Assembly: GCA_048941285.1 (NCBI GenBank) | Contig: JBHLNS010000012.1 | Location: forward strand, 8,859 to 72,858 | Length of the DNA: 64,000 bases | Reading direction: 5' to 3' | From: Promethearchaeota archaeon | GTDB taxonomy: Archaea; Asgardarchaeota; Lokiarchaeia; Sigyniarchaeales; SOKP01 | Part shown: positions 1 through 64,000 of the stretch, piece after piece | Numbering within the stretch: the stretch's first letter is position 1 | Layout of the letters: each line of letters starts with the position of its first letter | Made by a program: the position numbers and the translations under genes | Notes under the pieces: model-generated | Told to the model about the DNA's origin: nothing | What the model saw: the letters and a program-made list of their open reading frames with translations, nothing else | Database searches by the model: none

Positions 1-447
1 AGCACTTCTCATAGACAAAATGCTTTCTATAGATTTGAAAAGGTTCTTCATGATTTATTAGAACAAAAGCTTCCTACCACTGAAGAATATCAAAACGCAT
101 TTGTGAAGGAAATTGAAATGATGTTTAGAAATTCTATAGTAAATATTAAAGAAGAATATGCTACCTATTGTTTTGTTGTTTCACATTTTCTTCAAGTTCC
201 TTTCTATGTCTATGCATATAATATGGCTAATCTTTTAGTAATTTCAATTTATCAATTATATCTTGAGCAAAAGGAAGAATTTGTACCAAAATATCTAAAA
301 TTGCTGTGTATTGGGAGTTCACTTTCTCCAGAGGAAATGCTGTCTGAAATTGGCATAAATTTAAATGATCCATCATTTTGGGCAAAAGGAATTAAGTTTC
401 TTTCGGATAAAATTGATGAGTTAGAATCTTTAGTTCAAAAAAATTAA
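1..447 (+). CDS. M3 family oligoendopeptidase F, C-terminal part (runs off the window start)
   Basis: Frame +1 is open from position 1 (STSHRQNAFYRFEKVLH...). It contains HF..PFYVYAY and Y.KLL..GSS..P.E.L..IGI.L, typical of the PepF/M3B C-terminus. Confidence 0.8.
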   Translation, partial: STSHRQNAFYRFEKVLHDLLEQKLPTTEEYQNAFVKEIEMMFRNSIVNIKEEYATYCFVVSHFLQVPFYVYAYNMANLLVISIYQLYLEQKEEFVPKYLKLLCIGSSLSPEEMLSEIGINLNDPSFWAKGIKFLSDKIDELESLVQKN

Positions 448-461
448 CTTTTTTCTTTTTT

Positions 462-2405
462 CTAAAAATTAGCCTCTAAATGTTCAATCTCAGCTAAAAA
501 TAAATCCGCAATTGTAACCCATTTTTTTTTTTCGTCAATATCACTTAAAATATTTTCTGTAAGTTCTTTGCCTTTCTTAAGATACTCTACTGCTTTTTTA
601 TAATTTTCTAGTTCTTTATAACAAATCCCTATTTTTATGTTAGTTTGATAAACATACCAATCATTACTACCAATTTTTATTGCTTTTAAGAATTCTTCAA
701 TAGCATTCTTATATTCCTTGAAAAACATTAGAATTTCACCATAACTGTCATGATATACTGCATTATTAGGAACTCGCCCTATAAGGTCTTGTATAATTTT
801 TATGGATTCTTCTTTTTGGTTTAAATATTGCAACCAAAAGGCCTTATAATTGAGAAGATCGTTGTCTTCTGGCTGCTTTTCAAGTAGTTGATCGATAATT
901 TCTAACCCAGATTTTACATTTTTCATTTCTTTAAGTACATACGCTCTTTTGACCTGAATACTTTTCTCTTCACCTGGAAATTCTAAAAGCATTTTATCTA
1001 GAAATTCTAACAATTGCTTATATTCACCTTTATCACGTAAAATTTTACTCTTAGAAAAATAAAGATCAATATTTTTGGGATTTGATTTTATAATTTCGTC
1101 AATATCTTTAATAGTATTACTAACTTCACTTTTTCTTCCGTTAAATGTAAATTCATAATCTTGGATTTCTTGCCAAATTAAACCTTCTAACTTATCATAT
1201 GTATCGACTAGCATTTTTTCTTTTTCAATTTTATATGCTAGATAATTAATATAACCTGGTAAAAATTTACGTAAAGAATTTTTTAACCCGTTATCGAAAA
1301 GATTGCCACAACTTTCCTCCAAGATAGCTGCAACTGTACTTTCCATAGTAAATGGAGATATTTCATTAGGTGTAGCTCCATATAAATTATTCAAATAAGA
1401 AAACCTAGTAATGTGATCCTCTACAATTGCATTTAGCATCCGTTCTAATTTCTCATTTGCTTGAAAGTAATATACTTCATTTTCGCTAAGTTCCAATTTA
1501 AAAAATTTGATTGGAAAAATATCTTCTTCAACTATTCTTAGTATAATAAAATTGAGTTTAACATAATTCAAATTATATTTTTTAGAAAAATCCTCTGAAG
1601 AAATATAAAAAGGATATTGATCCGGATGATTTATTGCTAGAAATAATAAAATTTTATGAAATTCTTCTTCTATTTCTAAAGAAGATTCTACTTTTTCATA
1701 TGGTAATTTTAGTACATTATTTAGAAAACGAAATTTTATATTTTCATCTTTTATCTTATATTTCTTAAAGAAGTTAATTGTAGTTTTGGTTATTTCTTTA
1801 ATGCGTTTACCTTCTTCCTCAAGGATCGATTGTCTGTCTAAATCATATAATCTTAACATATTTGAGTATTCTAATTTCCCTAGTTGGGTAATCCTATATT
1901 TTTTATCTTCTTTTTGGACATAGTCTTGATTTATTAACAAATTCATGTTTTTTGATAATGAAGATTGATTTATCTTCAGTGGGGTGTTAAGAAAATCCGC
2001 CCATTTACAAAAATTATTATTAAATAACATCCAGAGGATCCAATGATTATAGTTTCGCTTTCTAAGAATCGCACCAGGAGGAAAACTTAACTGTCTTCTT
2101 TTACCTTTAGATTGAGTTAATTCATAAAATCGATTTCTGCCTTTAGATGTAATTTGATATTTATTATAAGCACTTTTATTGATATAATCATTTTCAATTA
2201 AGGTTTTTAAATAATTATATAGAGTGGATTTGGAGAATATTTGGTTAGATTCCAAATTTTTAATTTCTAAAAAGTTAGCGCTTGAGCAAGATTCATTATT
2301 ATTTAACATCCAAAGTATAATAAGTTCAAATTTAGGCTTACTAATCCTGGAAGGGGGTTCTAAAATTTCTTTGGGAGGATAATTGATTATGTTTGCATTA
2401 ATCAA
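462..2405 (-). CDS. Tandem winged-helix + C-terminal TPR protein, putative transcriptional regulator
   Basis: Two similar N-terminal units (ILWML.NN..C...F...S.S.L...L..LI..DY..K....Y.IT..G) resemble wHTH domains. About the last 200 aa are TPR repeats. TTG start. Confidence 0.75.
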   Translation of the reverse strand: MINANIINYPPKEILEPPSRISKPKFELIILWMLNNNESCSSANFLEIKNLESNQIFSKSTLYNYLKTLIENDYINKSAYNKYQITSKGRNRFYELTQSKGKRRQLSFPPGAILRKRNYNHWILWMLFNNNFCKWADFLNTPLKINQSSLSKNMNLLINQDYVQKEDKKYRITQLGKLEYSNMLRLYDLDRQSILEEEGKRIKEITKTTINFFKKYKIKDENIKFRFLNNVLKLPYEKVESSLEIEEEFHKILLFLAINHPDQYPFYISSEDFSKKYNLNYVKLNFIILRIVEEDIFPIKFFKLELSENEVYYFQANEKLERMLNAIVEDHITRFSYLNNLYGATPNEISPFTMESTVAAILEESCGNLFDNGLKNSLRKFLPGYINYLAYKIEKEKMLVDTYDKLEGLIWQEIQDYEFTFNGRKSEVSNTIKDIDEIIKSNPKNIDLYFSKSKILRDKGEYKQLLEFLDKMLLEFPGEEKSIQVKRAYVLKEMKNVKSGLEIIDQLLEKQPEDNDLLNYKAFWLQYLNQKEESIKIIQDLIGRVPNNAVYHDSYGEILMFFKEYKNAIEEFLKAIKIGSNDWYVYQTNIKIGICYKELENYKKAVEYLKKGKELTENILSDIDEKKKWVTIADLFLAEIEHLEANF

Positions 2406-2466
2406 GGTGGTCCCTAAATAAATTTTTTTATTATAAGTTTACGGAGGAGAAAATTCTATAAAAATG

Positions 2467-2498
2467 TATGGATTCCAAAACATTTATAGGAGTCCATA
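2467..2498. promoter_or_regulatory. Palindromic operator candidate bracketing a TATA-like box
   Basis: TATGGATTCC-N12-GGAGTCCATA (9/10 inverted match), with TTTATA at 2483-2488 in the spacer. Outer arms are AATTCTATA (2452-2460) and TATAGAATT (2497-2505). Confidence 0.5.
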
Positions 2499-2629
2499 TA
2501 GAATTCAATACAAAAAACCATAAAAAAAAATCTAATCTAATAATAAATCATACAAGAAAAATTAAATCACTAAATTGATCTTTTTAAAATTCTTTGAAGT
2601 TTCCCTATGAGATGAGGTAAAAAAAATAT

Positions 2630-2666
2630 GGGAGAGATGGGCAGCTAATTGAGGGAGAGATGGGCA
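2630..2666 (+). repeat. Perfect 14-bp direct repeat GGGAGAGATGGGCA, two copies
   Basis: Copies at 2630-2643 and 2653-2666 (23-nt period), GC-rich against an AT-rich background. Confidence 0.85.
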
Positions 2667-2677
2667 ATAGGTTTAAC

Positions 2678-2722
2678 AGAGAGCTCTGTTGTTTGGGAAA
2701 CAAACAACATTTTGAGCTCTCT
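2678..2722. other. Strong stem-loop, candidate structured RNA element
   Basis: AGAGAGCTC-TGTTGTTTG-[GGAAA]-CAAACAACA-[TTTT bulge]-GAGCTCTCT gives 18 perfect base pairs. Confidence 0.7.
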
Positions 2723-3055
2723 ATTCCTTAAATAACCTAAACGAGAATAATCTAATAGTTCTAAAGAACAGAATAGAAAATATTCTAACCTAATTGGGCG
2801 AATAACTGCCCACAATCCCACTGTTTATGAATTAAAATATTAAAATCATTATAGATCACATTTTCTATAAAAGATATATTCTTTAAAAAAATCCAAAGAT
2901 ATGGTTAATCATAACGAATTTTAATTTAAAATTTTGGAATTTTTAGATATTAATTCTAATGGATTATTAAACTAATAAAAGAAAATTTTATATTTTTATA
3001 AATCTAATCTTACATTAAATAATATTCTCAAGTACTATTTGTGTAAAGCATTCTT

Positions 3056-3616
3056 ATGAGTGGTTCAGGGGCAAAATTTAATTTTAAAATAACTGTAGTT
3101 GGAGATGGAAGAGTTGGAAAAACATCTCTTATTAAGAAATTTACACAAGGTGGATTTCAAGAGGATTATATCAAGACAATAGGGGCTCAGTTTTCTGTAT
3201 TCCTAAAAGAAATCAATGATGACGATATTAAATTATTATTTTGGGATATTGCAGGTCAAGATGATTTCAATTTTTTGCGTCCATCTTTTTTTAAAAATAG
3301 TAGAGCTGCGATAATAGTATATAGTCTTGAGGAAAATGATCTTGGTGAAGAAAGTTTCAACCATATCTCAAATTGGTATAATGACATCATTCAATTTTGT
3401 GGTAAAATTCCTGTAGTTTTATTTGCTAATAAAGTCGATTTAATTGATGAAAATAGTTTAGATACATCAATTATTCAAAAAATAGTAAATAAACATAAAT
3501 TTTTAGACTATTATATAACCTCAGCAAAAACAGGAAAAGGTGTCGTTGATGCATTTAATGCAATTATTAATGTATTATATGAGAAATATAAAGCTTTATC
3601 ATCTGATATGGAATGA
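3056..3616 (+). CDS. Ras-superfamily (Rab-like) small GTPase
   Basis: G1 GDGRVGKT, G2 TIG, G3 WDIAGQ, G4 NKVD and G5 TSAK are all present. No C-terminal prenylation Cys. Confidence 0.95.
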   Translation: MSGSGAKFNFKITVVGDGRVGKTSLIKKFTQGGFQEDYIKTIGAQFSVFLKEINDDDIKLLFWDIAGQDDFNFLRPSFFKNSRAAIIVYSLEENDLGEESFNHISNWYNDIIQFCGKIPVVLFANKVDLIDENSLDTSIIQKIVNKHKFLDYYITSAKTGKGVVDAFNAIINVLYEKYKALSSDME

Positions 3617-3863
3617 TCTAATTCATCAGGGGAAAAATTCTGTATGAAATCACTTTTTTTATAAATTGGATATAAAATTTCCCTGATTTTCTAACACCGC
3701 CAAGTACATTTTTAATTAAATAACTAAAATCCTTTTAACATTTGTCCAATATAAGTCTGAGATTCCAATTAAAGTTCAGTACAGTAAACTAAAAATACAA
3801 TCTTGATCTAATTATATTTATAGTCCAACATAAGAAAAATTGTTGTTAAGGAGGTGTTGAAAT

Positions 3864-4130
3864 CTGACTGAGAGTAAGCAAAATATAGTTTCCAATTTTA
3901 AGGAATTCTTCTATATATTTTACAAAGAAGAAGCCAAAGAAGAATTGAAGGATGTAAAAGAAAATACTCAATTTAAGGAATTTAAGACTTTAAATAAAAA
4001 AAGTGCTTCTACTAATAATGAAGTAGACCTTATAGAGAAGAAGAGGGCATTAAAAAGATGGAAACAATCTTTTAGTTATTATTGTTTGCATCCTGATAAA
4101 TTCAGGTTTGGAATAAAAGATTTAAAATAA
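3864..4130 (+). CDS. Small hypothetical protein, probable CTG start (MTESKQNIVSNFKEFF...)
   Basis: The track ORF 3945..4130 extends in frame to CTG at 3864, which lies 7 nt after a GGAGGTG Shine-Dalgarno. An in-frame TGA sits at 3858. Confidence 0.55.
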   Translation: MTESKQNIVSNFKEFFYIFYKEEAKEELKDVKENTQFKEFKTLNKKSASTNNEVDLIEKKRALKRWKQSFSYYCLHPDKFRFGIKDLK

Positions 4131-4152
4131 CAAAATGGGGGGTGTATGAAAA

Positions 4153-4407
4153 ATGGTCCAAGTTTTAGATAAAAATAAAGAACTTAAGCATAGTCTAGTT
4201 TTGGAAGAAATTATAATTTTAGAAGAACTCCCTATAGAAGGGGAGTATGTCGAGGAATCTAAAGTTATCGAACATAAGAAACCACCAAAAAGAGTTTTAT
4301 CAAAATTATTAAAAAAAGCAAAATTAAACGCTAATTATCTTAAAGAAATAGAAAGAATTGAAGATGTAAAAAACAAATTGAATTATAGAAATCGAGCAAT
4401 TTTCTAG
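4153..4407 (+). CDS. Small hypothetical protein (acidic N-terminus, basic C-terminus)
   Basis: 84-aa ORF with a GGGGGTG SD-like motif upstream, following the previous small ORF. Confidence 0.6.
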   Translation: MVQVLDKNKELKHSLVLEEIIILEELPIEGEYVEESKVIEHKKPPKRVLSKLLKKAKLNANYLKEIERIEDVKNKLNYRNRAIF

Positions 4408-4588
4408 AATTTTAATCTTAAGCCTTTTATTTTAAAAAAATATAAATAAAAAAATGTAGAAAATCTATCAGTAATATTTTTTCTTTAATCTTTTTCTGAG
4501 AAGAATTAGGAAGTTTTTAAATATGACCTAACCATTTATTAATATAGCAATTTTAAAGCGAAATCTAAAATTAATAGAGGTTATAAAA

Positions 4589-4816
4589 ATGAGTAAAAAT
4601 TTAGAAGAAATAATTAATCAAAAATTTGGAGAAACTTACGGTCCAAAAATTAAGAAAGCATTGAAAGATGGATTAGAAGCTAATGATACTGAAGAACAAT
4701 TGAAAAAGCGCTTATTGGGGGCTATTATTGACCCAACCCAAGTTAATCAAGAGCAAGCTAACGCAGTTTTCGATCTTGTTATTGTAGCTGAATGGATCAC
4801 TTTTCGATCTCTATAG
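4589..4816 (+). CDS. 75-aa peptide, candidate RiPP precursor
   Basis: GAGGT SD at 4577-4581 and TATA-like TTTTTAAATA at 4514-4523. Charged helical N-terminal part, hydrophobic C-terminal tail (AVFDLVIVAEWITFRSL). Lies 72 nt upstream of a radical SAM gene. The CDS is well supported; the RiPP role is inference. Confidence 0.7.
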   Translation: MSKNLEEIINQKFGETYGPKIKKALKDGLEANDTEEQLKKRLLGAIIDPTQVNQEQANAVFDLVIVAEWITFRSL

Positions 4817-4828
4817 AAATAACTCCCA

Positions 4829-4855
4829 TTTTTCTTTTTATAATTTTTTCTTTTT
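4829..4855 (+). terminator. Oligo-T tract between the peptide gene and the radical SAM gene
   Basis: TTTTTCTTTTTATAATTTTTTCTTTTT resembles an archaeal T-rich terminator. Confidence 0.4.
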
Positions 4856-4888
4856 GGATTAAGAAATTTCTAAAATTAGATTTTACAT

Positions 4889-7156
4889 GTGTATTTGAAA
4901 TGTAATATTATAAGTGAATTTCTATTGAATGAGAATTATCTGGATATACTGATGGTTTTTCCTTCTGGTGGAGATTTTTATGTTCCTAATTTTACCTACA
5001 ATTTAGGTGCAGCATATATAATAGCATATTTAAGGAAAAATGGATATGCTGCTGAACAGTTCATTGCAAATCAATCTTACAATGTAGAAGAATGCGTTAA
5101 ATTATTATTAAAGTATAATCCAAAAATTATTGGTTTTACTGTTTATGATAGTAATTATATGCAATGTGCTTTGATAAGTAATGGATTGAAAGCCGTTAAT
5201 TCTGAAGTTCTTATCATTTTTGGAGGACCTACTCCTAGTGTGCAATCTAGACAAATTTTAGAAAGAGTGAAAAGCGTTGATATCTGTGTTAAATGGGAAG
5301 GGGAGGAAACACTTCTTTCATTATTAAACCAATTATCACAAAATGAATTCAAATTAAAAAATGTCGCTCTATTAAATATTAAAGGTATCTCATTTAGGAT
5401 TGAAGGTAAAATTGTTATAAATCCTGATTCTCATGTGTTATTGCAAAATAGGTCCATCGATAATTATTTAGACAATTATCCATCTCCTTATCTTACAAAA
5501 ATAATTCCAACTTCAGAAGCAGCCCGCACGGGGATGATCACTGCAAGAGGTTGTAATCAAAATTGTATTTATTGCAATAGTGCGGTTATCAGCAATAGAA
5601 ACATCTTCTTTCATTCAATAGATAGAGTTATTGAAGAGTTGGAACTTCTCAATAAAAATTCAGATTTTATCGGGCCTGTTCCAATTATGGATGATGCTTT
5701 TACAATAATCCCAGATAGAGCAAGAAAGATATGTGAAAAAATAATTGAAAATAAGATTAATATTCCATTAAGCTTCATAACTCGATGTGACAAGATTACT
5801 GAAGATTTACTAGACCTTATGAAGCAAGCGGGCTTTATGTCTGTTGGATTCTCTCTAGAAAGTGCTGTTCCGAGGGTCTTAAGAACGCTAGGCAAGGTAA
5901 ATCCTCCAGATAGCAAAACAGATTTTAACAAGGAGAAGGAATTCATTGAAAGATTGAAAAGAATGACTAGTTATGCGAAAAAGATAGGGTTTAGCCCCGT
6001 ATTTGTCAGTATAATGGTAGGTTTACCTGGTGAATCACTTAAAGATGCAAAAAAAACAATGAAGCTAGTAAGTCAATTAAACATGGATTTCTATGCCCAT
6101 AATTATCTACATATTTTTCAGGGGACTCCTCTCTATCAAAATCATTTAAAATATGGATACGAAATAACTCCATGGGGGAAAAATAATAACGTCATAACAC
6201 ATAATAACTTCCCATTTGATATCAACAAGATAAAATTAGCACCAAAATCTGAAATGGAGAGTAATCGTAAGGTTATTGATTATAAAAATCAAAAAATAAT
6301 GTCATTAAAACCCAAACGAGTGGATTTGAAACCTTATTTTGATAATGTAATTATTAACTCAGATATTATAAAGGATAATTTAGTCAAATGGATACAAGAT
6401 AACCTTAAAATAAATGGAACAATCATTCATCTTTATTCAAATAGAAAGAATTTCGACAAAAATAATATAAAAAATAATCAGGTCCTATATAACGATTTAT
6501 CACCAACTATGTTTTATGAATGCTACTTCAGGGAATATTCAAGGAAAAAGTCTATTTTCAAATCAAAGATAATATCTTCATTAGGTGATCAAATTGGTTT
6601 ATCTATTGTATTAAAAAACACTAATGTAGCTTTAGAAGAATACAAAATAGGTAAAACTAATATGGAAAACACAATTTGTATAGATCGCGATGTTATTGAC
6701 AGCCAATCACTTTACAATTATTTAATTAGGGTATTCAATAGTAAGGATCGTCTTAATTATTTACTAAAAAGCGCTCCATTGCCTCACTTTCAAAGTTTAT
6801 GCAGATGGACCAGTGCCTACGCAAATTGTAAAAAATTAGAAACAGTAATTATAGATCATGAAGACAATGTTAGATTTTGCTGGCAAATGGACCCAATCGG
6901 AAAAGTGGGAGATAATTTTAATAAAATCATAGAAAAATTACTCCAAATACATGAGGAACAAGTAAAAATAAGAGAATGTATTAGTTGTATTAGATATGAG
7001 ACTTGTATAAAATGTCCATTTACTAACCCTTTATCAATTGAGGAATATTGCGAATTGAAACGTAAAAATAATACAATCAAATCCACTAAAATAATTAATT
7101 CTGTTGATATATTAAAAGATTTAATGTATAAGCAGATTAATCGATTTGATTTCTAA
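4889..7156 (+). CDS. B12-binding radical SAM protein with C-terminal Cys-rich SPASM-like domain
   Basis: N-terminal cobalamin-binding domain (NLGAAYIIAYL...GFTV...FGGPTPS...WEGEE), RGCNQNCIYC (CxxxCxxC), GLPGES, and C-terminal CRW-X6-C...C...CISC-X5-CIKC...YC. The true start may be a few codons downstream. Confidence 0.9.
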   Translation: MYLKCNIISEFLLNENYLDILMVFPSGGDFYVPNFTYNLGAAYIIAYLRKNGYAAEQFIANQSYNVEECVKLLLKYNPKIIGFTVYDSNYMQCALISNGLKAVNSEVLIIFGGPTPSVQSRQILERVKSVDICVKWEGEETLLSLLNQLSQNEFKLKNVALLNIKGISFRIEGKIVINPDSHVLLQNRSIDNYLDNYPSPYLTKIIPTSEAARTGMITARGCNQNCIYCNSAVISNRNIFFHSIDRVIEELELLNKNSDFIGPVPIMDDAFTIIPDRARKICEKIIENKINIPLSFITRCDKITEDLLDLMKQAGFMSVGFSLESAVPRVLRTLGKVNPPDSKTDFNKEKEFIERLKRMTSYAKKIGFSPVFVSIMVGLPGESLKDAKKTMKLVSQLNMDFYAHNYLHIFQGTPLYQNHLKYGYEITPWGKNNNVITHNNFPFDINKIKLAPKSEMESNRKVIDYKNQKIMSLKPKRVDLKPYFDNVIINSDIIKDNLVKWIQDNLKINGTIIHLYSNRKNFDKNNIKNNQVLYNDLSPTMFYECYFREYSRKKSIFKSKIISSLGDQIGLSIVLKNTNVALEEYKIGKTNMENTICIDRDVIDSQSLYNYLIRVFNSKDRLNYLLKSAPLPHFQSLCRWTSAYANCKKLETVIIDHEDNVRFCWQMDPIGKVGDNFNKIIEKLLQIHEEQVKIRECISCIRYETCIKCPFTNPLSIEEYCELKRKNNTIKSTKIINSVDILKDLMYKQINRFDF

Positions 7157-7332
7157 TTAATTTATAAAATAAATATTTATATTTGAAAGAGAGATGAAGA
7201 AAAATGATTACTACAAAGTCTTTTAAACCAATTTTTCTTCTTTTTTCAAAAGAGTTCGAAAAATTTTTGTATTTAAAATTTCGAGATATCCATTAATTCA
7301 AATACTTGTGAGAAAAAAGGGAGATAATAAAA

Positions 7333-9408
7333 TTGCTTGATTCGAGTCTCAATGAATTAACCTCTATAGAACAATTAATATATAAATGCAAATTTAAACA
7401 GGCGCTTGAAAGAGTTGCACACTTCGAGAAGAAAAAAGAGATTTCTTTAAAAGAAAAACTCTCAGCACTTATTTTAAAAGGGAAGATATATTATTTTAAT
7501 GAACAGTATAAAAATGCTGTAGAAGTTGGTGAACTTGCTTACAATTTGAGTCAAAAGTTAGGTATTGTTACTGAAACTATTAATGCTCTCTTAATTAAAG
7601 CACAAATTGTATTCACCGGAAAATTGGGAGAAGCACATAACTATATTGAAGAAGCTGAAAATCTAATTAATCCCCTTATAAATAATTCCTCCTTTGATAT
7701 TATTGAACAACAAGCAGATTTAATATTAATAAAATCTATAATTTATCGCATTAGTAATGATCTTAACAAAGCATTAGAGCTAGCTTTAAAATGGCTTGAA
7801 CTGAAGGAGAAAACAAGTAAAAAGCTCGAAACTTCACGCATTTATTGGCAACTGGGAGAAATCTTCCTTTATAAATCTGAACCTAATAGGGCTTTAGATT
7901 ATGCTAAAAAAAGTTTAACAATTCAAAAGGAATTAAATAATCCTGTTGGTATTGCTACAAGTTTAAATCTAGTTGGTCTTACCTATTATAGTAAAGGTAA
8001 CTTTAATCAGGCGTTAAAGTTTTGTAAGCAGAGTCTTACAATTAAAGAAATAAGTGTTCGGACTAAAATTGATGCTTTACATAATTTAGGTGCTATCTAC
8101 AAAGAAATGGGTGAGATAAATAGAACTCTACGGTATTATAATAGAGCAATTGCACTTGCAGAAAAAGAAGATTATACTGAAAATTATATCATCAATGTTT
8201 TAGGAATTGGGACGATCTATAGAATGAAAGGAGAATATGTTAGAGCAATAGAATATTTTAAACATAGTTTAAAACTTTCTAAAAAAATCAAATCTCTATA
8301 TGGAATGAGCGCTACCCTTTTTTATTTGGTATTAATTAGTATTGATTTAAATAAACATCAGGAAGCACAGATATATGTATCTCAATTAGATGAACTCGCG
8401 ACTCAAACAGGCAGTAATATATTTAAACAAGCCAATATTATTGCGAAGGCGTTAATCTTAAAGAAAAGTGGTCGCATAAGGAACCATACTGAAGCTGAAA
8501 TGTTACTAAAAAAAATAACTGAAAAAGAAATAGCTACTCCTCAGTTGTATCTATTAGCATTTGTTAATTTATGTGAGTTATTCTTAAATGAGATGTCTAT
8601 TACTAATAGTATGGATGCTTTGGATGAATTGAATCCATTACTTACACGTATATCTAAAATAGCAGAAAAACAAAATGCCTATTTATGGTTGGCAGAAATA
8701 AAACTCTTGCAAGCAAAACTTGCCTTAATTCAGATGAAAATCAAGGATGCTAAACAATTATTAACTTATTCTCAACAGATCGCGGAGATCCATGGTCTTA
8801 ACTTGCTAGCGGTAAAAATCTCAAGCGAACATGATAATCTATTAGATCAATTAAACGTATGGGACAATCTTGAGAAACAAAACGCTCCGTTAGCAGATAG
8901 AATAAAACTAGCATCTTTTGAAAGTGTTATTAATCGGATGCAGGGAAAAAGTGTTGTAGATCCTCCAAAATTAATTCATGAAATACCAGTCTTACTATTA
9001 ATTATTGGGGAAGGAGGATTTCCTTTATTTTCTAATTCTTTTACGAAAGAAATAGATTTTGAAGGTGATCTTATAAGTGGATTTTTAAGCGCATTCGATT
9101 CATTCAGTGGAGAACTTTTTGCGAAAAGGCTTGACCGAGCTAAATTTGGTGATTACATAATACTTATGCAAGCAGCTAATCCTTTTTCATTCTGCTATTT
9201 ATTCAAAGGACAGACATATTTAGCTAGACAAAAATTAAAAAAATTTGTTGATTCAATACAAAACTCGCAGAAAATTTGGGAGACAATAAATAATTATTAT
9301 ACTACTAATCGGGTCGTCGAACTAAAAGATCATCCTTCTATTGAGTTATTAATAAATGAGATTTTTATTAGAAAAATTCCTAAATTGATTGGAGATCAAT
9401 CCTATTAA
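7333..9408 (+). CDS. TPR-repeat protein with C-terminal longin-like domain
   Basis: Many TPR repeats (e.g. ATSLNLVGLTYYSKGNFNQALKF). The C-terminal ~130 aa (LLLII.EGGFPLFS..F......DLISGFLSAF.SFS.E.F) resemble longin/roadblock-type small domains. Confidence 0.75.
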   Translation: MLDSSLNELTSIEQLIYKCKFKQALERVAHFEKKKEISLKEKLSALILKGKIYYFNEQYKNAVEVGELAYNLSQKLGIVTETINALLIKAQIVFTGKLGEAHNYIEEAENLINPLINNSSFDIIEQQADLILIKSIIYRISNDLNKALELALKWLELKEKTSKKLETSRIYWQLGEIFLYKSEPNRALDYAKKSLTIQKELNNPVGIATSLNLVGLTYYSKGNFNQALKFCKQSLTIKEISVRTKIDALHNLGAIYKEMGEINRTLRYYNRAIALAEKEDYTENYIINVLGIGTIYRMKGEYVRAIEYFKHSLKLSKKIKSLYGMSATLFYLVLISIDLNKHQEAQIYVSQLDELATQTGSNIFKQANIIAKALILKKSGRIRNHTEAEMLLKKITEKEIATPQLYLLAFVNLCELFLNEMSITNSMDALDELNPLLTRISKIAEKQNAYLWLAEIKLLQAKLALIQMKIKDAKQLLTYSQQIAEIHGLNLLAVKISSEHDNLLDQLNVWDNLEKQNAPLADRIKLASFESVINRMQGKSVVDPPKLIHEIPVLLLIIGEGGFPLFSNSFTKEIDFEGDLISGFLSAFDSFSGELFAKRLDRAKFGDYIILMQAANPFSFCYLFKGQTYLARQKLKKFVDSIQNSQKIWETINNYYTTNRVVELKDHPSIELLINEIFIRKIPKLIGDQSY

Positions 9409-9512
9409 AAAGGAAGATCTTGACTTTTTTATCTTAAACATTGAATTTATAATTCAATATCTATTTACTAGTATGTGTTAATTATAACTTAATTAAATAA
9501 TATACAAAGTGA

Positions 9513-11048
9513 ATAAAGATTCGCACGTTCGAACAATATGTTGAAGATTTAAAAAAAATGAAGCCGAATGTTTATATCGGTGAAGAAAAGGTAGGTAGGG
9601 ATGACCCTCGTATCCAAGGAGGAATGAACATTATTAAAGAAACTTTTGATCGTGCTCATGATCCAGAATATGAAGATTTATGCACAGCAACCTCACACTT
9701 AACTGGTAAAACTATAAATCGTTTTTGTCACATACACCAGAGTGAAGAAGATCTGCTAAAAAAGCAGAAAATGACTCGACTTTTATGTCATCGGGTTGGT
9801 GGGTGTATTCAGCGATGTATGGGAATTGATGCTATGAATGCGCTCTCAATTATTACTTATGAGATGGATCAAGCGCTCGGAACCGATCATTATAAGAGAT
9901 TTTTGAAGTATTTAGAATATTTTCAAGATAGGGATATAGTGGCAAGTTGTGCGCAAACAGATGCTAAAGGAGATCGCTTAAAAAGACCCCATCAACAAGA
10001 AGACCCAGATCAATATTTAAGAGTTGTTGAAACTAGAAAAGATGGCATTATTGTAAGAGGTTGTAAAATTAATATTACTAATACTCCCTATGCTGATGAG
10101 TTTATTGTTGTTCCATGTAGGTATATGGGTCCTGAAGATAAGGATTATGCTGTAGCATTTGCCTTACCTGGTGATTGGGAAGGAGTTAAATTACTAACTA
10201 GGCCAGCATATTATAGAAAAAGTGAGTTTATGAATGCTCCAGGATTAAAAATGGGAGATGCCGAAACATTCATCATCTTTGATGATGTTTTTGTTCCTAA
10301 TGAACGAGTTTTTCTAAATGGCAATGCTGATCCGCGACAAACTCCTTATGCTGGATTTTTAGCCCTAACTTTTGCTCATTATCATCGTCACACTTATACT
10401 GGCTGTAAACCAGCGATGTCGGAAGTTTTAGCCTCTGCTGCTGCTTTAGTTGCAGAATATAATGGTATTGAAAAAGCTTCTCATGTCCAAGATAAACTAT
10501 CTCATATTATTGGGATTGCTGAACTAGTTTTTGCAGCTGGTGAATCAAGCGCTAAACATTCAGAAAAGTCTCCCTCTGGTACCCAAATTCCAGATGAAAT
10601 ACTTACAAATGCAGGTAGACGTTTAGCGGGAGAAAATATATATGAAGAATACAGAATATTGGCAGATTTATCTGGAGGTTTGATTGCTACTTTACCTTAT
10701 GAAGGATCGTTCTTCTCGGAAGAAGTAGGGGATCTTGCGATGAAATATCTAAAAAGAAACCCACGAGTTAAACCAGAATATATCTATCGTTGTTTTCGGG
10801 GCATTGAAGGAATGGTAGTATCCGATTTAGGGGGTTTAATGCAAGTTGCAGGAGTTCATGGTGGTGGATCTCCCCAAATGGAAACAATAACTATGATGAT
10901 GCGTTATGATACTGAAAGACTTAAAGATATTTCAAAATATCTTTTTGGTATTAAATCTAAATTAAAAAAATACGAAAGGCCTACCGTCACTCCTCGGAAA
11001 ATGTTGGAAAAATTTGGAAAAACGATGCAACGGAAGGATAAAAAATAA
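9513..11048 (+). CDS. 4-hydroxybutyryl-CoA dehydratase / 4-hydroxyphenylacetate 3-hydroxylase family protein (paralog 1), probable ATA start
   Basis: CIQRC, TDAKGDR.KRP, HYHRHTYTGCK and HGGGSP motifs. The frame extends upstream of ATG 9558 to ATA 9513, giving IKIRTFEQYVEDLKKM, which matches the N-terminus of the paralog at 56809. Confidence 0.85.
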   Translation: MKIRTFEQYVEDLKKMKPNVYIGEEKVGRDDPRIQGGMNIIKETFDRAHDPEYEDLCTATSHLTGKTINRFCHIHQSEEDLLKKQKMTRLLCHRVGGCIQRCMGIDAMNALSIITYEMDQALGTDHYKRFLKYLEYFQDRDIVASCAQTDAKGDRLKRPHQQEDPDQYLRVVETRKDGIIVRGCKINITNTPYADEFIVVPCRYMGPEDKDYAVAFALPGDWEGVKLLTRPAYYRKSEFMNAPGLKMGDAETFIIFDDVFVPNERVFLNGNADPRQTPYAGFLALTFAHYHRHTYTGCKPAMSEVLASAAALVAEYNGIEKASHVQDKLSHIIGIAELVFAAGESSAKHSEKSPSGTQIPDEILTNAGRRLAGENIYEEYRILADLSGGLIATLPYEGSFFSEEVGDLAMKYLKRNPRVKPEYIYRCFRGIEGMVVSDLGGLMQVAGVHGGGSPQMETITMMMRYDTERLKDISKYLFGIKSKLKKYERPTVTPRKMLEKFGKTMQRKDKK

Positions 11049-11079
11049 ATATAATTTTCAATTTTTTATTTTTCGAGAA

Positions 11080-12042
11080 TTACATAATACATAAAACAAA
11101 TTGTTGAGTATCTGAAAGAGAGTCTAATTTAATATCATTTTTATCAATTAAGAATTGCTCAATTGGTACTCCATTTTTAAATATTTTATTAAATTTTTCG
11201 GCGAAGATTTGATAAATACTTTTATTTCTTGAGATATATACTCCAATAAGCTCAAATGCTGGGTCAAAACTAGGTTGAATTAACTCATTATCGGTTAAAC
11301 TAAAGTTACTAAAATTTTCATCTGTTACTCGGATTAGGATGTCTTTAAACTCTAAATTGAACTGCTCCACATGTTGTGTGAGAAGGGTAAATTCTTGACA
11401 GGAAATAAGGTCTTTAACAACGTCAGTATGAAAAATTACTCTAACATTAATGTTTTTCAGATTTTCTTTAATTCTATTCATTCCTAATCTCATAGATTCG
11501 CTAATTTCATCTGGAACCTTGTCAAGACTATATCTCTTTATCAAATCAATTAATGGATTATCATATCTGATACCAATAGCTATTTTGCATTCATTTTGAG
11601 CCAAGAAGGAATGATATGATTCATCAAAGTTTCGAATATTATAATTAATGAATTCAACAGGTTCTTGGGTTATTTCTTGCTCCATGTTATAATTTTTGAT
11701 GAAACTATCAAGAGCAGTTTCGCATTTCTCACTTTTTTCTTGGAATTCATTTTTAAGATCTTCAATACGTTTATTTATAATATTTTGCCATAAGGTCATT
11801 ATTGGATTTGCGATATGGATTTTCATTGGTCTATCATAAATCTGGACAAGACCCAGATCACTTAATACTGAACAGATTTTATAACCTCTTTTTAATGAGA
11901 GATTAAATTGATTGCAGACTTCTTTTAAATTATCTATTCTTTTGTTCAATAGGAGATAATGATAAATTCTTTCAATTCCTTTTTCTATTATGCCTATTGA
12001 ATCGAATAAATGGCTAAGAGGCAAAAATTCTGTTTCTTCCAT
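11080..12042 (-). CDS. TrmB-like winged-helix transcriptional regulator
   Basis: N-terminal wHTH (IYHYLL...EVC...GYKICSVLSDLGLV...RP), a coiled-coil linker and a C-terminal effector-like domain. Confidence 0.6.
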   Translation of the reverse strand: MEETEFLPLSHLFDSIGIIEKGIERIYHYLLLNKRIDNLKEVCNQFNLSLKRGYKICSVLSDLGLVQIYDRPMKIHIANPIMTLWQNIINKRIEDLKNEFQEKSEKCETALDSFIKNYNMEQEITQEPVEFINYNIRNFDESYHSFLAQNECKIAIGIRYDNPLIDLIKRYSLDKVPDEISESMRLGMNRIKENLKNINVRVIFHTDVVKDLISCQEFTLLTQHVEQFNLEFKDILIRVTDENFSNFSLTDNELIQPSFDPAFELIGVYISRNKSIYQIFAEKFNKIFKNGVPIEQFLIDKNDIKLDSLSDTQQFVLCIM

Positions 12043-12046
12043 TAAA

Positions 12047-12583
12047 TCACCTATTACCAGTTTTTTCTAATGTTATCTCAGTAAGAACTTTAAAAGCATC
12101 ATCTACATTGATATTCTCTTTAGCCGAAATTTCAACAAAACTTGCCATATCATTTTTTTCAGCAATTTGGATTCCATATTCTCTTTGGACTTCTCGTTGA
12201 GATTTTTCAAGGTCTAATTTTGAGCCAACTAGCATAATAGGTATTTGCCCTCCTTTTTGTCTTACAATTGTGATCCATTCTGAAATATTATCTAAAGTAG
12301 AGGGTCTGGTGATATCGTATAGTAAAAAGGCAGCATTCGCCCCTAAACAATATGTTGGTAAGAGAAATCTAAATCTCTCTTCACCTCCAACATCCCATAA
12401 TTGTAATTTTATTCTTTTATAATTTAACTCGATTGTCTTGACGTGAAAATCTACACCAATCGTCAATCTTTCGCTCGGGTTGAAAATGTTATAACAATAG
12501 CGTTTTGTGAAAGATGTTTTGCCTACTGAAGCATCACCAAGTAATAAAATTTTATATGTATAATCATAATTCGCCATTTTCAT
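12047..12583 (-). CDS. Rab-like small GTPase
   Basis: GDASVGKT, TIGVDF, KLQLWDVGGEERFR, LLYDIT, SKLD and EISAK. Confidence 0.95.
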   Translation of the reverse strand: MKMANYDYTYKILLLGDASVGKTSFTKRYCYNIFNPSERLTIGVDFHVKTIELNYKRIKLQLWDVGGEERFRFLLPTYCLGANAAFLLYDITRPSTLDNISEWITIVRQKGGQIPIMLVGSKLDLEKSQREVQREYGIQIAEKNDMASFVEISAKENINVDDAFKVLTEITLEKTGNR

Positions 12584-13040
12584 TAAACCTTGATGTTATT
12601 AGATAAATAAATCAATTTTAGTATTTATATTATAATTCCTCTTATGTTATTACTTTAATGAAATACTACCCTTTTAAATATAATTTGAAATTTAATTATT
12701 TTCGTTTTAAGCACATACATTTATTGGAGCACTAAACCTCAAAAATTCTTTCAGTTTTTAATAAATTAAAAACTAGAATTTTCTATGCTGATAAGGATCA
12801 CTTAGTATTTGATAACATTAGATATTCTGTAAAGTACAGTGAATTGAAAATTAGCAATATAAAGATGTTATAGTATAAATTTTTTGGTCCTCTTCTTTTA
12901 AGGGTAGGGAAAGGTTTTGGTTATAATTGAAAAATTGAATTTATTGAGACTTCCATCTCATTAAAAGACTCTAATCTCGATAATCTAGATATTCTTCAAT
13001 TATTTTTTAAGTGAACCTCCAGATATTTATATTCAGAAAT

Positions 13041-13613
13041 TCATATTTTTTTAAATAATTCCCTCATTTTTTCTTTTATTACAGGATTTAATTCTTTTTC
13101 AGCATGATTCTTTAATTCTTTATATACTAAAGGATTTTTAATGAGATGTATGTGAGTATTTAAAAATCGTATAACTGCCCACCGAACAGAATCATCAGGA
13201 TCCTTTAAAAGGGGTAATATAAAGTTTAGGTAACTCATATCACCGGCTAATTCAATTTTTAATATTGTTCTAGCTCTTGTTACAAAATCAGGATGATATA
13301 AATGGGGAACTAAGACATGCTTGAGACTGTTATTCTTTACAAAATCTAGAATAAAATTAAAAATGTCCACTTTAAAATTGTGAATTTCAGTTGTCTTATG
13401 AATATAAGAATCGAGAACTGGTTCTATCTTTTTACCAAGTTTCAATAGGCTTTCAAAAGATATAAAAAAGTTCTGTGATAAATCAGATTTATGTAATTTT
13501 AGATTTTTAATTAATTTTTTAATAATTTTGTCGTCAACTTTCGAAATTTTTACAATATCCCAATTTATATTGTCTTCTTCCTCCCAGATTTTATTATCCC
13601 TTAAATAGCTCAC
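13041..13613 (-). CDS. HEAT-repeat protein
   Basis: PBS/HEAT-like motifs LYHPDFVTRART and LLKDPDDSVRWAVIRFL. Confidence 0.7.
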   Translation of the reverse strand: MSYLRDNKIWEEEDNINWDIVKISKVDDKIIKKLIKNLKLHKSDLSQNFFISFESLLKLGKKIEPVLDSYIHKTTEIHNFKVDIFNFILDFVKNNSLKHVLVPHLYHPDFVTRARTILKIELAGDMSYLNFILPLLKDPDDSVRWAVIRFLNTHIHLIKNPLVYKELKNHAEKELNPVIKEKMRELFKKI

Positions 13614-13889
13614 TTAATACACTTTATAGTTTTATCTTTTATCATTGAAAAAAGATAGGATTTGTCTTTTAATTGATTTATTATTAAATTGAAAATAAAA
13701 AAGGAAAATTAATCAAATTATCTCAGAATTTAATAATAAGTAAATAACAAATTATCACCTTAATAAATTCTATATATTCAAAAATGATGAACTTACACGT
13801 AATTTCAAAATGTAGGAATTTTTTAAGAAATTCAAAATTCCTAGAAAATTAAATCTTATTATCAAATAAATGTTTTTTCAGTAATCAGT

Positions 13890-14750
13890 TTACAATTTTA
13901 GTAAATTTAATACATTATTATAAAAAATGTCTTGTTTTTCCTCATTTGAGATTCTTGGAAGTGACAATATTTTTTCAATCTCAATTGGCAAAGTTGATGT
14001 TGTTGGAGAATCAGAACCAAAAATTACTCTCTTATGACCTAACGTTTTAACAAGATTATATATACCAAGAGAAACAGAACAACTTGTCTCGAAGTAGATA
14101 TTATTATATTTTTTTAATAAAATTGCAACTGAATAAGCATATTCCATACAAAATGCTGCATGACCCACAATGATCTTTAAATCTGGAAATCTATTTGCCA
14201 ATTTTGCGATTTCTTGTGGTTCAGAACCATTATGGAATTTACTTTTTGGGTGAGAATGAATAAATAGAATGATTCTTTTATCATAATCCTGCATAAAAGA
14301 TACTAACTTTAAAATTTCCTTAGGAAATTTAAAAAAGTTAAAACTACCATGGATTTTAACACCGATAAAGTTTCGCTTAAAATGATCCTCTAGCAATTTA
14401 TAATTTTCCTCTTCCTCTTCAGAATTTAATTTTGGGTTAAACCAGAAAAATTTATAAAATCTTTCTGGTGCCTTTTTAGCTATATCAATTACATCATTAT
14501 GATTTAGTTGTCCTTTTGGAATTATCTCCTTAAAATTATCTATGTACTTAGTGAGATTATCTCTATCATCAACAATGGAAACAACTTCTCTTTGTTTTTG
14601 GTGAATTTTAGCCCTGTTAATTGTGGTTATGAATGCTTTTTCTACATTGTAGTGATCCATATAACTCACCACATCTGCATGTGGTGCTAGGAAAATTCCA
14701 TAAGTATGAAGATGTGCATCAAAAATCTTAAAATCATTCTTAGGGATCAT
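13890..14750 (-). CDS. Amidohydrolase family (Amidohydro_2) metal-dependent hydrolase
   Basis: FDAHLH, GVKIH, IHS, IVGH and FGSDSP motifs. Confidence 0.85.
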   Translation of the reverse strand: MIPKNDFKIFDAHLHTYGIFLAPHADVVSYMDHYNVEKAFITTINRAKIHQKQREVVSIVDDRDNLTKYIDNFKEIIPKGQLNHNDVIDIAKKAPERFYKFFWFNPKLNSEEEEENYKLLEDHFKRNFIGVKIHGSFNFFKFPKEILKLVSFMQDYDKRIILFIHSHPKSKFHNGSEPQEIAKLANRFPDLKIIVGHAAFCMEYAYSVAILLKKYNNIYFETSCSVSLGIYNLVKTLGHKRVIFGSDSPTTSTLPIEIEKILSLPRISNEEKQDIFYNNVLNLLKL

Positions 14751-14831
14751 TTTAAATCCTTTTAAATTAATGAAATTTGGAATTAATAATTAAAATAATA
14801 GACAAATTCTCTTAGAAAAAGGATAAAAAAC

Positions 14832-15101
14832 TTATAAATTTTTAATTTTTTCAATAATATTTTCTCGATTTTTTTCCCAATATTTGTCAACTGCTTTCTT
14901 TACCGCTTTTTTGGCTACTTTTTTTACAACAGTTCTTTTTATCATGACTCCAAGAACATTCATCACTTTTTCAACCATAAGACTTTTAATGATCCCTTCC
15001 ATAGATTCTCCTTTAGAAGCCTTATTAAGCCATTTATCAAATACTTTATCTACATTCTTATGAATTTTTTCTCTTAATTCTGAAGATACTTCTTCTTCCA
15101 T
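14832..15101 (-). CDS. Small basic helical hypothetical protein
   Basis: 89-aa ORF with typical codon usage and a KKVAKKAVKKAV low-complexity helix. Confidence 0.65.
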   Translation of the reverse strand: MEEEVSSELREKIHKNVDKVFDKWLNKASKGESMEGIIKSLMVEKVMNVLGVMIKRTVVKKVAKKAVKKAVDKYWEKNRENIIEKIKNL

Positions 15102-15200
15102 AAATATTTCACAAAATTAATTTTAACTTCTTGATAATAATCAAATCTTATAAAATTATACAAATAAGAAAATCTTTAAAAAAAATTCACATCTTAATTC

Positions 15201-16082
15201 TTATTTATGTTTAATGAATGTACCATTTTGATATTCATTAAAAGCTATTCTTAATTCTTCATCTGTATTCATAACAATTGGACCACGCCAAGCTACTGGT
15301 TCTTTTAAAGGTTTCCCAGAGACTAATAAGAATCGAACTCCTTGTTCTTCTGTGCTTACTTTTATAAGATCTCCCTCTCGGAAAATTACTAAGGTTTCTT
15401 TTCCTACTAATTCTTCCCTATTATCATCAAAATATCCAGCACCATGAATGGTATAAGCCAAAACGTTATATTCTTCTCTAATTTGATGAGTGAATTCTGA
15501 ATTTGGATTAATTGTTATATCTAAATATTCAGGGTCAGTAATAATATCCTGAACTGGGCCCTTAACACCATTTATCTCCCCAGAAATTATTTTAATTTTT
15601 ATATTGTCATTATTAAAACATACTTCTGGAATTTGAATATTTTTGATGTCTCGATATCTAGGTTCCATCATTTTATGTGAAGCTGGGAGATTTGCCCAAA
15701 GTTGAAATCCCCAAAGTAATGAATCATGTTTATCTCTTTTAGGCATTTCTTGATGAATAATGCCTGATCCTGCTGTCATCCACTGAACATCACCAGCTTC
15801 GATAACTCCTTCATTCCCCAAACTATCTCCATGTTCAACTCTACCATGTAACATATATGTAATTGTTTCTATACCACGATGAGGATGCCAGGGGAATCCT
15901 GCCATATAATCTTTGGGATCATCTGAATGAAAGTCATCGAGGAGTAAAAACGGGTCTAGCGATGAATCTGAATAACCAAAGGCTCTTTTTAATCTAACGC
16001 CAGCACCCTCAAAAGTTGGCCTGCTTTTCAATGTTACTTTAATTTTTCTAATTTTGTCCATAATATTTAACTCTGAAATCAT
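15201..16082 (-). CDS. Pirin family protein
   Basis: DPFLLLD, GFPWHPHRGIETITY, WMTAGSGIIHQE and GPIVMNT. The likely start is the second Met (MDKIRK). Confidence 0.95.
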   Translation of the reverse strand: MISELNIMDKIRKIKVTLKSRPTFEGAGVRLKRAFGYSDSSLDPFLLLDDFHSDDPKDYMAGFPWHPHRGIETITYMLHGRVEHGDSLGNEGVIEAGDVQWMTAGSGIIHQEMPKRDKHDSLLWGFQLWANLPASHKMMEPRYRDIKNIQIPEVCFNNDNIKIKIISGEINGVKGPVQDIITDPEYLDITINPNSEFTHQIREEYNVLAYTIHGAGYFDDNREELVGKETLVIFREGDLIKVSTEEQGVRFLLVSGKPLKEPVAWRGPIVMNTDEELRIAFNEYQNGTFIKHK

Positions 16083-16172
16083 AAAGTTATTTCTTTGCTT
16101 TATAAAAACTAGACTATTTTAACAATATGTAAATAAAAAATAAATCATAACCACTTAATAACATCATTTAAT

Positions 16173-17384
16173 TTGAGAAATAAATTAGTCATTCCTATGT
16201 TAAACCATCGATTAATATTAGATTCAGTAAAGCCAAAACAGTTTGTTAAGGCAGCCATTCAATTCTTACAAAAACATGCTAAGGATAAAAAAGTGTTTTG
16301 TGCTTTATCGGGAGGGATTGATAGTGCAACCACGTATCTTTTGTTAAAAAAAGCAAAAATCAATACTATACCCGTTTTTATCGATCACGGGCTTATGAGA
16401 ATCATTAAAGGAATAGAAGAGCGTGAATATATAAAAAAGCTTTTTCCAGATGTAAGAATTATTGACATTAGAAAGCATTTTCTACCAAAAATATATGGTG
16501 AAGGAGATGCAGAAAAAAAAAGGAAACTTTTCAAATCTGCTTATTCAGAAATTATTAGTAAAATAATTCAGGAAGAAAAGTGTGATTTTCTTGCAGACGG
16601 TACTATTCTTCCAGATATAGAGGAGAGTTTTGGTGTTAAAGTTACCGATCTAAAGGAAACAATGAATCTTAACGAAGAAAAAGAACTATTAGAGAAACAT
16701 CGTGAAGGTTTTGTAAAAAGTCAGCATAATGTTGAAATCGAATATAATGTTAAGGCAACTATTCAGCCAGTTGCTAGTCTTACAAAACATGAAATTCGAA
16801 AAATCCTTGAATACTTTAAAATGCCACTGGAACTTATTTATAGGAAAGCTTTTCCAGGACCAGCACTCTCGGCCAGAATTATTGGACCTGTCTCTGAAGA
16901 AAACTTATCTTTTGAGAAGAAAGTCCACGATTTAGTTGAATCTTCAGTAGAAAAATATTATGAAGAGAAATATGGAAAAACTATGATTATTAATACGGAG
17001 GGAGAACAAGAGCCATTTCAAGTGTTTGCAGCAATAAGTGAAGATATTCTTAATAAAAAAGTGACGGGATTAGCTCAGGGTAAAAGGGTTTATGATTATC
17101 CTTTATCAGAAAAAGATGAGTGGGATTATAATACCCTAATCGAAAAAGCTTCTAAAATAAAAACACATGCCAGATTGTTTTATGAATTGGGCGATAATCA
17201 GCAAGGTAAATATGATATCGTAATTAGATCTATTAATAGTAGAGATGCAAGAACAGCCACAGTTACAAATTTACCATTTGAATTACTGAATAAGTTAAAA
17301 GAAAGACTCCTTAATGTATCACAATCTAAAACTGTATATTTTGATGTCACTCCAAAACCCCCGGCAACTATAGAATATGTATGA
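16173..17384 (+). CDS. guaAB: GMP synthase ATP-pyrophosphatase subunit (subunit B), divergent
   Basis: ALSGGIDS PP-loop, DHGLMR, GTILPDIEES, KSQHNV, FPGPALSARI and C-terminal DVTPKPPATIEYV. No glutaminase domain. ATG at 16197 is a likely start. Confidence 0.85.
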   Translation: MRNKLVIPMLNHRLILDSVKPKQFVKAAIQFLQKHAKDKKVFCALSGGIDSATTYLLLKKAKINTIPVFIDHGLMRIIKGIEEREYIKKLFPDVRIIDIRKHFLPKIYGEGDAEKKRKLFKSAYSEIISKIIQEEKCDFLADGTILPDIEESFGVKVTDLKETMNLNEEKELLEKHREGFVKSQHNVEIEYNVKATIQPVASLTKHEIRKILEYFKMPLELIYRKAFPGPALSARIIGPVSEENLSFEKKVHDLVESSVEKYYEEKYGKTMIINTEGEQEPFQVFAAISEDILNKKVTGLAQGKRVYDYPLSEKDEWDYNTLIEKASKIKTHARLFYELGDNQQGKYDIVIRSINSRDARTATVTNLPFELLNKLKERLLNVSQSKTVYFDVTPKPPATIEYV

Positions 17385-17403
17385 AAATTTGGATACTTCC
17401 TCT

Positions 17404-19035
17404 CTATATTCCTCCTTTTTCTTCAGTTAATAAAGTAAACCATTTAAATAGTCTTTTGAAAAAACTTCCTTTAACTTCATGCAATTTAGCATAATTTATT
17501 CCGATATATTCTAATCTTTTAATGAGTTCAAATAACCTTTCATAAAAGTGCGAATAATTTTTCTTTTTTTTAAGAGTCCATCCAATTTCTGCAAAAGCCA
17601 TGAGACGTGGAAAGGTTTGCCATTCTATACGGTTATTATTAGGGGTATATTCTCCCCACATAAGTGCTTCTAACCCCAATATATTTTTATGATACTTCTT
17701 ATCAAGTTTTTTTGGTATTGGCTCAAATTTATATGCCCGTTTTAATGGGGTAAAAGAATAAGAATGATCCAAATAGGTATATTTAAAATCAGAAATAATG
17801 GCTTCTCCTCCTTTAGTAATATGATTAAAGACTTTTTTCTTACTACGAAACCAATACTGGCAAATAATTTTTTCTTTTAAATTTTTATCCAAAACATCAT
17901 TCCAACATATTACTTCTTGGCCTTTAGAATTCAAATACCTAGATACCCTATTTATAAAATAGGATTGTAAATCTTTTTCATCTTTTAACCCTTCTGATTT
18001 TAGTCTATTTTGGCAAACAGGGCATACTTTCCATCTATCCTTAAGTACTTCATCTCCTCCTATATGCACTATATTTGAAGGAAAAATGGCCATTATTTCT
18101 TGTAAAACTCTATTTACAAATTCAAAAACCTCATCTTTACCTACACAAATTATGTCTTTATGAAAACCCCAATGTGTGGAAACTTTAAACGGATATTCTT
18201 TACAGCTTAAATTTGGATAAGATGCTAGAACGGCTCTGGAGTGCCCTGGTAAATCTATTTCTGGTATAATATCGACAAATCTATTTTTTGCATACTTTAT
18301 AATCTCTTGAATATCTTCTTGTGAATAATGTCCTTTATGGGGGATTCCGTCTCGTCGTTTACTAAGACGTCCCCCTGATTGGGTTTCCTCTCTCTTTGAG
18401 CCAATTTCAGTAAGTTTAGGATACTTTTTGATTTCAATCCTCCATCCTTGATCATCAGTTAAGTGCCAATGGAAACGGTTCATCTTAAAAAGAGATATGA
18501 GGTCAAGCAATTTTTTGACAACTTCTTTTCCTTGAAAATGTCTTGCCTCATCTAACATATAGCCACGCCAAGGGAATCTTGGATAATCTTGTATTTTTAG
18601 GCATGGAATCTTCCAATAAACCTCTTTAACTATTTTTTTACTCTCGATTTCAATAGGTAGGAGTTGTCTCAATGTTTGGATACCATAAAAAATTCCCGCA
18701 GTATTATTAGCTGAAATCTCAATTTTTGAAGGATTTATTTCAAGATTATAGCCTTCGTTTCCTAACTTATTTACCTCATTTAGCTGTATCAGCTTAATAG
18801 AATTTTCATTTAATGGAATATTATTATTATTTTGTATAGATAATTTGAATCCTGTTGAAATATATAGAAATTTCTTTAAATATTCACTTAAATCAATAAA
18901 CTTTTGATCTGAACAGATCAGGCTACTTTCTGTTAGATTAAAATTTCCTGAGGAAATTTTTAGCGATACAGGTTCTGGAATAATAGCTATATTTGTAATT
19001 AAAGTCACACTCTTGCTTCTTGTTAAATCATTCAA
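17404..19035 (-). CDS. Beta-N-acetylhexosaminidase (GH20)
   Basis: DYPRFPWRGYMLDEARHF, HWHLTDDQGWRIEI, PEIDLPGH and catalytic HIGGDEV. No signal peptide is evident. Confidence 0.95.
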   Translation of the reverse strand: MNDLTRSKSVTLITNIAIIPEPVSLKISSGNFNLTESSLICSDQKFIDLSEYLKKFLYISTGFKLSIQNNNNIPLNENSIKLIQLNEVNKLGNEGYNLEINPSKIEISANNTAGIFYGIQTLRQLLPIEIESKKIVKEVYWKIPCLKIQDYPRFPWRGYMLDEARHFQGKEVVKKLLDLISLFKMNRFHWHLTDDQGWRIEIKKYPKLTEIGSKREETQSGGRLSKRRDGIPHKGHYSQEDIQEIIKYAKNRFVDIIPEIDLPGHSRAVLASYPNLSCKEYPFKVSTHWGFHKDIICVGKDEVFEFVNRVLQEIMAIFPSNIVHIGGDEVLKDRWKVCPVCQNRLKSEGLKDEKDLQSYFINRVSRYLNSKGQEVICWNDVLDKNLKEKIICQYWFRSKKKVFNHITKGGEAIISDFKYTYLDHSYSFTPLKRAYKFEPIPKKLDKKYHKNILGLEALMWGEYTPNNNRIEWQTFPRLMAFAEIGWTLKKKKNYSHFYERLFELIKRLEYIGINYAKLHEVKGSFFKRLFKWFTLLTEEKGGI

Positions 19036-19109
19036 AAATTAAAAATTAAAATAATTATTAAAATTAATTACGAATTGAAGATTATTACTAAAATTTTTTT
19101 TTTAAAATC

Positions 19110-21032
19110 ATGAGATTACAAATTAAAAATGAATGGTTCATTGATGAGGCTGGACGTAGAGTTTTACTTAGAGGAGTAAATCTAGGAGGGAGCAGTAAGG
19201 TTCCCTATACTCCTAATGGTGCAACTCACATTAAAACTGATTTCAGTGATCATAGAGATGTATCATTTGTTGGACGTCCATTTCCTATAAGAGAAGCGGA
19301 TGATAATTTTACTCGGTTAAAACATTGGGGTTTTAATTGCCTTAGATTTTTAGTAACATGGGAAGCAATTGAACATAAAGGACCTGGGCAATATGATAAG
19401 GAATATTTAGATTATCTCGAGGAGATATTAAAAATAGCTGAAAATTACAAATTTTATACGTTTATAGATCCTCATCAAGATGTTTGGAGTAGAATGACTG
19501 GAGGAGATGGTGCCCCTGGATGGACTTTTGAAAAGGTTGGTTTAGATTTTAAGAAATTTGACGCTGCTGATGCTGCTCTAGTTATGCAATATAGATATAA
19601 CCCTAATAACCCAAATGCATATCCTGAAATGCATTGGACTAGCAATGCTGTTAAATTTCCTAATGGAACAATGTGGACATTATTTTTTGGTGGTAAAGAT
19701 TTCGCACAATCTTGTAATATTAATGGGTTAAATGTTCAAGATTACTTACAGCAACATTTTTTTGAAGCAATCAAACAAGTAGCACTTAGAGTTAGGGATA
19801 ACCCTTACATTATTGGATTTGAAGTCTTAAATGAACCTGAACAGGGTTGGATAGAAAAACGAGTTGATGGAATTGGGGCAGAAAAATTTTCTGAAGATTT
19901 TGGTCATAAATTTACCCCTTTTGATGCTATGTTAGTTGGTTCAGGATTTACAAGATCAGTAGGATATAACGAACTTAAAAGATTTGGTATAAAAGAGACA
20001 AGAAAAGATGAATTAAATAAAGAAAGGATCTCTTGTTGGTTAGAAGGAGTTGAAGATATATGGAAGAAAGAAGGTGTATGGGGATTAGATGAAAAAGGGA
20101 TTCCAGTAATTCTAAAAAATGATTATTTTACTAAAAAGCAAGAACATTCAATAAATTTTTTTGAAGACTACCTTTCCCCATTCATATTTAGTTATACAAA
20201 AAATATTCGAGATGTTTTTTCTAAAGCAATTATCTTTTTCGGAAGTCATCCTATTAGAATTTTAAGAGGCGAAAAGCTTTATCTAAGAGTTCCTAATAAT
20301 ATTGTTAATGCAACTCATTGGTACGACCCTAGTTTGGGGACCAAAAGACCTATGATTAAAGCAAGTTATGATATGGCTGCAGATAAGATAATAATGGGGA
20401 AAAAAAATGTGCAGGATATGTTTATACGACAATTAAATCATATTAAAAACATTTCAAAATCAATACATGGTGGAGTTCCTACTTTAATAGGAGAATTTGG
20501 AATTCCTTATGATATGAATAAAAAAGAAGCCTATAAAATGCTTAAGACAGAGCCAAAATTAGCTTGGCAAAATCATATAAAACTTCAAAATATGATATAT
20601 AATGCTTTGGATGTAAATTTATTGCATTCGACTCAATGGAATTACACATCGGATAATGATAATAAATGGGGTGATCAATGGAACCTTGAAGATCTTTCCA
20701 TTTTTAGCAGAGATCAACATTTAGATCCTAATGACATCAATAGCGGTGGAAGAGCAATTAAAGGATTTTGCCGTCCCCGCTTTATTCATTGCTCAGGAAT
20801 ACCACTAAAAATGAATTTTAATTACAAGGAAAAGATTTTCAATTTTGAATTTAATGCGGATTCTTCAATAGAAGCCCCTACAATCATTTATATACCCAAT
20901 ATTCAATATCCAAATGGATATGAAATCGACCTTAATGACGGAGAAATTGACCAAAAGGATAGCGAACAATTAATTTTCGTAAAAACTAAAAAAGATGGTG
21001 TTCACACCATTAATATTACTGCCATCACTTAA
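19110..21032 (+). CDS. GH5 glycoside hydrolase, endoglycoceramidase / steryl-glucosidase-like
   Basis: LRGVNLGGSSKVP, TWEAIEH.GPG.YD, DPHQDVWSR.TGGDGAP, acid/base NEP, nucleophile IGEFG and WN.EDLSIFS. Confidence 0.88.
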   Translation: MRLQIKNEWFIDEAGRRVLLRGVNLGGSSKVPYTPNGATHIKTDFSDHRDVSFVGRPFPIREADDNFTRLKHWGFNCLRFLVTWEAIEHKGPGQYDKEYLDYLEEILKIAENYKFYTFIDPHQDVWSRMTGGDGAPGWTFEKVGLDFKKFDAADAALVMQYRYNPNNPNAYPEMHWTSNAVKFPNGTMWTLFFGGKDFAQSCNINGLNVQDYLQQHFFEAIKQVALRVRDNPYIIGFEVLNEPEQGWIEKRVDGIGAEKFSEDFGHKFTPFDAMLVGSGFTRSVGYNELKRFGIKETRKDELNKERISCWLEGVEDIWKKEGVWGLDEKGIPVILKNDYFTKKQEHSINFFEDYLSPFIFSYTKNIRDVFSKAIIFFGSHPIRILRGEKLYLRVPNNIVNATHWYDPSLGTKRPMIKASYDMAADKIIMGKKNVQDMFIRQLNHIKNISKSIHGGVPTLIGEFGIPYDMNKKEAYKMLKTEPKLAWQNHIKLQNMIYNALDVNLLHSTQWNYTSDNDNKWGDQWNLEDLSIFSRDQHLDPNDINSGGRAIKGFCRPRFIHCSGIPLKMNFNYKEKIFNFEFNADSSIEAPTIIYIPNIQYPNGYEIDLNDGEIDQKDSEQLIFVKTKKDGVHTINITAIT

Positions 21033-21152
21033 AGTGCTTCTTTTAATCCACATTGTATATAAATTTAAATAATAAGCATAAATAATTCAAGATATTATTA
21101 AACTATAAAAAAACCCATTAATTTTGGTATAAAACCTTAAAAAAGGAGATTA

Positions 21153-22190
21153 ATGATTGAAAAAGTTGTTACTTTTGGAGAAATTATGTTAAGGCTTTCT
21201 CCCCCTAATTTTATGCGATTTATTCAGACTCACTCTTTTGACGTAATTTTTGGAGGTGGAGAAGCTAATGTTGCTGTATCTTTAGCTAATTATGGAATAC
21301 CTGTTGATTATATAACAAAGGTACCAAATAATGAAATTGGTGATGCTTGTATTCAATTCCTCCGAAAATACAATGTGAATACAAATATGATTGTGAGGGG
21401 TGGAGATAGAATAGGAATATATTATCTTGAAATGGGATCTTCCATTCGACCGAGCAAAATTATTTATGATCGAGCTAATTCAGCAATTTCTGAAGCTAAT
21501 TCTAAAGATTTTAATTGGCATCGAATTTTCGATGGGGCTTCTTGGTTTCATTTTACTGGTATTACTCCAGCAATTTCACAAAATTTAGCTAGTATCTGTC
21601 TTGAAGCTTTAAAAGTGGCAAAAGAGAAAAAAATTACTATTTCTTGTGATCTAAATTATCGTAGTAAACTATGGAAATATGGAAAAGAAAGTAGCGAAGT
21701 AATGCCTGAATTAATTAAATATTGCGATATTATTATTGGTAATGAAGAAGATGCCGACAAAATCTTGAACATTAAAGCTCCTAATACCGATGTAACATCT
21801 GGTAAACTTGAATCTGAGAACTATAAATATGTAGTTGAAGAAATAGTGAAAAAATTTCCAAATCTGAAAAAAATAGCAATAACTTTAAGAGGATCAATTT
21901 CTGCTAGCCATAATTTGTGGTCAGCCATTTTATATGATGGTAAAAAGTTGTTTACAGGTCCTCAATATGAGATTAAACCCATTGTGGATAGAGTAGGTGG
22001 AGGTGATTCCTTTATGGGAGGATTAATATATGGATTATTAACATACAAGAATGATCTTCAATCTGCTCTTGATTTCGCGATAGCTGCTTCTTGTCTAAAA
22101 CATACTATATTTGGTGATTTTAATTTAGTCTCGGTGGATGATGTTCTTAAATTAATGGGGGGAGACACTTCTGGACGTGTTTCAAGATAA
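21153..22190 (+). CDS. kdgK: PfkB-family sugar kinase, 2-keto-3-deoxygluconate kinase-like
   Basis: VTFGEIMLRLSPP, GGGEANVA, DLNYRSKLW and DRVGGGDSF. Confidence 0.85.
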   Translation: MIEKVVTFGEIMLRLSPPNFMRFIQTHSFDVIFGGGEANVAVSLANYGIPVDYITKVPNNEIGDACIQFLRKYNVNTNMIVRGGDRIGIYYLEMGSSIRPSKIIYDRANSAISEANSKDFNWHRIFDGASWFHFTGITPAISQNLASICLEALKVAKEKKITISCDLNYRSKLWKYGKESSEVMPELIKYCDIIIGNEEDADKILNIKAPNTDVTSGKLESENYKYVVEEIVKKFPNLKKIAITLRGSISASHNLWSAILYDGKKLFTGPQYEIKPIVDRVGGGDSFMGGLIYGLLTYKNDLQSALDFAIAASCLKHTIFGDFNLVSVDDVLKLMGGDTSGRVSR

Positions 22191-22214
22191 TAACTAAGGG
22201 GGTTAAGAAAAATC

Positions 22215-23021
22215 ATGAATGAAAATGAAAGTGTAATTATTACTGCTACTACGGCAAATTCTTGGATATATCCTGTTGTTAAAAATTGGGCTCAAACAAT
22301 TGAAGCTTTAATTGAGGATGTAGTACAATGTTATGAAGCTGGTGCTGCAATTGCACATATTCATCTCCCTCGTGGAGAAGAGATCGAAATAGTTAAACAA
22401 ATAAGAGAAAGGTGTGATGTAATCATACAAGCTGGTATGTCAAGTGAATCCATCCCTAAAAGAAAAGGTGATTTTGATGCTAAACCAGATATGATGTCAG
22501 TTATACTAAATCATCATTCAGAACATTTTTCTGAAGTCACAGTTGATGTACTACATCCACTTACAGAACTTGAAGAATATTGTATAAAATGTAAAGACGC
22601 GAACATAAAGCCAGAATGGGAAGTTTGGCAACATGGGTCATATTGGAACTTAAATTATTTAATAGAAAAAGGATTATTAAAATGGGTTAAACCACATATT
22701 CTAACATTATTTTTCAATTGGCCGGGTGGAACGTGGAGTCCTGCAAATTTCGAAGAATATATGCACAGGAAGAGATATTTGCCGGCTAATAGTGTTCATA
22801 CTGTAAGTGTAATGGGTGAAGATCAGATGAGATTGTTAGTATTTGTTCTAACACATGGAGGTAACATCCGAGTGGGTACTGAAGATTATCCATTTATTAA
22901 AAAAGGGATTGTAGCAAAAAATAATGCTGAAATAGTTAAAAATTATGTGAGCATTATTAAACACGTAGGTAAAGAAGTAGTTGATCCGTCTGAGGCACGT
23001 AAGATTTTAGGTCTACATTAA
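22215..23021 (+). CDS. Beta-keto acid cleavage enzyme (BKACE/Kce family)
   Basis: VIITA, CYEAGAAIAHIH, KPEWEV and GGNIRVGTED. Confidence 0.85.
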   Translation: MNENESVIITATTANSWIYPVVKNWAQTIEALIEDVVQCYEAGAAIAHIHLPRGEEIEIVKQIRERCDVIIQAGMSSESIPKRKGDFDAKPDMMSVILNHHSEHFSEVTVDVLHPLTELEEYCIKCKDANIKPEWEVWQHGSYWNLNYLIEKGLLKWVKPHILTLFFNWPGGTWSPANFEEYMHRKRYLPANSVHTVSVMGEDQMRLLVFVLTHGGNIRVGTEDYPFIKKGIVAKNNAEIVKNYVSIIKHVGKEVVDPSEARKILGLH

Positions 23022-23067
23022 TTTTAATTTATATTAATTATTAGAATAAATTCAAAAATATTATGTT

Positions 23068-23817
23068 ATGAAGTTAAAAGATAAAGTAGCTATAATAACG
23101 GGGGCAGGAGCAGGAATTGGAGAAGCTACAGCTCTCCTTTTTGCTAACCATGGTGCGAAAGTTTGTTGTAACTCTTTAACTAAATCTGCTGAAGAAGTAG
23201 TAAATAGAATTAAAACTAACGGTGGAGATGCCATATTTGTTCAAGCTGATGTTGCTATAGAAGACCAAGCAAAAATAATTATTGAAAAAACCATTCAGAT
23301 TTATGGGAAAATTGATATACTCTTTAATAACGCTGGAATCGTACTTGGAGGGGCAATAGACACAATATCATCTAGTGATTGGGATAGGACTATGGCTGTA
23401 AATGTGAAAGGTATTTACTTGGTTTCGAAATATGCAATTCCTTATCTTAAGAAAACTCAAGGGGTGATTATAAATAATGCCTCATCAGTAGCTTTTAAAG
23501 GGGTAAAGGATAGAGCTGCATACACTGCCTCTAAAGGTGCTGTACTTTCAATGACAAGAGCAATGGCAATGGATTATCTAGAAGATAAAATTAGAGTAAA
23601 TGCTATTTGTCCCGGAACAACAGACACACCATCATTGGCCGAAAGAATAAGAAAAAGAGGGGGAAATTATGAAGAAGTCAGAAAACAGTACATTTCGCGA
23701 CAGAGGATAGGAAGGTTAGGCACTACTGAGGAAATAGCTGAGGGGGTGCTATTTCTAGTGTTAAATGGATTCTGTACAGGAATAAGCCTTTTAATTGATG
23801 GTGGAATGACCATGTAA
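23068..23817 (+). CDS. Short-chain dehydrogenase/reductase
   Basis: TGAGAGIG, NNAG, YTASK and NAICPGTTDT. Confidence 0.95.
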   Translation: MKLKDKVAIITGAGAGIGEATALLFANHGAKVCCNSLTKSAEEVVNRIKTNGGDAIFVQADVAIEDQAKIIIEKTIQIYGKIDILFNNAGIVLGGAIDTISSSDWDRTMAVNVKGIYLVSKYAIPYLKKTQGVIINNASSVAFKGVKDRAAYTASKGAVLSMTRAMAMDYLEDKIRVNAICPGTTDTPSLAERIRKRGGNYEEVRKQYISRQRIGRLGTTEEIAEGVLFLVLNGFCTGISLLIDGGMTM

Positions 23818-23850
23818 CAAAAATTCAACAAAATATTATAAGGATTAAAA

Positions 23851-24993
23851 ATGGGAATAGTTAAATTTGGAATTTTAGGATGTGGAAATGCAAGTAATTT
23901 TCATACTCTAGGAGTTAAAAGAGATCCAAAACCAAATATTAAATTTATATCTGCTTATGATATTAATGAAAAAAATCTAAATCGAGTTGCCAAACGTAAT
24001 AAACTTAAAACTTACACAGATCTAGATAGTTTCCTTAAAAGTGATATCGATGCTGTTTTATTATTAGTTCCCCATTATCTACATGCAGATCTAACTGAAA
24101 AAATTGCAAAGGCTGGTAAGCATGTGCTCTGTGAAAAACCCATGGCATGTACACTTGAAGAATGTGACAGGATGATTGAAGCTACTAAAAAATCTGGAGT
24201 TAAATTTATGATAGCAGAGAATCATAGATTTTTACCTGTTCATAAATACATTAAAATTCTACTAGAGAAAGATTTTATTGGAGATGTTTTCTTAGCTCGA
24301 ACATATGAAGGTGCTTATTGTGATAAGCAAGAATTTTTAGATCCTAATATGTGGAATTTTACCTTCGATAAAGGTGGAGGTGGAGTTGTTATGGACCAAG
24401 GCGTCCATAAATTTGCCATGTTAAATTGGTTTCTGGGTGAAGTTGATTCAGCTCAATGTTGGTGTTCAAAAACATTAAATAGTCCCCCCAATAAAGGCGA
24501 AGATACCGCGATAATTTTGTTACGGTATAAATCTGGAGCAATAGTAAGTGTTAGCTTATCTTCTACAACCGTACATCCTTTAAACAATAGTACTGAATTA
24601 CAAGGCACGAAAGGGACTATTTATGAAGATCATTCTTGGGAGAATCCTCTTAAAATTTTCTCATCTCATCCTGATGCAGAAAAAAAAGGCGAGTTTTATA
24701 GTCCATGTGAATCTATTGAACACGGTAGTTATCCACAATATTATACAATCTCAGCTCGAAACGAAGATCACTATTTTGCAGATTGTATCTTAATGGATAG
24801 AGAGCCAGAGTTTACTCCTGAGCAAGCAAAAGGAGCTGTCGCGGTGGTACTTCTTTCATATCTCTCAGCTAAGAAAAGAACGGTAACTACTATGGATGAA
24901 TTGAAAAAATTGACAAAAGAAAAAGGAACAAAGTCTATTTTAGAAGGATTTTTATCTGTTATTCAAAAGAATTATGATCATTTAAATTGGTAA
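23851..24993 (+). CDS. Gfo/Idh/MocA oxidoreductase
   Basis: GILGCG, GKHVLCEKPM and GGGVVMDQGVH. Confidence 0.92.
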   Translation: MGIVKFGILGCGNASNFHTLGVKRDPKPNIKFISAYDINEKNLNRVAKRNKLKTYTDLDSFLKSDIDAVLLLVPHYLHADLTEKIAKAGKHVLCEKPMACTLEECDRMIEATKKSGVKFMIAENHRFLPVHKYIKILLEKDFIGDVFLARTYEGAYCDKQEFLDPNMWNFTFDKGGGGVVMDQGVHKFAMLNWFLGEVDSAQCWCSKTLNSPPNKGEDTAIILLRYKSGAIVSVSLSSTTVHPLNNSTELQGTKGTIYEDHSWENPLKIFSSHPDAEKKGEFYSPCESIEHGSYPQYYTISARNEDHYFADCILMDREPEFTPEQAKGAVAVVLLSYLSAKKRTVTTMDELKKLTKEKGTKSILEGFLSVIQKNYDHLNW

Positions 24994-25017
24994 AAATTCA
25001 ATAATTAAATAAAAAAG

Positions 25018-25716
25018 GTGTTTGATTTGGTAAAACATATTGGAATTATTGCTTGTAGTGCAGAGGGGGCTGCTCTATGTTATAAAACTATCTGCATTGA
25101 AGCTCAAGAGAAGTTGTTTAGATATAGACACCCTGAAATAACAATGCACACTCCTCCTCTAGCAGACTACATGCAACACATATGGAATGGAAATTGGGAG
25201 GGTGTTGCAGATCTAATGCTTAAATCAGTTGAGATCGTAGCAAAATCTGGAGCTGATTTTGCTATTTGCCCGGATAACACTATTCATCAAGCTTATGATT
25301 TAATGATTTCTAAATCACCTATTCCATGGCTTCATATTGCGCGAGTTGTTGGAGAAGAAGCTAAGCAAAAAAAGTATAAACATTTAGGAATTCTTGGTAC
25401 AAAATATCTGATGAATTCTTCAGTTTATCCTGATGCTCTTAAGAAATATAATATTACTACTGAGATTCCAGAGGTTCCTAATCAAGATAAAATCGACAGA
25501 ATTATTTTTGAAGAGCTAGTAAATGGTATTTTTTCAGAAGCATCTAGAAAAGAGTTCAATAAAATTATTCAGAAACTAGCAATAAGTGGGTGTGATGCTG
25601 TTGTTCTTGGATGTACAGAGATACCTCTACTTATTAACCCTGATGATTGCCCCTTACCATGTTTAGATTCTGCTAGATTACTTGCAAGGGCTGCAATTGA
25701 AAAGGCTTTAGAATAA
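25018..25716 (+). CDS. Aspartate/glutamate racemase family protein
   Basis: Two catalytic Cys motifs, ICPDNTIH and LGCTEIPL. Confidence 0.9.
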   Translation: MFDLVKHIGIIACSAEGAALCYKTICIEAQEKLFRYRHPEITMHTPPLADYMQHIWNGNWEGVADLMLKSVEIVAKSGADFAICPDNTIHQAYDLMISKSPIPWLHIARVVGEEAKQKKYKHLGILGTKYLMNSSVYPDALKKYNITTEIPEVPNQDKIDRIIFEELVNGIFSEASRKEFNKIIQKLAISGCDAVVLGCTEIPLLINPDDCPLPCLDSARLLARAAIEKALE

Positions 25717-25749
25717 AAAAATAATATAAGAAAAAGAAGTATTTTAATG

Positions 25750-26532
25750 TTATCTAGTTGTCCATCCACCATCAATTCTAAGATCTGCTCCAGTTATATA
25801 AGAGGATTCTTCAGTTGCTAAAAATAGAATCCCCATTGCAATTTCATCCGGAGAAGCCCAACGCCCCAATACACCTTCTTCTTCAAATTCTTTTTTAACT
25901 TCTTGATAATCCAATCCTCTATCTTTTGCTTGTTTTGCTACATCACTTTGTAACATTGGGGTATCTGTTGCCCCTGGACTTACACTATTTACGCGTACAT
26001 TAAATGCTGCTAAATCTAAAGCTAAAGCTCTTGTGTAACCTAATACGGCTGCTTTAGTTGAACAATAATTTGCGTGAGCTGTTTGACCTATATGAGCAGC
26101 AACGGATGCTAGGGTTATTATTGATCCAAATTTCTGTTTTTTAAAATAGGGTACGGCATATTTACATGTATAATGTGTACCTTTAATATTCACATCAATA
26201 AGTAAATCATAATCATTGTCAGGAAATGTTTCTACTTCCCCCACTCTAACAACTCCAGCATTAACGACTAATACATCGATTCTTCCATGTTTTTCGATTG
26301 CAAAATCAATCATTTTTTTCACTTCTTCTGGATTACGCACGTCAACTTTCATGATAGTTGCTTTTGTTTTTAATTCCCCTAGGAATTCATAAGTTTCTTT
26401 TAATCCATCTTCATTAATATCAGAAAGAACTTGAATGGCTCCTTCTTTAGCAAATAGAATCGCTGTGGATCTTCCAATTCCAGATGCCGCTCCAGTTAAC
26501 ACGGTAATTTTATCTTTTAAGCGCACATTCAT
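25750..26532 (-). CDS. Short-chain dehydrogenase/reductase
   Basis: TGAASGIG, VNAG, YCSTK and VSPGATDTP. Confidence 0.95.
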   Translation of the reverse strand: MNVRLKDKITVLTGAASGIGRSTAILFAKEGAIQVLSDINEDGLKETYEFLGELKTKATIMKVDVRNPEEVKKMIDFAIEKHGRIDVLVVNAGVVRVGEVETFPDNDYDLLIDVNIKGTHYTCKYAVPYFKKQKFGSIITLASVAAHIGQTAHANYCSTKAAVLGYTRALALDLAAFNVRVNSVSPGATDTPMLQSDVAKQAKDRGLDYQEVKKEFEEEGVLGRWASPDEIAMGILFLATEESSYITGADLRIDGGWTTR

Positions 26533-26660
26533 TCACTTTTTTTTTAATTTACTGAAATTATTCTCATAATTTAATTTTTCTAGAAAATATTATCAAGATT
26601 AACTAATCATTTGTAGAGATCTATAGAAGCTTATAAATTTTATATAAATATTTCTTATTT

Positions 26661-27800
26661 ATGGATTCTGTAAAATATGGATTAGTCGGGATAGGAAATA
26701 CTTTTAATTCCGCTTGGCCTTATCATTATGTTGGCTGCAAAAATAACCCAAAAATAGAATTTGTTTCAGTTTATGATATTAATCGAAAGAAAGCGACTAA
26801 ATTAGCTAAGATCTTCAAACTAAAAACTTTTTCTTCTTATGAAGAACTTCTAGATAGTGATATTGATGCTGTTCTTGTTTTAGTTCCTCATCATGCACAT
26901 GAAGAGGTGGTGATAAAAGCAGCAAAAGCAGGAAAGCATGTTCTATGTGAAAAACCAATGGCAACGACTCTTGAGGGCTGTGATCAAATGATTAATGCTA
27001 CTAAAAAAGCAAGAGTTAAGTTTATGATTGCTGAAAACCATCGTTTTTTACCTGCTCATCAAAGTATCCATAATTTTATTAATGAAGGAACAATTGGGAA
27101 AATTTTTATGGTACGCTCCTATGAAGGAGTTCCAGAGGTTCATAATGTTAACAATCCAGAGTCTTGGAAGGCACATCCTTTAAAAGCAGGAGGAGGTGCT
27201 TTAATGGATATGGGTGTTCATAAATTTGCTACTTTTAATTGGATTTTAAATGATAAAGTTAATTCTGCTTATTGTTGGCTTGCTAAGCAACTAACGACTC
27301 TACCAGAAAAAGCAGAAGATAACGCTTTCATTTTTTTAAAATATCAGTCTGGTGTTATAGCAGAGTGTGTTTTAAGTTTTACTGTTAATGCTCCCTCGTC
27401 AAACCAATTAGAGGTTTATGGTACAGAGGGAACATTGATAGAAAATCACGATTGGATAAAGCCGATCAAAATTTATACCTCACACAAGTTAAATGCCGAG
27501 AAATTAAATGGATGGTATTTCCCGAAAATTAACCATGGTCCTTTTCCAAAATATTATCATATTTCAATGGGTATAGAAGATTCATATTTTACAGAATGTA
27601 TATTAAATGATAAAGAACCTGATTTTACACCCCAACAAGCGAAAGAAGCAGTAGCTACTGTTCTTTTGGCCTATTTAGCAGCAATCAATGGTAGAACTAC
27701 ATCAATGGATGAATTAATGAAATTGTATAAAACAAGAGGAACTAAGACTATTTCAAAAGAATTAGGAAAATCAATCCAAGAAAATTATCTTTTAGGATAA
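26661..27800 (+). CDS. Gfo/Idh/MocA oxidoreductase (paralog of 23851..24993)
   Basis: GKHVLCEKPMA, KFMIAENHRFLP and GGGALMDMGVHKFA are shared with the upstream paralog. Confidence 0.92.
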   Translation: MDSVKYGLVGIGNTFNSAWPYHYVGCKNNPKIEFVSVYDINRKKATKLAKIFKLKTFSSYEELLDSDIDAVLVLVPHHAHEEVVIKAAKAGKHVLCEKPMATTLEGCDQMINATKKARVKFMIAENHRFLPAHQSIHNFINEGTIGKIFMVRSYEGVPEVHNVNNPESWKAHPLKAGGGALMDMGVHKFATFNWILNDKVNSAYCWLAKQLTTLPEKAEDNAFIFLKYQSGVIAECVLSFTVNAPSSNQLEVYGTEGTLIENHDWIKPIKIYTSHKLNAEKLNGWYFPKINHGPFPKYYHISMGIEDSYFTECILNDKEPDFTPQQAKEAVATVLLAYLAAINGRTTSMDELMKLYKTRGTKTISKELGKSIQENYLLG

Positions 27801-27831
27801 TTAAAAATGAATAAAAGAAATAATTAATTTG

Positions 27832-28956
27832 CTACTTATAAAAAATTTCTTTATCTAAGCTTGTGAGCCTTTCACATCCACTACTAGTTATTCTATAGCA
27901 ATCCTCGATGCCAACTAATCCTTGACCCCTAACAATCTGCCATGCTTCCACATCTAAAACCATATTTTTTTTAATAAGGCCATCAAATATATGTCCAGGG
28001 CCAAAAATATGTGTTTCTTCAGTTTCCAATCCGATACTATGACCAATTATTGTACAACGCCCTTTTCCTATTTGTTTGAAATACTTAAATGCACTTTCAT
28101 ATAACTCATTTGGTTCTGTTCCTGGTTTGAGATTATCTAGACAAAATTCTTGAACTTTGATCATATTCTCCATGGCCTTTACACCTTTCTCAGGAGCTTG
28201 CCCCACAACTGCATCTCGACTAACATCTGAAACATATCCCTTCCAAACAGCACCATAATCAAATCTAACTAAATCACCTGGCTTAACAACAATTCCAACA
28301 CCAGGAGCCTCTGGGTCTGAATCACCTATATTCATAGTTAAATGATCCCAACCTTCTGCTCCTTCATTCACTATGGATCTTCTGGCTATTTTAAGTAATT
28401 CAATATCTGTAATTCCTTCTTTTAAAGATTCAATACAATTGAGAATAGCTTTTTCAGCTATTTGGGTCGACTTTTTAATTCTATTTATCTCTTCTTCGGA
28501 TTTGATCAAACGCATTTCTAAAAATATATTATCTCCATCAACAAAAGCAGCATTTGGAAATTCTCTTCGTAGAAATTCTGATTGATATCTTGGCATAAGA
28601 GTTTCAATGCCGATCTTTCCATTTTTTAAACCAAAACTTTCTAATTTTTCTTCTAATAACTTTAAACCTGCTTTAGGAGATCCAACACGCTCATAATCTT
28701 TGACCCAAGAAAACTTTTCAATGCTATCATATAAAACCCATATTAATAAACATACTTCTCCATCGTTGGTTATTATTGAAAAGCTTGGATATTGATTATA
28801 CAGTACAAATAATATTGGATTAGGCGCAACATGTAATGTAGGAATCCCGGTGGTATAAAAAACGTTTACAGGGGTTGTAGCAATTAAAGCGTCAACTCCA
28901 TATTTTTTAAGAATTTCATTCGCTCTTTTTTTATTATAACCTATTGGCTCAGCCAT
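27832..28956 (-). CDS. M24 (Xaa-Pro peptidase-like) metallopeptidase
   Basis: Creatinase-like N-domain, RLIKSEEEI, FDYG....YVSDVSR, GHSIGLE, DVE and GIED. Confidence 0.88.
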   Translation of the reverse strand: MAEPIGYNKKRANEILKKYGVDALIATTPVNVFYTTGIPTLHVAPNPILFVLYNQYPSFSIITNDGEVCLLIWVLYDSIEKFSWVKDYERVGSPKAGLKLLEEKLESFGLKNGKIGIETLMPRYQSEFLRREFPNAAFVDGDNIFLEMRLIKSEEEINRIKKSTQIAEKAILNCIESLKEGITDIELLKIARRSIVNEGAEGWDHLTMNIGDSDPEAPGVGIVVKPGDLVRFDYGAVWKGYVSDVSRDAVVGQAPEKGVKAMENMIKVQEFCLDNLKPGTEPNELYESAFKYFKQIGKGRCTIIGHSIGLETEETHIFGPGHIFDGLIKKNMVLDVEAWQIVRGQGLVGIEDCYRITSSGCERLTSLDKEIFYK

Positions 28957-28973
28957 ATAAATTTCTCACCTTT

Positions 28974-29318
28974 TTAATCAAAATCATCCATAAAGATTTC
29001 CAACCTTTCCAAATCAGACATTGTTCCTTTTGGTTTAAGGGTACCATCCATAAAAGCTTCCATTGGATCGATTTCTCCTGTTGAGATACCAAGAAAAAGA
29101 TCAGATTCAACCTCTAAACTCATTTCGGCATTCTCATTATAACCTTCTTCTACTCTTGCCTTTTTCTTATCAAAAATCAATTGGACCTTATAATTGATAT
29201 CCGGAAATATAAATTGCATAGTTTTATTAAAATCTTCAAATTCTTCAGCAATATCTGGATCATCAAGTTTTTTAGCCCAGCTTTCTAAAGCTAGTTTTAA
29301 TTCTTCAGCTGTTGCCAT
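28974..29318 (-). CDS. SCP2 sterol/lipid-binding domain protein
   Basis: Stand-alone 114-aa protein with the FLGI.TGEIDPMEAFMDG.LK.KG SCP2 signature. Confidence 0.88.
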   Translation of the reverse strand: MATAEELKLALESWAKKLDDPDIAEEFEDFNKTMQFIFPDINYKVQLIFDKKKARVEEGYNENAEMSLEVESDLFLGISTGEIDPMEAFMDGTLKPKGTMSDLERLEIFMDDFD

Positions 29319-29359
29319 TTTTTTTCACGTTTAGAAATTTTAATTTTCTTTTGTATTTT

Positions 29360-30154
29360 TCATTTGTTATTTTTCTTAAGTTTTATTAATATTTCTTTAG
29401 GATATTTTGCTTTAGTCCATGGGATGTTTGCAAAAAAATGTGTAAATATCCTTACAATTAAAGGTTGCTTATTTTTAAAACGATTCTTTTTTTTAAAATA
29501 TACGCGTCGGTAAGGCTCAGCATATTTCCAGCCAAAAAGCTTCCTTCCAGCGAATCTGCTAAATGGACGATAAGGAATCATTGTATATCTTAAAAGCCAA
29601 TGTTGGGTTTTATGACAAGCAATTAATTTCTGTGTTAAGCTCTCAAAATCTTCTCTTTTAAATCCAAAAAAGAAATTCGGATGCAATGAAGTATAGAAAT
29701 AAAGTATTGGTTTGAAATCGATTAAACTATTAAAAATTATATAAAAAATTGCTTTACCAGTATTAATATGATCCATATGATAATACCATGAGTAAATTGC
29801 CTCTGGAGCAATTATTATATCTGGCTTTTCTTTAGCTAAATATTGAGTAATCTTATTAATAAATTCTTTATTAAACGGGACCAATCCATCAACATATCCA
29901 AAAAAATCAATATTTTCGGGAGACAGTCCATGAATTCTTTCTGCTTCAATAAGTTCTTTGGTTCTAACTCTTGCTAATAATTCACCTTTGAACCGATCAT
30001 ATTTTGATCCAGGAAGTCCAAACTCGCCTTTAGTTATAGAAGCAATTCTTATGTCATATATTTTTTTACTTTTATTTGCAAGATAATGTATTAAATGGCC
30101 ACATTTGTGTTCTAAATCATCAGGGTGAGCTTGAAAAAATATAATCTTTGCCAT
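29360..30154 (-). CDS. PIG-L / LmbE family N-acetylglucosaminyl deacetylase
   Basis: AHPDD, T.GE.G, R.KEL, DG, H.DH and HKTQ motifs. Confidence 0.88.
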   Translation of the reverse strand: MAKIIFFQAHPDDLEHKCGHLIHYLANKSKKIYDIRIASITKGEFGLPGSKYDRFKGELLARVRTKELIEAERIHGLSPENIDFFGYVDGLVPFNKEFINKITQYLAKEKPDIIIAPEAIYSWYYHMDHINTGKAIFYIIFNSLIDFKPILYFYTSLHPNFFFGFKREDFESLTQKLIACHKTQHWLLRYTMIPYRPFSRFAGRKLFGWKYAEPYRRVYFKKKNRFKNKQPLIVRIFTHFFANIPWTKAKYPKEILIKLKKNNK

Positions 30155-30176
30155 ATTATCTCAGAATCATAAATCG

Positions 30177-31067
30177 CTATTTTATTTCTTCCATTTTTAT
30201 TGATCTTTTCCCTAATAAAAAAAAACTTACTATAATTAGTGATACTCCGGATACTAAAAAGAATATAGAAAGGATAAATGGGGGGCTCATAAGAAATACA
30301 ATGAAATATATAAAAATTGGAGATATTAAGACAGGCATATTTTGGATAGGGATCAAATTACTTGCTTGACCCACTCTATAAGCATACTGTATTGTTGTCA
30401 AACCATAAATATTGCATAAAATCAATATAATTATTGCTGTTATACATAATATAAGTTGAGGTATATTAAAACTCCCACTAAATACATCTGTTATTGTTCC
30501 AATAAATTGACTTACCCATAAATTACCTAGTGCAAACATTAAACCTGATAAGATCGCTAAAAGTATCCCTTTAAATCTCTCACTGTTTTTCTGAAAAATA
30601 TAACATAATAGAGATAAAATGACAAGAATTATTGTATAAAGAATTAATCTTATTAGAAACCAGAATTCTAACAGATCAGCTTCAATAATTTCAATTGATA
30701 ATTGACTTAAACTTAATAATAGCGTTCCTGCTATCATTAACAAAATTCCCATATATTCCTCTAATTTTAACCTTTCTCCTATAAGTTTTATAGATCCAAT
30801 AACCAACACTATTAATCCTAAGGACATAAGTCCTGGTATAAGTGCTGGGCCAATAAAACCCTGGGCAGTTAAAAAAAAAATTGAACTAATTCCAAAACTT
30901 AAAAATACACCCAATATCCAAGTTGGATTTCTAACTAGACTTTTCATAAATTTAGATTCGGAGGATATTTTGTTTACCGCTTTCTTTTGAAAAACCGAGC
31001 CTAATTGTGTTATAATACCTGCTAATACTGCCAAGAGAACCCCTATCCAATATAAAGATGATGCCAT
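30177..31067 (-). CDS. DMT-superfamily membrane transporter (NIPA/EamA-like)
   Basis: About 9 hydrophobic segments, with G..FQKKA and LVRNP.W..G motifs. Confidence 0.75.
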   Translation of the reverse strand: MASSLYWIGVLLAVLAGIITQLGSVFQKKAVNKISSESKFMKSLVRNPTWILGVFLSFGISSIFFLTAQGFIGPALIPGLMSLGLIVLVIGSIKLIGERLKLEEYMGILLMIAGTLLLSLSQLSIEIIEADLLEFWFLIRLILYTIILVILSLLCYIFQKNSERFKGILLAILSGLMFALGNLWVSQFIGTITDVFSGSFNIPQLILCITAIIILILCNIYGLTTIQYAYRVGQASNLIPIQNMPVLISPIFIYFIVFLMSPPFILSIFFLVSGVSLIIVSFFLLGKRSIKMEEIK

Positions 31068-31232
31068 TCTTCATCAAAATATATTTGAATATTAATTTAT
31101 GATGCTTCTAATTATTCATTATTTAACTTTTATAAATTTAAAGCTTTCACTAATTTATAACATAATTTATAGTAAAAAAGCAGAAAAAAAAAGGGAAAAT
31201 ATTAATCAAAAGTATTAATTGTCTAAACTATT

Positions 31233-32054
31233 ATGGAGTGTAACCTTAAAAATTTAACCGTATATTATGAGGAATTCGGCACAGGTCAACCCATTTTAAT
31301 GATTCATGGATTTACACCTGATCATCGATTAATGAAAGGATGTTTGGAGCCAATTTTTAAAAACAGGAAAAATTATAGACGCATCTATTTTGATTTACCA
31401 GGAATGGGTAAGACAATCGGACCAAAATGGTTAAAAAATTCAGACCAAATGTTAGATATTCTGATAGATTTTATTGATGAAATTCTGCCAAATGAAAGGT
31501 TTATAATTGCAAGTGAATCTTATGGATGTTATTTAGCAAGAGGAATCATTCATAGGCGATCCGAATTTCTAAATGGCGTTCTATTTATTTGCCCTCTTAT
31601 AATTCCTCAACCAGATAAACGAGATTTACCCAAGAATTTCATTGTTCTAAAAAGAGATGTCAATTTAATCTCACGTTTAAATCCTTCTGACGCTGAAGAA
31701 GTAGAAAATTCTTTAGTTATTCAAAGCCAAAAAATATGGAATAGATACAAAAATGAGGTCCAATCTGGTTTAAAAATTGCAGATGAGGAATTTTTAGGCG
31801 AATTATTTCAAAATGGTTATCCTTTCACTTTAAATGTAGATCAATTAATAAAAAAATTTGATAAACCTACATTATTTTTACTTGGGAGGCAAGATGTTTC
31901 GGTTGGTTATCGTGATTCATGGAAAATTATAGAAAGTTATCCAAGAGCAACATTTGCTATATTAGATCAAGCGGGACATAATCTACAAATTGAGCAAGAA
32001 GAATTATTTAATTCTTTAGTTAATGAATGGTTAGATCGGATTGAAAATTATTAA
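31233..32054 (+). CDS. Alpha/beta hydrolase
   Basis: IHGF, DLPGMG, nucleophile ESYG, GRQD and AGHNL. Confidence 0.9.
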   Translation: MECNLKNLTVYYEEFGTGQPILMIHGFTPDHRLMKGCLEPIFKNRKNYRRIYFDLPGMGKTIGPKWLKNSDQMLDILIDFIDEILPNERFIIASESYGCYLARGIIHRRSEFLNGVLFICPLIIPQPDKRDLPKNFIVLKRDVNLISRLNPSDAEEVENSLVIQSQKIWNRYKNEVQSGLKIADEEFLGELFQNGYPFTLNVDQLIKKFDKPTLFLLGRQDVSVGYRDSWKIIESYPRATFAILDQAGHNLQIEQEELFNSLVNEWLDRIENY

Positions 32055-32222
32055 TCAATACAAGACTGTATTTAATAGAATGCCTAACTATTTCAAATTA
32101 ACTTCTATTTTTGGATAAAATTGAGTTGAGTGAAATTTCTAATCACTAGAATTATATAAGTATGAGCTCCTCTCTCTATATTGTTTGAATATTATTTTAT
32201 AAAATAGAATATAAAAAAAATT

Positions 32223-32639
32223 CTATTCTCCTTGAATTTGGACATAAACTCTTCTATTTCGTGGCCCATCATACTCTGCAAACATTATTCCTTGCCATGT
32301 CCCTAGCATTAATCTACTATTATTGATTAATATTTCAACGGAGTGACCTGTTAACGAACATTTAATATGCGCATCAGAATTTCCTTCACCATGTTTATAG
32401 GAATACCCTAATCCACCACTCTTAGGAATGAGTTTACTTAAATAATTACTAATATCTTTAATAACAGAAGGATCTGCATTTTCATTGATAGTTACCGCTG
32501 CAGTAGTATGCGGAACAAATACTCGACATACTCCTTGTTCTACACCATATTTTCTAATAATATCATTAACTTGATTAGTAACATCTATTAATACTTCTCG
32601 TTCTGGAGTTTTAACTCTAAACTCATCAAATTTAATCAT
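32223..32639 (-). CDS. yjbQ: YjbQ/UPF0047 family protein
   Basis: PHTTAAVTINENADP, HGEGNSDAHIK and LGTWQGI.FAEYDGPR.R. Confidence 0.93.
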   Translation of the reverse strand: MIKFDEFRVKTPEREVLIDVTNQVNDIIRKYGVEQGVCRVFVPHTTAAVTINENADPSVIKDISNYLSKLIPKSGGLGYSYKHGEGNSDAHIKCSLTGHSVEILINNSRLMLGTWQGIMFAEYDGPRNRRVYVQIQGE

Positions 32640-32683
32640 AAAGTCACCAGAATAAATAATTTTGAAAACCTTAAAATAATTTC

Positions 32684-33451
32684 TTAATCATTAAAAGATC
32701 CATGCTTCCCTTTTCCCTTTGAAAATTCCGCGCTACCCTCTAAGAATTCCCCACTTTCTAAAGTTCTCAAACCATATTCAAATTCTTTTGCCATAGCATC
32801 TTTCACATTTAAGCCAAATTGATTATAAACAGATAATCGATCATTCCTCATGCAAATTTTTGGAAATTTAGCTAGTTCTCTTGCCAAATTTTCTGCTTGT
32901 TGTTTTGATTGACCATCTTCAACAATTCGATTAGCGAGACCCCAAGAATATGCTTCATCAGTAGCTACAGGGCGTCCTGTTAGGATCATGTCTAATGCTC
33001 TACTTAAACCGATAAGTCGGGGTAAGCGAACTGTTCCACCATCAATTAAAGGTACGCCAAACCTACGGCAGAACACTCCAAATATAGCACTTCTCTCTAC
33101 CACTCGTAAATCACACCATAATGCTAATTCGAGACCTCCTGCAACAGCATATCCCGCAACTGCTGCAATTACTGGTTTTGTTAATCTCATCCTTGTAGGG
33201 CCCATAGGCCCATCGCCTTTTTTCTCTATTCGATTTCCAATACCCTCTGTTATGGCTTCTAAATTAGCGCCAGAACAAAAAGTACCATTAGCACCCCATA
33301 AAACAGCAACTTCTGCTTTATCATCATTTTCAAATTTGCGAAAAGCATCAGCAAGTTCTTTAGCAGTAGGGCCATCTACAGCATTTTTAACCTTTGGATT
33401 ATCTAAAATAATCGTATAAATTGGATAGTTTATTTCTATAAAAACTGCCAT
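32684..33451 (-). CDS. Enoyl-CoA hydratase/isomerase family protein
   Basis: FCSGANL, AVAGGLELALWCDLRV and GVPLIDGGTVRLPRLIG. Start moved to ATG 33451 (MAVFIE) because the upstream extension is AT-rich and not protein-like. Confidence 0.92.
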   Translation of the reverse strand: MAVFIEINYPIYTIILDNPKVKNAVDGPTAKELADAFRKFENDDKAEVAVLWGANGTFCSGANLEAITEGIGNRIEKKGDGPMGPTRMRLTKPVIAAVAGYAVAGGLELALWCDLRVVERSAIFGVFCRRFGVPLIDGGTVRLPRLIGLSRALDMILTGRPVATDEAYSWGLANRIVEDGQSKQQAENLARELAKFPKICMRNDRLSVYNQFGLNVKDAMAKEFEYGLRTLESGEFLEGSAEFSKGKGKHGSFND

Positions 33452-33810
33452 GGAAAAACATAAATTTTTAGAAATAAAAAATTTAATGAATTTAAAATTG
33501 AAATTTGATATATTAATTTGGTTTACTTTTTTAACTAAAACGGAATCTATCAAATATTATTCCTATTTTAATATTGAATGAAGATTCATTCAAAAATCAA
33601 CTTTATTTAAAAAATTTCTTTAATCCTTGAAGATTCCTTATGAAACTCAAATTAAGTATACGTTTTATGATAATGTTGGCGATTTGGTTAAACTTATATA
33701 TGATGCAAATTATTCAACTAGATATCTATTAAGTCAAACGGATATTACACTGAATAGATGTTCATTTAATAAAATTTAAAGAAAAATTTAATAAAAAAAG
33801 GTCGAAAAAA

Positions 33811-34836
33811 ATGGTTATAAAAACACAAATAACTGAAATGTTAGGGATTAAGCATCCAATAGTTGCTGCACCAATGGGACCCTTTTATACAACAAATCTA
33901 ACAATCGCGGTCTCAGAAGCAGGAGGCTTAGGCGTTTTAAGCCATGTAACATTAAGTGAAGGCATCACCGTTAATCAAATTAAAGAAAGTATGAAGAAGG
34001 TAGTTGAACATACTGATAAACCTTTTGGATTAAATATTAGAACCGCAGCATTACAACCTGATGCCATAAAACTATGTAGACAAATTCCAAAGTTTATAAT
34101 GGATAATCCAAAAATCAAAGAACAATGTACTTATCTAATTACAAGTGCAGGGTCTCCAAAGATACTTTACAACAAATATTATAAGGAACTAAAGAAATCA
34201 TCAAATATCAAAAATTTTCACGTAGTACCTTCTTTAGAGTTAGCTAAAAAAGTGATAAAAGATGGTGTAGATGGGATAGTCGCAACCGGACACGAAGGTG
34301 GAGGGCATCAAGCTTATGAAAGTGCAAGTACTTTAGTACTTTTACAGCAAATTAGACAAGAAATTCCAGAAATTCCTATTATCGCTTGTGGAGGCTATGG
34401 AACTGGAGAAGGATTAGCATCAGCTTTGGCTATGGGAGCTGGGGCAATTGCAATGGGAACAAGACTTATTGCATCAAAGGAATGTGAATTTCATGAAAAT
34501 TATAAGAATGAAGTTAAAAATTCTACTATATCCGATACTAAAATGGTTACTGGAGTTTTTGGACCAGCAAGAGTTTTAAAGAATAACTATGCAAAAACTG
34601 CCACTGTTGTATTAAATAAAGCAGAAAAAAGAGCTGAAGAAACTTCTATTGAAGTAATTAGAGAGGGGGTATTAAAATTAGAGAAAGCATATAAAGGAGA
34701 CGTTGATAATGGTATTATACTCTTAGGACAAAGTTGTGGGCTGGTAGACGAAATAGAGAGTGTCTCAGACATAATTAATTCAATTGTAGATAGTGCTGAG
34801 AAATGCCTTAAGAGTGCATATTACATGGTAAACTAA
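33811..34836 (+). CDS. Nitronate monooxygenase / FabK-like flavoprotein
   Basis: LGIKHPIVAAPM, VSEAGGLG, GHEGGGH, IACGG and MGTR. Confidence 0.88.
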   Translation: MVIKTQITEMLGIKHPIVAAPMGPFYTTNLTIAVSEAGGLGVLSHVTLSEGITVNQIKESMKKVVEHTDKPFGLNIRTAALQPDAIKLCRQIPKFIMDNPKIKEQCTYLITSAGSPKILYNKYYKELKKSSNIKNFHVVPSLELAKKVIKDGVDGIVATGHEGGGHQAYESASTLVLLQQIRQEIPEIPIIACGGYGTGEGLASALAMGAGAIAMGTRLIASKECEFHENYKNEVKNSTISDTKMVTGVFGPARVLKNNYAKTATVVLNKAEKRAEETSIEVIREGVLKLEKAYKGDVDNGIILLGQSCGLVDEIESVSDIINSIVDSAEKCLKSAYYMVN

Positions 34837-34851
34837 ACAAATATGTAAAAT

Positions 34852-35097
34852 ATGGAGATTAACCTTATGATCGATTCTACAATTCTTTCTATTTTTCAAA
34901 TAAGTGATATCGCAGAAATAAACAGTATAAAGTTATTTGAATATGAAGATTCACTTATGGAATATTTTAATAATAATTCTAATTCAAAAGCTTGTCAACG
35001 ATACTTTAAATGGTTTAGCAATTCTAAATTTAAAAAGGCTAATAATTCATACTTAAAAGATTTTAGAAAATGGTTTTCTGAATATTTTCTAATTTAA
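34852..35097 (+). CDS. Small hypothetical protein or gene remnant
   Basis: 81-aa ORF filling an intergenic gap, with no recognisable motif. Confidence 0.35.
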   Translation: MEINLMIDSTILSIFQISDIAEINSIKLFEYEDSLMEYFNNNSNSKACQRYFKWFSNSKFKKANNSYLKDFRKWFSEYFLI

Positions 35098-35120
35098 AAA
35101 AAAGTAATAATAAATAAAAT

Positions 35121-36209
35121 TTATTTTTGATTTTTCAAATATTCATTCATTTCAACAAAACTGCTAGTTCTAATTAGTGCTGCTTTGAGAAATTGGAACC
35201 CTATATCATATGTAGAACCATCTCCTCCGATATGGATAATCCAGGGTATCTCTTGGTTATAAAGATTTTTTGCTTTCATGATCTTTTTTGCGGTTGAGAT
35301 TGCTTCAGCAACTGTAGCACCAGATTCAAATAAATGGTGAACCCAAGGAACATTCCAAGAAGTTACGTTATCTTTTGAAGTTGAAACTTCTGAACAACTC
35401 GTATTATTAACATAAATTATATTCTTATCTGCAACAGCGGTTGCAGCAGTTGCCATTTGATTTAAAACCATCCCCGCACCACAACCAGGACACAATCCAT
35501 GACCTGGTTGTAAATGGGTTTGAGGTTGCAGTTTCTTTCGGTTTACTCTATAAACATCCATAGATTTTTCAGCACCAAATTTATCGATTAATGCTTTTAT
35601 TTTATTATTGCGTTGCTCTGTTAAGTAAATGATCTCATCAATTTCTTTTTCCATGAACTTGGGTTTAAATAGATGCCTAAATTTTCCCATTGATTTAAGA
35701 TAATCAACAAATTTATCCCTATCAATATCTAATCCGCGATAATAAGTAAAAGTGGGGATACCATCGTTAACCCTTACCGTGTAAAGAGGCCAATATCCAC
35801 AATCAGTTGCTAGTTTTGAGATGTTGAGAGCGTCAGAAGCATCATGCCTCCATCCTCTCATACAATCAGAATAAGCTTGAATAAACGCAGAACCATTTGA
35901 TTTAAGTGCATCAGCTACTTTTCCCATAAAATCATTTGGATATGCTGGATTTACTGTAGCTAAGAAAAGTTTTTTAGTTCCATAGAAAGCAAATGGAGTT
36001 ACTAAATCCTGCTTTATACCTATTTTACCTGGAATTTTATCTCCTGCTGGACCTGTTGTTGTAGAGGCATAAGGAGGTGTTCCTCCGCTTTCTTGGATCC
36101 CTGTATTCATAAACGCTTCATTATCATAATTGAAAAATAATACATTACATTTTTCATTTCGGGCTAAGATATCATCAAAATTAATAATATTTCTCTCGGA
36201 TTTTCCCAT
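35121..36209 (-). CDS. porB: 2-oxoacid (pyruvate):ferredoxin oxidoreductase beta subunit, circularly permuted
   Basis: YDNEAFMNTGIQ lies near the N-terminus. HGLCPGCG, NTSC and GGDGSTYDIG lie in the C-terminal half. This is the reverse of the canonical order. Confidence 0.88.
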   Translation of the reverse strand: MGKSERNIINFDDILARNEKCNVLFFNYDNEAFMNTGIQESGGTPPYASTTTGPAGDKIPGKIGIKQDLVTPFAFYGTKKLFLATVNPAYPNDFMGKVADALKSNGSAFIQAYSDCMRGWRHDASDALNISKLATDCGYWPLYTVRVNDGIPTFTYYRGLDIDRDKFVDYLKSMGKFRHLFKPKFMEKEIDEIIYLTEQRNNKIKALIDKFGAEKSMDVYRVNRKKLQPQTHLQPGHGLCPGCGAGMVLNQMATAATAVADKNIIYVNNTSCSEVSTSKDNVTSWNVPWVHHLFESGATVAEAISTAKKIMKAKNLYNQEIPWIIHIGGDGSTYDIGFQFLKAALIRTSSFVEMNEYLKNQK

Positions 36210-37439
36210 TTATTGATTCACCCCTGAAATTCTTTGTTTTGATTCTCGAACCCCTAAATATTGATATAACTCTCCTTTCATATCTGATACAGACTCCATT
36301 TTCTTTTTTGCTATGTCAAATTCATCTCGAGTAACATCTCTTCCACCTAAACCAACAATAAAGCTCCTAAAAAGTGTTCCCAAAGGATATAACGCAGAAG
36401 CAACTGACATTGAAAACGGCGGTAACAATCCATTTAGAGAATCGCTTTTTTCTAGAAGAATTAATTTTTCTAAACCAAATTCTTCTACAATATTCCGTAA
36501 TTCTTCATGTGGAAAAGGTCGGTATGCTCTGATTTTAATTAAACCTATATCCTTGTTTTTTGTCATCCAACTAATAATATTACCACTTACACTACCCATA
36601 GTACAAAAAGCAGTTTTAGATGAATTATCTAAATTATAAGTTTCAATTAGGTTATATTCTCTTCCTGTCTCTGTTTTGAATTTATTAAATACATCCTCCA
36701 TTTGGCCTAAAACAGGTTTTTTGGCATCTTCTAATCTTGCTCGTCCTTCCATAAAGTAGGATGGGGTGACAATACCTCCCCATGTTCCTGGCTTTGATGG
36801 GTCAATAGTGTGCCTTGACTTCTTGGGAGTCATTCTTTTAACAGTTTCATCCGGTATTAATGTTAATTTCTGAACGGAATGAGAAATTATAAATCCATCA
36901 TGCACAAATATAGTTGGAAATAAAGATTCCTCTGAAATCATGACTGAAAGTATTGCTGCATCATAAGTCTCTTGCACATTTTCAGAAACAATTATATTCC
37001 ACCCAAGCTCAGAATTAACTTGCGTAAATTCCCAAGAATTCCAAATAGATAAGTTTGGGGAATTGAAAGCTCTAGCAGAAATCATCATTGTTAAAGGCAA
37101 TCTCCATCCTACTGCCATGGGAAGTGCTTCGGTCATTAATAAATAACCTTGACTTGCGGTAGCAGTAAAAGATCTTGCACCCGCTGCACATGCAGCTGTT
37201 GAAAAACTTATAGCAGCTAATTCTGATTCGACATTCACAAATGCAGCTTTTAATCTTCCATGATGAACCACATCAGATAAACCTTCAACAGACTGAGTTT
37301 GTGGGGTAATAGGAAAAGCGCAAATAACATCAGGGTCTGTCTGAGTCACACCACCAGCAACAGCATAATTTCCTATCATTGTTGTTTCTATTGGTTCCTT
37401 AATTTCTTTAAAAAATATTCTCATTGGCTCTATACTCAT
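36210..37439 (-). CDS. porA: 2-oxoacid (pyruvate):ferredoxin oxidoreductase alpha subunit
   Basis: GNYAVA, AFPITPQT, VESE, TATASQG and GLGGRDV. Start placed at ATG 37439 behind a GGAGG SD. Confidence 0.92.
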   Translation of the reverse strand: MSIEPMRIFFKEIKEPIETTMIGNYAVAGGVTQTDPDVICAFPITPQTQSVEGLSDVVHHGRLKAAFVNVESELAAISFSTAACAAGARSFTATASQGYLLMTEALPMAVGWRLPLTMMISARAFNSPNLSIWNSWEFTQVNSELGWNIIVSENVQETYDAAILSVMISEESLFPTIFVHDGFIISHSVQKLTLIPDETVKRMTPKKSRHTIDPSKPGTWGGIVTPSYFMEGRARLEDAKKPVLGQMEDVFNKFKTETGREYNLIETYNLDNSSKTAFCTMGSVSGNIISWMTKNKDIGLIKIRAYRPFPHEELRNIVEEFGLEKLILLEKSDSLNGLLPPFSMSVASALYPLGTLFRSFIVGLGGRDVTRDEFDIAKKKMESVSDMKGELYQYLGVRESKQRISGVNQ

Positions 37440-37453
37440 AATATATTCCTCCT

Positions 37454-38443
37454 TTATTCGGGTACGGCGCATGAGGCCGGACCTTGTTTTAATTCTTTAG
37501 TTATTGCTTGAACAGGACAAATTTCTAGGCAATTTTGACAAGATTTGCAGTGAGATTGATCAATACCTTTCATATGCCATAGACCATCCTCTCCTCTTTC
37601 TCTTATAATTGTAAAATCAGGACAAATGTACCAGCACTGCGCACAGTCAGTACATTTTTCCTCATCCCAAATCATATTCCACTCACCCCAAGAACCAGTA
37701 TTTACTTGCTTACTCCCCATCTCTATAACATCTTCATCACAATACCACACACCCGCATCATCTATTTCTTTATATCCTGGTAATCCAGGATAAACCTGTT
37801 GCCAAGGAACTTTTGTATCAATGCTAAAATCAATATCAGGAGCTTCTGATGTTTCATAAATACAAGTCTCTTCATAAGCTTGTTTTATAGCAGCAACATT
37901 TTTCCCAGCAATTTCACCTTTGAATCGACGCATTATTGCATCTGCTAACGCATCAATAGAAAATATAGGCACCACCCTTAATAAAGCTCCTAAAATGATT
38001 GTATTTGTAATGTTTCTGCCTAGAATCTCCATTGCAATATTTAATGCATCGATTGTTGCGATATTTACATCTTTTCGACCAATAATTTGTTGAATTGATA
38101 CTTGATCCATTGTAGTATTAACAATAAGCCACCCTCCAGGAGCTAGTCCTGCTATAACATCAACTTCTCCTAAAAGTGAGGGATCTAATACAGAAACTGC
38201 ATGTGGTGCATAAACTTGTTCATTTGTTCTTACCAAGTCTTCATTTGCACTTAACCTAACATAACTTTCTGTTGGAGATCCCATACGTTCTGCACCAAAT
38301 AAAGGTTGGCAGACTCCATACCCATAAAATGCTTCAACACATAAATTAGAAGCAGTAACTCCACCTTGACCACCACGAGCATGAAATCTAAGATTCACTA
38401 CATTCTCTTTTAAAATTTCTTTCATTTTTTCTGGAGTTAGCAT
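37454..38443 (-). CDS. Fused gamma-delta subunit of 2-oxoacid:ferredoxin oxidoreductase
   Basis: Gamma part RFHARGGQGGVT and FGAERMGSP. Delta part TGSW, CTDCAQCWYICP and CKSCQNCLEICP (2x[4Fe-4S]). Confidence 0.9.
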   Translation of the reverse strand: MLTPEKMKEILKENVVNLRFHARGGQGGVTASNLCVEAFYGYGVCQPLFGAERMGSPTESYVRLSANEDLVRTNEQVYAPHAVSVLDPSLLGEVDVIAGLAPGGWLIVNTTMDQVSIQQIIGRKDVNIATIDALNIAMEILGRNITNTIILGALLRVVPIFSIDALADAIMRRFKGEIAGKNVAAIKQAYEETCIYETSEAPDIDFSIDTKVPWQQVYPGLPGYKEIDDAGVWYCDEDVIEMGSKQVNTGSWGEWNMIWDEEKCTDCAQCWYICPDFTIIRERGEDGLWHMKGIDQSHCKSCQNCLEICPVQAITKELKQGPASCAVPE

Positions 38444-38586
38444 TTTAAAATAACTCTTAAATTTTTTAAATTAATCAATTTCTATTAAATAAATATTTGG
38501 GTAAAAATTAAGTTATGCTTAATCTTTCTTAAAACTTTCTTACCGTTCTATTATCAAAAATAAGAGATGTAAATTAAACAATTGAA

Positions 38587-39837
38587 TTAACCATTTAATT
38601 CATCGTTTAGTTCCTTTACAACGTCTATACTTAAAAGAAGGATTTTTTTTATTCCTTCTTTCGAGACAAGATTCATATTATCTTTTTTCGTATGTACATA
38701 TTTTAATCCAGGTTGAGAGCCAAGCCAGCAAGCGTCATAACCTTGTTTTACAATCGGCATAAAATCAGACCACATACCTGTAGGTAAATAAACATCTTTT
38801 ACCTTAATTTTCAATTTTTTTGCTCTATTTAGAAATAAATTATTTAATTTCTCAGAAGATTTCCTTCGTGGAATTCCATAAGACGTAATTAACCTTATTA
38901 ATTCATTTCCACCAATAGGATCTAGATTAATGAAATAGGTGGATTTTTTATCAAATTCCTCATTGTGTTTTTGAATAAAGTCTTTTGCACCCCCTAGATT
39001 TAATTCTTCAGAACTAGGGCATAAAAAAATTAAATCGATGTTATTTAAAGGATTATTTTTATAATATTTAGAAAGTTCAATAATTGCTCCTACAGCTGCT
39101 GCATTGTCATATGCTCCAGGAGATTTATTTTCAGTTTTATTAAAAAAATTAAAATTACTGATTATACTAATTACAACACATAAGTATAACATTACTATAT
39201 TGAGAATCACATTGTTAAAAGAAAATATTATTTGAATGATAGAAAAAACTAGATATAATAGAATAATTACTATAAAACTAAAAAGAGCAACCATAAATAA
39301 AATAACTCTTAAACTTGTAGGGAAAGTTTGTGATTTTGAATCCCAGTGTCCCATAAAAATAACTTTTGCTTTTGAATTCTTACTTTTCAAAGCAGTATAG
39401 ATATTTTGAGTTGTGTAATTCTTTTCCTCGTTTCTAAATAATTTAGTCTGACTTGAAGTAGCTAAACCAAGAATTTTTGCACAAATATACACATTTAATA
39501 TGATTAATCCCAAACTAAGCCATGGGTTAATGAAATATGACAACGCTAGAAGGATTAGACAAAAACTCGAAAGAATAAAGGCATACCTTAAAATATTCCA
39601 AACATAAAAGGAAGTTTTAAAACTTTCTTTATATATTTGATTATATCCTGCTTTTTTGAACTCATCTGTTACAATTTTTACAGCTTTTCTTTCTCCTTCT
39701 GAACCAACTAATCGAGGAAAAGCGAGTCTTTCAGTTATTTTATAAGCATTATCAGCATCAAGTTTGTTATCAGTAAATCTTTTTTCCTTTACTTTTTCAT
39801 TTAATTCTTTAGGATTCATTTTTGATTTTAAAATCAT
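38587..39837 (-). CDS. Membrane-embedded M28 family peptidase
   Basis: PRLVGSEGE, GHWDSK, GAYDNAAAV, SEELNLGG, NLD, SDF and HT..D, with four TM segments. Confidence 0.88.
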   Translation of the reverse strand: MILKSKMNPKELNEKVKEKRFTDNKLDADNAYKITERLAFPRLVGSEGERKAVKIVTDEFKKAGYNQIYKESFKTSFYVWNILRYAFILSSFCLILLALSYFINPWLSLGLIILNVYICAKILGLATSSQTKLFRNEEKNYTTQNIYTALKSKNSKAKVIFMGHWDSKSQTFPTSLRVILFMVALFSFIVIILLYLVFSIIQIIFSFNNVILNIVMLYLCVVISIISNFNFFNKTENKSPGAYDNAAAVGAIIELSKYYKNNPLNNIDLIFLCPSSEELNLGGAKDFIQKHNEEFDKKSTYFINLDPIGGNELIRLITSYGIPRRKSSEKLNNLFLNRAKKLKIKVKDVYLPTGMWSDFMPIVKQGYDACWLGSQPGLKYVHTKKDNMNLVSKEGIKKILLLSIDVVKELNDELNG

Positions 39838-40775
39838 ACCTTTTTGTTATGTATAAAATATTTAAACCAATCGATTGGTAAATCTTTTTGTACTCTTTTC
39901 AGAAAATCTTTGACACTTAATATTCCTAAATTAGTAATAATCCCGGAGATATATTTAGAGGGTGTAATATCGAAATAATAATTATGAACTTCTAAAAAAC
40001 CGTTTAACAATGCTTCATTATAAATCTCATCCGAAGGTTTCTCTTCGATTAGGATGGGTTCTCCAAAATGGCTTCTTAAGTTATACTTAAAAGAATCACA
40101 TATAGCATATACCTTTTTTTTGTAAATTTTTGCTAACAATGCTAAGGGATGACTCCCAATTTTATTAATAATCGATCCGTCTTTTAGTATACTATCAACT
40201 CCAATTAGCACTAAATCAAGTTGATCAATAAATTTTCCAATTGCAGCGTCAATTATAAGATGAGTCTTATAGTATTTTGATAATATTTCAGCAGTTTTTC
40301 GTCCTTCAAATAAAGGTCTCGATTCGAGAACGTATAATTCAAGATTAAATTTATTAAATTTCTTCAATAGATTAATAATTGTAGAACTATATGATATAAG
40401 CATTAATCTACAATGAGATTTTGCATTCAAATTCAAGAATTCGTGAAAGTTTTCTTCAAGAGCCTTATTCCTAGAAATTCTATCTGTTTCGAATTGACTC
40501 AAACTCTCCATTATTGCATTCTTATTGAGAGGTATTGAATTTTGAATAATGTATCCAATAGTGTTAATTAGAGGCGCCATAGTGGGACGTGAGTCAATTA
40601 TTTTTTTAGCTAAATCAATTATTAAATCCTTGATATTTCCATTTGGATCTTCAACTAATTCTAACTGAGATCTCACAATTTCTAAAGCTTTAAAAACTAA
40701 TTCACTTGCTCCTGATGAATTATCTGTTCTTAATTCAGAGAGTTTTCTTTGAATATCAGACTCTTGATTATCCAA
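39834..40775 (-). CDS. eIF-2B alpha/beta/delta family (aIF-2B-like) protein
   Basis: D..SGASEL, RPTMA, ESRPLFEG, GVDSI..DG..INKIGS and NYYFDITP. It has ISYSST in place of the isomerase THCNS-type motif. Confidence 0.85.
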   Translation of the reverse strand: MDNQESDIQRKLSELRTDNSSGASELVFKALEIVRSQLELVEDPNGNIKDLIIDLAKKIIDSRPTMAPLINTIGYIIQNSIPLNKNAIMESLSQFETDRISRNKALEENFHEFLNLNAKSHCRLMLISYSSTIINLLKKFNKFNLELYVLESRPLFEGRKTAEILSKYYKTHLIIDAAIGKFIDQLDLVLIGVDSILKDGSIINKIGSHPLALLAKIYKKKVYAICDSFKYNLRSHFGEPILIEEKPSDEIYNEALLNGFLEVHNYYFDITPSKYISGIITNLGILSVKDFLKRVQKDLPIDWFKYFIHNKKV

Positions 40776-40937
40776 ACTGATTTGCCCGAGGATATTTTTA
40801 GTTAATTTCTGCCGATTTAAATGAAATTAATTTTCCATTCTTTAAAAATTCAAGTCTAAAAGTGCCAATTTCGAAATGTAGTTTTAGAGAAATAAAAAAA
40901 AAAATTATTTTATATAAATAAATTGTTTTATACAATC

Positions 40938-43166
40938 CTAATGGTGACCACGACAATGCCAATTCCATTTGTCAGCAGTAAATGCATAGGTTGTCCCAAA
41001 AGTGTGTTCGTAACCTGGTTGGTTAGCAACCACCATTACAGCAACAGTTTGGATTCGTTTATGGTTAATCATTACTAAAAGTTCTCTACCTGTTTCATCA
41101 TCATCATCAAGGCACATTCTATCTATATGATGCCATGTTTTAAAGGGAGTACCGTCTTTCTTGGATAATGTTGTTGATTTAATGAAGTTTACTTCAAAAT
41201 TATTGTAAACTATCTCATCATTCAAATACCATCCATAGTTAACCGCCCAATCACCTTCAGTTTCACAATCATCATAGAAATCAATTTCAGGGATTTCGAT
41301 ATCATCAAGATACCATCCTGAAGCAAGTGTATATCCATCAGTCCAATAGGTGAAGGAAAGTTCTATTGTGTGTCCTGCAAAAGGTGTAAGATCCATTTCT
41401 TCAGTATATATTACTCCACTGTCTCCTGTAAAAGCGTTCCAATTCTCAGTTTCGTTATAATTATATGGTTCTCTTTCATGAGGAGTGTAGTCATTGTCTT
41501 GCCAATGTGCATAATAATCTGTAGTTAGGATACCAGGAAGTGTAGTCCACAATCCAGTGTCATAATCATAAACTTCTACATAGCCATAATCCCAATCTGC
41601 TTCAATTGAGAAGTAGTTTGAGAAATAGAGCATTGCTCCTGTAGCTGGTATATCGAATGTTTGACTAAGTGTAAACCAAGACCATGCTTCGCCATCTGAA
41701 TACCAATTATGGGCACCACTGGTTGGTACAGCACCACAATAATCATCACCGTCAAACTCTACTTCAAACAAAAGTGGAGCATCATAGAACACAACATAAT
41801 TTGTTGTATAAGGCAAATTGCGTGAGTAATAGTATGGATAATTTACACCCTCATGCGGATATTCAGAAACAAACCATGGGAATAACGATGGAATACCATA
41901 ACCCCAATATTCCATGGAACCAGGTATACTCCATCCGTTGGAGTCATCAGAAGGCAAATCTAAATTATAGTAACCATATATCCCATGAGCAAATGAGGTG
42001 TCATCAAGATAATTTGCGATAGCCCAATCTTCAAAGATTTGGTCAAATGTTTTCTTAATACCGCGTGCAGCTAGAACATTATTCCAGCCCTCTATTCCAT
42101 TAGCTTGTTCATGACAGAAGTCCCAGATTAATGATTCTCCACCGTAGTGTTCGTACATATAGTATGTCCATAGAAAAGATACTCCATAATCAGCTAAATA
42201 TCCTTCCCATATTGTTAATGGTGTATCCCAGAACCATTGTAAATATTGGGCAATATGTCCTGGTGAAAAGCCATATCCACAAAGATATTCAGCTAGAACT
42301 GAACTTCCTTCATCAACCCACGAGAATTCATCAGGATCTACATCATTATTTACAAGATGTTGAAATTCATGGGCAAAGGTTCCTTCATATTGATTTTCTA
42401 AAACACTAAGATATGTAAAATCAAAATCAGTTAAAGGATCTATCATTGGAGGTACATCCCCTTGTCTTCTCCACCACTGATATGTATCCATGTGGAATGC
42501 ATTAACACCCCAAGCAGCAATTGAACTCCAGAAATACCCTGCAGTATAACCTGCAGCAGTAAGAGGAGAATAGAAAAATTCATCACGAAGGTTGAATATC
42601 ATAATTTGAGTTTTATAATCACCAAAAGGACCTGCTCGATCAGCATATTCACCAAAGTGCTCCACTACAGTGTCATGAATGTTGTTGTCAAATTCTTCTA
42701 ACACTTCTATTAAGTCTTGTCCAGTTATAGTGTCTCTATACCCAGGAGGTAAATAATAACCATCTGGATAATTTGAATCTGGGTAACCAGTAGGAGTCCA
42801 AGGATACCCAAACACCCAAATATCATCAGGACTAAACCCTGCAGGGCCATTATCAATGTACTCATCATATGTTGGATCTAAACTGATCCAGATATTTCCA
42901 TGAGTACCATTTAAGATGCTTTTAAATGGCCGCCAAACAAGTGTGCCTAAATAATCATCAAGTGTAGGATAAATCCATGGGCTATGAGGATAAGTAAATT
43001 CGACCCCTTCAAGTGTCATTTGATCAGCTAATTTCATATCATAGAGAGGTTCTACATCAAAAGTTGGCTCACTTTTAACCTCGCCTGCTGAATAAAATAT
43101 GATTGAAAATGTGCTAATACTTAAAAAGGTGAAGACTATTAGTAATGTAATTAATTTCTTTCTCAT
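40938..43166 (-). CDS. Secreted HEXXH zinc metalloprotease (immune inhibitor A / M6-M30-like)
   Basis: Signal peptide, AHEFQH, W.DEG.S..AE and a C-terminal jelly-roll with IEADWDYGYVEV and YWTD.....GWYLDDI. Confidence 0.85.
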   Translation of the reverse strand: MRKKLITLLIVFTFLSISTFSIIFYSAGEVKSEPTFDVEPLYDMKLADQMTLEGVEFTYPHSPWIYPTLDDYLGTLVWRPFKSILNGTHGNIWISLDPTYDEYIDNGPAGFSPDDIWVFGYPWTPTGYPDSNYPDGYYLPPGYRDTITGQDLIEVLEEFDNNIHDTVVEHFGEYADRAGPFGDYKTQIMIFNLRDEFFYSPLTAAGYTAGYFWSSIAAWGVNAFHMDTYQWWRRQGDVPPMIDPLTDFDFTYLSVLENQYEGTFAHEFQHLVNNDVDPDEFSWVDEGSSVLAEYLCGYGFSPGHIAQYLQWFWDTPLTIWEGYLADYGVSFLWTYYMYEHYGGESLIWDFCHEQANGIEGWNNVLAARGIKKTFDQIFEDWAIANYLDDTSFAHGIYGYYNLDLPSDDSNGWSIPGSMEYWGYGIPSLFPWFVSEYPHEGVNYPYYYSRNLPYTTNYVVFYDAPLLFEVEFDGDDYCGAVPTSGAHNWYSDGEAWSWFTLSQTFDIPATGAMLYFSNYFSIEADWDYGYVEVYDYDTGLWTTLPGILTTDYYAHWQDNDYTPHEREPYNYNETENWNAFTGDSGVIYTEEMDLTPFAGHTIELSFTYWTDGYTLASGWYLDDIEIPEIDFYDDCETEGDWAVNYGWYLNDEIVYNNFEVNFIKSTTLSKKDGTPFKTWHHIDRMCLDDDDETGRELLVMINHKRIQTVAVMVVANQPGYEHTFGTTYAFTADKWNWHCRGHH

Positions 43167-43173
43167 TAATTTT

Positions 43174-43317
43174 TCATCTCATTTTTTTTTTAGATATTAT
43201 GTATCTAGGTTTGGTGTTCAAATATTCCAAATTTTCTAGTTTTTGAAATATTACGATCATCCCCAAAAAGTCATCAAATTTCTGCAAGTGATTACCACCC
43301 TTCGAAATTCTAGACAT
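43174..43317 (-). CDS. Conserved leader ORF 1 (47 aa, MSRISKGGNHLQKFDDFLGMIVIF...)
   Basis: Starts about 29 nt after a TTTATATA box, ends 7 nt before the protease ATG, and is homologous to the ORF at 46566..46670. Translation is unproven. Confidence 0.4.
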   Translation of the reverse strand: MSRISKGGNHLQKFDDFLGMIVIFQKLENLEYLNTKPRYIISKKKMR

Positions 43318-43366
43318 TTTCAGTGATTTTTTATTATGCCGTTTAATATATAAATCTTATTTTTTC
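43262..43366 (-). promoter_or_regulatory. Duplicated promoter/leader, copy 1
   Basis: Close match to 46616-46720, including identical TTTATATATTAAACGGCATAATA and AATTTCGAAGGGTG blocks on the minus strand. Confidence 0.75.
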
Positions 43367-43704
43367 ATTTTACAATTATGAAAATTATATATGAGATTTT
43401 CTATGATAGTGTTTTTTACTTAAATGTAAGAGTAAGAATTATTTAATTGACAAACCTGTCACATATATTGGAAGATTTGGCATTTAAGTATTAAAAATTC
43501 TCTAACTAAATTTTGACAAAAATGAAAACATGAAAAAAGGTTATACATCCATATCATTGGATAAAATTTTAAATAAATTTTTTAAAAATCCAAAACAATT
43601 ATTTTTATCTTTAAATTCTAATAATTTTATATCTAATAATCACTGAATTAATATAGAAAATCTAAATAAAAAAAAATGTTGGGTTAATTTTCATCAACCT
43701 TTAA

Positions 43705-44060
43705 TTACACTTTAACAATATCTCCTACATACCAATAATCCCAATAATCAGTTAAAGAATGTAACCAAAGAATCGCTAATCCTTTCTTGCGATTAGGTAG
43801 TTTTACTAACGTTAAACGTGAATCAAGAGCAAAGACTTTTGAATGCCAATTTCCCATTGTATTAGGGAAGTATATGATTTCAAATGAATAATACTCCGAG
43901 TTGCCGAAATAAACTTGATATCTATCTATGATGATTAAGTATTCCCCTGGTTCAGTCAATTGAATAAATTCAGGAAAGGCACTTTAGCTCCATCTAGATT
44001 TACTTAATAATAGCCATCAGGAAATAGTTGATACACAAGTAAATCAAGATCGATTTGAAT
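43705..44060 (-). pseudogene. Remnant of a pre-peptidase C-terminal (PPC)-like domain of a secreted protease
   Basis: Reads IDLDLLVYQLFPDGYY*VNLDGAK, then a frameshift to AFPEFIQLTEPGEYLIIIDRYQVY: one in-frame TAA plus a frameshift. DLDL.V...PE.I....PG.Y.I.I is PPC-like. Confidence 0.6.
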
Positions 44061-44189
44061 TTTTATAGATTCAATACTCTAAAAGGATGTACTGAAAACC
44101 TATTCTATTAAATAATTTTATATTATTTAGCAAAAAAGAAAAAAAAATAGGAATTTTAAACTTATTTTATGCAAATTTAGCAGAAGATT

Positions 44190-44336
44190 TCAAGCAGCAT
44201 CTGCTTGAAGAAACCCCGAACTGTAATCAGTTCCATACCATTTGAAATAATCAGGGCCATACCATAAGAAATAAGCCCAATCGCCACCACAAAGAAGAGG
44301 TATTTTATTTGCTGCATTCTTTAATATTTTTTCCAT
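44190..44336 (-). pseudogene. Remnant resembling the C-terminal end of a subtilisin (S8) catalytic domain
   Basis: MEKILKNAANKIP...WYGTDYSSGFLQADAA* resembles the ...L..TA......YG.G.LDA..A ending of subtilases. No catalytic triad region lies upstream. Confidence 0.45.
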
Positions 44337-44432
44337 TTTTCCCTAATTTATCTTATTCTCTGAAATTGATTAAATTAAATTGTTAACAATGAGGAACAAA
44401 GTAATAAAAAAAAAAAAATTAGTTATTTAGAT

Positions 44433-46520
44433 TTATTGCATAGCAGTAAATTTATAATCAGCTATTCCATATTCCATAACAGTACTTATAATCAAGATGA
44501 TATCTTCATCATTACCAATATCATCAAAGTACATTCCAGTTTCATCCATATCTGAAAGTGTTAATTCGTGTATTTCATAGTTTTCACCATCAGTTTTTAT
44601 TATCGTAACTATGAAATCTGCTTCTTTTGGAACATTTTCTAAATCAAGATCAGCACCACTTACACTCGCCTCATAAATATACCATCCCTTTTCAAATGTA
44701 CCCCAATCGGTCATATAACGGAATCCTATAAGAACATCCTGCCCAGCATAGGCAGTAAGATCAAATTCCATTTCAATTCGACCACCAGAATAACCTGTTA
44801 ATCCTGGAAGATTATCAACTATTTTATGCAAAGCATGATAGTCATACCAAGGCACTGTATAGTCATTCGCAAGCGTTGTCCAAGTTTCACCACCATCATT
44901 AGATACTTGAACGAATCCAAAATCCCAATATGGTTCAATCTCCCATTTTGTATTAATGGATAATGTTGGATCTAGTGGATCGACATATGCTTCACCTGCA
45001 AGAAGAATATTCATTAAATCTCCTTTCTTAGTATGCCATGCACCTTTTTCAATACCCCACTCAAATGGATATTGAGCGAAATCATTTCCATCAAATAGGA
45101 TATAATTTTCACCTTCAATTCCTGTTAATGCTACATAATCTGTACCAAATGGGGCTAATTCGATTACGTGTGTGTCATAACCATTTGGTGCATATTCAGT
45201 TCCAGTTGTATATGTCTTTCCAAACTTCTCACTTGATGTCCATGGGATCTTCTTCTTACCGAGTTCATAAACTCTTATTTCTTCATCCAATTCACTTAAA
45301 TCAATAGAATCATATCCATATAGCCCATCTCCATTAAGAAGATTTGCTATTGTCCAATCTTGAAATACATCGTAATAGTCTACACCATATGGGGCCAGCA
45401 AAGCATTAATGCCATCCATTCCAGGATTCATGTTCTTGACATAATCTCCCATAAAAGTACTTCCGTAGTGATCAGTTAAATAAAGTGCCCATAAGAAAGC
45501 AGCTCCATAATCAGCCAAAATGTTTATATTACCTTGATCACTCCATTCAGTTAAGGAATTGTCAGGTGTAGCTAAAAACCATTCTATTTGACCAGCATCT
45601 AGTTCATATCCACATAGAGGTTCAGCATATAAAGAGCATGCTTCGTTCATGTAAGTATCATCACCAGGCAATCTGTCAGCATGAATATTATGTTGAAATT
45701 CATGAGCAAGTACAGATTCATATAAGTTAGGTCGTGTAACGACCATCTCAGGATGTTCTGGTATCCAAGAAGTCCCTTCAGGACCTAATCTTTGCCACCA
45801 TGCCCAACAATCAAGATGAACCATGTTTCTATTGTAGTAATCCCAGGTATATGTAGAACTATAGAAACCAGCTACGTATGATGGATAGGTAGGATCATAA
45901 TAGTTATCATCCCGATAATTTATGATTTTTAAAATAACTCTTTGAGGGTTATCAGGATCGGTTGTTTCAATCCAATCCCATGTATAGGAAGGCCAGCCTA
46001 TCGCTTCAAAAATAGTACCAGTTCCATCTCTATCAAATGGTGTACCAAAATAGCCCGTATCTATTGCATAGATTGTATCATCAAATTCATCTACTAAATA
46101 ATCAACCATATCATCAGTGATCTGCCATCTCCAAGGTTCATCATTTCTAGGATCACCAGCTGGAAATGAAAGGTCGTTTTGTACCCAAAGTTCAACAAAA
46201 TCACCAATGCCTCTAAGTGTCATCCAAGGACTACCACTTATTGCACCTACATACCAATCATAAACTACAGTGCCAACTGGAGGTGTTGCCATACCCAAGC
46301 TTGATTCAGCAGAATAATATGCAGGTACTACATCTGGATCAAACCTAGGTAACTGTACATTACCAGCAAGTCCACTTTTCCAATCTATAGGTTCATAATC
46401 TGGAAGTACAATTGGATTTTCTGTAAACACATTACCAAAAAATCCTAAAGTTAATGCGCCTAGGATTATAAATAATGCTACTAGAATTGAAATTCTTATT
46501 TTTTTCATTTCATATATCAA
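44433..46520 (-). CDS. Secreted HEXXH zinc metalloprotease (paralog of 40938..43166)
   Basis: Signal peptide, AHEFQH, MNEACSLYAE, IEPYWDFGFVQVS and FRYMTD...GWY. Confidence 0.85.
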   Translation of the reverse strand: MIYEMKKIRISILVALFIILGALTLGFFGNVFTENPIVLPDYEPIDWKSGLAGNVQLPRFDPDVVPAYYSAESSLGMATPPVGTVVYDWYVGAISGSPWMTLRGIGDFVELWVQNDLSFPAGDPRNDEPWRWQITDDMVDYLVDEFDDTIYAIDTGYFGTPFDRDGTGTIFEAIGWPSYTWDWIETTDPDNPQRVILKIINYRDDNYYDPTYPSYVAGFYSSTYTWDYYNRNMVHLDCWAWWQRLGPEGTSWIPEHPEMVVTRPNLYESVLAHEFQHNIHADRLPGDDTYMNEACSLYAEPLCGYELDAGQIEWFLATPDNSLTEWSDQGNINILADYGAAFLWALYLTDHYGSTFMGDYVKNMNPGMDGINALLAPYGVDYYDVFQDWTIANLLNGDGLYGYDSIDLSELDEEIRVYELGKKKIPWTSSEKFGKTYTTGTEYAPNGYDTHVIELAPFGTDYVALTGIEGENYILFDGNDFAQYPFEWGIEKGAWHTKKGDLMNILLAGEAYVDPLDPTLSINTKWEIEPYWDFGFVQVSNDGGETWTTLANDYTVPWYDYHALHKIVDNLPGLTGYSGGRIEMEFDLTAYAGQDVLIGFRYMTDWGTFEKGWYIYEASVSGADLDLENVPKEADFIVTIIKTDGENYEIHELTLSDMDETGMYFDDIGNDEDIILIISTVMEYGIADYKFTAMQ

Positions 46521-46565
46521 CTCTATTTTCTATGTAAAGTTTTTTTCTTTTCCATTTTCATATTT

Positions 46566-46670
46566 TTATTCAAATATCCTAAACCCGATACGGTTCGGGG
46601 ATATCACGAACAATGCCAAAAAGTCATAAAACTTCTTTAATTGATTTTCACCCTTCGAAATTTTAGACAT
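46566..46670 (-). CDS. Conserved leader ORF 2 (34 aa, MSKISKGENQLKKFYDFLALFVISPNRIGFRIFE)
   Basis: Same position relative to the TATA box as copy 1, and colinear with it without indels over the first ~24 codons. Translation is unproven. Confidence 0.4.
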   Translation of the reverse strand: MSKISKGENQLKKFYDFLALFVISPNRIGFRIFE

Positions 46671-46720
46671 TTTTAGTGATTTTTATATTATGCCGTTTAA
46701 TATATAAATTTTTTTTTTTT
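46616..46720 (-). promoter_or_regulatory. Duplicated promoter/leader, copy 2
   Basis: A-rich BRE-like tract and TTTATATA box; near-identical to 43262-43366. Confidence 0.75.
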
Positions 46721-47046
46721 CCATTGTTCAAATTTGAAAATAAAAAGGATATTCACTTTATGAATTTATCTCTAATCAGAATAACTCAATTATTATTGTT
46801 AATAAAGGATTAATTCTCTAACAAAAAATATGCTGAGTAAATTTTAAAGTTAAAATATCATAACATAAGGAAATATTTTTAATCATTTCATGATAAATTG
46901 GGAAGAGAATGAAGAATTAATTGATATTAGGATAAATTCGTTTCCCCTCGATGTTGCATAGATAGAAAAAAGATTTATATGTTTGAATATAAAAATCGCA
47001 AAATTGAATCTTAAAAGATTTATTATTTCTTTATTTTACTTAATTA

Positions 47047-48477
47047 ATGTCGCTTGGATCAAGAGAATTAAAAGTTAAGGATATTTCTTTTATTAATAAC
47101 ATTAAATCAATTGCCGTTGTTGGGCCTTCTAAAAGACGAGATTACTTTTTTCTAAAAAACCACGCTCAATATTTTAAAGGTCCTGTTTATGCTGTACACC
47201 CTAAAATTGATGAGATACCTAATTTTAATAAAAACTACATTTTTCAATTATTAGAAGACATACCTGGAGAAGTAGATTTTGCCTTTATTGCAGTTCCACC
47301 ATCTCAAGTTCTAAAAACAATAGATTCTTGCGTAAGGAAAAAAGTAAAATTAGTTACTGTTTTTACATCTGAGTTCTCTGATTCCGGAACAGAAGAAGGA
47401 ATTGCATTAGAGAGGGAATTGTTGGAACGAGCACAAAATAAAGTAAGGATTTTAGGCCCTAATGGAATGGGAATCTTTTATCCAAAATTGGGAATAGCAT
47501 GGCGTTCAGGGTTTCCAAAAATAGCAGGAAATATAGGTTTTATTGCCCAATCAGGTGGGATATGTAATATTGCCATATATGGAGCAGAAGCACTAGGCAT
47601 TAAATTTTCAAAAGTATTTTCTTTTGGAAATGGAGCTGATTTAGATGTTGTTGATCTGCTTTATTTTCTAAGTCATGATTCAGAAACAAATATCATTTTA
47701 TGTTATCTAGAAGGCATTAAAGAAGGAAGAATTGAAGACTTGAAAATGGTTCTTAATCAAAATAAAAAACCTATTATAGTTTTAAAAGGAGGGCAATCTG
47801 AAACTGGATCTATTGCAGCTAAAACTCACACTGCATCAATCTCAGGAAATAAGCGATTTTGGAACGCCTTTCTTAAACAACATAATGTTATTCAAGTTAA
47901 TACTTTAGAGCAATTATTACATACTGCTCGTTTAATTGACTGTTATGGTATTTTCAAACTAAATAATATGGCTGTTTTCAGTATTAGTGGAGGGTATGGT
48001 GTTGTTTTAGTTGATCTTTTAGAAAAACAAGGAATGAAAGTCCCTCCTTTCTCTCCTAGCATTCAAGAAAAATTAAACTTAAAATTTTTATTACCAGGAA
48101 CAAGTGCAAAAAATCCTTTGGATTTAGCTGCTCAGTTTTTCTTAGAAAATGCTGTATATGAAACAATTGATCTTGCTTTATCAGATGAAAAGATGGATGG
48201 GTTAATATTAGACTTACCTAGTTTTTATCTAACTCCCATCTTTAAATCAAGTAATAATCAATCTTTTGAATCTAATATTTTAGAAAGTTTATATTTAGGT
48301 CATAAACATAATAAGCCATTAATTCCTATAATACAACGTTTGAATCAGCCTGAAGAAAGAGAAAGAATTTCAAAAAGATTAATTGAAAGAAACATTCCGG
48401 TTTTCGGAGATCCTCTTGAAATTATTCCATTATTATCAAAGATTTCATATTATAAAGAAAGAATGGAGCATTCTTGA
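47047..48477 (+). CDS. ADP-forming acyl-CoA synthetase alpha-type subunit (CoA-binding + ligase domains)
   Basis: SIAVVGPS, RILGPNGMG, IAQSGG, SFGN.AD, phospho-His motif KTHTAS, SGG.GV and NPLDL. Confidence 0.88.
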   Translation: MSLGSRELKVKDISFINNIKSIAVVGPSKRRDYFFLKNHAQYFKGPVYAVHPKIDEIPNFNKNYIFQLLEDIPGEVDFAFIAVPPSQVLKTIDSCVRKKVKLVTVFTSEFSDSGTEEGIALERELLERAQNKVRILGPNGMGIFYPKLGIAWRSGFPKIAGNIGFIAQSGGICNIAIYGAEALGIKFSKVFSFGNGADLDVVDLLYFLSHDSETNIILCYLEGIKEGRIEDLKMVLNQNKKPIIVLKGGQSETGSIAAKTHTASISGNKRFWNAFLKQHNVIQVNTLEQLLHTARLIDCYGIFKLNNMAVFSISGGYGVVLVDLLEKQGMKVPPFSPSIQEKLNLKFLLPGTSAKNPLDLAAQFFLENAVYETIDLALSDEKMDGLILDLPSFYLTPIFKSSNNQSFESNILESLYLGHKHNKPLIPIIQRLNQPEERERISKRLIERNIPVFGDPLEIIPLLSKISYYKERMEHS

Positions 48478-48485
48478 TTAAAATT

Positions 48486-50162
48486 TTAAAAAATTTGTAG
48501 ACTTTCATATTCCCCAAAAACTTCTCTTAACACGTCACATATTTCTTGAATTGTTGCGTATGATTTTACTGTTTTTACCATAATCGGCATTATATTTTCT
48601 GAAGATTGAGCAACTTCCCTCAATTTATTTAAATTTTCTTTTACTGAATCCTCATTCCGTATTGCTCTTAATTCGCTTAAAGAATTTATAATTGCCATTT
48701 CAGCATTATGGTCATATTTAAATGTATCTATCTTGGTTTTTTCATCGGTACAAAATACATTAACACCAATAACTTTATTTTCTCCTTTTTCAATTTTTAG
48801 CTGTTCTCTATAAGCATTATTTTGAATCTCTTGCTGAATAAATCCCCTTTCAATAGCTTCTGTTATACCTCCCATCTTATCTATTTTTTTAATATATTCT
48901 AATGCTTTTTCTTCTAATTTATTTGTTAAATATTCGATATAATATGAACCGCCTAAAGGATCTACAACGTCAGTAACCCCTGTCTCATAAGCAAGAATTT
49001 GTTGGGTTCTTAATGATAACTTAACTGATTCTTCAGTAGGAATGGCTAATGCTTCATCAAATCCACATGTATGTAATGATTGTGTACCACCTAGAACAGC
49101 TGCTAGTGCTTGATAGGCAACTCGAATCAAGTTTGTAAATGGCTGTTGAGCAGTTAGAGTTACTCCTGCGGTTTGTGTATGAAATCTTAATCTCAATGAT
49201 TCTGGATCTTTTGCGTTAAATCTCTCTTTCATAATTTTAGCCCATAATCTTCTGACAGCTCTCAATTTAGCAATCTCTTCAAAAAAGTAATTATGTGTAG
49301 TAAAAAAAAATGATAATCTTGAGGCAAAATCATCAATAGATATTCCTCTCTCAAGAACTTTCTCGACATAAGCAATTCCGTCTGCTAATGTGAAAGCGAT
49401 TTCTTGAATAGCGTTACATCCTGCTTCACGCATATGATATCCACTAATGCTTATAGTGTTAAATCTAGGCAAATATTTTGAACAATATTCAATTACATCA
49501 GCTGTAAGTCTTAAGGACGGCTTAGGAGGATAAATATATGTACCTCTAGCTACATATTCTTTTAATATATCATTTTGAACGGTTCCTGTTAATTGATCCG
49601 TCTTTATACCTTGCTTTTCTCCAATTGCTATATACATTGCTAAAAGAATTACAGTGGGTGCATTGATAGTCATACTAGTTGAAACTGTCTCTAAAGAGAT
49701 GTCTTCAAATACTTTTTCAAAATCTTTTAATGAATTAATTGTCACTCCAATACGACCCACCTCGCCGATACAAATCTGGTTATCAGAATTATAACCCATT
49801 TGAGTAGGAAGATCAAAAGCAATTGAAAGTCCTTTCTGCCCTTGAGAAATTAAATATTTAAATCTCGCGTTGGTTTTAGCAGCATCAGCAAACCCGCTAT
49901 ATTGTCTCATCGTCCAAATTCTACCACGATACATATTTGGATAAACTCCTCTAGTATATGGAGGATTGCCTGGAAAACTAAGATCCTCTAAATAATTAAA
50001 ATCTGGAAGATCATCGGGGCCATAAACGTGTTTCAGTGAAACCTCTGAAGGTGTTTCAAATTTCTTTTTAGTTTCACCATCTTTAATAAACTTCTTTAAG
50101 ATCTCTTCTTCCCATTCTTTATGTTTATTTTTGATATTATTTAGTTCCTTTGAATTGAACAT
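48486..50162 (-). CDS. Methylmalonyl-CoA mutase, large (substrate-binding) subunit
   Basis: PG.PPYTRGVYP.MYRGR.WTMRQYSGF, QNDILKEY.ARG and SGYHMREAG. No B12-binding domain (split archaeal type). Confidence 0.93.
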   Translation of the reverse strand: MFNSKELNNIKNKHKEWEEEILKKFIKDGETKKKFETPSEVSLKHVYGPDDLPDFNYLEDLSFPGNPPYTRGVYPNMYRGRIWTMRQYSGFADAAKTNARFKYLISQGQKGLSIAFDLPTQMGYNSDNQICIGEVGRIGVTINSLKDFEKVFEDISLETVSTSMTINAPTVILLAMYIAIGEKQGIKTDQLTGTVQNDILKEYVARGTYIYPPKPSLRLTADVIEYCSKYLPRFNTISISGYHMREAGCNAIQEIAFTLADGIAYVEKVLERGISIDDFASRLSFFFTTHNYFFEEIAKLRAVRRLWAKIMKERFNAKDPESLRLRFHTQTAGVTLTAQQPFTNLIRVAYQALAAVLGGTQSLHTCGFDEALAIPTEESVKLSLRTQQILAYETGVTDVVDPLGGSYYIEYLTNKLEEKALEYIKKIDKMGGITEAIERGFIQQEIQNNAYREQLKIEKGENKVIGVNVFCTDEKTKIDTFKYDHNAEMAIINSLSELRAIRNEDSVKENLNKLREVAQSSENIMPIMVKTVKSYATIQEICDVLREVFGEYESLQIF

Positions 50163-50189
50163 TATAAATTTTTCCTCTAAAATTTTATG

Positions 50190-50558
50190 CTAAATTGGTT
50201 CAAAAATATATGTATATACCTCTTTACCATCTAAATTTTCACAAATCTTTCTATAAACAGGTTTTAACTCTATTCCTGTCTGTAAATTTTCACTAGAAGC
50301 AAGCTGTCCTAGAGCTTTAATTCGATTTTCAAATTCTACAACTCCAAGAGCATATGAACCTTGATTTCGAAATTCAGCAGGTGGTTCGTTTAAAATGGTA
50401 TAAGTTAATAGTTTACAATTTCCAGTGGCTTGAATGATAGAGAATTCTTTGTTTTTACAGTGTAGACATCTTACATGAGATTTATTCTGCAAAAAGCCAC
50501 AATTTTTACATTTTTTCCACTCAATTTTCTCATCATCATTCATTAATATCCTATCCAT
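50190..50558 (-). CDS. Zn-ribbon + OB-fold (DUF35-type) protein
   Basis: CKNCG...CLHC, followed by G..LTYT.....P and an OB-fold. Confidence 0.85.
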   Translation of the reverse strand: MDRILMNDDEKIEWKKCKNCGFLQNKSHVRCLHCKNKEFSIIQATGNCKLLTYTILNEPPAEFRNQGSYALGVVEFENRIKALGQLASSENLQTGIELKPVYRKICENLDGKEVYTYIFEPI

Positions 50559-50929
50559 TAAAAATATTAAGATATGTAGAATCGAGACTTTATATGAATA
50601 ATATTAAAGATAAGCATATAAAATTTAATAAGGATTTCTAATGTCTAAATTGGAAGACAAAAGTCCCTGTAATACTACTATTATTTACTTACATTTATAA
50701 TTGAAATTTATATATATCAAATGTACTGAATAAAATTAAATTTTTAATCTGTTGGCAAAAATGATAGAAAAAGAAAATGGGGTATTCCCACTGATCTCAT
50801 CTTTTCAGAGATAGAACAGCTTAATGTATAATTTAAATTTAACCATTTTTATTGGAAGAGGTAAAATATCAATCTTAATAAGAATTGAGATATATTTTGT
50901 TTTAAGAAATATTAATCTTGAATTGATAA

Positions 50930-51904
50930 ATGAAAGAATTAATAACTCCAGAAAAAATTCAAAAGAGAATATCCACTGGAGATTTAACTAGAGAAAATGC
51001 AACAGAACATTTAATTTCATTAATTGAGGGTAGTGATGATACAAGAATTCGTATCATGAGTATTAAAATTTTAGAAAAATTAAATTTTCAAAATGAAAAT
51101 TTATTTAAAATCATGGAGAATTGTCTGGTATCAGATGAAAGCGCTATAATCAGAGCTGTAGTAGCAAAATATATAATTCAAAATTATCTAGAAGAGGGAA
51201 TATCGGCTTTAATATGGGCTCTTCAACATGAAACGTCTCCATTAGTATTAATACTTTTTTTTGAGTTCATAGAGAAATTTGGATCTCCTCAATTTGAGTC
51301 AATAAGAAAGGAATTACTTATCTGGAATAAAGATTTCTCTAAAAAAATCGGAGTAGTTCCACAAGAGTCAAGATTTTTTTTAGATTTAGAATTATTATTT
51401 GCGAAAAGTAAAGAAAATTATATAATTAATCCAAACAGCTATAAATATTTCAAGATTATAAAAAATATTAATGAAAGAGATCCTTGGTTAATTATTAAAG
51501 ATCAACATATCCAATCTTTAACTTTTAATTACTTTAATTGGAAATATATTAAATATAACTCAGATATTCTTAAATCTCTTTTCAAATTACAAAACATTGA
51601 AGTATACTTAGATTCGATAAGGAAATATAGCCAGAATGATGTTTTACTACCATCAATTCCAGAATCAATAGGATCTCTTACCCATTTAAAAAAGTTAAAT
51701 CTCCGAAAAAATGGATTAGAAACATTACCTTATTCTTTTAAAAATCTTACTCTGCTTAAAGAGTTAGACTTAAGCTACAATAATCTAAAAGAGATTCCAG
51801 AATATATTTACTCATTCAATAACTTGGAAAGACTTAACATAAAGCATAATAATATCCAAAACATCCCAAAATCCTTATCAAATAAAATTATACTAATTAG
51901 ATAA
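50930..51904 (+). CDS. HEAT + leucine-rich repeat protein
   Basis: N-terminal HEAT-like repeats (LVSDESAIIRAVV) and C-terminal LRRs (LKKLNLRKNGLETLP, LKELDLSYNNLKEIP). Confidence 0.85.
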   Translation: MKELITPEKIQKRISTGDLTRENATEHLISLIEGSDDTRIRIMSIKILEKLNFQNENLFKIMENCLVSDESAIIRAVVAKYIIQNYLEEGISALIWALQHETSPLVLILFFEFIEKFGSPQFESIRKELLIWNKDFSKKIGVVPQESRFFLDLELLFAKSKENYIINPNSYKYFKIIKNINERDPWLIIKDQHIQSLTFNYFNWKYIKYNSDILKSLFKLQNIEVYLDSIRKYSQNDVLLPSIPESIGSLTHLKKLNLRKNGLETLPYSFKNLTLLKELDLSYNNLKEIPEYIYSFNNLERLNIKHNNIQNIPKSLSNKIILIR

Positions 51905-51953
51905 TTATTTAAACAAGAAAATATAAAGTTAAAATCAAACTTTATGAGAATTA

Positions 51954-53684
51954 TTGAATAAAGTGAATATTATGGCTGAAGAAAAGAAAATGATAAATGG
52001 TGGCGATGTTTTAATTAAATGCCTTCTAAAAGAGAATGTCAAATATTTATTTGGCATTCCTGGTGGACAATTTTTAAACATGTATGATGCAGTTTATAAG
52101 TGGGGAAGAGAACAAGGGATAAATACAGTTTTATTCAGACATGAGGCATCAGCAGGCCATGCGGCTGATGCGTGGGCGAGATTGACAAATACACCTGGTA
52201 TATGTTTTGGAACCGCTGGACCTGGAGCAACAAACCTAATCTCAGGAGTTGGGGCGGCTTGGGCAGATAATATTCCTGTAATTGCGATTGTGCCTCAAGT
52301 AAATTCTGAGTTTCAGGATTCTTTTACTTTGCAGGGTAGTCTTGATCAAATCGGAATGTATAAACCAATTACAAAATATCAGAAAAGTGTTCGCAAACTA
52401 AAAGAAATCCCAGATGCAGTTCATAAAGCTTTTAGAGAAGTTTTAAGTGGTCGACCTCAGCCTGCTTTATTAGAAATATTTGAAGATGCTTTTCTTGAAG
52501 AGATTGAGGAAGATCAATTAGAAATCCTAAATAAAGAGAAATATCGAGCTTTTGAAAAACCAGCTATTAAGGATGAATTAATTGAAGAGGCTTTAAACCT
52601 ATTAAAAAATGCCAAAAAACCATTGATTATATCGGGTGGAGGTATTTCGCGAGCAGAGGCCTGGAGTGAACTAGAAGAATTTGTTGACTATTTAAAGTTG
52701 CCTGTAATTACAACGAGTACTGGAATCGGGACAATACCAAATAAAACTCAATATTTATTTGGAGCTGGTGTTGCTGGTATGGGATTAAAGATAATACCGG
52801 AAGCAGATGTTATCATTGCTCTAGGATGTAAATTTTCTTGGACAATGGCACATGGTGAAGAACCTTTTTGGAAAGATTCTCAGACTTTAATTCAAGTAGA
52901 TATAGATCCCGCTATAATTGGCCGTGCGAAACCAATAACATTAGGTATTCATGGAGATTGTAAACATTTCTTGACCCAAATACTTGAAAAGGCAAAAAAA
53001 TCAGATAGAGTAGAAAGTAGGGAATGGTTGGATGATCTTATCCATACGCGAGAGAATAATATTGAAAAATTGAATAAGAAATTATCTAAGGATAAAGTAC
53101 CAATAGTACCAAAGAGACTTATTAAAGATGTTTTAGAAACTATAGAAGAAGAAGCGATTTTAATTCTTGATGGTGGAGATATATCTGTTTCAGCAGCAGA
53201 GCAAATTTTTGATTATAATGTACGAAAACCACTCTCAACATTAGCAGCTACGGGTATGGGTCAATTAGGTACTGCTGTACCATATGGAATTGGAGCAAAG
53301 TTGGCAAAGCCAGATAAGCAAGTCGTTGCTATAGCGGGGGATGGGAGTTTTATGATTAATATCCAAGATTTAGAAACTGCGGTGAGATTAAATTTAAAGA
53401 ATCTAGTATATGTGATTGCTAATAATAGTGCATGGGGAATGATTAAATCTGGACAGAAATTGTTTAAAGGAAAAAGATACATTGATGTAGACTTTCCAGA
53501 ATTTGATTATGCAAAATGTGCTGAAGGTTTTGGTTGCTATGGGGAAGTCGTAACTGATCCTAATGAAATTAAACCAGCTCTTAAAAGAGCAATAAACTCA
53601 GGAAAACCTGCCGTTTTAGATGTAAAGATAGGGTTTGAAACCCCTGATACAACTAAACTTATGGGAAGTATGGGGATCCTCTAA
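51954..53684 (+). CDS. ThDP-dependent enzyme, acetolactate synthase / 2-hydroxyacyl-CoA lyase family
   Basis: FGIPGG, RHE, GPGATN and GDGSF...NN..WGM. ATG at 51972 is a likely start. Confidence 0.9.
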   Translation: MNKVNIMAEEKKMINGGDVLIKCLLKENVKYLFGIPGGQFLNMYDAVYKWGREQGINTVLFRHEASAGHAADAWARLTNTPGICFGTAGPGATNLISGVGAAWADNIPVIAIVPQVNSEFQDSFTLQGSLDQIGMYKPITKYQKSVRKLKEIPDAVHKAFREVLSGRPQPALLEIFEDAFLEEIEEDQLEILNKEKYRAFEKPAIKDELIEEALNLLKNAKKPLIISGGGISRAEAWSELEEFVDYLKLPVITTSTGIGTIPNKTQYLFGAGVAGMGLKIIPEADVIIALGCKFSWTMAHGEEPFWKDSQTLIQVDIDPAIIGRAKPITLGIHGDCKHFLTQILEKAKKSDRVESREWLDDLIHTRENNIEKLNKKLSKDKVPIVPKRLIKDVLETIEEEAILILDGGDISVSAAEQIFDYNVRKPLSTLAATGMGQLGTAVPYGIGAKLAKPDKQVVAIAGDGSFMINIQDLETAVRLNLKNLVYVIANNSAWGMIKSGQKLFKGKRYIDVDFPEFDYAKCAEGFGCYGEVVTDPNEIKPALKRAINSGKPAVLDVKIGFETPDTTKLMGSMGIL

Positions 53685-53722
53685 TATCATCCAAAAAATA
53701 ATGGAAATGCACGGTAAAAACT

Positions 53723-54742
53723 ATGAAAGGCGTATTTTATGAAGGTGTTGGAAAAATTGTTGTAAAAGACGATTTACCAAAACCTAGTATTAAATCTGAT
53801 GAAGTCTTAATTGAGGTCAAATATTGTGGTATTTGTGGTTCGGATGTAGAATCTTTTAAAAAATCAGGGATGTATGGCTCAGGAATAATAATAGGACACG
53901 AAATTTCTGGGATAATTAATGAAGTAGGTGAAGGTGTAAAGAGATTAAAAGTCGGGGATAAAGTAACAATAAATCCAAATCTCCCTTGTTATGATTGTTT
54001 TTGGTGTAATCGGAACCAAGAGAACAAATGTAAATTCGCTCCTAGAGCTATAGGAACCCTAACTCATGGCGCTATGGTGGAATTTTTTAATGTGAATCAC
54101 GAGCGAATTCATATTCTACCTGATTTAATATCATTAGAGGAGGGTGCTCTTATCGAGCCATTAGCAGTAGGCATATATTCAGTTCAAGAATCTGGGATTA
54201 GATTAGGAGAAAGTGCTGCAGTTTTTGGTGCTGGAACTATAGGTTTAATGACGATTATAGCATTAAAAACAGCTGGAGTTAGTAACATTTTTGTTTTAGA
54301 TCCTGTAGAATCTAAGCAAAAAATCGCGTTAGAATTTGGAGCTACTAAAGCATTTAATCCACAAAATTGGAAAAAGATACAGAGGTTTACTGAGAAAATT
54401 GGGCCCCCTCATGTTTTTGATTGCGTAGGAATAAAGGATACTGTTAGTACTTCGATAGAATTAGCACGAAGAGGTGGGCATATCACATTGGTTGGAATGG
54501 ATCCTGATATCGGCGTTTTGAAAAATTTCTATGGTATTGCTGTTAAAAATATCACATTAAGAGGCATTTTTGGTTATAATCAAGATACTTTTAAGACTGC
54601 AATAGAACTACTAGAACAGAAAAAAGTGGATATTAAACCATTAATTACTAAAATCATAGATATAGATGAAGTCCCTCATGCTTTTGAGGGTTTAGCTGAC
54701 CAAATGCATAAAGATATTAAAATTTTAGTTAGAATCTGTTAA
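53723..54742 (+). CDS. Zinc-dependent medium-chain alcohol dehydrogenase (butanediol/sorbitol dehydrogenase-like)
   Basis: CGICGSD, GHE, CYDCFWC...C, EPLAV and GAGTIG. Confidence 0.92.
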   Translation: MKGVFYEGVGKIVVKDDLPKPSIKSDEVLIEVKYCGICGSDVESFKKSGMYGSGIIIGHEISGIINEVGEGVKRLKVGDKVTINPNLPCYDCFWCNRNQENKCKFAPRAIGTLTHGAMVEFFNVNHERIHILPDLISLEEGALIEPLAVGIYSVQESGIRLGESAAVFGAGTIGLMTIIALKTAGVSNIFVLDPVESKQKIALEFGATKAFNPQNWKKIQRFTEKIGPPHVFDCVGIKDTVSTSIELARRGGHITLVGMDPDIGVLKNFYGIAVKNITLRGIFGYNQDTFKTAIELLEQKKVDIKPLITKIIDIDEVPHAFEGLADQMHKDIKILVRIC

Positions 54743-55035
54743 TTTTAATTTAACTTTTTATTTTTCTTTATTTTAAATGATATTTTTTTAGGATTTTCTT
54801 ATTAATTTCTATACTTACAAATATAATTAAAATTCTCTTATCTTTAAGTAACAAATAAAAAATCATTAATACCATGAATTAATTAAATCAAATGATTAAA
54901 TACAAAAGGAGATCATATTTTAATAGTAGAACACTAGAAATAGAAATGGGAACTAGAAATTCTTTTAATAGTTGGTTTATTTTTATAATTTTATTTTAAA
55001 AAGTTAACATAAATACTGGTATAAAAGTCGATAAT

Positions 55036-56709
55036 ATGAATTCTAACAGTAAATTTGTATTCGTGACAGGAGGAGTAATGTCAGGAATAGGCAAGGGAGT
55101 TGCTACAGCTAGTATTGGCAAAGTACTCCAGTTTCGTGGCTTTAAAGTGTCAGTTGTTAAAATTGATCCATATTTAAATGTAGATCCTGGAACATTGAAT
55201 CCTGTTGAGCACGGAGAATGTTTTATAACTGAAGATGTATGGGACTTTAAACCTGTTCCAGAATCTGATGAAAGATCATATAGAATATCTGAAATTGATC
55301 AAGATTTTGGCACTTATTCTAGAATATTAGGAATAGAGATGCATCCTTCACATAATATTACGTCTGGTCAAATCTATCTTTCTACCATCCTTAGCGAAAG
55401 GAAAGGTAGGTTTTTAGGTAAAACAGTCCAAATAATACCTCATGTGACTGATATTATTAAAGAAAGATTAATGGAAATTGCTGAGACAGAAGATTTAGAT
55501 GTATTACTAATTGAATGTGGAGGAACTGTGGGTGATTTAGAATCAAGTATATTTCTTGAAGCCTTTCGTCAACTAAAATTAGAATACCCAAAACGAACTG
55601 CTTTTGTTCATGTCACACTTATTCCATATTCTCGAGCTGTAGGGCAACAAAAATCAAAACCAACCCAACATTCTGTTAAAATGCTTCAAAGTTTAGGATT
55701 ACAACCTGATATTATAATAGGTAGAAGTGAAAAACCTTTAGCTAATGATATTAAAAGAAAAATTTCCTTATATTCCAATGTTCCCGAAAACGCAGTAATC
55801 TCTAATCCCGATTTAGAAGTTGTTTATGAGTTACCACTTTTGTTCGAGAAACAGGGATTGGGTGATCTTATTTGTGAGCTTATAGATCTAAAGGCAAAAC
55901 TGGTGTCTTATAGTGAGGTCACAAACTATTCAGAATGGGTAAAAATGGTAGAATTATTCAAAAATGCGAATAAAACCGTCAAAATAGCAATGCCAGGGAA
56001 ATATTTTAACATTTCAGATTCCTATATTTCTATAAATGTAGCTTTAGAAGATGCAGCTGCACATTTAGGTTATAAGACAGAATTAAAGATGATTAATTTA
56101 GATGAAAACACAGATCTTCAAGAACAACTACAAGATTGTGATGGAATTTTGCTTACTCCGGGATTTGGAGAAAGAGCTGTGGAGGGAATGATCCAATCAG
56201 CGGAATATGCGATGGAAGCAAAGATTCCTTTTTTAGGTATCTGTTTTGGGGCTCAATTATTTTTTGTGGCTTTTTGCAGAAAGTATCTAGGGTTAAAAAA
56301 TGCAAATTCAACTGAAATTAATCCAAATACACCATATCCCGTTATTGATATTTTAGAAAGTCAAAAAAGTGTAACTGAAATTGGTGGTACAATGAGATTA
56401 GGTGCTCAAAAAATAATTGTTGAAAAGGGTACACGGCTTCATAAGGCCTATAAACAAGAAGAAATATATGAACGATACCGACATAGATTTCACATTCAGG
56501 AGAGATTTATAACTGATGACGCTAAACAAAAGGGATTACTTGTATCTAGCCGAGATGAAACAGGACAAATTATTAATAGTATAGAATTAGATCGGAAAGA
56601 TCATTGGATGGTGGGTACTCAATTCCACCCTGAATTCAAATCTCGTCCCTATTATCCTTCTCCCATATATTTAGATTTCATAAATGCTTGCATCAGTAGA
56701 ACAAAATAA
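55036..56709 (+). CDS. pyrG: CTP synthase
   Basis: VTGGVMSGIGKG, KIDPYLNVDPGT, K.KPTQHSV, GICFG and QFHPEF. Confidence 0.97.
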   Translation: MNSNSKFVFVTGGVMSGIGKGVATASIGKVLQFRGFKVSVVKIDPYLNVDPGTLNPVEHGECFITEDVWDFKPVPESDERSYRISEIDQDFGTYSRILGIEMHPSHNITSGQIYLSTILSERKGRFLGKTVQIIPHVTDIIKERLMEIAETEDLDVLLIECGGTVGDLESSIFLEAFRQLKLEYPKRTAFVHVTLIPYSRAVGQQKSKPTQHSVKMLQSLGLQPDIIIGRSEKPLANDIKRKISLYSNVPENAVISNPDLEVVYELPLLFEKQGLGDLICELIDLKAKLVSYSEVTNYSEWVKMVELFKNANKTVKIAMPGKYFNISDSYISINVALEDAAAHLGYKTELKMINLDENTDLQEQLQDCDGILLTPGFGERAVEGMIQSAEYAMEAKIPFLGICFGAQLFFVAFCRKYLGLKNANSTEINPNTPYPVIDILESQKSVTEIGGTMRLGAQKIIVEKGTRLHKAYKQEEIYERYRHRFHIQERFITDDAKQKGLLVSSRDETGQIINSIELDRKDHWMVGTQFHPEFKSRPYYPSPIYLDFINACISRTK

Positions 56710-56808
56710 AAATAAAAGCTTACTTATTCTTATGAATTAATTTAGGTATCTATAAAAATTCAATGTTCTTTTAATTAAATAATATAAAATTTTATGATTT
56801 AGATAGTC

Positions 56809-58254
56809 ATGCCTTTAAAAACACCTGAACAGTATTTAGAAAGTATAAAGCGCCCGGTAAATTTATATTTGTTTGGAGAAAAAGTCAAGGAGTTTTGGAA
56901 GCATCCTATTATCAAACCTTCAATTAGCACTGTAATGAAGATTTACGAATTAGCCCAAATGGATGAATATAAAGATTTAATGACTGCAAAATCCCATTTA
57001 ACGGGGGATGTAATTAATAGGTTTACACATATTCACCAATCTATTGATGATCTCATTAAAAAAGTTAAGATGCAGAGATTATTAGGCCAACAGACTGCAT
57101 GTTGTTTCCAAAGATGTGTCGGATTTGATGCTGCAAATGCTTTATATAGCACTACTTATGAAATGGATAAGAAAAATGGTACTAATTATCATGAACGGTT
57201 CAAAAAATATTGGATAGATGTTCAAACAGAAGATTTAATGGTTGATGGAGCAATGACTGATACAAAAGGTGATAGGAGTAAAAGACCCAAGGAACAATCA
57301 GACCCCGACGCTTTTTTGCACATAATAGATGAAAAGGATGATGGGATTATAGTTAGAGGTGCTAAGGTCCATCAAACAGGGTTTCTTAATTCCCATAGAG
57401 TTATTGTTATGCCTACTCTAGCACTGAGACAAGGTGAAGAAGATTATGCTGTTAGTTTTGGAGTTGATACAAATGAAAAAGGTATTACATTAATCTATGG
57501 AAGGCAATCATGTGACACTAGGAAAATTGAAGAAGGAAAATTAGATATAGGGAACTTCAAATATGGTGGTCAAGAAATTTTTGTAATTTTTGATGATGTA
57601 TTTGTTCCAAATGAAAATGTCTTTATGAAGGGTGAAATTGAATTCTCAGGAGAATTAGTTAATCGTTTTGCTGGATTTCATAGACAATCTTATGGGGGTT
57701 GTAAGGTTGGAGTTGGAGATGTGCTTATTGGAGCGACAGCTCTAATTTCAGAATACAATGGTACTGAAAAGGCATCTCATATAAGAGATAAACTTGTTGA
57801 AATGTCTCATTTGAATGAAACATTGTATAGTTGTGGAATTGCTTGTAGTTCATTAGGATTTCAAAGAGAAGCTGGTAATTATGAAATGGATATGTTATTA
57901 GCAAATGTATGTAAACAAAATGTTACGCGATTTCCTTATGAAATTGGAAGACTTGCAGAAGATATTGCAGGAGGGATGATTTGTACAATGCCATCTGAAG
58001 AAGATCTTAAATCGGAAGAAATTGGGCCATTAATTGAAAAATATCTGACAACCTGTGAAGGAATATGTGCCGAAGATAGATACAAAGTCTTACGTTTTAT
58101 TGAAAACTTAACAATGGGTGTAGCATCAGTTAGTTATAGAACAGAATCTATGCATGGGGCGGGATCTCCTCAAGCACAAAGAATTATGATTTCACGCCAA
58201 TCTAATTTAGAAGAAAAAAAGAAATTAGTAAAAAAAATCCTTGAAATTAAATAA
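56809..58254 (+). CDS. abfD: 4-hydroxybutyryl-CoA dehydratase
   Basis: CFQRCVG.DA, MTDTKGDRSKRP, HRQSYGGCKVG and ESMHGAGSPQAQR. Confidence 0.92.
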   Translation: MPLKTPEQYLESIKRPVNLYLFGEKVKEFWKHPIIKPSISTVMKIYELAQMDEYKDLMTAKSHLTGDVINRFTHIHQSIDDLIKKVKMQRLLGQQTACCFQRCVGFDAANALYSTTYEMDKKNGTNYHERFKKYWIDVQTEDLMVDGAMTDTKGDRSKRPKEQSDPDAFLHIIDEKDDGIIVRGAKVHQTGFLNSHRVIVMPTLALRQGEEDYAVSFGVDTNEKGITLIYGRQSCDTRKIEEGKLDIGNFKYGGQEIFVIFDDVFVPNENVFMKGEIEFSGELVNRFAGFHRQSYGGCKVGVGDVLIGATALISEYNGTEKASHIRDKLVEMSHLNETLYSCGIACSSLGFQREAGNYEMDMLLANVCKQNVTRFPYEIGRLAEDIAGGMICTMPSEEDLKSEEIGPLIEKYLTTCEGICAEDRYKVLRFIENLTMGVASVSYRTESMHGAGSPQAQRIMISRQSNLEEKKKLVKKILEIK

Positions 58255-58347
58255 CAATATTCTAAATTTACTTCTTTTTTTATTATTAAATGAGCTTAAT
58301 GAAAATTATATATAATTTTAAAAATAAAAATTAAATAGGTGTAAATA

Positions 58348-59988
58348 GTGGTTAAATTCAAAAGAGGTCACCTTTATTATCCTGAAATCTCTATTCATAA
58401 AATTTTAGAAGATACGGCTAGGAGATTTCCAGACAAACTAGCTTTTTTATATCCCAAAGAACTAACTTTTAAACAATTTAAACAAAAAGTAGATATATTC
58501 GCTACTATATTAAAAAATTTAGGGGTTAAGAAGGGAGACCGAGTTGCTTTATATAGCCCAAATTCAATCCCTTGGGAAATTTCTTTCTTTGGATTAGAAA
58601 AAGCTGGTGCAATTCTTGTACCTATGAACCCACAATTCAAAAAAAATGAAGTAGAATATGAAGCAAATGATTCTGGAGCAGAAACGATAATAGTTTCCCA
58701 ACATGAATATCCAAATGTAGCAGCAGTTAAGGATAGAACAAACATTAAAAACATTATAGTAATACCATCAGAAGAAATACCAAGTGTACCAAATGGAACT
58801 TTTAATTGGTCAGATATGATGGAAAAAACAAAACCAAATCCACCAGAATACGAATTCAATGCAAAAGAGGATCTTTCAGCTTTAGTATATACGAGTGGAA
58901 CAACTGGTTTGCCAAAAGGGACTATGCTTACTCATTATAATATAGTATCAAATATAGTTCAAATCTCTCAAACATTTGAGTTAAGTGAATTGGATATTGC
59001 TATAATAGTGCTCCCTCTTTATCATATTTATGGTTTAAATGTTGGAATGAACCAAGCAATCTTATTAGGTGCTGCGCAGGTTGTGATGCCTCGTTTTAAT
59101 GTAGAAGAATTTTGTGAACTCCTTGAAAAATATCAAGTTACTTATAGTCTTTGCGTACCTCCAATATTTCTTGAAGTAGTTAGACATCTAGAAGATCCAG
59201 ATATAAAAGGATATAATTGGGAGAATTTAAAAATCTTTAACAATGGTGCTGCACCAATCCCTCTTGAACTTCTTGAAAGATTTGATAAACTTGCAAAACT
59301 GAAATGTAATGCTAAAGAAGCAACTATCCAACACGGTTGGGGTTTGACTGAGGCCTCTCCAGTTGTAGCTGTGAATCCAATGTATCGTCGTAAAATGGAA
59401 TCTCAAGGTACTTTACTTTCAGATACATTTCATAAAATTATTGATTTAAAGACAGGTCTAGAAATACCTGAACGTGGTCAGGTTGGTGAGTTAGTTATTA
59501 AGGGACCTCAAGTAATGAAAGGATATTGGAATAAACCTGAAGCAACAGAAGAAGCATTTTGGATTGACCCAAATACGGGTGAAAAATGGCTGAGAACTGG
59601 CGATATGGCCTATATAGATGAAGATGAGTATGAACATCTTTTAGATCGAATCAAAGAAATGATAAAATATAAAGGTTGGAGCATTGCACCTGCTGAGCTT
59701 GAGGACTTACTTTTTAAAAATCCACACGTATTTGATGCTGCTGTTATTGGTAAACCCTCTACTGAATTAGATATTGGTCAAATCCCGAAGGCTTATATAA
59801 TATTAAAACCTGAATCTAAAGATAAAGTAAATGAGCAGGAGATTATGAATTGGGTTGCTGAAAGAATTTCTGCTTACAAGAAAATTCGTGAAGTTGAGTT
59901 TGTTGACAAAATTCCAAAATCAGGTTCGGGTAAAATATTACGTCGAGAGCTAGTTGAACAAGAAAAAAATAAACTTAAAATAAATTAA
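58348..59988 (+). CDS. Long-chain fatty acid--CoA ligase (AMP-forming)
   Basis: YTSGTTGLPKG, GWGLTE, RTGD and PKSGSGKILRR. Confidence 0.93.
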   Translation: MVKFKRGHLYYPEISIHKILEDTARRFPDKLAFLYPKELTFKQFKQKVDIFATILKNLGVKKGDRVALYSPNSIPWEISFFGLEKAGAILVPMNPQFKKNEVEYEANDSGAETIIVSQHEYPNVAAVKDRTNIKNIIVIPSEEIPSVPNGTFNWSDMMEKTKPNPPEYEFNAKEDLSALVYTSGTTGLPKGTMLTHYNIVSNIVQISQTFELSELDIAIIVLPLYHIYGLNVGMNQAILLGAAQVVMPRFNVEEFCELLEKYQVTYSLCVPPIFLEVVRHLEDPDIKGYNWENLKIFNNGAAPIPLELLERFDKLAKLKCNAKEATIQHGWGLTEASPVVAVNPMYRRKMESQGTLLSDTFHKIIDLKTGLEIPERGQVGELVIKGPQVMKGYWNKPEATEEAFWIDPNTGEKWLRTGDMAYIDEDEYEHLLDRIKEMIKYKGWSIAPAELEDLLFKNPHVFDAAVIGKPSTELDIGQIPKAYIILKPESKDKVNEQEIMNWVAERISAYKKIREVEFVDKIPKSGSGKILRRELVEQEKNKLKIN

Positions 59989-60047
59989 AGTACTTGTCTC
60001 TCTTTTTATTATTTCCTCTTACTTTAGATTAAATCATCATAATATTT

Positions 60048-62900
60048 TTATACATTATTTTTTTTTGAAGTTATTAGCATAGATTTTATATGATTCATAA
60101 AATCTTCATTTGAACATATTGCATGCAATTCTTTTTTTGCCGTTTCTGCCATATCATTCTTTTCTCTAAAATTAAAGGGAGAGATGATTCCCGAAGAGCT
60201 TTTCTTCTTTAATTCTTCAATTATTTTGTCTATTTCTTTAGTGAAATCACTTAAATTTTCCAAATAATCATATAATGCTGCTGGGAGGTTGGGATGTATT
60301 TTTTTTAGAGAATCTGAATATTTTAAAAGAGTTTTTGAGAAATTTATTCTTAAATTAAGAATTTCACCTACTTCTTCTGTTTTATTAAGAAGGTTAAACA
60401 TGGTATCATAGAATTTGAGTTCATTTTTATCCCTATTAAGAAACTTATTTAAATTTCTGATCTTATCAGTCGTGTCCCACTCTTGCATCCCTTCATATTC
60501 TTTAATTTTATTTTCAGCTTCTTTAATTTCTAAGTTAAGCTGTTCAAGTTTAAAATCACTTAGATAAGTATCTAATTTCATTATCTTCTTTTGATATTCT
60601 TGTTCATCGAGAATAGTTCTAGTGATCTCAAAAACTTCTGGCAAACAATCATACAAATACTTTAATAACGCAATATATATTGTATGTTCTGTATTTGCTA
60701 TAGGTCTTTCAAAAAATTCAATAGCTTCTATATTATCACTAAGTTCAACTAAAGTTTTAAAGAATTTTCTAACAGTCAACATATTTTTTTGAGCATCCAT
60801 AGCTATTGAATACATTTCTTCAAAATACTTTTTATAGAACCTCCTTGCTAAATCAAGTTCAATCAAAAAGTTATTAACTAGATGTATTAATTCTACTGAA
60901 ACTCCCGGTTTCTTGTAATCTTCACCAATATCCCTCAACTTTTCTTCCTCTCTAACTGTAATCATTTTTACAATAAATTCTGGAAAATCTTTCATTATTA
61001 TGTCATAGGTTTTAATGAAATATCTCTTTTTAGTTAGTATAGGAATAATTGTATTTATTGTCATAGTTTGCTTTTGAATGGCTTTTAAATCTTCTTCTAG
61101 GATTCTATTAATATGATCATCAATTTTCTTTTTATTTTCTAAATTTGAGACCTTTCTATCTTTTATTAATTGGTTAAGACGAATTCCTCTTATTTGGGCA
61201 TTTCTACCACCAAAAATTTCAACAAATATACCTCCAAGGATTCTAAGAGCTAAAGCTCCAGCTAATATTTTATCTTTCTCTTCATCTTGCAAAATCTGAT
61301 TAGTTAACATATTCATAAGTCTGAACATGAATGTCTTTTCTTTTTCTCTGGGTAATTCGGTAATTTTTGTTTGATATTTCTCAATAACTTGATCCATTGG
61401 ATATTTATTCTCCCATATTAAGTCCAATATTCGATCTCCTTCAGCTTTTGGAAGAATATCTAAATAACGAGGGATTATTTCTATTAAAGCTTTCGCCCAA
61501 TTTGAATGTTCGACAGTTAATGGGATTTCTTCATGAAAATCTGCTAATAATTCATGAATCAATCCTCCTTGTTCTAAAATTTTTGGACCACTATATCTAC
61601 CTAACGTATGTACTAAAATTTCATCAAATGTTGGTTCCAATGAAAAAGGCATACGAACTTCTATTTTCTTTAGAAATTCTAAATATAAATCAAATAATCC
61701 ACGAACTTTATGATTCGATCTGTTAATAATGAATTGATTAACCTCTGCTTTATTTAAATCTTCAATCTCCACCAAAGAATTAGCAAACATGATTGCTCCA
61801 TTAAATATCAATTCTACTTTTTCAGGTTCATAATATGATGCTGTTTCTGAATATTTGAATAAATATTTCGCAATATCAGAACCAAGATACTCTCTATGTT
61901 GCTCTGGAATTTGATTTATAGCATCCATTAGCTCATTCATGAGCATTTGAATCATATCCTGTCCAAGAATCAATGAATATTTTTTTTCTGCCCTTTTTAA
62001 AAATGCTTCTACATCAGAAAATTGAATTCGCTCTTTTTCTGCCCCATATAAGTGAATTAAAATATCTTCAAGTTCATTACTTTTTTCTAATATATTTCCT
62101 GATTTAACTTCCTCTAAAAGCTCCTTGAATAGATCGACTAAAGAATGTAATTTATTATTACTTCTTATTCTTATTTCCTGACTAAGTTGATCCCATGTTT
62201 TTCCACCCAAATCTCTTATTGAGTTAGAAAATAGTAAAACATGAGTAAATATGCTATCTAATGTTTCTGTAGAAAAATTATCGACATTTTCTGAAAGTTT
62301 AAATAAATATTTTGAAATTTCGGAGCTCATTTGATCCCGATGTAAATCATCGATTTGCTCTAGTGAAGTCTTGAGTTTTTCCGAATACGCTTGAAATTTT
62401 TCTTCTCCCAATCTCTCTGAAAGATTCTTATCAGCTCGCTTGAGAAATAATTCAATATCATTCATCTGGGTGACTTCTGCTTTTCCACCAAGCATGTATG
62501 TCATTAAATCTTCAAATGTTTCGAGATTTTCTATAGCCTCACCTTTTTTCGCTCTTATGACAAAAGCATTTAGCAAATCGGAAAGATTGCGCATTTCATT
62601 ATTACTTCTATTTATTAACATCTGATTCACTTGATTTCTTTCCTTATTTACTAAATCTTTCAATAATTCTGCAAATATGTAAAAAGAATTTAAAACTGCC
62701 TCGGTAATGGCAGGTGAAACATCCTCAATTTCTTGTGAGTAATTAAATAAGAATTTTGGTATTTCTGAGCCAATTACTCTTCTAAATTTAGCGGGAATTT
62801 CATTAGTAGCTTTTTTGATATTATTTAAAATTGAAATTGTCTTATCTTCACCCAATTTTTCCTTAAAAGAACGTTCAGCTCGTTTTAAAAATACTTCCAT
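60048..62900 (-). CDS. Large helical hypothetical protein with three 148-aa N-terminal repeats
   Basis: FLKRA / S.I.K.LF / RSN units start at aa 1, 149 and 297. Helical and coiled-coil C-terminal half. Confidence 0.8.
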   Translation of the reverse strand: MEVFLKRAERSFKEKLGEDKTISILNNIKKATNEIPAKFRRVIGSEIPKFLFNYSQEIEDVSPAITEAVLNSFYIFAELLKDLVNKERNQVNQMLINRSNNEMRNLSDLLNAFVIRAKKGEAIENLETFEDLMTYMLGGKAEVTQMNDIELFLKRADKNLSERLGEEKFQAYSEKLKTSLEQIDDLHRDQMSSEISKYLFKLSENVDNFSTETLDSIFTHVLLFSNSIRDLGGKTWDQLSQEIRIRSNNKLHSLVDLFKELLEEVKSGNILEKSNELEDILIHLYGAEKERIQFSDVEAFLKRAEKKYSLILGQDMIQMLMNELMDAINQIPEQHREYLGSDIAKYLFKYSETASYYEPEKVELIFNGAIMFANSLVEIEDLNKAEVNQFIINRSNHKVRGLFDLYLEFLKKIEVRMPFSLEPTFDEILVHTLGRYSGPKILEQGGLIHELLADFHEEIPLTVEHSNWAKALIEIIPRYLDILPKAEGDRILDLIWENKYPMDQVIEKYQTKITELPREKEKTFMFRLMNMLTNQILQDEEKDKILAGALALRILGGIFVEIFGGRNAQIRGIRLNQLIKDRKVSNLENKKKIDDHINRILEEDLKAIQKQTMTINTIIPILTKKRYFIKTYDIIMKDFPEFIVKMITVREEEKLRDIGEDYKKPGVSVELIHLVNNFLIELDLARRFYKKYFEEMYSIAMDAQKNMLTVRKFFKTLVELSDNIEAIEFFERPIANTEHTIYIALLKYLYDCLPEVFEITRTILDEQEYQKKIMKLDTYLSDFKLEQLNLEIKEAENKIKEYEGMQEWDTTDKIRNLNKFLNRDKNELKFYDTMFNLLNKTEEVGEILNLRINFSKTLLKYSDSLKKIHPNLPAALYDYLENLSDFTKEIDKIIEELKKKSSSGIISPFNFREKNDMAETAKKELHAICSNEDFMNHIKSMLITSKKNNV

Positions 62901-63197
62901 AATTAAATCACTTTTAAATGCCTGAAAATGTTAGAAATACAATATTTAGTTAAATTTAATTCATTAATTCAATCAGATAATTAAATAACCTAAATAATCA
63001 ATTTAAATTTATGTTTAAGAATAATCGGAATTTGATTTTACTGCATTAATTTTAAAATCCTTCAAAATAACAGTAAATAATCTCTTCAATTTATGATTAT
63101 TTTCCAAAACCCAGATTATAATTAAAGATGATTTTTAATTAAGAGAGTATTTTTAATACTATATTAAAAAAAAAAATGAAATTTTGGAGTTTTATGT

Positions 63198-64000
63198 ATG
63201 GTAATTACCATTAATGAAAAATATCGGGAAGCTGCTCATATATTAATTAAAGCGGGAGGTTTTCCCTATCCGATTACAGATATCATGCTTGATATTTTAA
63301 AGTTCAATATAAAGAAAGAACATTTAGATCTTGTAATTTCTTTTAAGAATAATATTTCACAGACAATTGAACAATTGAAGGAGAGTAGTAGATTATCTGA
63401 AGAGGAAATTTTAAAGAAAGCTGATGATCTAGCGAAGAGAGGTGTGATATTCAATCAACAAAATCGACAAGGAATTATGGTTTATCGCCTTTTGCCAATT
63501 GCAAGACAGTTTGAATATATTTTTATGAAAAAACTTGATAAGACAGAAGAAAACAATTACTTAGCAAATTTATTTCATGAATTTAATGAAGAAAATAGGG
63601 AGCTAGTCCTATCCAATTATCATAGATTTGAATCATCTTTAAATGATATTTCCCCTACAGATAGAACAGTACCAATCTTACAGAATCGAGAAACAGGCGA
63701 AGAACTCAATATCGTTTTAAATGAAGAATTAGAACCCCCTTTAGAAGAAATATTACCAACCCAAAAAATTGAAAAATTAATTGACAAATATGATGATATC
63801 GCTGTAGGATATTGTTATTGTCGACAACATAATGAATTTTTGGGAAGTCCTTGCAAACAAATTGAACTTATTCCAAGTTGTTTTACTTTAGGTAAATCTG
63901 CTAGACACACATCAACCCACGGTTTTTCAAAATTAGTTTCTAAAGAGGAAGCATTAAAGATTTTAAAACAATGCGAAGAAGCCGGATTAGTTCATAAAGC
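63198..64000 (+). CDS. wHTH + Cys-rich 4Fe-4S-binding family protein, partial (runs off the window end)
   Basis: Open frame from ATG 63198 (MVITINEKYREAAH...) to the window end, not in the ORF track. Contains L...ADDLAKRGVIF, CYCR...C...C and SKEEALKILKQCEEAGLVH. Confidence 0.8.
   Translation, partial: MVITINEKYREAAHILIKAGGFPYPITDIMLDILKFNIKKEHLDLVISFKNNISQTIEQLKESSRLSEEEILKKADDLAKRGVIFNQQNRQGIMVYRLLPIARQFEYIFMKKLDKTEENNYLANLFHEFNEENRELVLSNYHRFESSLNDISPTDRTVPILQNRETGEELNIVLNEELEPPLEEILPTQKIEKLIDKYDDIAVGYCYCRQHNEFLGSPCKQIELIPSCFTLGKSARHTSTHGFSKLVSKEEALKILKQCEEAGLVHK

Follow-up and report, generated by a model that had tools for sequence, protein, structure and literature searches.

The class B peptide C-methyltransferases, which include ApyD, PoyB/PoyC, the bottromycin methyltransferases and MgmA/QCMT, have an N-terminal cobalamin (B12)-binding domain and a CX3CX2C radical SAM (rSAM) core, as does the enzyme described here, and to our knowledge none of them carries a SPASM-like two-cluster domain. 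In the accessible text of the report on ApyD (10.1101/2023.10.30.564719), this enzyme is described as containing an RRE and as methylating the C-beta of the penultimate Tyr in the C-terminal motif of its precursor; its target is an aromatic residue near the C-terminus, as would hold for the present peptide, whereas no RRE was found in the present enzyme. The rSAM-SPASM maturases ChlB, SuiB, CteB, PqqE, TigE and SkfB, together with anSME, give the best structural matches of the C-terminal half of the enzyme (Z 5.7-6.7), and they likewise adjoin a short precursor-like gene. The seven-cysteine SPASM consensus is CX9-15GX4C-gap-CX2CX5CX3C-gap-C, and the series ...C-x16-C...CX2CX5CX2C-x11-C of the enzyme lies near it. 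The SPASM-like domain differs from these maturases in following a B12-rSAM part and a second, apparently cluster-less barrel-like domain, in lacking an N-terminal RRE and in remaining below the Pfam/NCBIfam cut-offs. The accessible part of a 2022 review (PMC9204698) handles SPASM/twitch and cobalamin-dependent enzymes as separate classes.

Layout of the locus

The window, meaning the whole stretch of 64,000 nucleotides of Asgard archaeal DNA that was analysed, contains the following features.

4577..4581, + strand: GAGGT ribosome-binding-like motif, 7 nt 5' of the peptide ATG; read directly, and without statistical weight alone
4589..4816 (stop included), + strand: precursor-like peptide gene, 75 aa; from the ORF list and a family of short ORFs
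4589..4765, + strand: leader-like part of the peptide, residues 1-59, charged and predicted helical; conserved block ...I(I/L)x(K/R)(F/Y)G... (alignment A1)
4766..4813, + strand: core-like hydrophobic tail, residues 60-75, in which W69-I70-T71 aligns with the aromatic-X-Thr/Ser motif of relatives
4817..4888, + strand: intergenic spacer with two oligo-T tracts (~4830-4857), read directly
4889..7156, + strand: putative maturase gene, 755 aa from GTG 4889; from the ORF list
4985..5323, + strand: cobalamin (B12)-binding domain, residues 33-145; PF02310, E 3.9e-14, 53 bits (cut-off 32.1)
5534..6070, + strand: radical SAM core, residues 216-394; PF04055, E 3.6e-19, 70 bits (cut-off 29.5)
6326..6778, + strand: predicted middle domain of alpha/beta type, about residues 480-630, free of conserved Cys; model m455c0566a4f8 (pLDDT 87)
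6800..7051, + strand: SPASM-like Cys-rich domain, residues 638-721; eight invariant Cys, TIGR04085 matches and structural matches

The initial annotation had given the peptide gene both a TATA-like box and a GAGGT motif. The latter is present; TATA-like strings are present too but, given that the DNA is so AT-rich, they are uninformative as evidence. It had further described an oligo-T tract followed, after 72 nt, by a 755-aa enzyme: there are two such tracts, which possibly act as an archaeal terminator or attenuator between the genes, and both the gap length and the 755 aa hold only for the GTG 4889 start. Alternative starts are TTG 4925 (codon 13, 743 aa) and ATG 4952 (codon 22, 734 aa); ortholog alignments begin at about codon 13, public gene calls use codon 22 or codon 13, and either of these appears likelier than GTG 4889. 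Due to this uncertainty in the start, the distance between peptide and enzyme is given as 72-135 nt. Neither a protease nor an exporter had been noted beside the pair, and none lies within ~5 kb of it in the window (ORFs, Pfam); the Asgard loci likewise have neither near the pair, and no immunity gene is present by the pair (ORF list, Pfam).

The peptide and enzyme genes form a conserved pair

A full-length enzyme was identified in 15 of 60 related genomes, 14 of the 36 from the same genus (52-61% identity) and one of the 14 from family f2 (43%). At all 15 loci an ORF of 72-98 aa lies 54-166 nt upstream of the enzyme on the same strand, and at three of them (L012, L014 and L018) a second copy with a differing tail lies farther upstream. 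The peptide profile matches 16 of 61 genomes, which are exactly G000 and the 15 enzyme-bearing relatives; all 19 matches adjoin the enzyme, the remainder of those genomes contains no further match, and the 45 genomes that lack the enzyme contain no match at all. As the profile derives from these very peptides, the presence half of this count is circular, and the independent parts of the evidence are the absences and the bacterial matches only; most of the Asgard genomes are close kin and hence are not independent observations.

The bacterial matches come from a profile made of Asgard peptides only, which was searched against 2,823 ORFs from 79 loci. ORFs beside bacterial enzymes were ranked at E 4.3e-5 (L064), 4.7e-5 and 3.8e-4 (L066) and 1.2e-4 (L065), with weaker matches at L059 (9.4e-4), L058 (0.012) and L060 (0.049 and 0.12); 35 control loci with shorter B12-rSAM paralogs gave no match below E 0.06. 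The bacterial peptides are detectable in this way because of the conserved leader block. Following profile iteration 34 peptides were retained, and a family peptide is present in 29 of 32 loci whose enzyme has at least 38% identity, the exceptions being L062 (borderline), L053 (only 210 nt upstream) and L076 (none). Beside enzymes below ~37% identity, from Clostridia, Methanotrichaceae and Omnitrophota, no family peptide was found by HMM. One distant bacterial locus, L077, has RiPP-type neighbours, among them an rSAM-SPASM protein, a PqqD protein and two GT2-PqqD fusions. In a quick tree with a midpoint root, a branch supported at 100% (SH-aLRT) separates the peptide-bearing enzymes from the others. 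Two peptide genes occur at five loci (L060 and L066 in addition to the three above); at L066 the genes alternate in tandem (enzyme, peptide, enzyme, peptide), and L060 is the sole locus with an M4 thermolysin-like peptidase downstream, also a RiPP-type neighbour. A homologous pair (L057) is found in the genome of the cultured Candidatus Lokiarchaeum ossiferum.

The test set beforehand, whether full-length enzyme homologs have a syntenic short ORF, gave a positive result: such an ORF, its C-terminus aromatic and rich in V/I/T, was found at 15 of 15 enzyme-bearing relatives and at Bacteroidales and Aminicenantes loci, and the opposite outcome, homologous enzymes that lack a conserved neighbouring peptide, was not seen. 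The pair is a conserved unit that occurs in several phyla of bacteria as well as in Asgard archaea and is not specific to the latter. Given that most loci come from one genus with conserved gene order, in which an upstream GTPase and two further small ORFs are likewise retained, it might be argued that the small ORF arose by chance in AT-rich DNA, or that local synteny alone keeps an unrelated gene in this place. However, this is extremely improbable for three reasons: first, the pair persists in changed surroundings, at L019 and L057 (where a TPR gene lies on the other side) and in Bacteroidales and Aminicenantes. Second, the protein-level profile is significant across domains. Third, there are no peptide copies away from the enzyme, a finding that, with the cross-domain matches, contradicts the chance-ORF reading. 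Sequence comparison confirms that the small ORF belongs, beyond chance, to a protein family that is conserved in both archaea and bacteria.

A conserved leader and a variable tail

The tail of the window peptide reads ...VIVAEWITFRSL and, as the initial annotation had it, contains no Cys. No Pfam or NCBIfam family matches the 75-aa peptide, which speaks against its belonging to an unrelated folded family, and its database relatives are without exception named 'hypothetical protein'. The family peptide is unrelated to the proteusin/NHLP/Nif11-type precursors: no NHLP or Nif11 leader domain was found in the window peptide or in nine of the ten other neighbouring short ORFs tested, the sole match, a weak NHLP-related one (E 0.038), being in a non-family ORF 3' of L061. 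A relative with 78% identity to the window peptide retains ...IVAEWITFR and differs only in the final two residues. In both alignment A1 and the iterated set, the family shows a conserved leader and a variable hydrophobic/aromatic tail; 19 of the 34 family peptides end in aromatic-X-(T/S/I)-X-G, unlike the window peptide, which is without the terminal Gly.

Between species of the Asgard clade, the last six to seven residues are strongly kept (HWVT[VA]G, FITVG and NYETIG types), unlike hypervariable bacteriocin cores. This raises the possibility that the modified peptide is not secreted and either yields a redox cofactor or signal that is excised from its very C-terminal end, as with PQQ and mycofactocin, or stays in the cell as a small modified protein, which would suit the absence of an exporter and an immunity gene and the presence of PqqE among the best structural matches. 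This scenario is rather unlikely, given that even in a single genus only 14 of 36 genomes have the system, a patchiness more in keeping with an accessory trait than with a core cofactor, that neither a partner dehydrogenase nor other cofactor-pathway genes are conserved alongside, and that the tails of the bacterial members are completely different.

It is also conceivable that the small protein is an accessory subunit (a scaffold, chaperone or carrier) and that the enzyme in reality acts on a small molecule, a lipid or some other protein. The conserved leader forms a helical domain of ~55 residues, paired CxxxC motifs that could bind metal occur in it in 7 of 18 Asgard peptides (alignment A1), a protease, exporter and RRE are absent nearby in the Asgard loci, and many class B enzymes use small molecules or lipids, as the NCBIfam names indicate. 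Nevertheless, an accessory subunit would be expected to keep its full length, whereas here the tail varies and the leader is conserved; the tandem duplicates with differing tails at L012, L014 and L018 suit substrates better; the paired Cys are missing from the window peptide and from many others; and most of the proteins structurally closest to the C-terminal half are peptide maturases. Taken as a whole, an accessory role is improbable.

The N-terminal half of the enzyme

The cobalamin-binding domain and the CNQNCIYC radical SAM core named in the initial annotation both pass their Pfam cut-offs (PF02310 and PF04055). CNQNCIYC corresponds to residues 222-229, and the cysteines of the CX3CX2C motif (C222, C226 and C229, nt 5552-5575) are invariant in the 15 orthologs and in 29 sequences. 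A model of the full enzyme (pLDDT 81.7, pTM 0.86) matches CysS, MgmA, TsrM, TokK and OxsB in Foldseek with E 4e-14 to 2e-11 over ~400-535 alignment columns, the structure 9ccb of the MCR glutamine methylase MgmA being among the top matches. The N-terminal half thus has the domain make-up of a class B (cobalamin plus [4Fe-4S]/SAM) radical SAM enzyme, and would be expected to use cobalamin.

No NCBIfam B12-rSAM subfamily (PhpK, ApyD, KedN5, BchE, HpnJ, rSAM_ocin_1 and others) gave a whole-protein score above its cut-off. The best scores were 108.6 bits for the PhpK family (cut-off 600), 95.3 for ApyD (cut-off 750; the match spans residues 70-419, E 3e-27) and 61.4 for rSAM_ocin_1 (cut-off 281.85). 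Pfam and NCBIfam identify no RRE/PqqD domain in the enzyme or beside it within the window; a match of the daptide RRE model in one relative (0.003) falls on the Cys-rich segment and is not credible.

The C-terminal half of the enzyme

No Pfam domain was found beyond residue 424. The Cys-rich tail had been noted at the outset, and it contains eight Cys in the pattern C638-x8-C647-x16-C664-x32-C697-x2-C700-x5-C706-x2-C709-x11-C721, all invariant in the 15 orthologs and in the 29 sequences, distant ones included. This spacing fits the SPASM consensus except that the Gly of GX4C is Asp/Asn and that the last gap is X2, not X3, and the domain is presumed to bind two auxiliary [4Fe-4S] clusters.

An HMM scan for SPASM and RRE, which had been proposed for this half, gave SPASM matches below threshold only and no RRE. 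TIGR04085 scores 14.2-15.6 bits on the window enzyme (E 0.017-0.045; cut-off 27) and matches 9 of 28 family C-termini at E<=0.1, with a best E of 2.7e-4 and a best score of 21.3 bits against the cut-off of 27; PF13186 matches 2 of 28, also below cut-off, and no C-terminus among the 28 scanned reaches the curated cut-off of either SPASM model. The maturase model TIGR04148 matches 2 of the 28 (best 5.9e-7) and CcpM matches one, and these matches fall on the same Cys-rich segment as those of TIGR04085.

In VIA-align, the model of the C-terminal half has radical SAM enzymes as all 13 of its best matches among 48,161 chains; most of the 13 are SPASM/twitch peptide maturases, and Z is 4.0-6.7, although Z 6-7 is, by the tool's own account, a range that a common arrangement can produce. 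ChlB leads (Z 6.7, rmsd 5.0, 223 aligned), followed by anSMEcpe (6.5), SuiB (6.3), CteB (6.3), PqqE (6.2), TigE (5.8) and SkfB (5.7). The alignments to whole rSAM-SPASM enzymes cover model residues ~55-314, which correspond to the middle and Cys-rich domains, and the predicted fold of the middle domain is suggestive of a cluster-less radical-SAM-like half barrel. Foldseek with the same model gave no match at E<=0.001, and a sequence profile of the C-terminus gave none against the PDB. The ESM Atlas clusters nearest residues 425-755 bear the automatic names pseudo-rSAM (TIGR04150), grasp-with-spasm maturase and CXXX-repeat peptide maturase; these leads, with feature scores of 0.87-0.88 (values below 0.9 are not evidence according to the tool) and structure TM-scores of 0.41-0.53, would fit a cluster-less rSAM-like domain followed by SPASM. 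The pseudo-rSAM and SPASM-only maturases are free-standing proteins of ~270-330 aa, whereas here the module is fused behind a B12-rSAM part, and no NCBIfam model of those families matches any of the 28 C-termini at E<=0.1.

In summary, the Cys spacing, the sub-threshold HMM matches, the structural matches and the cluster-less barrel-like preceding domain support the view of the C-terminal half as SPASM-like, as the initial annotation had proposed, yet it stays under the curated HMM cut-offs. The same annotation had called B12 and SPASM-like modules in one chain unusual. The combination is indeed unannotated but no rarity: with a profile built on the C-terminal half, 530 representatives of 50%-identity clusters were retrieved, which no curated family covers, and in 7 of 10 distant cluster representatives sampled the B12-binding and Radical_SAM domains precede the module.

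Co-folding of peptide and enzyme

The peptide and the enzyme co-fold with a score of 0.52, the best of three controls scoring 0.00. Among solved complexes 58 of 80 attain the pass mark, and among mismatched pairs 2 of 110, but scores that pass at <=0.60 comprise only 7 of the 80 solved complexes and both of the passing mismatches. The runs have at least 50% of their contacts in common, and the partner pLDDT is at least 59. The co-fold lends weak support to binding between peptide and enzyme.

Discussion

The two genes probably encode a RiPP-type precursor and its maturase, and the product is most likely a chemically modified peptide of a kind so far undescribed. It is suggested that the enzyme recognises the conserved helical leader of the 75-aa peptide and that its substrate is the short, variable hydrophobic/aromatic C-terminal tail (here ...AEWITFRSL). 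The enzyme would consist of three parts, a class B catalytic half, a cluster-less alpha/beta domain and a SPASM-like domain, whose eight invariant Cys should hold two auxiliary [4Fe-4S] clusters. At an unactivated carbon of the aromatic-X-Thr tail, the 5'-deoxyadenosyl radical would remove a hydrogen atom and methylcobalamin would then donate a methyl group, leading to one or more C-methylations of +14 Da each, while the SPASM-like module may hold the peptide and pass electrons, for example by re-reducing cobalamin. The domain make-up, the conserved pairing and the leader/core pattern are established by the comparisons above, whereas leader binding, the site of modification and its type are all inferred. 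Given that the Asgard loci are without a protease or transporter, the product may persist as a small modified protein, or a protease encoded elsewhere may cleave it.

The same pair could also carry out other chemistry, an intramolecular cross-link in the tail such as an aromatic-to-C-beta cyclophane or an ether (-2 Da), in which SPASM-like clusters would oxidise the radical intermediate and cobalamin would be vestigial or an electron conduit. Domains with auxiliary SPASM clusters typify cross-linking maturases, and SuiB, CteB, PqqE and SkfB are among the best structural matches. Triceptides have a three-residue motif, and the aromatic-X-(T/S) triad common in the tails recalls them. Furthermore, B12-rSAM enzymes that cross-link instead of methylating exist: in the accessible text of the respective reports, cobalamin is called perhaps vestigial, and its role unclear, in a B12-rSAM enzyme that makes an ortho-Tyr cross-link (PMC12257519), and thioether formation is reported for ThnL (PMC9407657). 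However, the B12 domain is well kept across the whole family, which argues for a working cofactor, and several tails, including those of Bacteroidales and some Aminicenantes peptides, are without the triad. As an account of the locus, cross-linking in place of methylation is unlikely. If the pairing of precursor and maturase is taken as given, C-methylation is the favoured chemistry, at a little under an even chance; an oxidative cross-link is possible but doubtful, and both together, or something else, more doubtful still. It is quite unlikely, as a bolder reading, that one polypeptide would subject a single aromatic-X-Thr tail both to cobalamin-dependent C-methylation and to oxidative cross-linking of the SPASM type, radical chemistries that otherwise belong to different enzyme classes; this would make the system a new RiPP class with a new leader family, common to Asgard archaea and anaerobic bacteria.

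The architecture of a B12-binding domain, a radical SAM core, a cluster-less barrel-like domain and a SPASM-like domain appears to be undescribed: it has no Pfam/NCBIfam annotation, and no description was found in the openly accessible main texts searched. According to one recent survey (PMC12144867), predicted archaeal RiPP clusters have so far seen limited functional characterisation, and its own experiments, in its accessible part, are on haloarchaeal lanthipeptides. The pair is a compact two-gene archaeal RiPP candidate from Asgard, outside the haloarchaea, with more tractable bacterial homologs. Should the enzyme prove active, it could reveal the role of auxiliary clusters in a cobalamin enzyme and could bring a new modification to the peptide-engineering toolbox. 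Its distribution across domains is a clear case of an accessory module common to Asgard archaea and sediment bacteria.

The gene pair and its surroundings

The initial annotation described a 75-aa ORF with a GAGGT motif, an oligo-T tract and the gene of a large enzyme, and all of these are found in the window: GAGGT stands 7 nt ahead of the peptide ATG and, on reading the sequence, two oligo-T tracts lie past the peptide stop. The genes of the region are the following.

462-2405, minus strand: 647-aa protein, winged-helix DNA-binding domains then TPR repeats (Pfam)
3056-3616, plus strand: Ras/Rab-like small GTPase, upstream of the pair (Pfam Ras, E 3e-39)
3945-4130, plus strand: small ORF, 61 aa, between the GTPase and peptide genes
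4153-4407, plus strand: small ORF, 84 aa, between the GTPase and peptide genes
4589-4816, plus strand: precursor-like peptide, 75 aa (ORF listing)
4889-7156, plus strand: B12-binding/radical SAM enzyme, 755 aa (ORF listing)
7333-9408, plus strand: TPR protein, 691 aa, with a non-TPR C-terminal part of ~170 aa, downstream of the pair
9558-11048, plus strand: HpaB-family protein, downstream of the pair (Pfam HpaB_N, E 3e-88)
12047-12583, minus strand: second Ras/Rab-like small GTPase (ORF listing, Pfam)

Orthologs of the enzyme can be aligned from about codon 13, and public gene calls start at codon 22 (734 aa) or at codon 13; because of this uncertainty in the enzyme start, the spacer between the two genes is 72-135 nt. 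The absence of an adjacent protease or exporter, also claimed at the outset, holds among the window neighbours (Pfam), and the Asgard loci of the pair likewise carry neither. The HpaB-family protein and the 647-aa protein are unconnected with the pair.

A large TPR protein adjoins the pair in the window and in the loci L055, L062, L019/L057 (L057 being Candidatus Lokiarchaeum ossiferum), L058 and L059, the last two from Bacteroidales. As a conserved third component it was rejected: similarity between loci is generic TPR similarity (BLASTP) and the paralog family of the Asgard protein is strongly expanded, the related genomes G002 and G006 having 27 and 15 matches at E<=1e-30, and for these two reasons it is not counted in the system. 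As separate observations, a homolog of the upstream GTPase precedes the pair in three related loci (L006, L013, L016), and several same-genus loci show protein-level conservation of the 61-aa and 84-aa ORFs. The 61-aa ORF is conserved in L055 too. The bacterial loci lack both, and Pfam gives no match for the 84-aa one.

Peptide and enzyme occur together

The window's genome has one copy of the enzyme, the two other matches there being short B12-radical SAM paralogs. Full-length orthologs at 43-61% identity are present in 15 of 60 related genomes, comprising 14 of the 36 from the same genus and one from another family, and the many remaining matches are paralogs of ~480-520 aa that cover only residues ~20-425. 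Apparent in-frame stops in six orthologs arose because the query had ~21 extra N-terminal residues; the stops lie upstream of the true starts, and each of these loci has an uninterrupted ORF of 739-747 aa.

A search for a short ORF syntenic with full-length homologs of the enzyme had been suggested as a check, and all 15 ortholog loci have one, a co-oriented ORF of 72-98 aa that ends 54-166 nt ahead of the enzyme gene. A second copy of the peptide lies farther upstream in three of them (L012, L014, L018). The family is too divergent for a single-sequence search, which returned one weak match across the 60 relatives (in G017, E 0.0011, beside the ortholog), and a profile was therefore needed. 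This profile matches 16 of 61 genomes, namely the window's own and exactly the 15 with the enzyme, although the presence half of this co-occurrence is circular, the profile having been made from the same peptides. The informative half is therefore the absence of matches from the 45 other genomes and from elsewhere in the 16, where each of the 19 matches adjoins the enzyme gene.

The 18 Asgard peptides can be aligned along a common leader block, the conserved N-terminal part, and a common tail pattern in the variable hydrophobic/aromatic C-terminal part. The tails usually end in HWVT[VA]G, YWVTAG, FITVG, NYETIG[RS] or FVSIG, and in the window peptide, ending ...AEWITFRSL, W-I-T is aligned with the aromatic-X-Thr of the others. 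The window peptide has no Pfam or NCBIfam match even up to E 10, and the ESM Atlas offers no usable feature-based match to it and, on the structural side, nothing beyond generic helical look-alikes. Two CxxxC pairs, seemingly on two helices, were also seen in the leaders of about 7 of the 18 (L010, L011, L012, L014, L015, L016, L018) and are absent from the window peptide and others; they are not family-wide, and may bind a metal or act as a disulfide staple.

Architecture of the enzyme

The N-terminal half of the enzyme conforms to what had been read from the sequence, with a B12-binding domain (residues 33-145) and a Radical_SAM core (residues 216-394) both above Pfam cut-offs. The full-length model (pLDDT 81.7, pTM 0.86) resembles the structures of the class B enzymes CysS, MgmA, TsrM, TokK and OxsB, matching them at E 4e-14 to 2e-11, and sequence profiles recover AprD4, CysS, OxsB and TokK. 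NCBIfam matches, all far sub-threshold, are to the class B radical SAM families PhpK, ApyD, KedN5 and BchE.

Pfam finds no domain past residue 424 of the window enzyme, and residues ~460-755 gave noise only (E>0.01). Eight cysteines in this half (C638, C647, C664, C697, C700, C706, C709, C721) are invariant in the 15 orthologs and also across a set of 29 sequences, some of them distant, with a spacing close to the SPASM consensus. Sixteen of 17 further loci show the equivalent pattern, the exception being L060 (Aminicenantes), which is without the CxxC-x5-CxxC part. The L060 enzyme has only 4 Cys left in its last 140 aa and may have decayed or taken on a different function.

The proposal that this tail is SPASM-like was borne out in part by profile searches. 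Among 28 family C-termini, the SPASM model TIGR04085 matches nine at E<=0.1 (best 2.7e-4), the maturase model TIGR04148 two (best 5.9e-7), Pfam SPASM two and the CcpM model one, and all of these matches fall on one common segment; the window tail itself, however, reaches only 14-16 bits against TIGR04085 (E 0.017-0.045), below the cut-off of 27. A PDB sequence profile of the C-terminal 180 aa gave nothing below E 0.2, Foldseek with the C-terminal model (residues 425-755, pLDDT 87, pTM 0.89) gave no PDB match at E<=0.001, and when the C-terminal alignment was compared by hhalign with one radical SAM-SPASM neighbour protein, from the Omnitrophota locus L077, the probability was an uninformative 0.2%.

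An exhaustive VIA-align comparison of the same model with 48,161 chains returned radical SAM enzymes as all of its best 13 (ChlB, anSMEcpe, SuiB, CteB, PqqE, TigE, SkfB, BtrN, MoaA, BlsE, viperin, SpeY and EpeE). Their Z scores, from 6.7 to 4.0, may reflect a common arrangement, and the weight of this result therefore rests on the consistency of the list. Given that the alignments cover model residues ~55-314, the Cys-free middle domain superposes on part of the barrels of the matched enzymes. ESM Atlas leads for this half, which are leads only, agree in direction (pseudo-radical SAM, grasp-with-spasm and CXXX-repeat maturases). A profile of the C-terminal half retrieved 530 cluster representatives at E<=0.001, 83 of them at E<=1e-30, and among the matches listed most full-length ones are of 700-880 aa with the module at ~405-740. 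In a sample of ten distant matches, seven have both B12-binding and Radical_SAM domains, two have Radical_SAM only and appear N-terminally truncated, and one has neither.

Relatives beyond the Asgard archaea

A one-genome-per-species scan with the enzyme returned 79 loci. Full-length relatives are present in Promethearchaeota, Hodarchaeota, Hermodarchaeota and Thorarchaeota records and in Candidatus Lokiarchaeum ossiferum, at 37-42% identity in Bacteroidales, Aminicenantes and Desulfobacteraceae, and at 29-37% in Clostridia, Omnitrophota, Methanotrichaceae and Thermococci. In bacterial loci at about 40% identity a short ORF adjoins the enzyme, and an Asgard-only peptide profile, run against the 2,823 ORFs of the 79 loci, reached bacterial ORFs at E 4e-5 to 0.05; the 35 loci with only short paralogs gave no match below E 0.06. 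Profile iteration kept 34 peptides.

The family peptide occurs in 29 of the 32 loci with enzyme identity of at least 38%, the other three being L062 with a borderline peptide, L053 without upstream sequence and L076 with none, and in 0 of 12 loci at 37% or less (HMM). Two loci, L067 and L069, have a 46-aa ORF at the equivalent place with a similar aromatic/aliphatic tail. In a quick tree with a midpoint root, the peptide-bearing enzymes form one side of a branch with 100% SH-aLRT, within which the Asgard enzymes are one group (93%) with bacterial lineages beside them; as the tree is of this kind only, no donor or direction of transfer is inferred.

The contexts of several relatives are RiPP-type surroundings. 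In the Aminicenantes locus L066 (40-6411), a partial enzyme at the contig edge is followed by a 744-aa enzyme, a 57-aa peptide, a 750-aa enzyme and a second 57-aa peptide that differs from the first at few residues. L060 has two peptide genes, the enzyme (1782-3962) and then a gene for an M4 thermolysin-like peptidase, and L061 has two further B12-radical SAM genes. The distant L077 (157-10080) encodes GT4 and GT2 glycosyltransferases, a stand-alone PqqD, two GT2-PqqD fusions and the radical SAM-SPASM protein, and has the appearance of a glycosylating RiPP-type cluster in its own right.

Predicted binding

Co-folding of peptide and enzyme, one of the checks suggested in the initial annotation, included SAM and three [4Fe-4S] clusters and scored 0.52, against 0.00 for the best of three controls, with at least 50% of contacts in agreement between runs and a partner pLDDT of at least 59. 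Among 80 solved complexes and 110 mismatched pairs, the pass mark is attained by 58 and 2, respectively, yet passes at or below 0.60 comprise only 7 of the 80 solved complexes and both of the mismatches. The predicted complex lends weak support to binding, a small increment only.

Discussion

No curated NCBIfam family covers the enzyme and no curated Pfam or NCBIfam family covers the peptide, and database relatives carry generic names or 'hypothetical protein' only. Literature searches, which covered the main texts of open papers, returned no description of a SPASM-bearing cobalamin enzyme or of the peptide family, and in its available text a review from 2022 on cobalamin-dependent radical SAM enzymes handles the SPASM/twitch and Cbl-dependent classes separately (PMC9204698). 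The locus might already figure in the supplementary cluster lists of surveys of archaeal RiPPs.

The pair is probably a RiPP precursor and its maturase, because the conserved leader, the variable hydrophobic/aromatic tail, the occasional duplication of the precursor, the strict co-occurrence and the patchy distribution together make up the anatomy of such a system. It is conceivable, if rather unlikely, that the tail is cross-linked instead of methylated: the presumed clusters of the SPASM-like domain leave room for it, as does the aromatic-X-Thr triad, and B12-radical SAM cross-linkers in which the cobalamin has no obvious role are on record, as far as the available text of that report goes (PMC12257519). 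The favoured reading of the tail chemistry, by analogy, is C-methylation. This preference follows from class B enzymes, which mostly methylate unactivated carbons. ApyD is one such case and, according to the available part of its description, forms beta-methyltyrosine near the C-terminus of its precursor (10.1101/2023.10.30.564719).

Follow-up and report, generated by a model that had tools for sequence, protein, structure and literature searches.

A circularly permuted PorB-type OFOR β subunit with its ThDP motif split between the chain ends in Lokiarchaeia-type archaea

In a 64,000-nucleotide stretch of the genome of a Promethearchaeota archaeon (contig JBHLNS010000012.1; hereafter the window), we identified an OFOR β subunit, porB', in which the two halves of the PorB chain stand in swapped order. 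Its structural elements are rotated, the old termini are joined and the new termini lie within the old chain, which makes porB' a natural circular permutant; very probably it is a genuine and functional one, serving as the β subunit of a three-gene pyruvate/branched-chain-type OFOR. The original prediction had reached this reading from motifs. Its structural part is borne out by the swapped homology and the rotated model described below, whereas function is suggested by selection, conserved ligands and the operon. GDG-X(~27)-N is the textbook signature of ThDP enzymes, and the acetolactate-synthase-like ThDP enzyme at 51954–53684 (+) of the window, named in that prediction for comparison, does carry the contiguous GDG...NN that porB' lacks.

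The frame at 35121–36209 (-) is open throughout its 362 residues, as had been claimed. Using phmmer against proteins of solved structure, we found that its PorB homology falls into two segments of swapped order: residues 23–193 match residues 119–282 of Methanosarcina acetivorans PorB (9bt4_C; i-E 5e-26), and residues 226–347 match residues 3–115 of the same chain (i-E 1.3e-17), so that each half aligned separately is highly significant. The β chain of oxalate oxidoreductase (OOR; 5c4i_C) gave a swapped two-segment match as well, and the NCBIfam PorB model NF008819 hits porB' in two stretches, with residues 20–192 placed on profile positions 118–291 of 300. A canonical profile built from 41 sequences in canonical order split every member of the permuted family identically (105/105); as medians over these 105 sequences, residues 20–206 correspond to canonical columns 120–294 and residues 226–352 to columns 8–124. 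At the sequence level the two-piece match is far beyond chance. The break is positioned after the post-GDG helix and before the YDNE strand. Every motif quoted in the original prediction is present where it had been placed, namely YDNE (D29-N30-E31), YSDCMRGW (C116), PGHGLCPGCG (C240 and C243), NTSCSEV (C272), HLFE and GGDGSTYDIGFQ, which carries G329-D330-G331. The four [4Fe-4S] cysteines, C116, C240, C243 and C272, are all kept and align to those of PorB, and the ThDP/Mg residues G329, D330, G331, D29 and N30 align to the 9bt4_C motif while being non-contiguous in the chain.

Table 1. Segments of porB' and the adjoining OFOR genes (positions in the window).
Feature	Position	Strand	Basis
porB', circularly permuted OFOR β, 362 aa + stop	35121..36209	-	phmmer 9bt4_C/5c4i_C, NCBIfam PorB
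New N-terminal segment, aa 1-22	36144..36209	-	AF2 secondary structure
Canonical C-half, placed first, aa 23-193	35631..36143	-	9bt4_C 119-282 match
Connector, aa 194-225	35535..35630	-	Between canonical-profile matches (~206-208 to 226)
Canonical N-half, placed last, aa 226-347	35169..35534	-	9bt4_C 3-115 match
New C-terminal tail, aa 348-362, TSSFVEMNEYLKNQK	35124..35168	-	Canonical profile reaches 352
porA, α (PYR domain + domain II), 420 aa	36210..37472	-	Pfam POR_N 1.5e-53, PFOR_II
porGD, γ (domain III) + δ (2x[4Fe-4S] ferredoxin) fusion, 329 aa	37454..38443	-	POR 3.2e-27, Fer4 families

The N-terminal segment, modelled by AF2 as a strand (6–10) and a helix (11–15), aligned with the canonical helix-plus-strand region in hhalign (P 0.003, probability 10.7%) and may represent a faint remnant of the helix that follows GDG; the G033 copy does without it. 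The first half contains the strand, YDNE (36117–36125), the NTG loop and C116 (35862–35864). The connector, formed in the model by the tail of the canonical C-terminal helix (H187–211) and an extra strand (E212–221), leads into the canonical N-terminus; it has a pLDDT of about 89–94, and it is gap-free across the 105 sequences, with a mean conservation of 0.74. The last half comprises the CxxC of C240/C243 (35481–35492), C272 (35394–35396), GDG (35217–35225) and the post-GDG helix. In the C-terminal tail (helix 352–358 in the model, conservation 0.68), the hhalign alignment extends weakly, pairing SSFVEM---NEY with TNFIYACYDNEA, and the tail may represent a decayed relic of the canonical post-helix strand and its DNE.

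An open frame of this kind could arise from assembly or binning, either by misjoining of the halves or as a chimera of two porB copies, and the window derives from a genome of 101 contigs (94% completeness, 3.4% contamination). Set against such an artefact, 31 of the 40 relatives carry a collinear full-length porB' at 51–95% identity, and four of these 31 are single-contig genomes (G006, G032, G033 and G038). Across the phylum, the same order was found in other Asgard genomes, 66 of 301 carrying a permuted porB; 243 permuted loci lie in named genome contigs, including the 3.34-Mb chromosome CP070831.1, and 191 protein clusters match porB' at E<=1e-10. The join between the two halves is also covered, with 0–2 mismatches, by contigs from three independent data sets of other studies (X3, 35361–35948, two; X1, 35440–35664, none; X2, 35494–35699, one), which reveal no misassembly, although these are short Logan contigs of uninformative depth, none of which covers the whole of porB'. 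Contigs from X1, X2, X3 and X19 span the connector, whereas coverage is absent from several X2 and X19 bins. X19 is a single metatranscriptome library of short contigs, possibly containing DNA, so its matches (e.g., 35525–35717, four differences) denote presence in the library rather than transcription. We regard the artefact explanation as refuted for practical purposes.

Within the phylum sample, 64 of the 77 genomes that share the class of this archaeon carry permuted porB, as against 1 of the 223 outside that class. In G241, which belongs to another class, residues 1–266 are represented by an 87%-identical fragment in a bin with 8% contamination, which we read as a probable mis-binned contig rather than as presence in that class. 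Among the genomes sampled, the permuted gene is confined to one class and is therefore usable as a molecular marker, in line with the lineage marker that had been proposed. All permuted proteins whose NCBI names we inspected (26 rows) are called 'hypothetical protein'. Family models cope poorly with halves in swapped order, so metabolic reconstructions of Asgard archaea can easily overlook one of the three OFOR sets. We found no published description of a permuted OFOR β subunit in the openly accessible literature searched, and a 2026 review of PFOR diversity makes no mention of permutation, swap, domain order, Asgard or Loki.

porB' abuts porA with zero gap, as stated in the original prediction: the porA stop TAA is directly followed by the porB' ATG, a GGGGTG motif lies upstream, and the two genes are translationally coupled. 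porA in turn overlaps porGD by 19 nt. The α subunit matches NCBIfam PorA_Arch (2.7e-87) and 9bt4_B (3.9e-53), scoring 293 bits against a curated cut-off of 550, and residues 52–316 of porGD match the NCBIfam OOR δ model and PorC/PorD-type models too. The γδ/α/β' operon is kept in six of seven distant loci, and 74 full-length porA orthologues adjoin permuted porB in 87 loci. Residues T56, E82, E84 and R134 of α are 100% conserved in 75 sequences. In G186, a '715-aa open frame' taken as a candidate α–β' fusion turned out to contain a run of 100 N between the genes and was rejected. The permuted set is the third OFOR set of the genome, next to two canonical-order paralogues (G000 C22, 299 aa; C29, 327 aa). 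These share family and motifs with porB' and are 29–36% identical to its matching halves but, unlike it, have canonical order and near-threshold PorB/VorB scores (360–388 bits). Two near-complete congeners lack the operon (G012 and G088, 99% complete), with β' and its own α missing together; with two canonical OFOR sets coexisting, the permuted OFOR is dispensable.

Such coexistence and loss would also suit a decaying leftover of a tandem duplication, that is, a non-functional fusion beside canonical OFORs that do the work, as would the scores of porB' below family-model cut-offs: 205.2 bits for PorB and 165.5 bits for VorB-type NF008818 (cut-off 405 for each), 177.7 bits for OOR β (cut-off 590), and 24.9 bits for Pfam PF02775 TPP_enzyme_C over residues 17–111 only. 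Against decay, residues D29, N30, E31, N35, T36, G37, C116, C240, C243, C272, G329, D330 and G331, including the cofactor and cluster ligands, are each invariant in 105/105 sequences, and no listed copy has a premature stop except G058 (one TAA). From 17 window-versus-orthologue pairs of at least 85% identity, we obtained a pooled dN/dS of about 0.05 for the whole gene and of 0.12, 0.07 and 0.02 for the N-end, connector and C-tail, respectively, with every segment below 0.17; these figures are approximate and non-independent because dS is near or beyond saturation (1.1–2.3) and the window sequence is common to all pairs. They indicate purifying selection along the gene, termini and linker included. 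Moreover, conservation extends to the dedicated α and γδ, which disappear along with β', and the permuted order is intact at identities down to 51%, hence of long persistence. Decay is, on this evidence, very improbable.

We modelled porB' as a single chain with AF2 (mean pLDDT 79.2, pTM 0.84). Of the 20 elements in the model of a canonical paralogue, 19 recur in porB' in cyclically rotated order, and the porB' model has four extra elements (E6–10, H11–15, E212–221 and H352–358). The cofactor loop 31–68, which is confident in the canonical paralogue model, reaches a pLDDT of only about 35–40. With Foldseek, porB' against 9bt4_C yielded TMq/TMt of 0.39/0.48, compared with 0.85/0.87 for the canonical C22 control; with VIA-align, the C-half scored Z 10–11.8 against PFOR domain VI, OOR β and PorB, and residues 225–362 scored Z 4.3–4.8 against OGOR/OFOR β chains. 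Both programs are sequential aligners, which match one half of a permutant at a time and so do not on their own establish the complete fold. By the usual strand–helix–strand topology, the cut would fall within a crossover loop, at that edge of the sheet which faces away from the cofactor; the chain ends are therefore probably not at the cofactor itself.

The folded domain would correspond to the usual ThDP 'PP' domain, traced from a different starting point. Beginning just ahead of the strand bearing the YDNE Mg/diphosphate ligand, the chain first covers the diphosphate loop, next the fourth cluster cysteine and then the old C-terminal helix; a short structured connector leads to the old N-terminus with CxxC and the third cysteine, and the GDG strand and helix come at the end. 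In this arrangement, D330 from the C-terminal part of the chain and N30 from the N-terminal part would build the cofactor–Mg site, while C240, C243, C272 and C116 would hold the proximal [4Fe-4S] cluster. Together with α, which supplies the PYR domain, and γδ, β' is predicted to convert a 2-oxoacid to acyl-CoA and CO2 with reduction of ferredoxin.

The closest known relative is the PorB of the four-subunit M. acetivorans enzyme, 9bt4 chain C, the best match both by sequence (E 9e-47 overall) and by Foldseek. It has the ThDP residues, the four cluster cysteines, the secondary-structure elements and the partner subunits in common with porB', from which it differs in the order of the halves, the four extra elements and a sequence identity of about 31%; in addition, γ and δ are one fused gene in the porB' operon. 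In this last respect the operon resembles Moorella thermoacetica OOR (5c4i, 5exd, 5exe), which has three genes and a fused γδ-like subunit. OOR β, the second-best match (1.3e-40), is itself in canonical order, and none of the three OOR cut-offs is reached, α and δ scoring 139.5 against 500 and 80.5 against 230 bits (NF045790–NF045792, β as above). The PITP-motif of OOR α (5c4i_A) has an Arg, which we take to be oxalate-binding, where porA and PFOR have Thr.

The permuted clade stands on a long branch, so its substrate may differ from pyruvate. A functional enzyme shifted to another 2-oxoacid, or in regulation or assembly, with the permutation linked to the shift, would be consistent with this long stem (1.16 changes per column), with scores below threshold for every named equivalog, with the presence of a third OFOR set in the genome and with the four extra elements modelled at the new termini and connector. 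The Arg of canonical NTGIQRS is also replaced by Glu in permuted forms (E40, at least 90% conserved). Candidate substrates would be, for example, 2-oxobutyrate or the 2-oxoacids, branched-chain or aromatic, that arise when amino acids are fermented, and the paper on the isolation of the cultured relative describes amino-acid catabolism via 2-oxoacids, such as pyruvate or 2-oxobutyrate (PMC7015854). On the other hand, two residues of α typical of PFOR, the Thr of FPITPQT and the Arg of ISARAF, are retained with 100% conservation, and β' retains N35; the top family and structure matches remain PorA/PorB; the enzyme is not oxalate-type, α having Thr where OOR α has Arg (ypiRpyt); and no finding ties the permutation as such to specificity. 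We therefore hold such a shift to be possible but on the unlikely side.

Permuted forms constitute a single clade with 100/100 support in a tree of 18 permuted and 41 canonical sequences, the split between the two being recovered in 100% of 200 bootstrap trees; the stem length given above comes from a separate quick tree. The permutation would have happened once, in the ancestor of the Lokiarchaeia-type class, most likely, judging from the sequences, by tandem duplication of porB, in-frame fusion of the copies and truncation, in which the front half of the first copy and the back half of the second would have been lost. Canonical columns 120–124 are represented at both chain ends of porB', an overlap that amounts to 9 residues by BLASTP. 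About 17 connector residues are unmatched by the profile, and the canonical C-terminal helix almost directly joins the canonical N-terminus. Direct profile comparison of the N-end (1–28) with the C-end (326–362) was not significant (E 0.19, out of register). We also considered the linker MDVYRVNRK (217–225) as a relic of the old N-terminus, but its likeness to MDCWRLNKR, found in 1 of 41 canonical sequences (c29), is ascribed to chance.

Alternatively, porB could have split at the boundary between the GDG helix and the following strand, with the pieces swapped and re-fused. Two database proteins have their initial Met precisely where the permutant is cut (P0199, 'MLERGHDILYVCYDNE'; P0262, 'MIERQQKILFICYDNE'), and no β–β tandem fusion with 3–4 matched stretches occurs among the best 150 representatives, as fission would have it. 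However, the genomic surroundings of P0199 and P0262 are not given, so both may be fragments that were wrongly called as genes, and three similar short proteins (P0212, P0231 and P0252) have no start Met. Duplication and truncation is favoured because it, unlike fission, predicts the overlapping ends and the DNE-like relic into which the C-tail weakly continues; fission is accordingly the less probable route, though a conceivable one.

Permutation as such has precedent among ThDP enzymes at the level of whole domains. In bioRxiv 10.1101/2021.03.21.436335, the order PP-PYR-CFX of the dehydrogenase/transketolase type, as opposed to PYR-CFX-PP of the decarboxylase type, is termed a circular permutation; in that permutation entire domains move, and GDG...N stays contiguous. 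The porB' cut, by contrast, falls inside the PP domain, within the GDG...N motif itself, and as a natural and long-lived cut it marks where this domain can be opened. We further considered, as a bolder and rather doubtful reading, that the permuted enzyme is a class-wide Lokiarchaeia-type invention in which the chain ends clamp the ThDP–Mg site, the extra elements form a new sub-structure, loop closure or docking on α is altered, and the substrate range or oxygen/redox behaviour is distinct. If this were true, porB' would prove, as the first example from nature, that a PP domain can be cut within its signature motif, and it would provide a template at hand for the design of split or permuted ThDP enzymes. 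PMC7015854 argues that the energy metabolism of Asgard archaea runs through 2-oxoacid oxidation; on the same reading, the permuted OFOR would be a distinct enzyme in archaea related to the ancestor of eukaryotes, whose metabolism is syntrophic and ferments amino acids.

The porB′ gene encodes a PorB-type OFOR β subunit (β′) in which the two halves are exchanged. Every motif quoted in the original prediction was found at the residue assigned to it, within an uninterrupted frame, and separate alignment of each half to solved structures bore out the proposed swap. The front of canonical PorB is placed last (residues 226–347 against 3–115 of Methanosarcina acetivorans PorB, 9bt4_C; i-E 1.3e-17) and contains CxxC, the third Cys, and GDG with its helix, while the back is placed first (23–193 against 119–282; i-E 5e-26) and contains YDNE, the NTG loop and the fourth Cys. 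The oxalate oxidoreductase β chain 5c4i_C gave the same swapped two-piece pattern. Canonical order is retained by two paralogues encoded in the same genome, C22 (299 aa) and C29 (327 aa); residues 16–145 and 222–352 of β′ align with residues 115–237 and 2–123 of C22, respectively. The NCBIfam PorB model matched β′ in two stretches with 205 bits (cut-off 405), and Pfam covered residues 17–111 only. The ThDP enzyme put forward for comparison is acetolactate-synthase-like and, as claimed, retains a contiguous GDG...NN motif. The gene immediately upstream of it encodes a 324-aa protein whose C-terminal part resembles leucine-rich repeats (e.g., LKKLNLRKNGLETLP and LKELDLSYNNLKEIP).

Coordinates of the permuted gene, its partners, neighboring genes and two further loci
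Sequence	Feature	Position	Strand	Remarks
Window	porB′ (β′)	35121–36209	-	362 aa
Window	porA (α)	36210–37472	-	
Window	porGD (γ and δ fused)	37454–38443	-	329 aa; 19-nt overlap with porA
Window	UPF0047 (YjbQ-type) protein	32223–32639	-	2.5 kb from the operon
Window	Enoyl-CoA hydratase	32684–33553		
Window	Nitronate-monooxygenase-family protein	33811–34836		
Window	324-aa protein	50930–51904	+	
Window	Acetolactate-synthase-like ThDP enzyme	51954–53684		
L113 (G001:C42)	Full permuted porB	4436–5494	-	
L113 (G001:C42)	Partial second copy	1553–1900	-	118-aa frame
L106 (G033:C1)	Permuted porB	4564–5613	+	

Misassembly was the alternative raised with the original prediction, and the order is no assembly artefact. 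Short contigs from three other studies bridge the half-to-half junction (X3, 35361–35948, two differences; X1, 35440–35664, none; X2, 35494–35699, one), and contigs from X3 and X2 extend across the stop codon as well. Collinear full-length copies with 51–95% identity occur in 31 of 40 relatives (genus, 17/24; families f2, 9/11, f3, 1/1, and f4, 4/4), four of the carriers being single-contig genomes (G006, G032, G033 and G038). A scan of named genome contigs revealed 243 loci encoding a relative; nearly all of the 80 retained, one of them on a 3.34-Mb chromosome, bear the title Promethearchaeota or Promethearchaeia, with some titled Hermod-, Hod-, Thor- or Odinarchaeota. In a large protein collection, 191 clusters matched at E ≤ 1e-10. 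One locus, in a record titled ‘Candidatus Nanopelagicaceae bacterium’ (L078, DATKTW010000155.1), carries a full-length permuted porB with 82% identity; the contig is probably of archaeal origin and was placed in a bacterial MAG by binning. At L113, the full permuted gene is followed ~2.5 kb downstream, in the same orientation, by a second copy limited to the N-half (aa 247–362, 76% identity). The bin is 9% contaminated, and this copy may reflect either a genuine partial duplication or a chimera of strains.

The same order was sought across the phylum in 300 other genomes drawn evenly (E ≤ 1e-60) and was found in 64 of 77 within the class versus 1 of 223 outside it. Carriers comprised 57/68 genomes of the window’s family, 6/7 of a second family of the order, and 1/1 and 0/1 of two other families in the class. 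The sole out-of-class match (G241), a fragment with 87% identity from a bin that is 8% contaminated, is read as mis-binning. Both β′ and its dedicated α are missing from G012 and G088 (99% complete), showing that lack of the operon can be genuine, while in G023 the α gene sits at a contig edge and β′ is therefore probably merely cut off. An HMMER search run exhaustively over 1.84 billion representatives returned one full-length collinear permuted protein, P0121 (53% identity; Helarchaeota label), together with fragments. The best 150 were sorted into 122 of canonical order, 2 permuted, 5 permuted-type fragments and 21 matching by BLAST in the back half only, with no second permuted lineage seen among them. 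The closest canonical relatives are labelled Altiarchaeales and Bathyarchaeia; by score, the closest belong to the P0125 cluster, Altiarchaeales fusions of 849–861 aa labelled ‘hypothetical protein’ with a C-terminal β part (residues 669–834).

The permuted form has one origin. Eighteen permuted sequences, their halves re-ordered for this alignment only, fell on one side of a single branch against 41 canonical ones (best-scoring relatives, 280–345 aa) in an unrooted tree, with 100/100 support and recovery in 100% of 200 bootstrap trees; the permuted stem was long in a quick tree (1.16 changes per column). For selection analysis, 50 of the 80 retained loci supplied ungapped full-length orthologues, and the 17 window-versus-orthologue pairs with at least 85% identity were pooled. 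The resulting dN/dS was 0.05 for the whole gene, 0.12 for residues 1–22, 0.07 for the connector (194–225) and 0.02 for the tail (348–362), figures that are rough because dS is ~1.1 and all pairs share the window sequence; pN was far below pS everywhere. In the 105-sequence family alignment the connector has no gaps, and D29, N30, E31, N35, T36, G37, G329, D330, G331 and the four predicted [4Fe-4S] cysteines (C116, C240, C243 and C272) are each present in 105/105.

The gene abuts porA as originally described, the TAA being followed directly by the ATG; a GGGGTG lies upstream, and an oligo-T tract follows porB′. The fused porGD makes this a three-gene archaeal OFOR, an order maintained in 6/7 distant loci, and cross-order identity of β′ (52–61%) lies between those of α (58–70%) and γδ (44–54%). 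The α subunit aligns best with PorA of 9bt4, and its FPITPQT, NVESE and ISARAF motifs, whose PFOR counterparts serve substrate binding and ThDP activation, are 97–100% conserved across 75 sequences. The layout with fused γδ recalls oxalate oxidoreductase, but α has Thr in place of the Arg typical of that enzyme. In the single-contig genome G033, L106 carries permuted porB alone, with neither porA nor porGD upstream; it begins MLARKTNNYFLAVNYDNE and so lacks the extra N-terminal strand. A UPF0047 gene near the operon lies beside genes for an enoyl-CoA hydratase and a nitronate-monooxygenase-family protein.

The AlphaFold2 model of β′, built from a 57-sequence alignment, had a mean pLDDT of 79.2 and a pTM of 0.84, with low confidence in the cofactor loop (31–68) and residues 275–280; the canonical C22 model reached a pLDDT of 94.4. 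In rotated order, 19 of 20 canonical elements are present in the permutant model, the missing one falling within the low-confidence loop. Canonical helix 24–36 through strand 94–100 (GDG) and helices 101–106 and 109–117 correspond to helix 244–260 through strand 323–329 (GDG) and helices 330–335 and 338–350, while strand 123–128 (DNE) through helix 275–298 corresponds to strand 23–29 (DNE) through helix 187–211. Four elements are extra: strand 6–10 and helix 11–15 at the new N-end, strand 212–221 in the connector and helix 352–358 at the new C-end. Foldseek TMq/TMt to 9bt4_C was 0.39/0.48 for the permutant versus 0.85/0.87 for the canonical control. VIA-align matched the back half to PFOR domain VI, OOR β and PorB (Z 10–11.8) and residues 225–362 to OGOR/OFOR β chains (Z 4.3–4.8). 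Such results from order-dependent aligners are those expected of a permutant. In a strand–helix–strand crossover, the strands carry the ligands at their C-terminal ends and the helix-to-strand loop lies on the far edge, which probably places the cut at a distance from the cofactor.

The canonical profile spans β′ to residues ~206–208, the old C-terminal helix, and restarts at 226, the old N-terminus, leaving only ~17 new residues between them. On the canonical sequence, the two ends of the chain share a median of 4 profile columns (range −1 to 10); BLASTP puts the overlap at 9 residues. The C-terminal segment strongly matches the canonical GDG–helix–strand region (probability 97.8%), with a weak extension into a DNE-like ‘NEY’. 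The N-terminal segment aligns in register with that helix and strand, though weakly (P 0.003). These findings fit a probable route of duplication, fusion in frame and loss from either end better than one of fission and re-fusion. Direct comparison of the two ends gave no significant match, and no β–β intermediate was found among the best 150 representatives. Two proteins, P0199 (193 aa) and P0262 (188 aa), comprise the PorB back half only and start with Met exactly at the permutant break (M-x-ER-...-YDNE); they could be naturally split β subunits or mis-called fragments. In P0213 (413 aa), a canonical-order PorB fragment, the first ~220 residues resemble an insert of homing-endonuclease/intein type and stop just before the post-GDG ‘DIGLQAL’ helix, near the cut site.

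Whole-domain circular permutation is the term applied to the PP-PYR-CFX and PYR-CFX-PP orders of ThDP families in a 2021 preprint (bioRxiv 10.1101/2021.03.21.436335). A 2026 review of PFOR diversity mentions neither permutation nor Asgard or Loki archaea, the isolation paper of the cultured relative (PMC7015854) is likewise silent on permutation, and keyword searches of open-access main texts found no published description of a permuted OFOR β subunit. Although β′ fails the collinear PorB/VorB-type family models, it keeps the ligands, partners and elements of these subunits, from which it descends, and would work in the same way. As an OFOR β subunit its activity, substrate and site geometry are predicted; the permutation within the ThDP motif is real, and porB′ is a class-wide, selected natural circular permutant cut within that signature motif.
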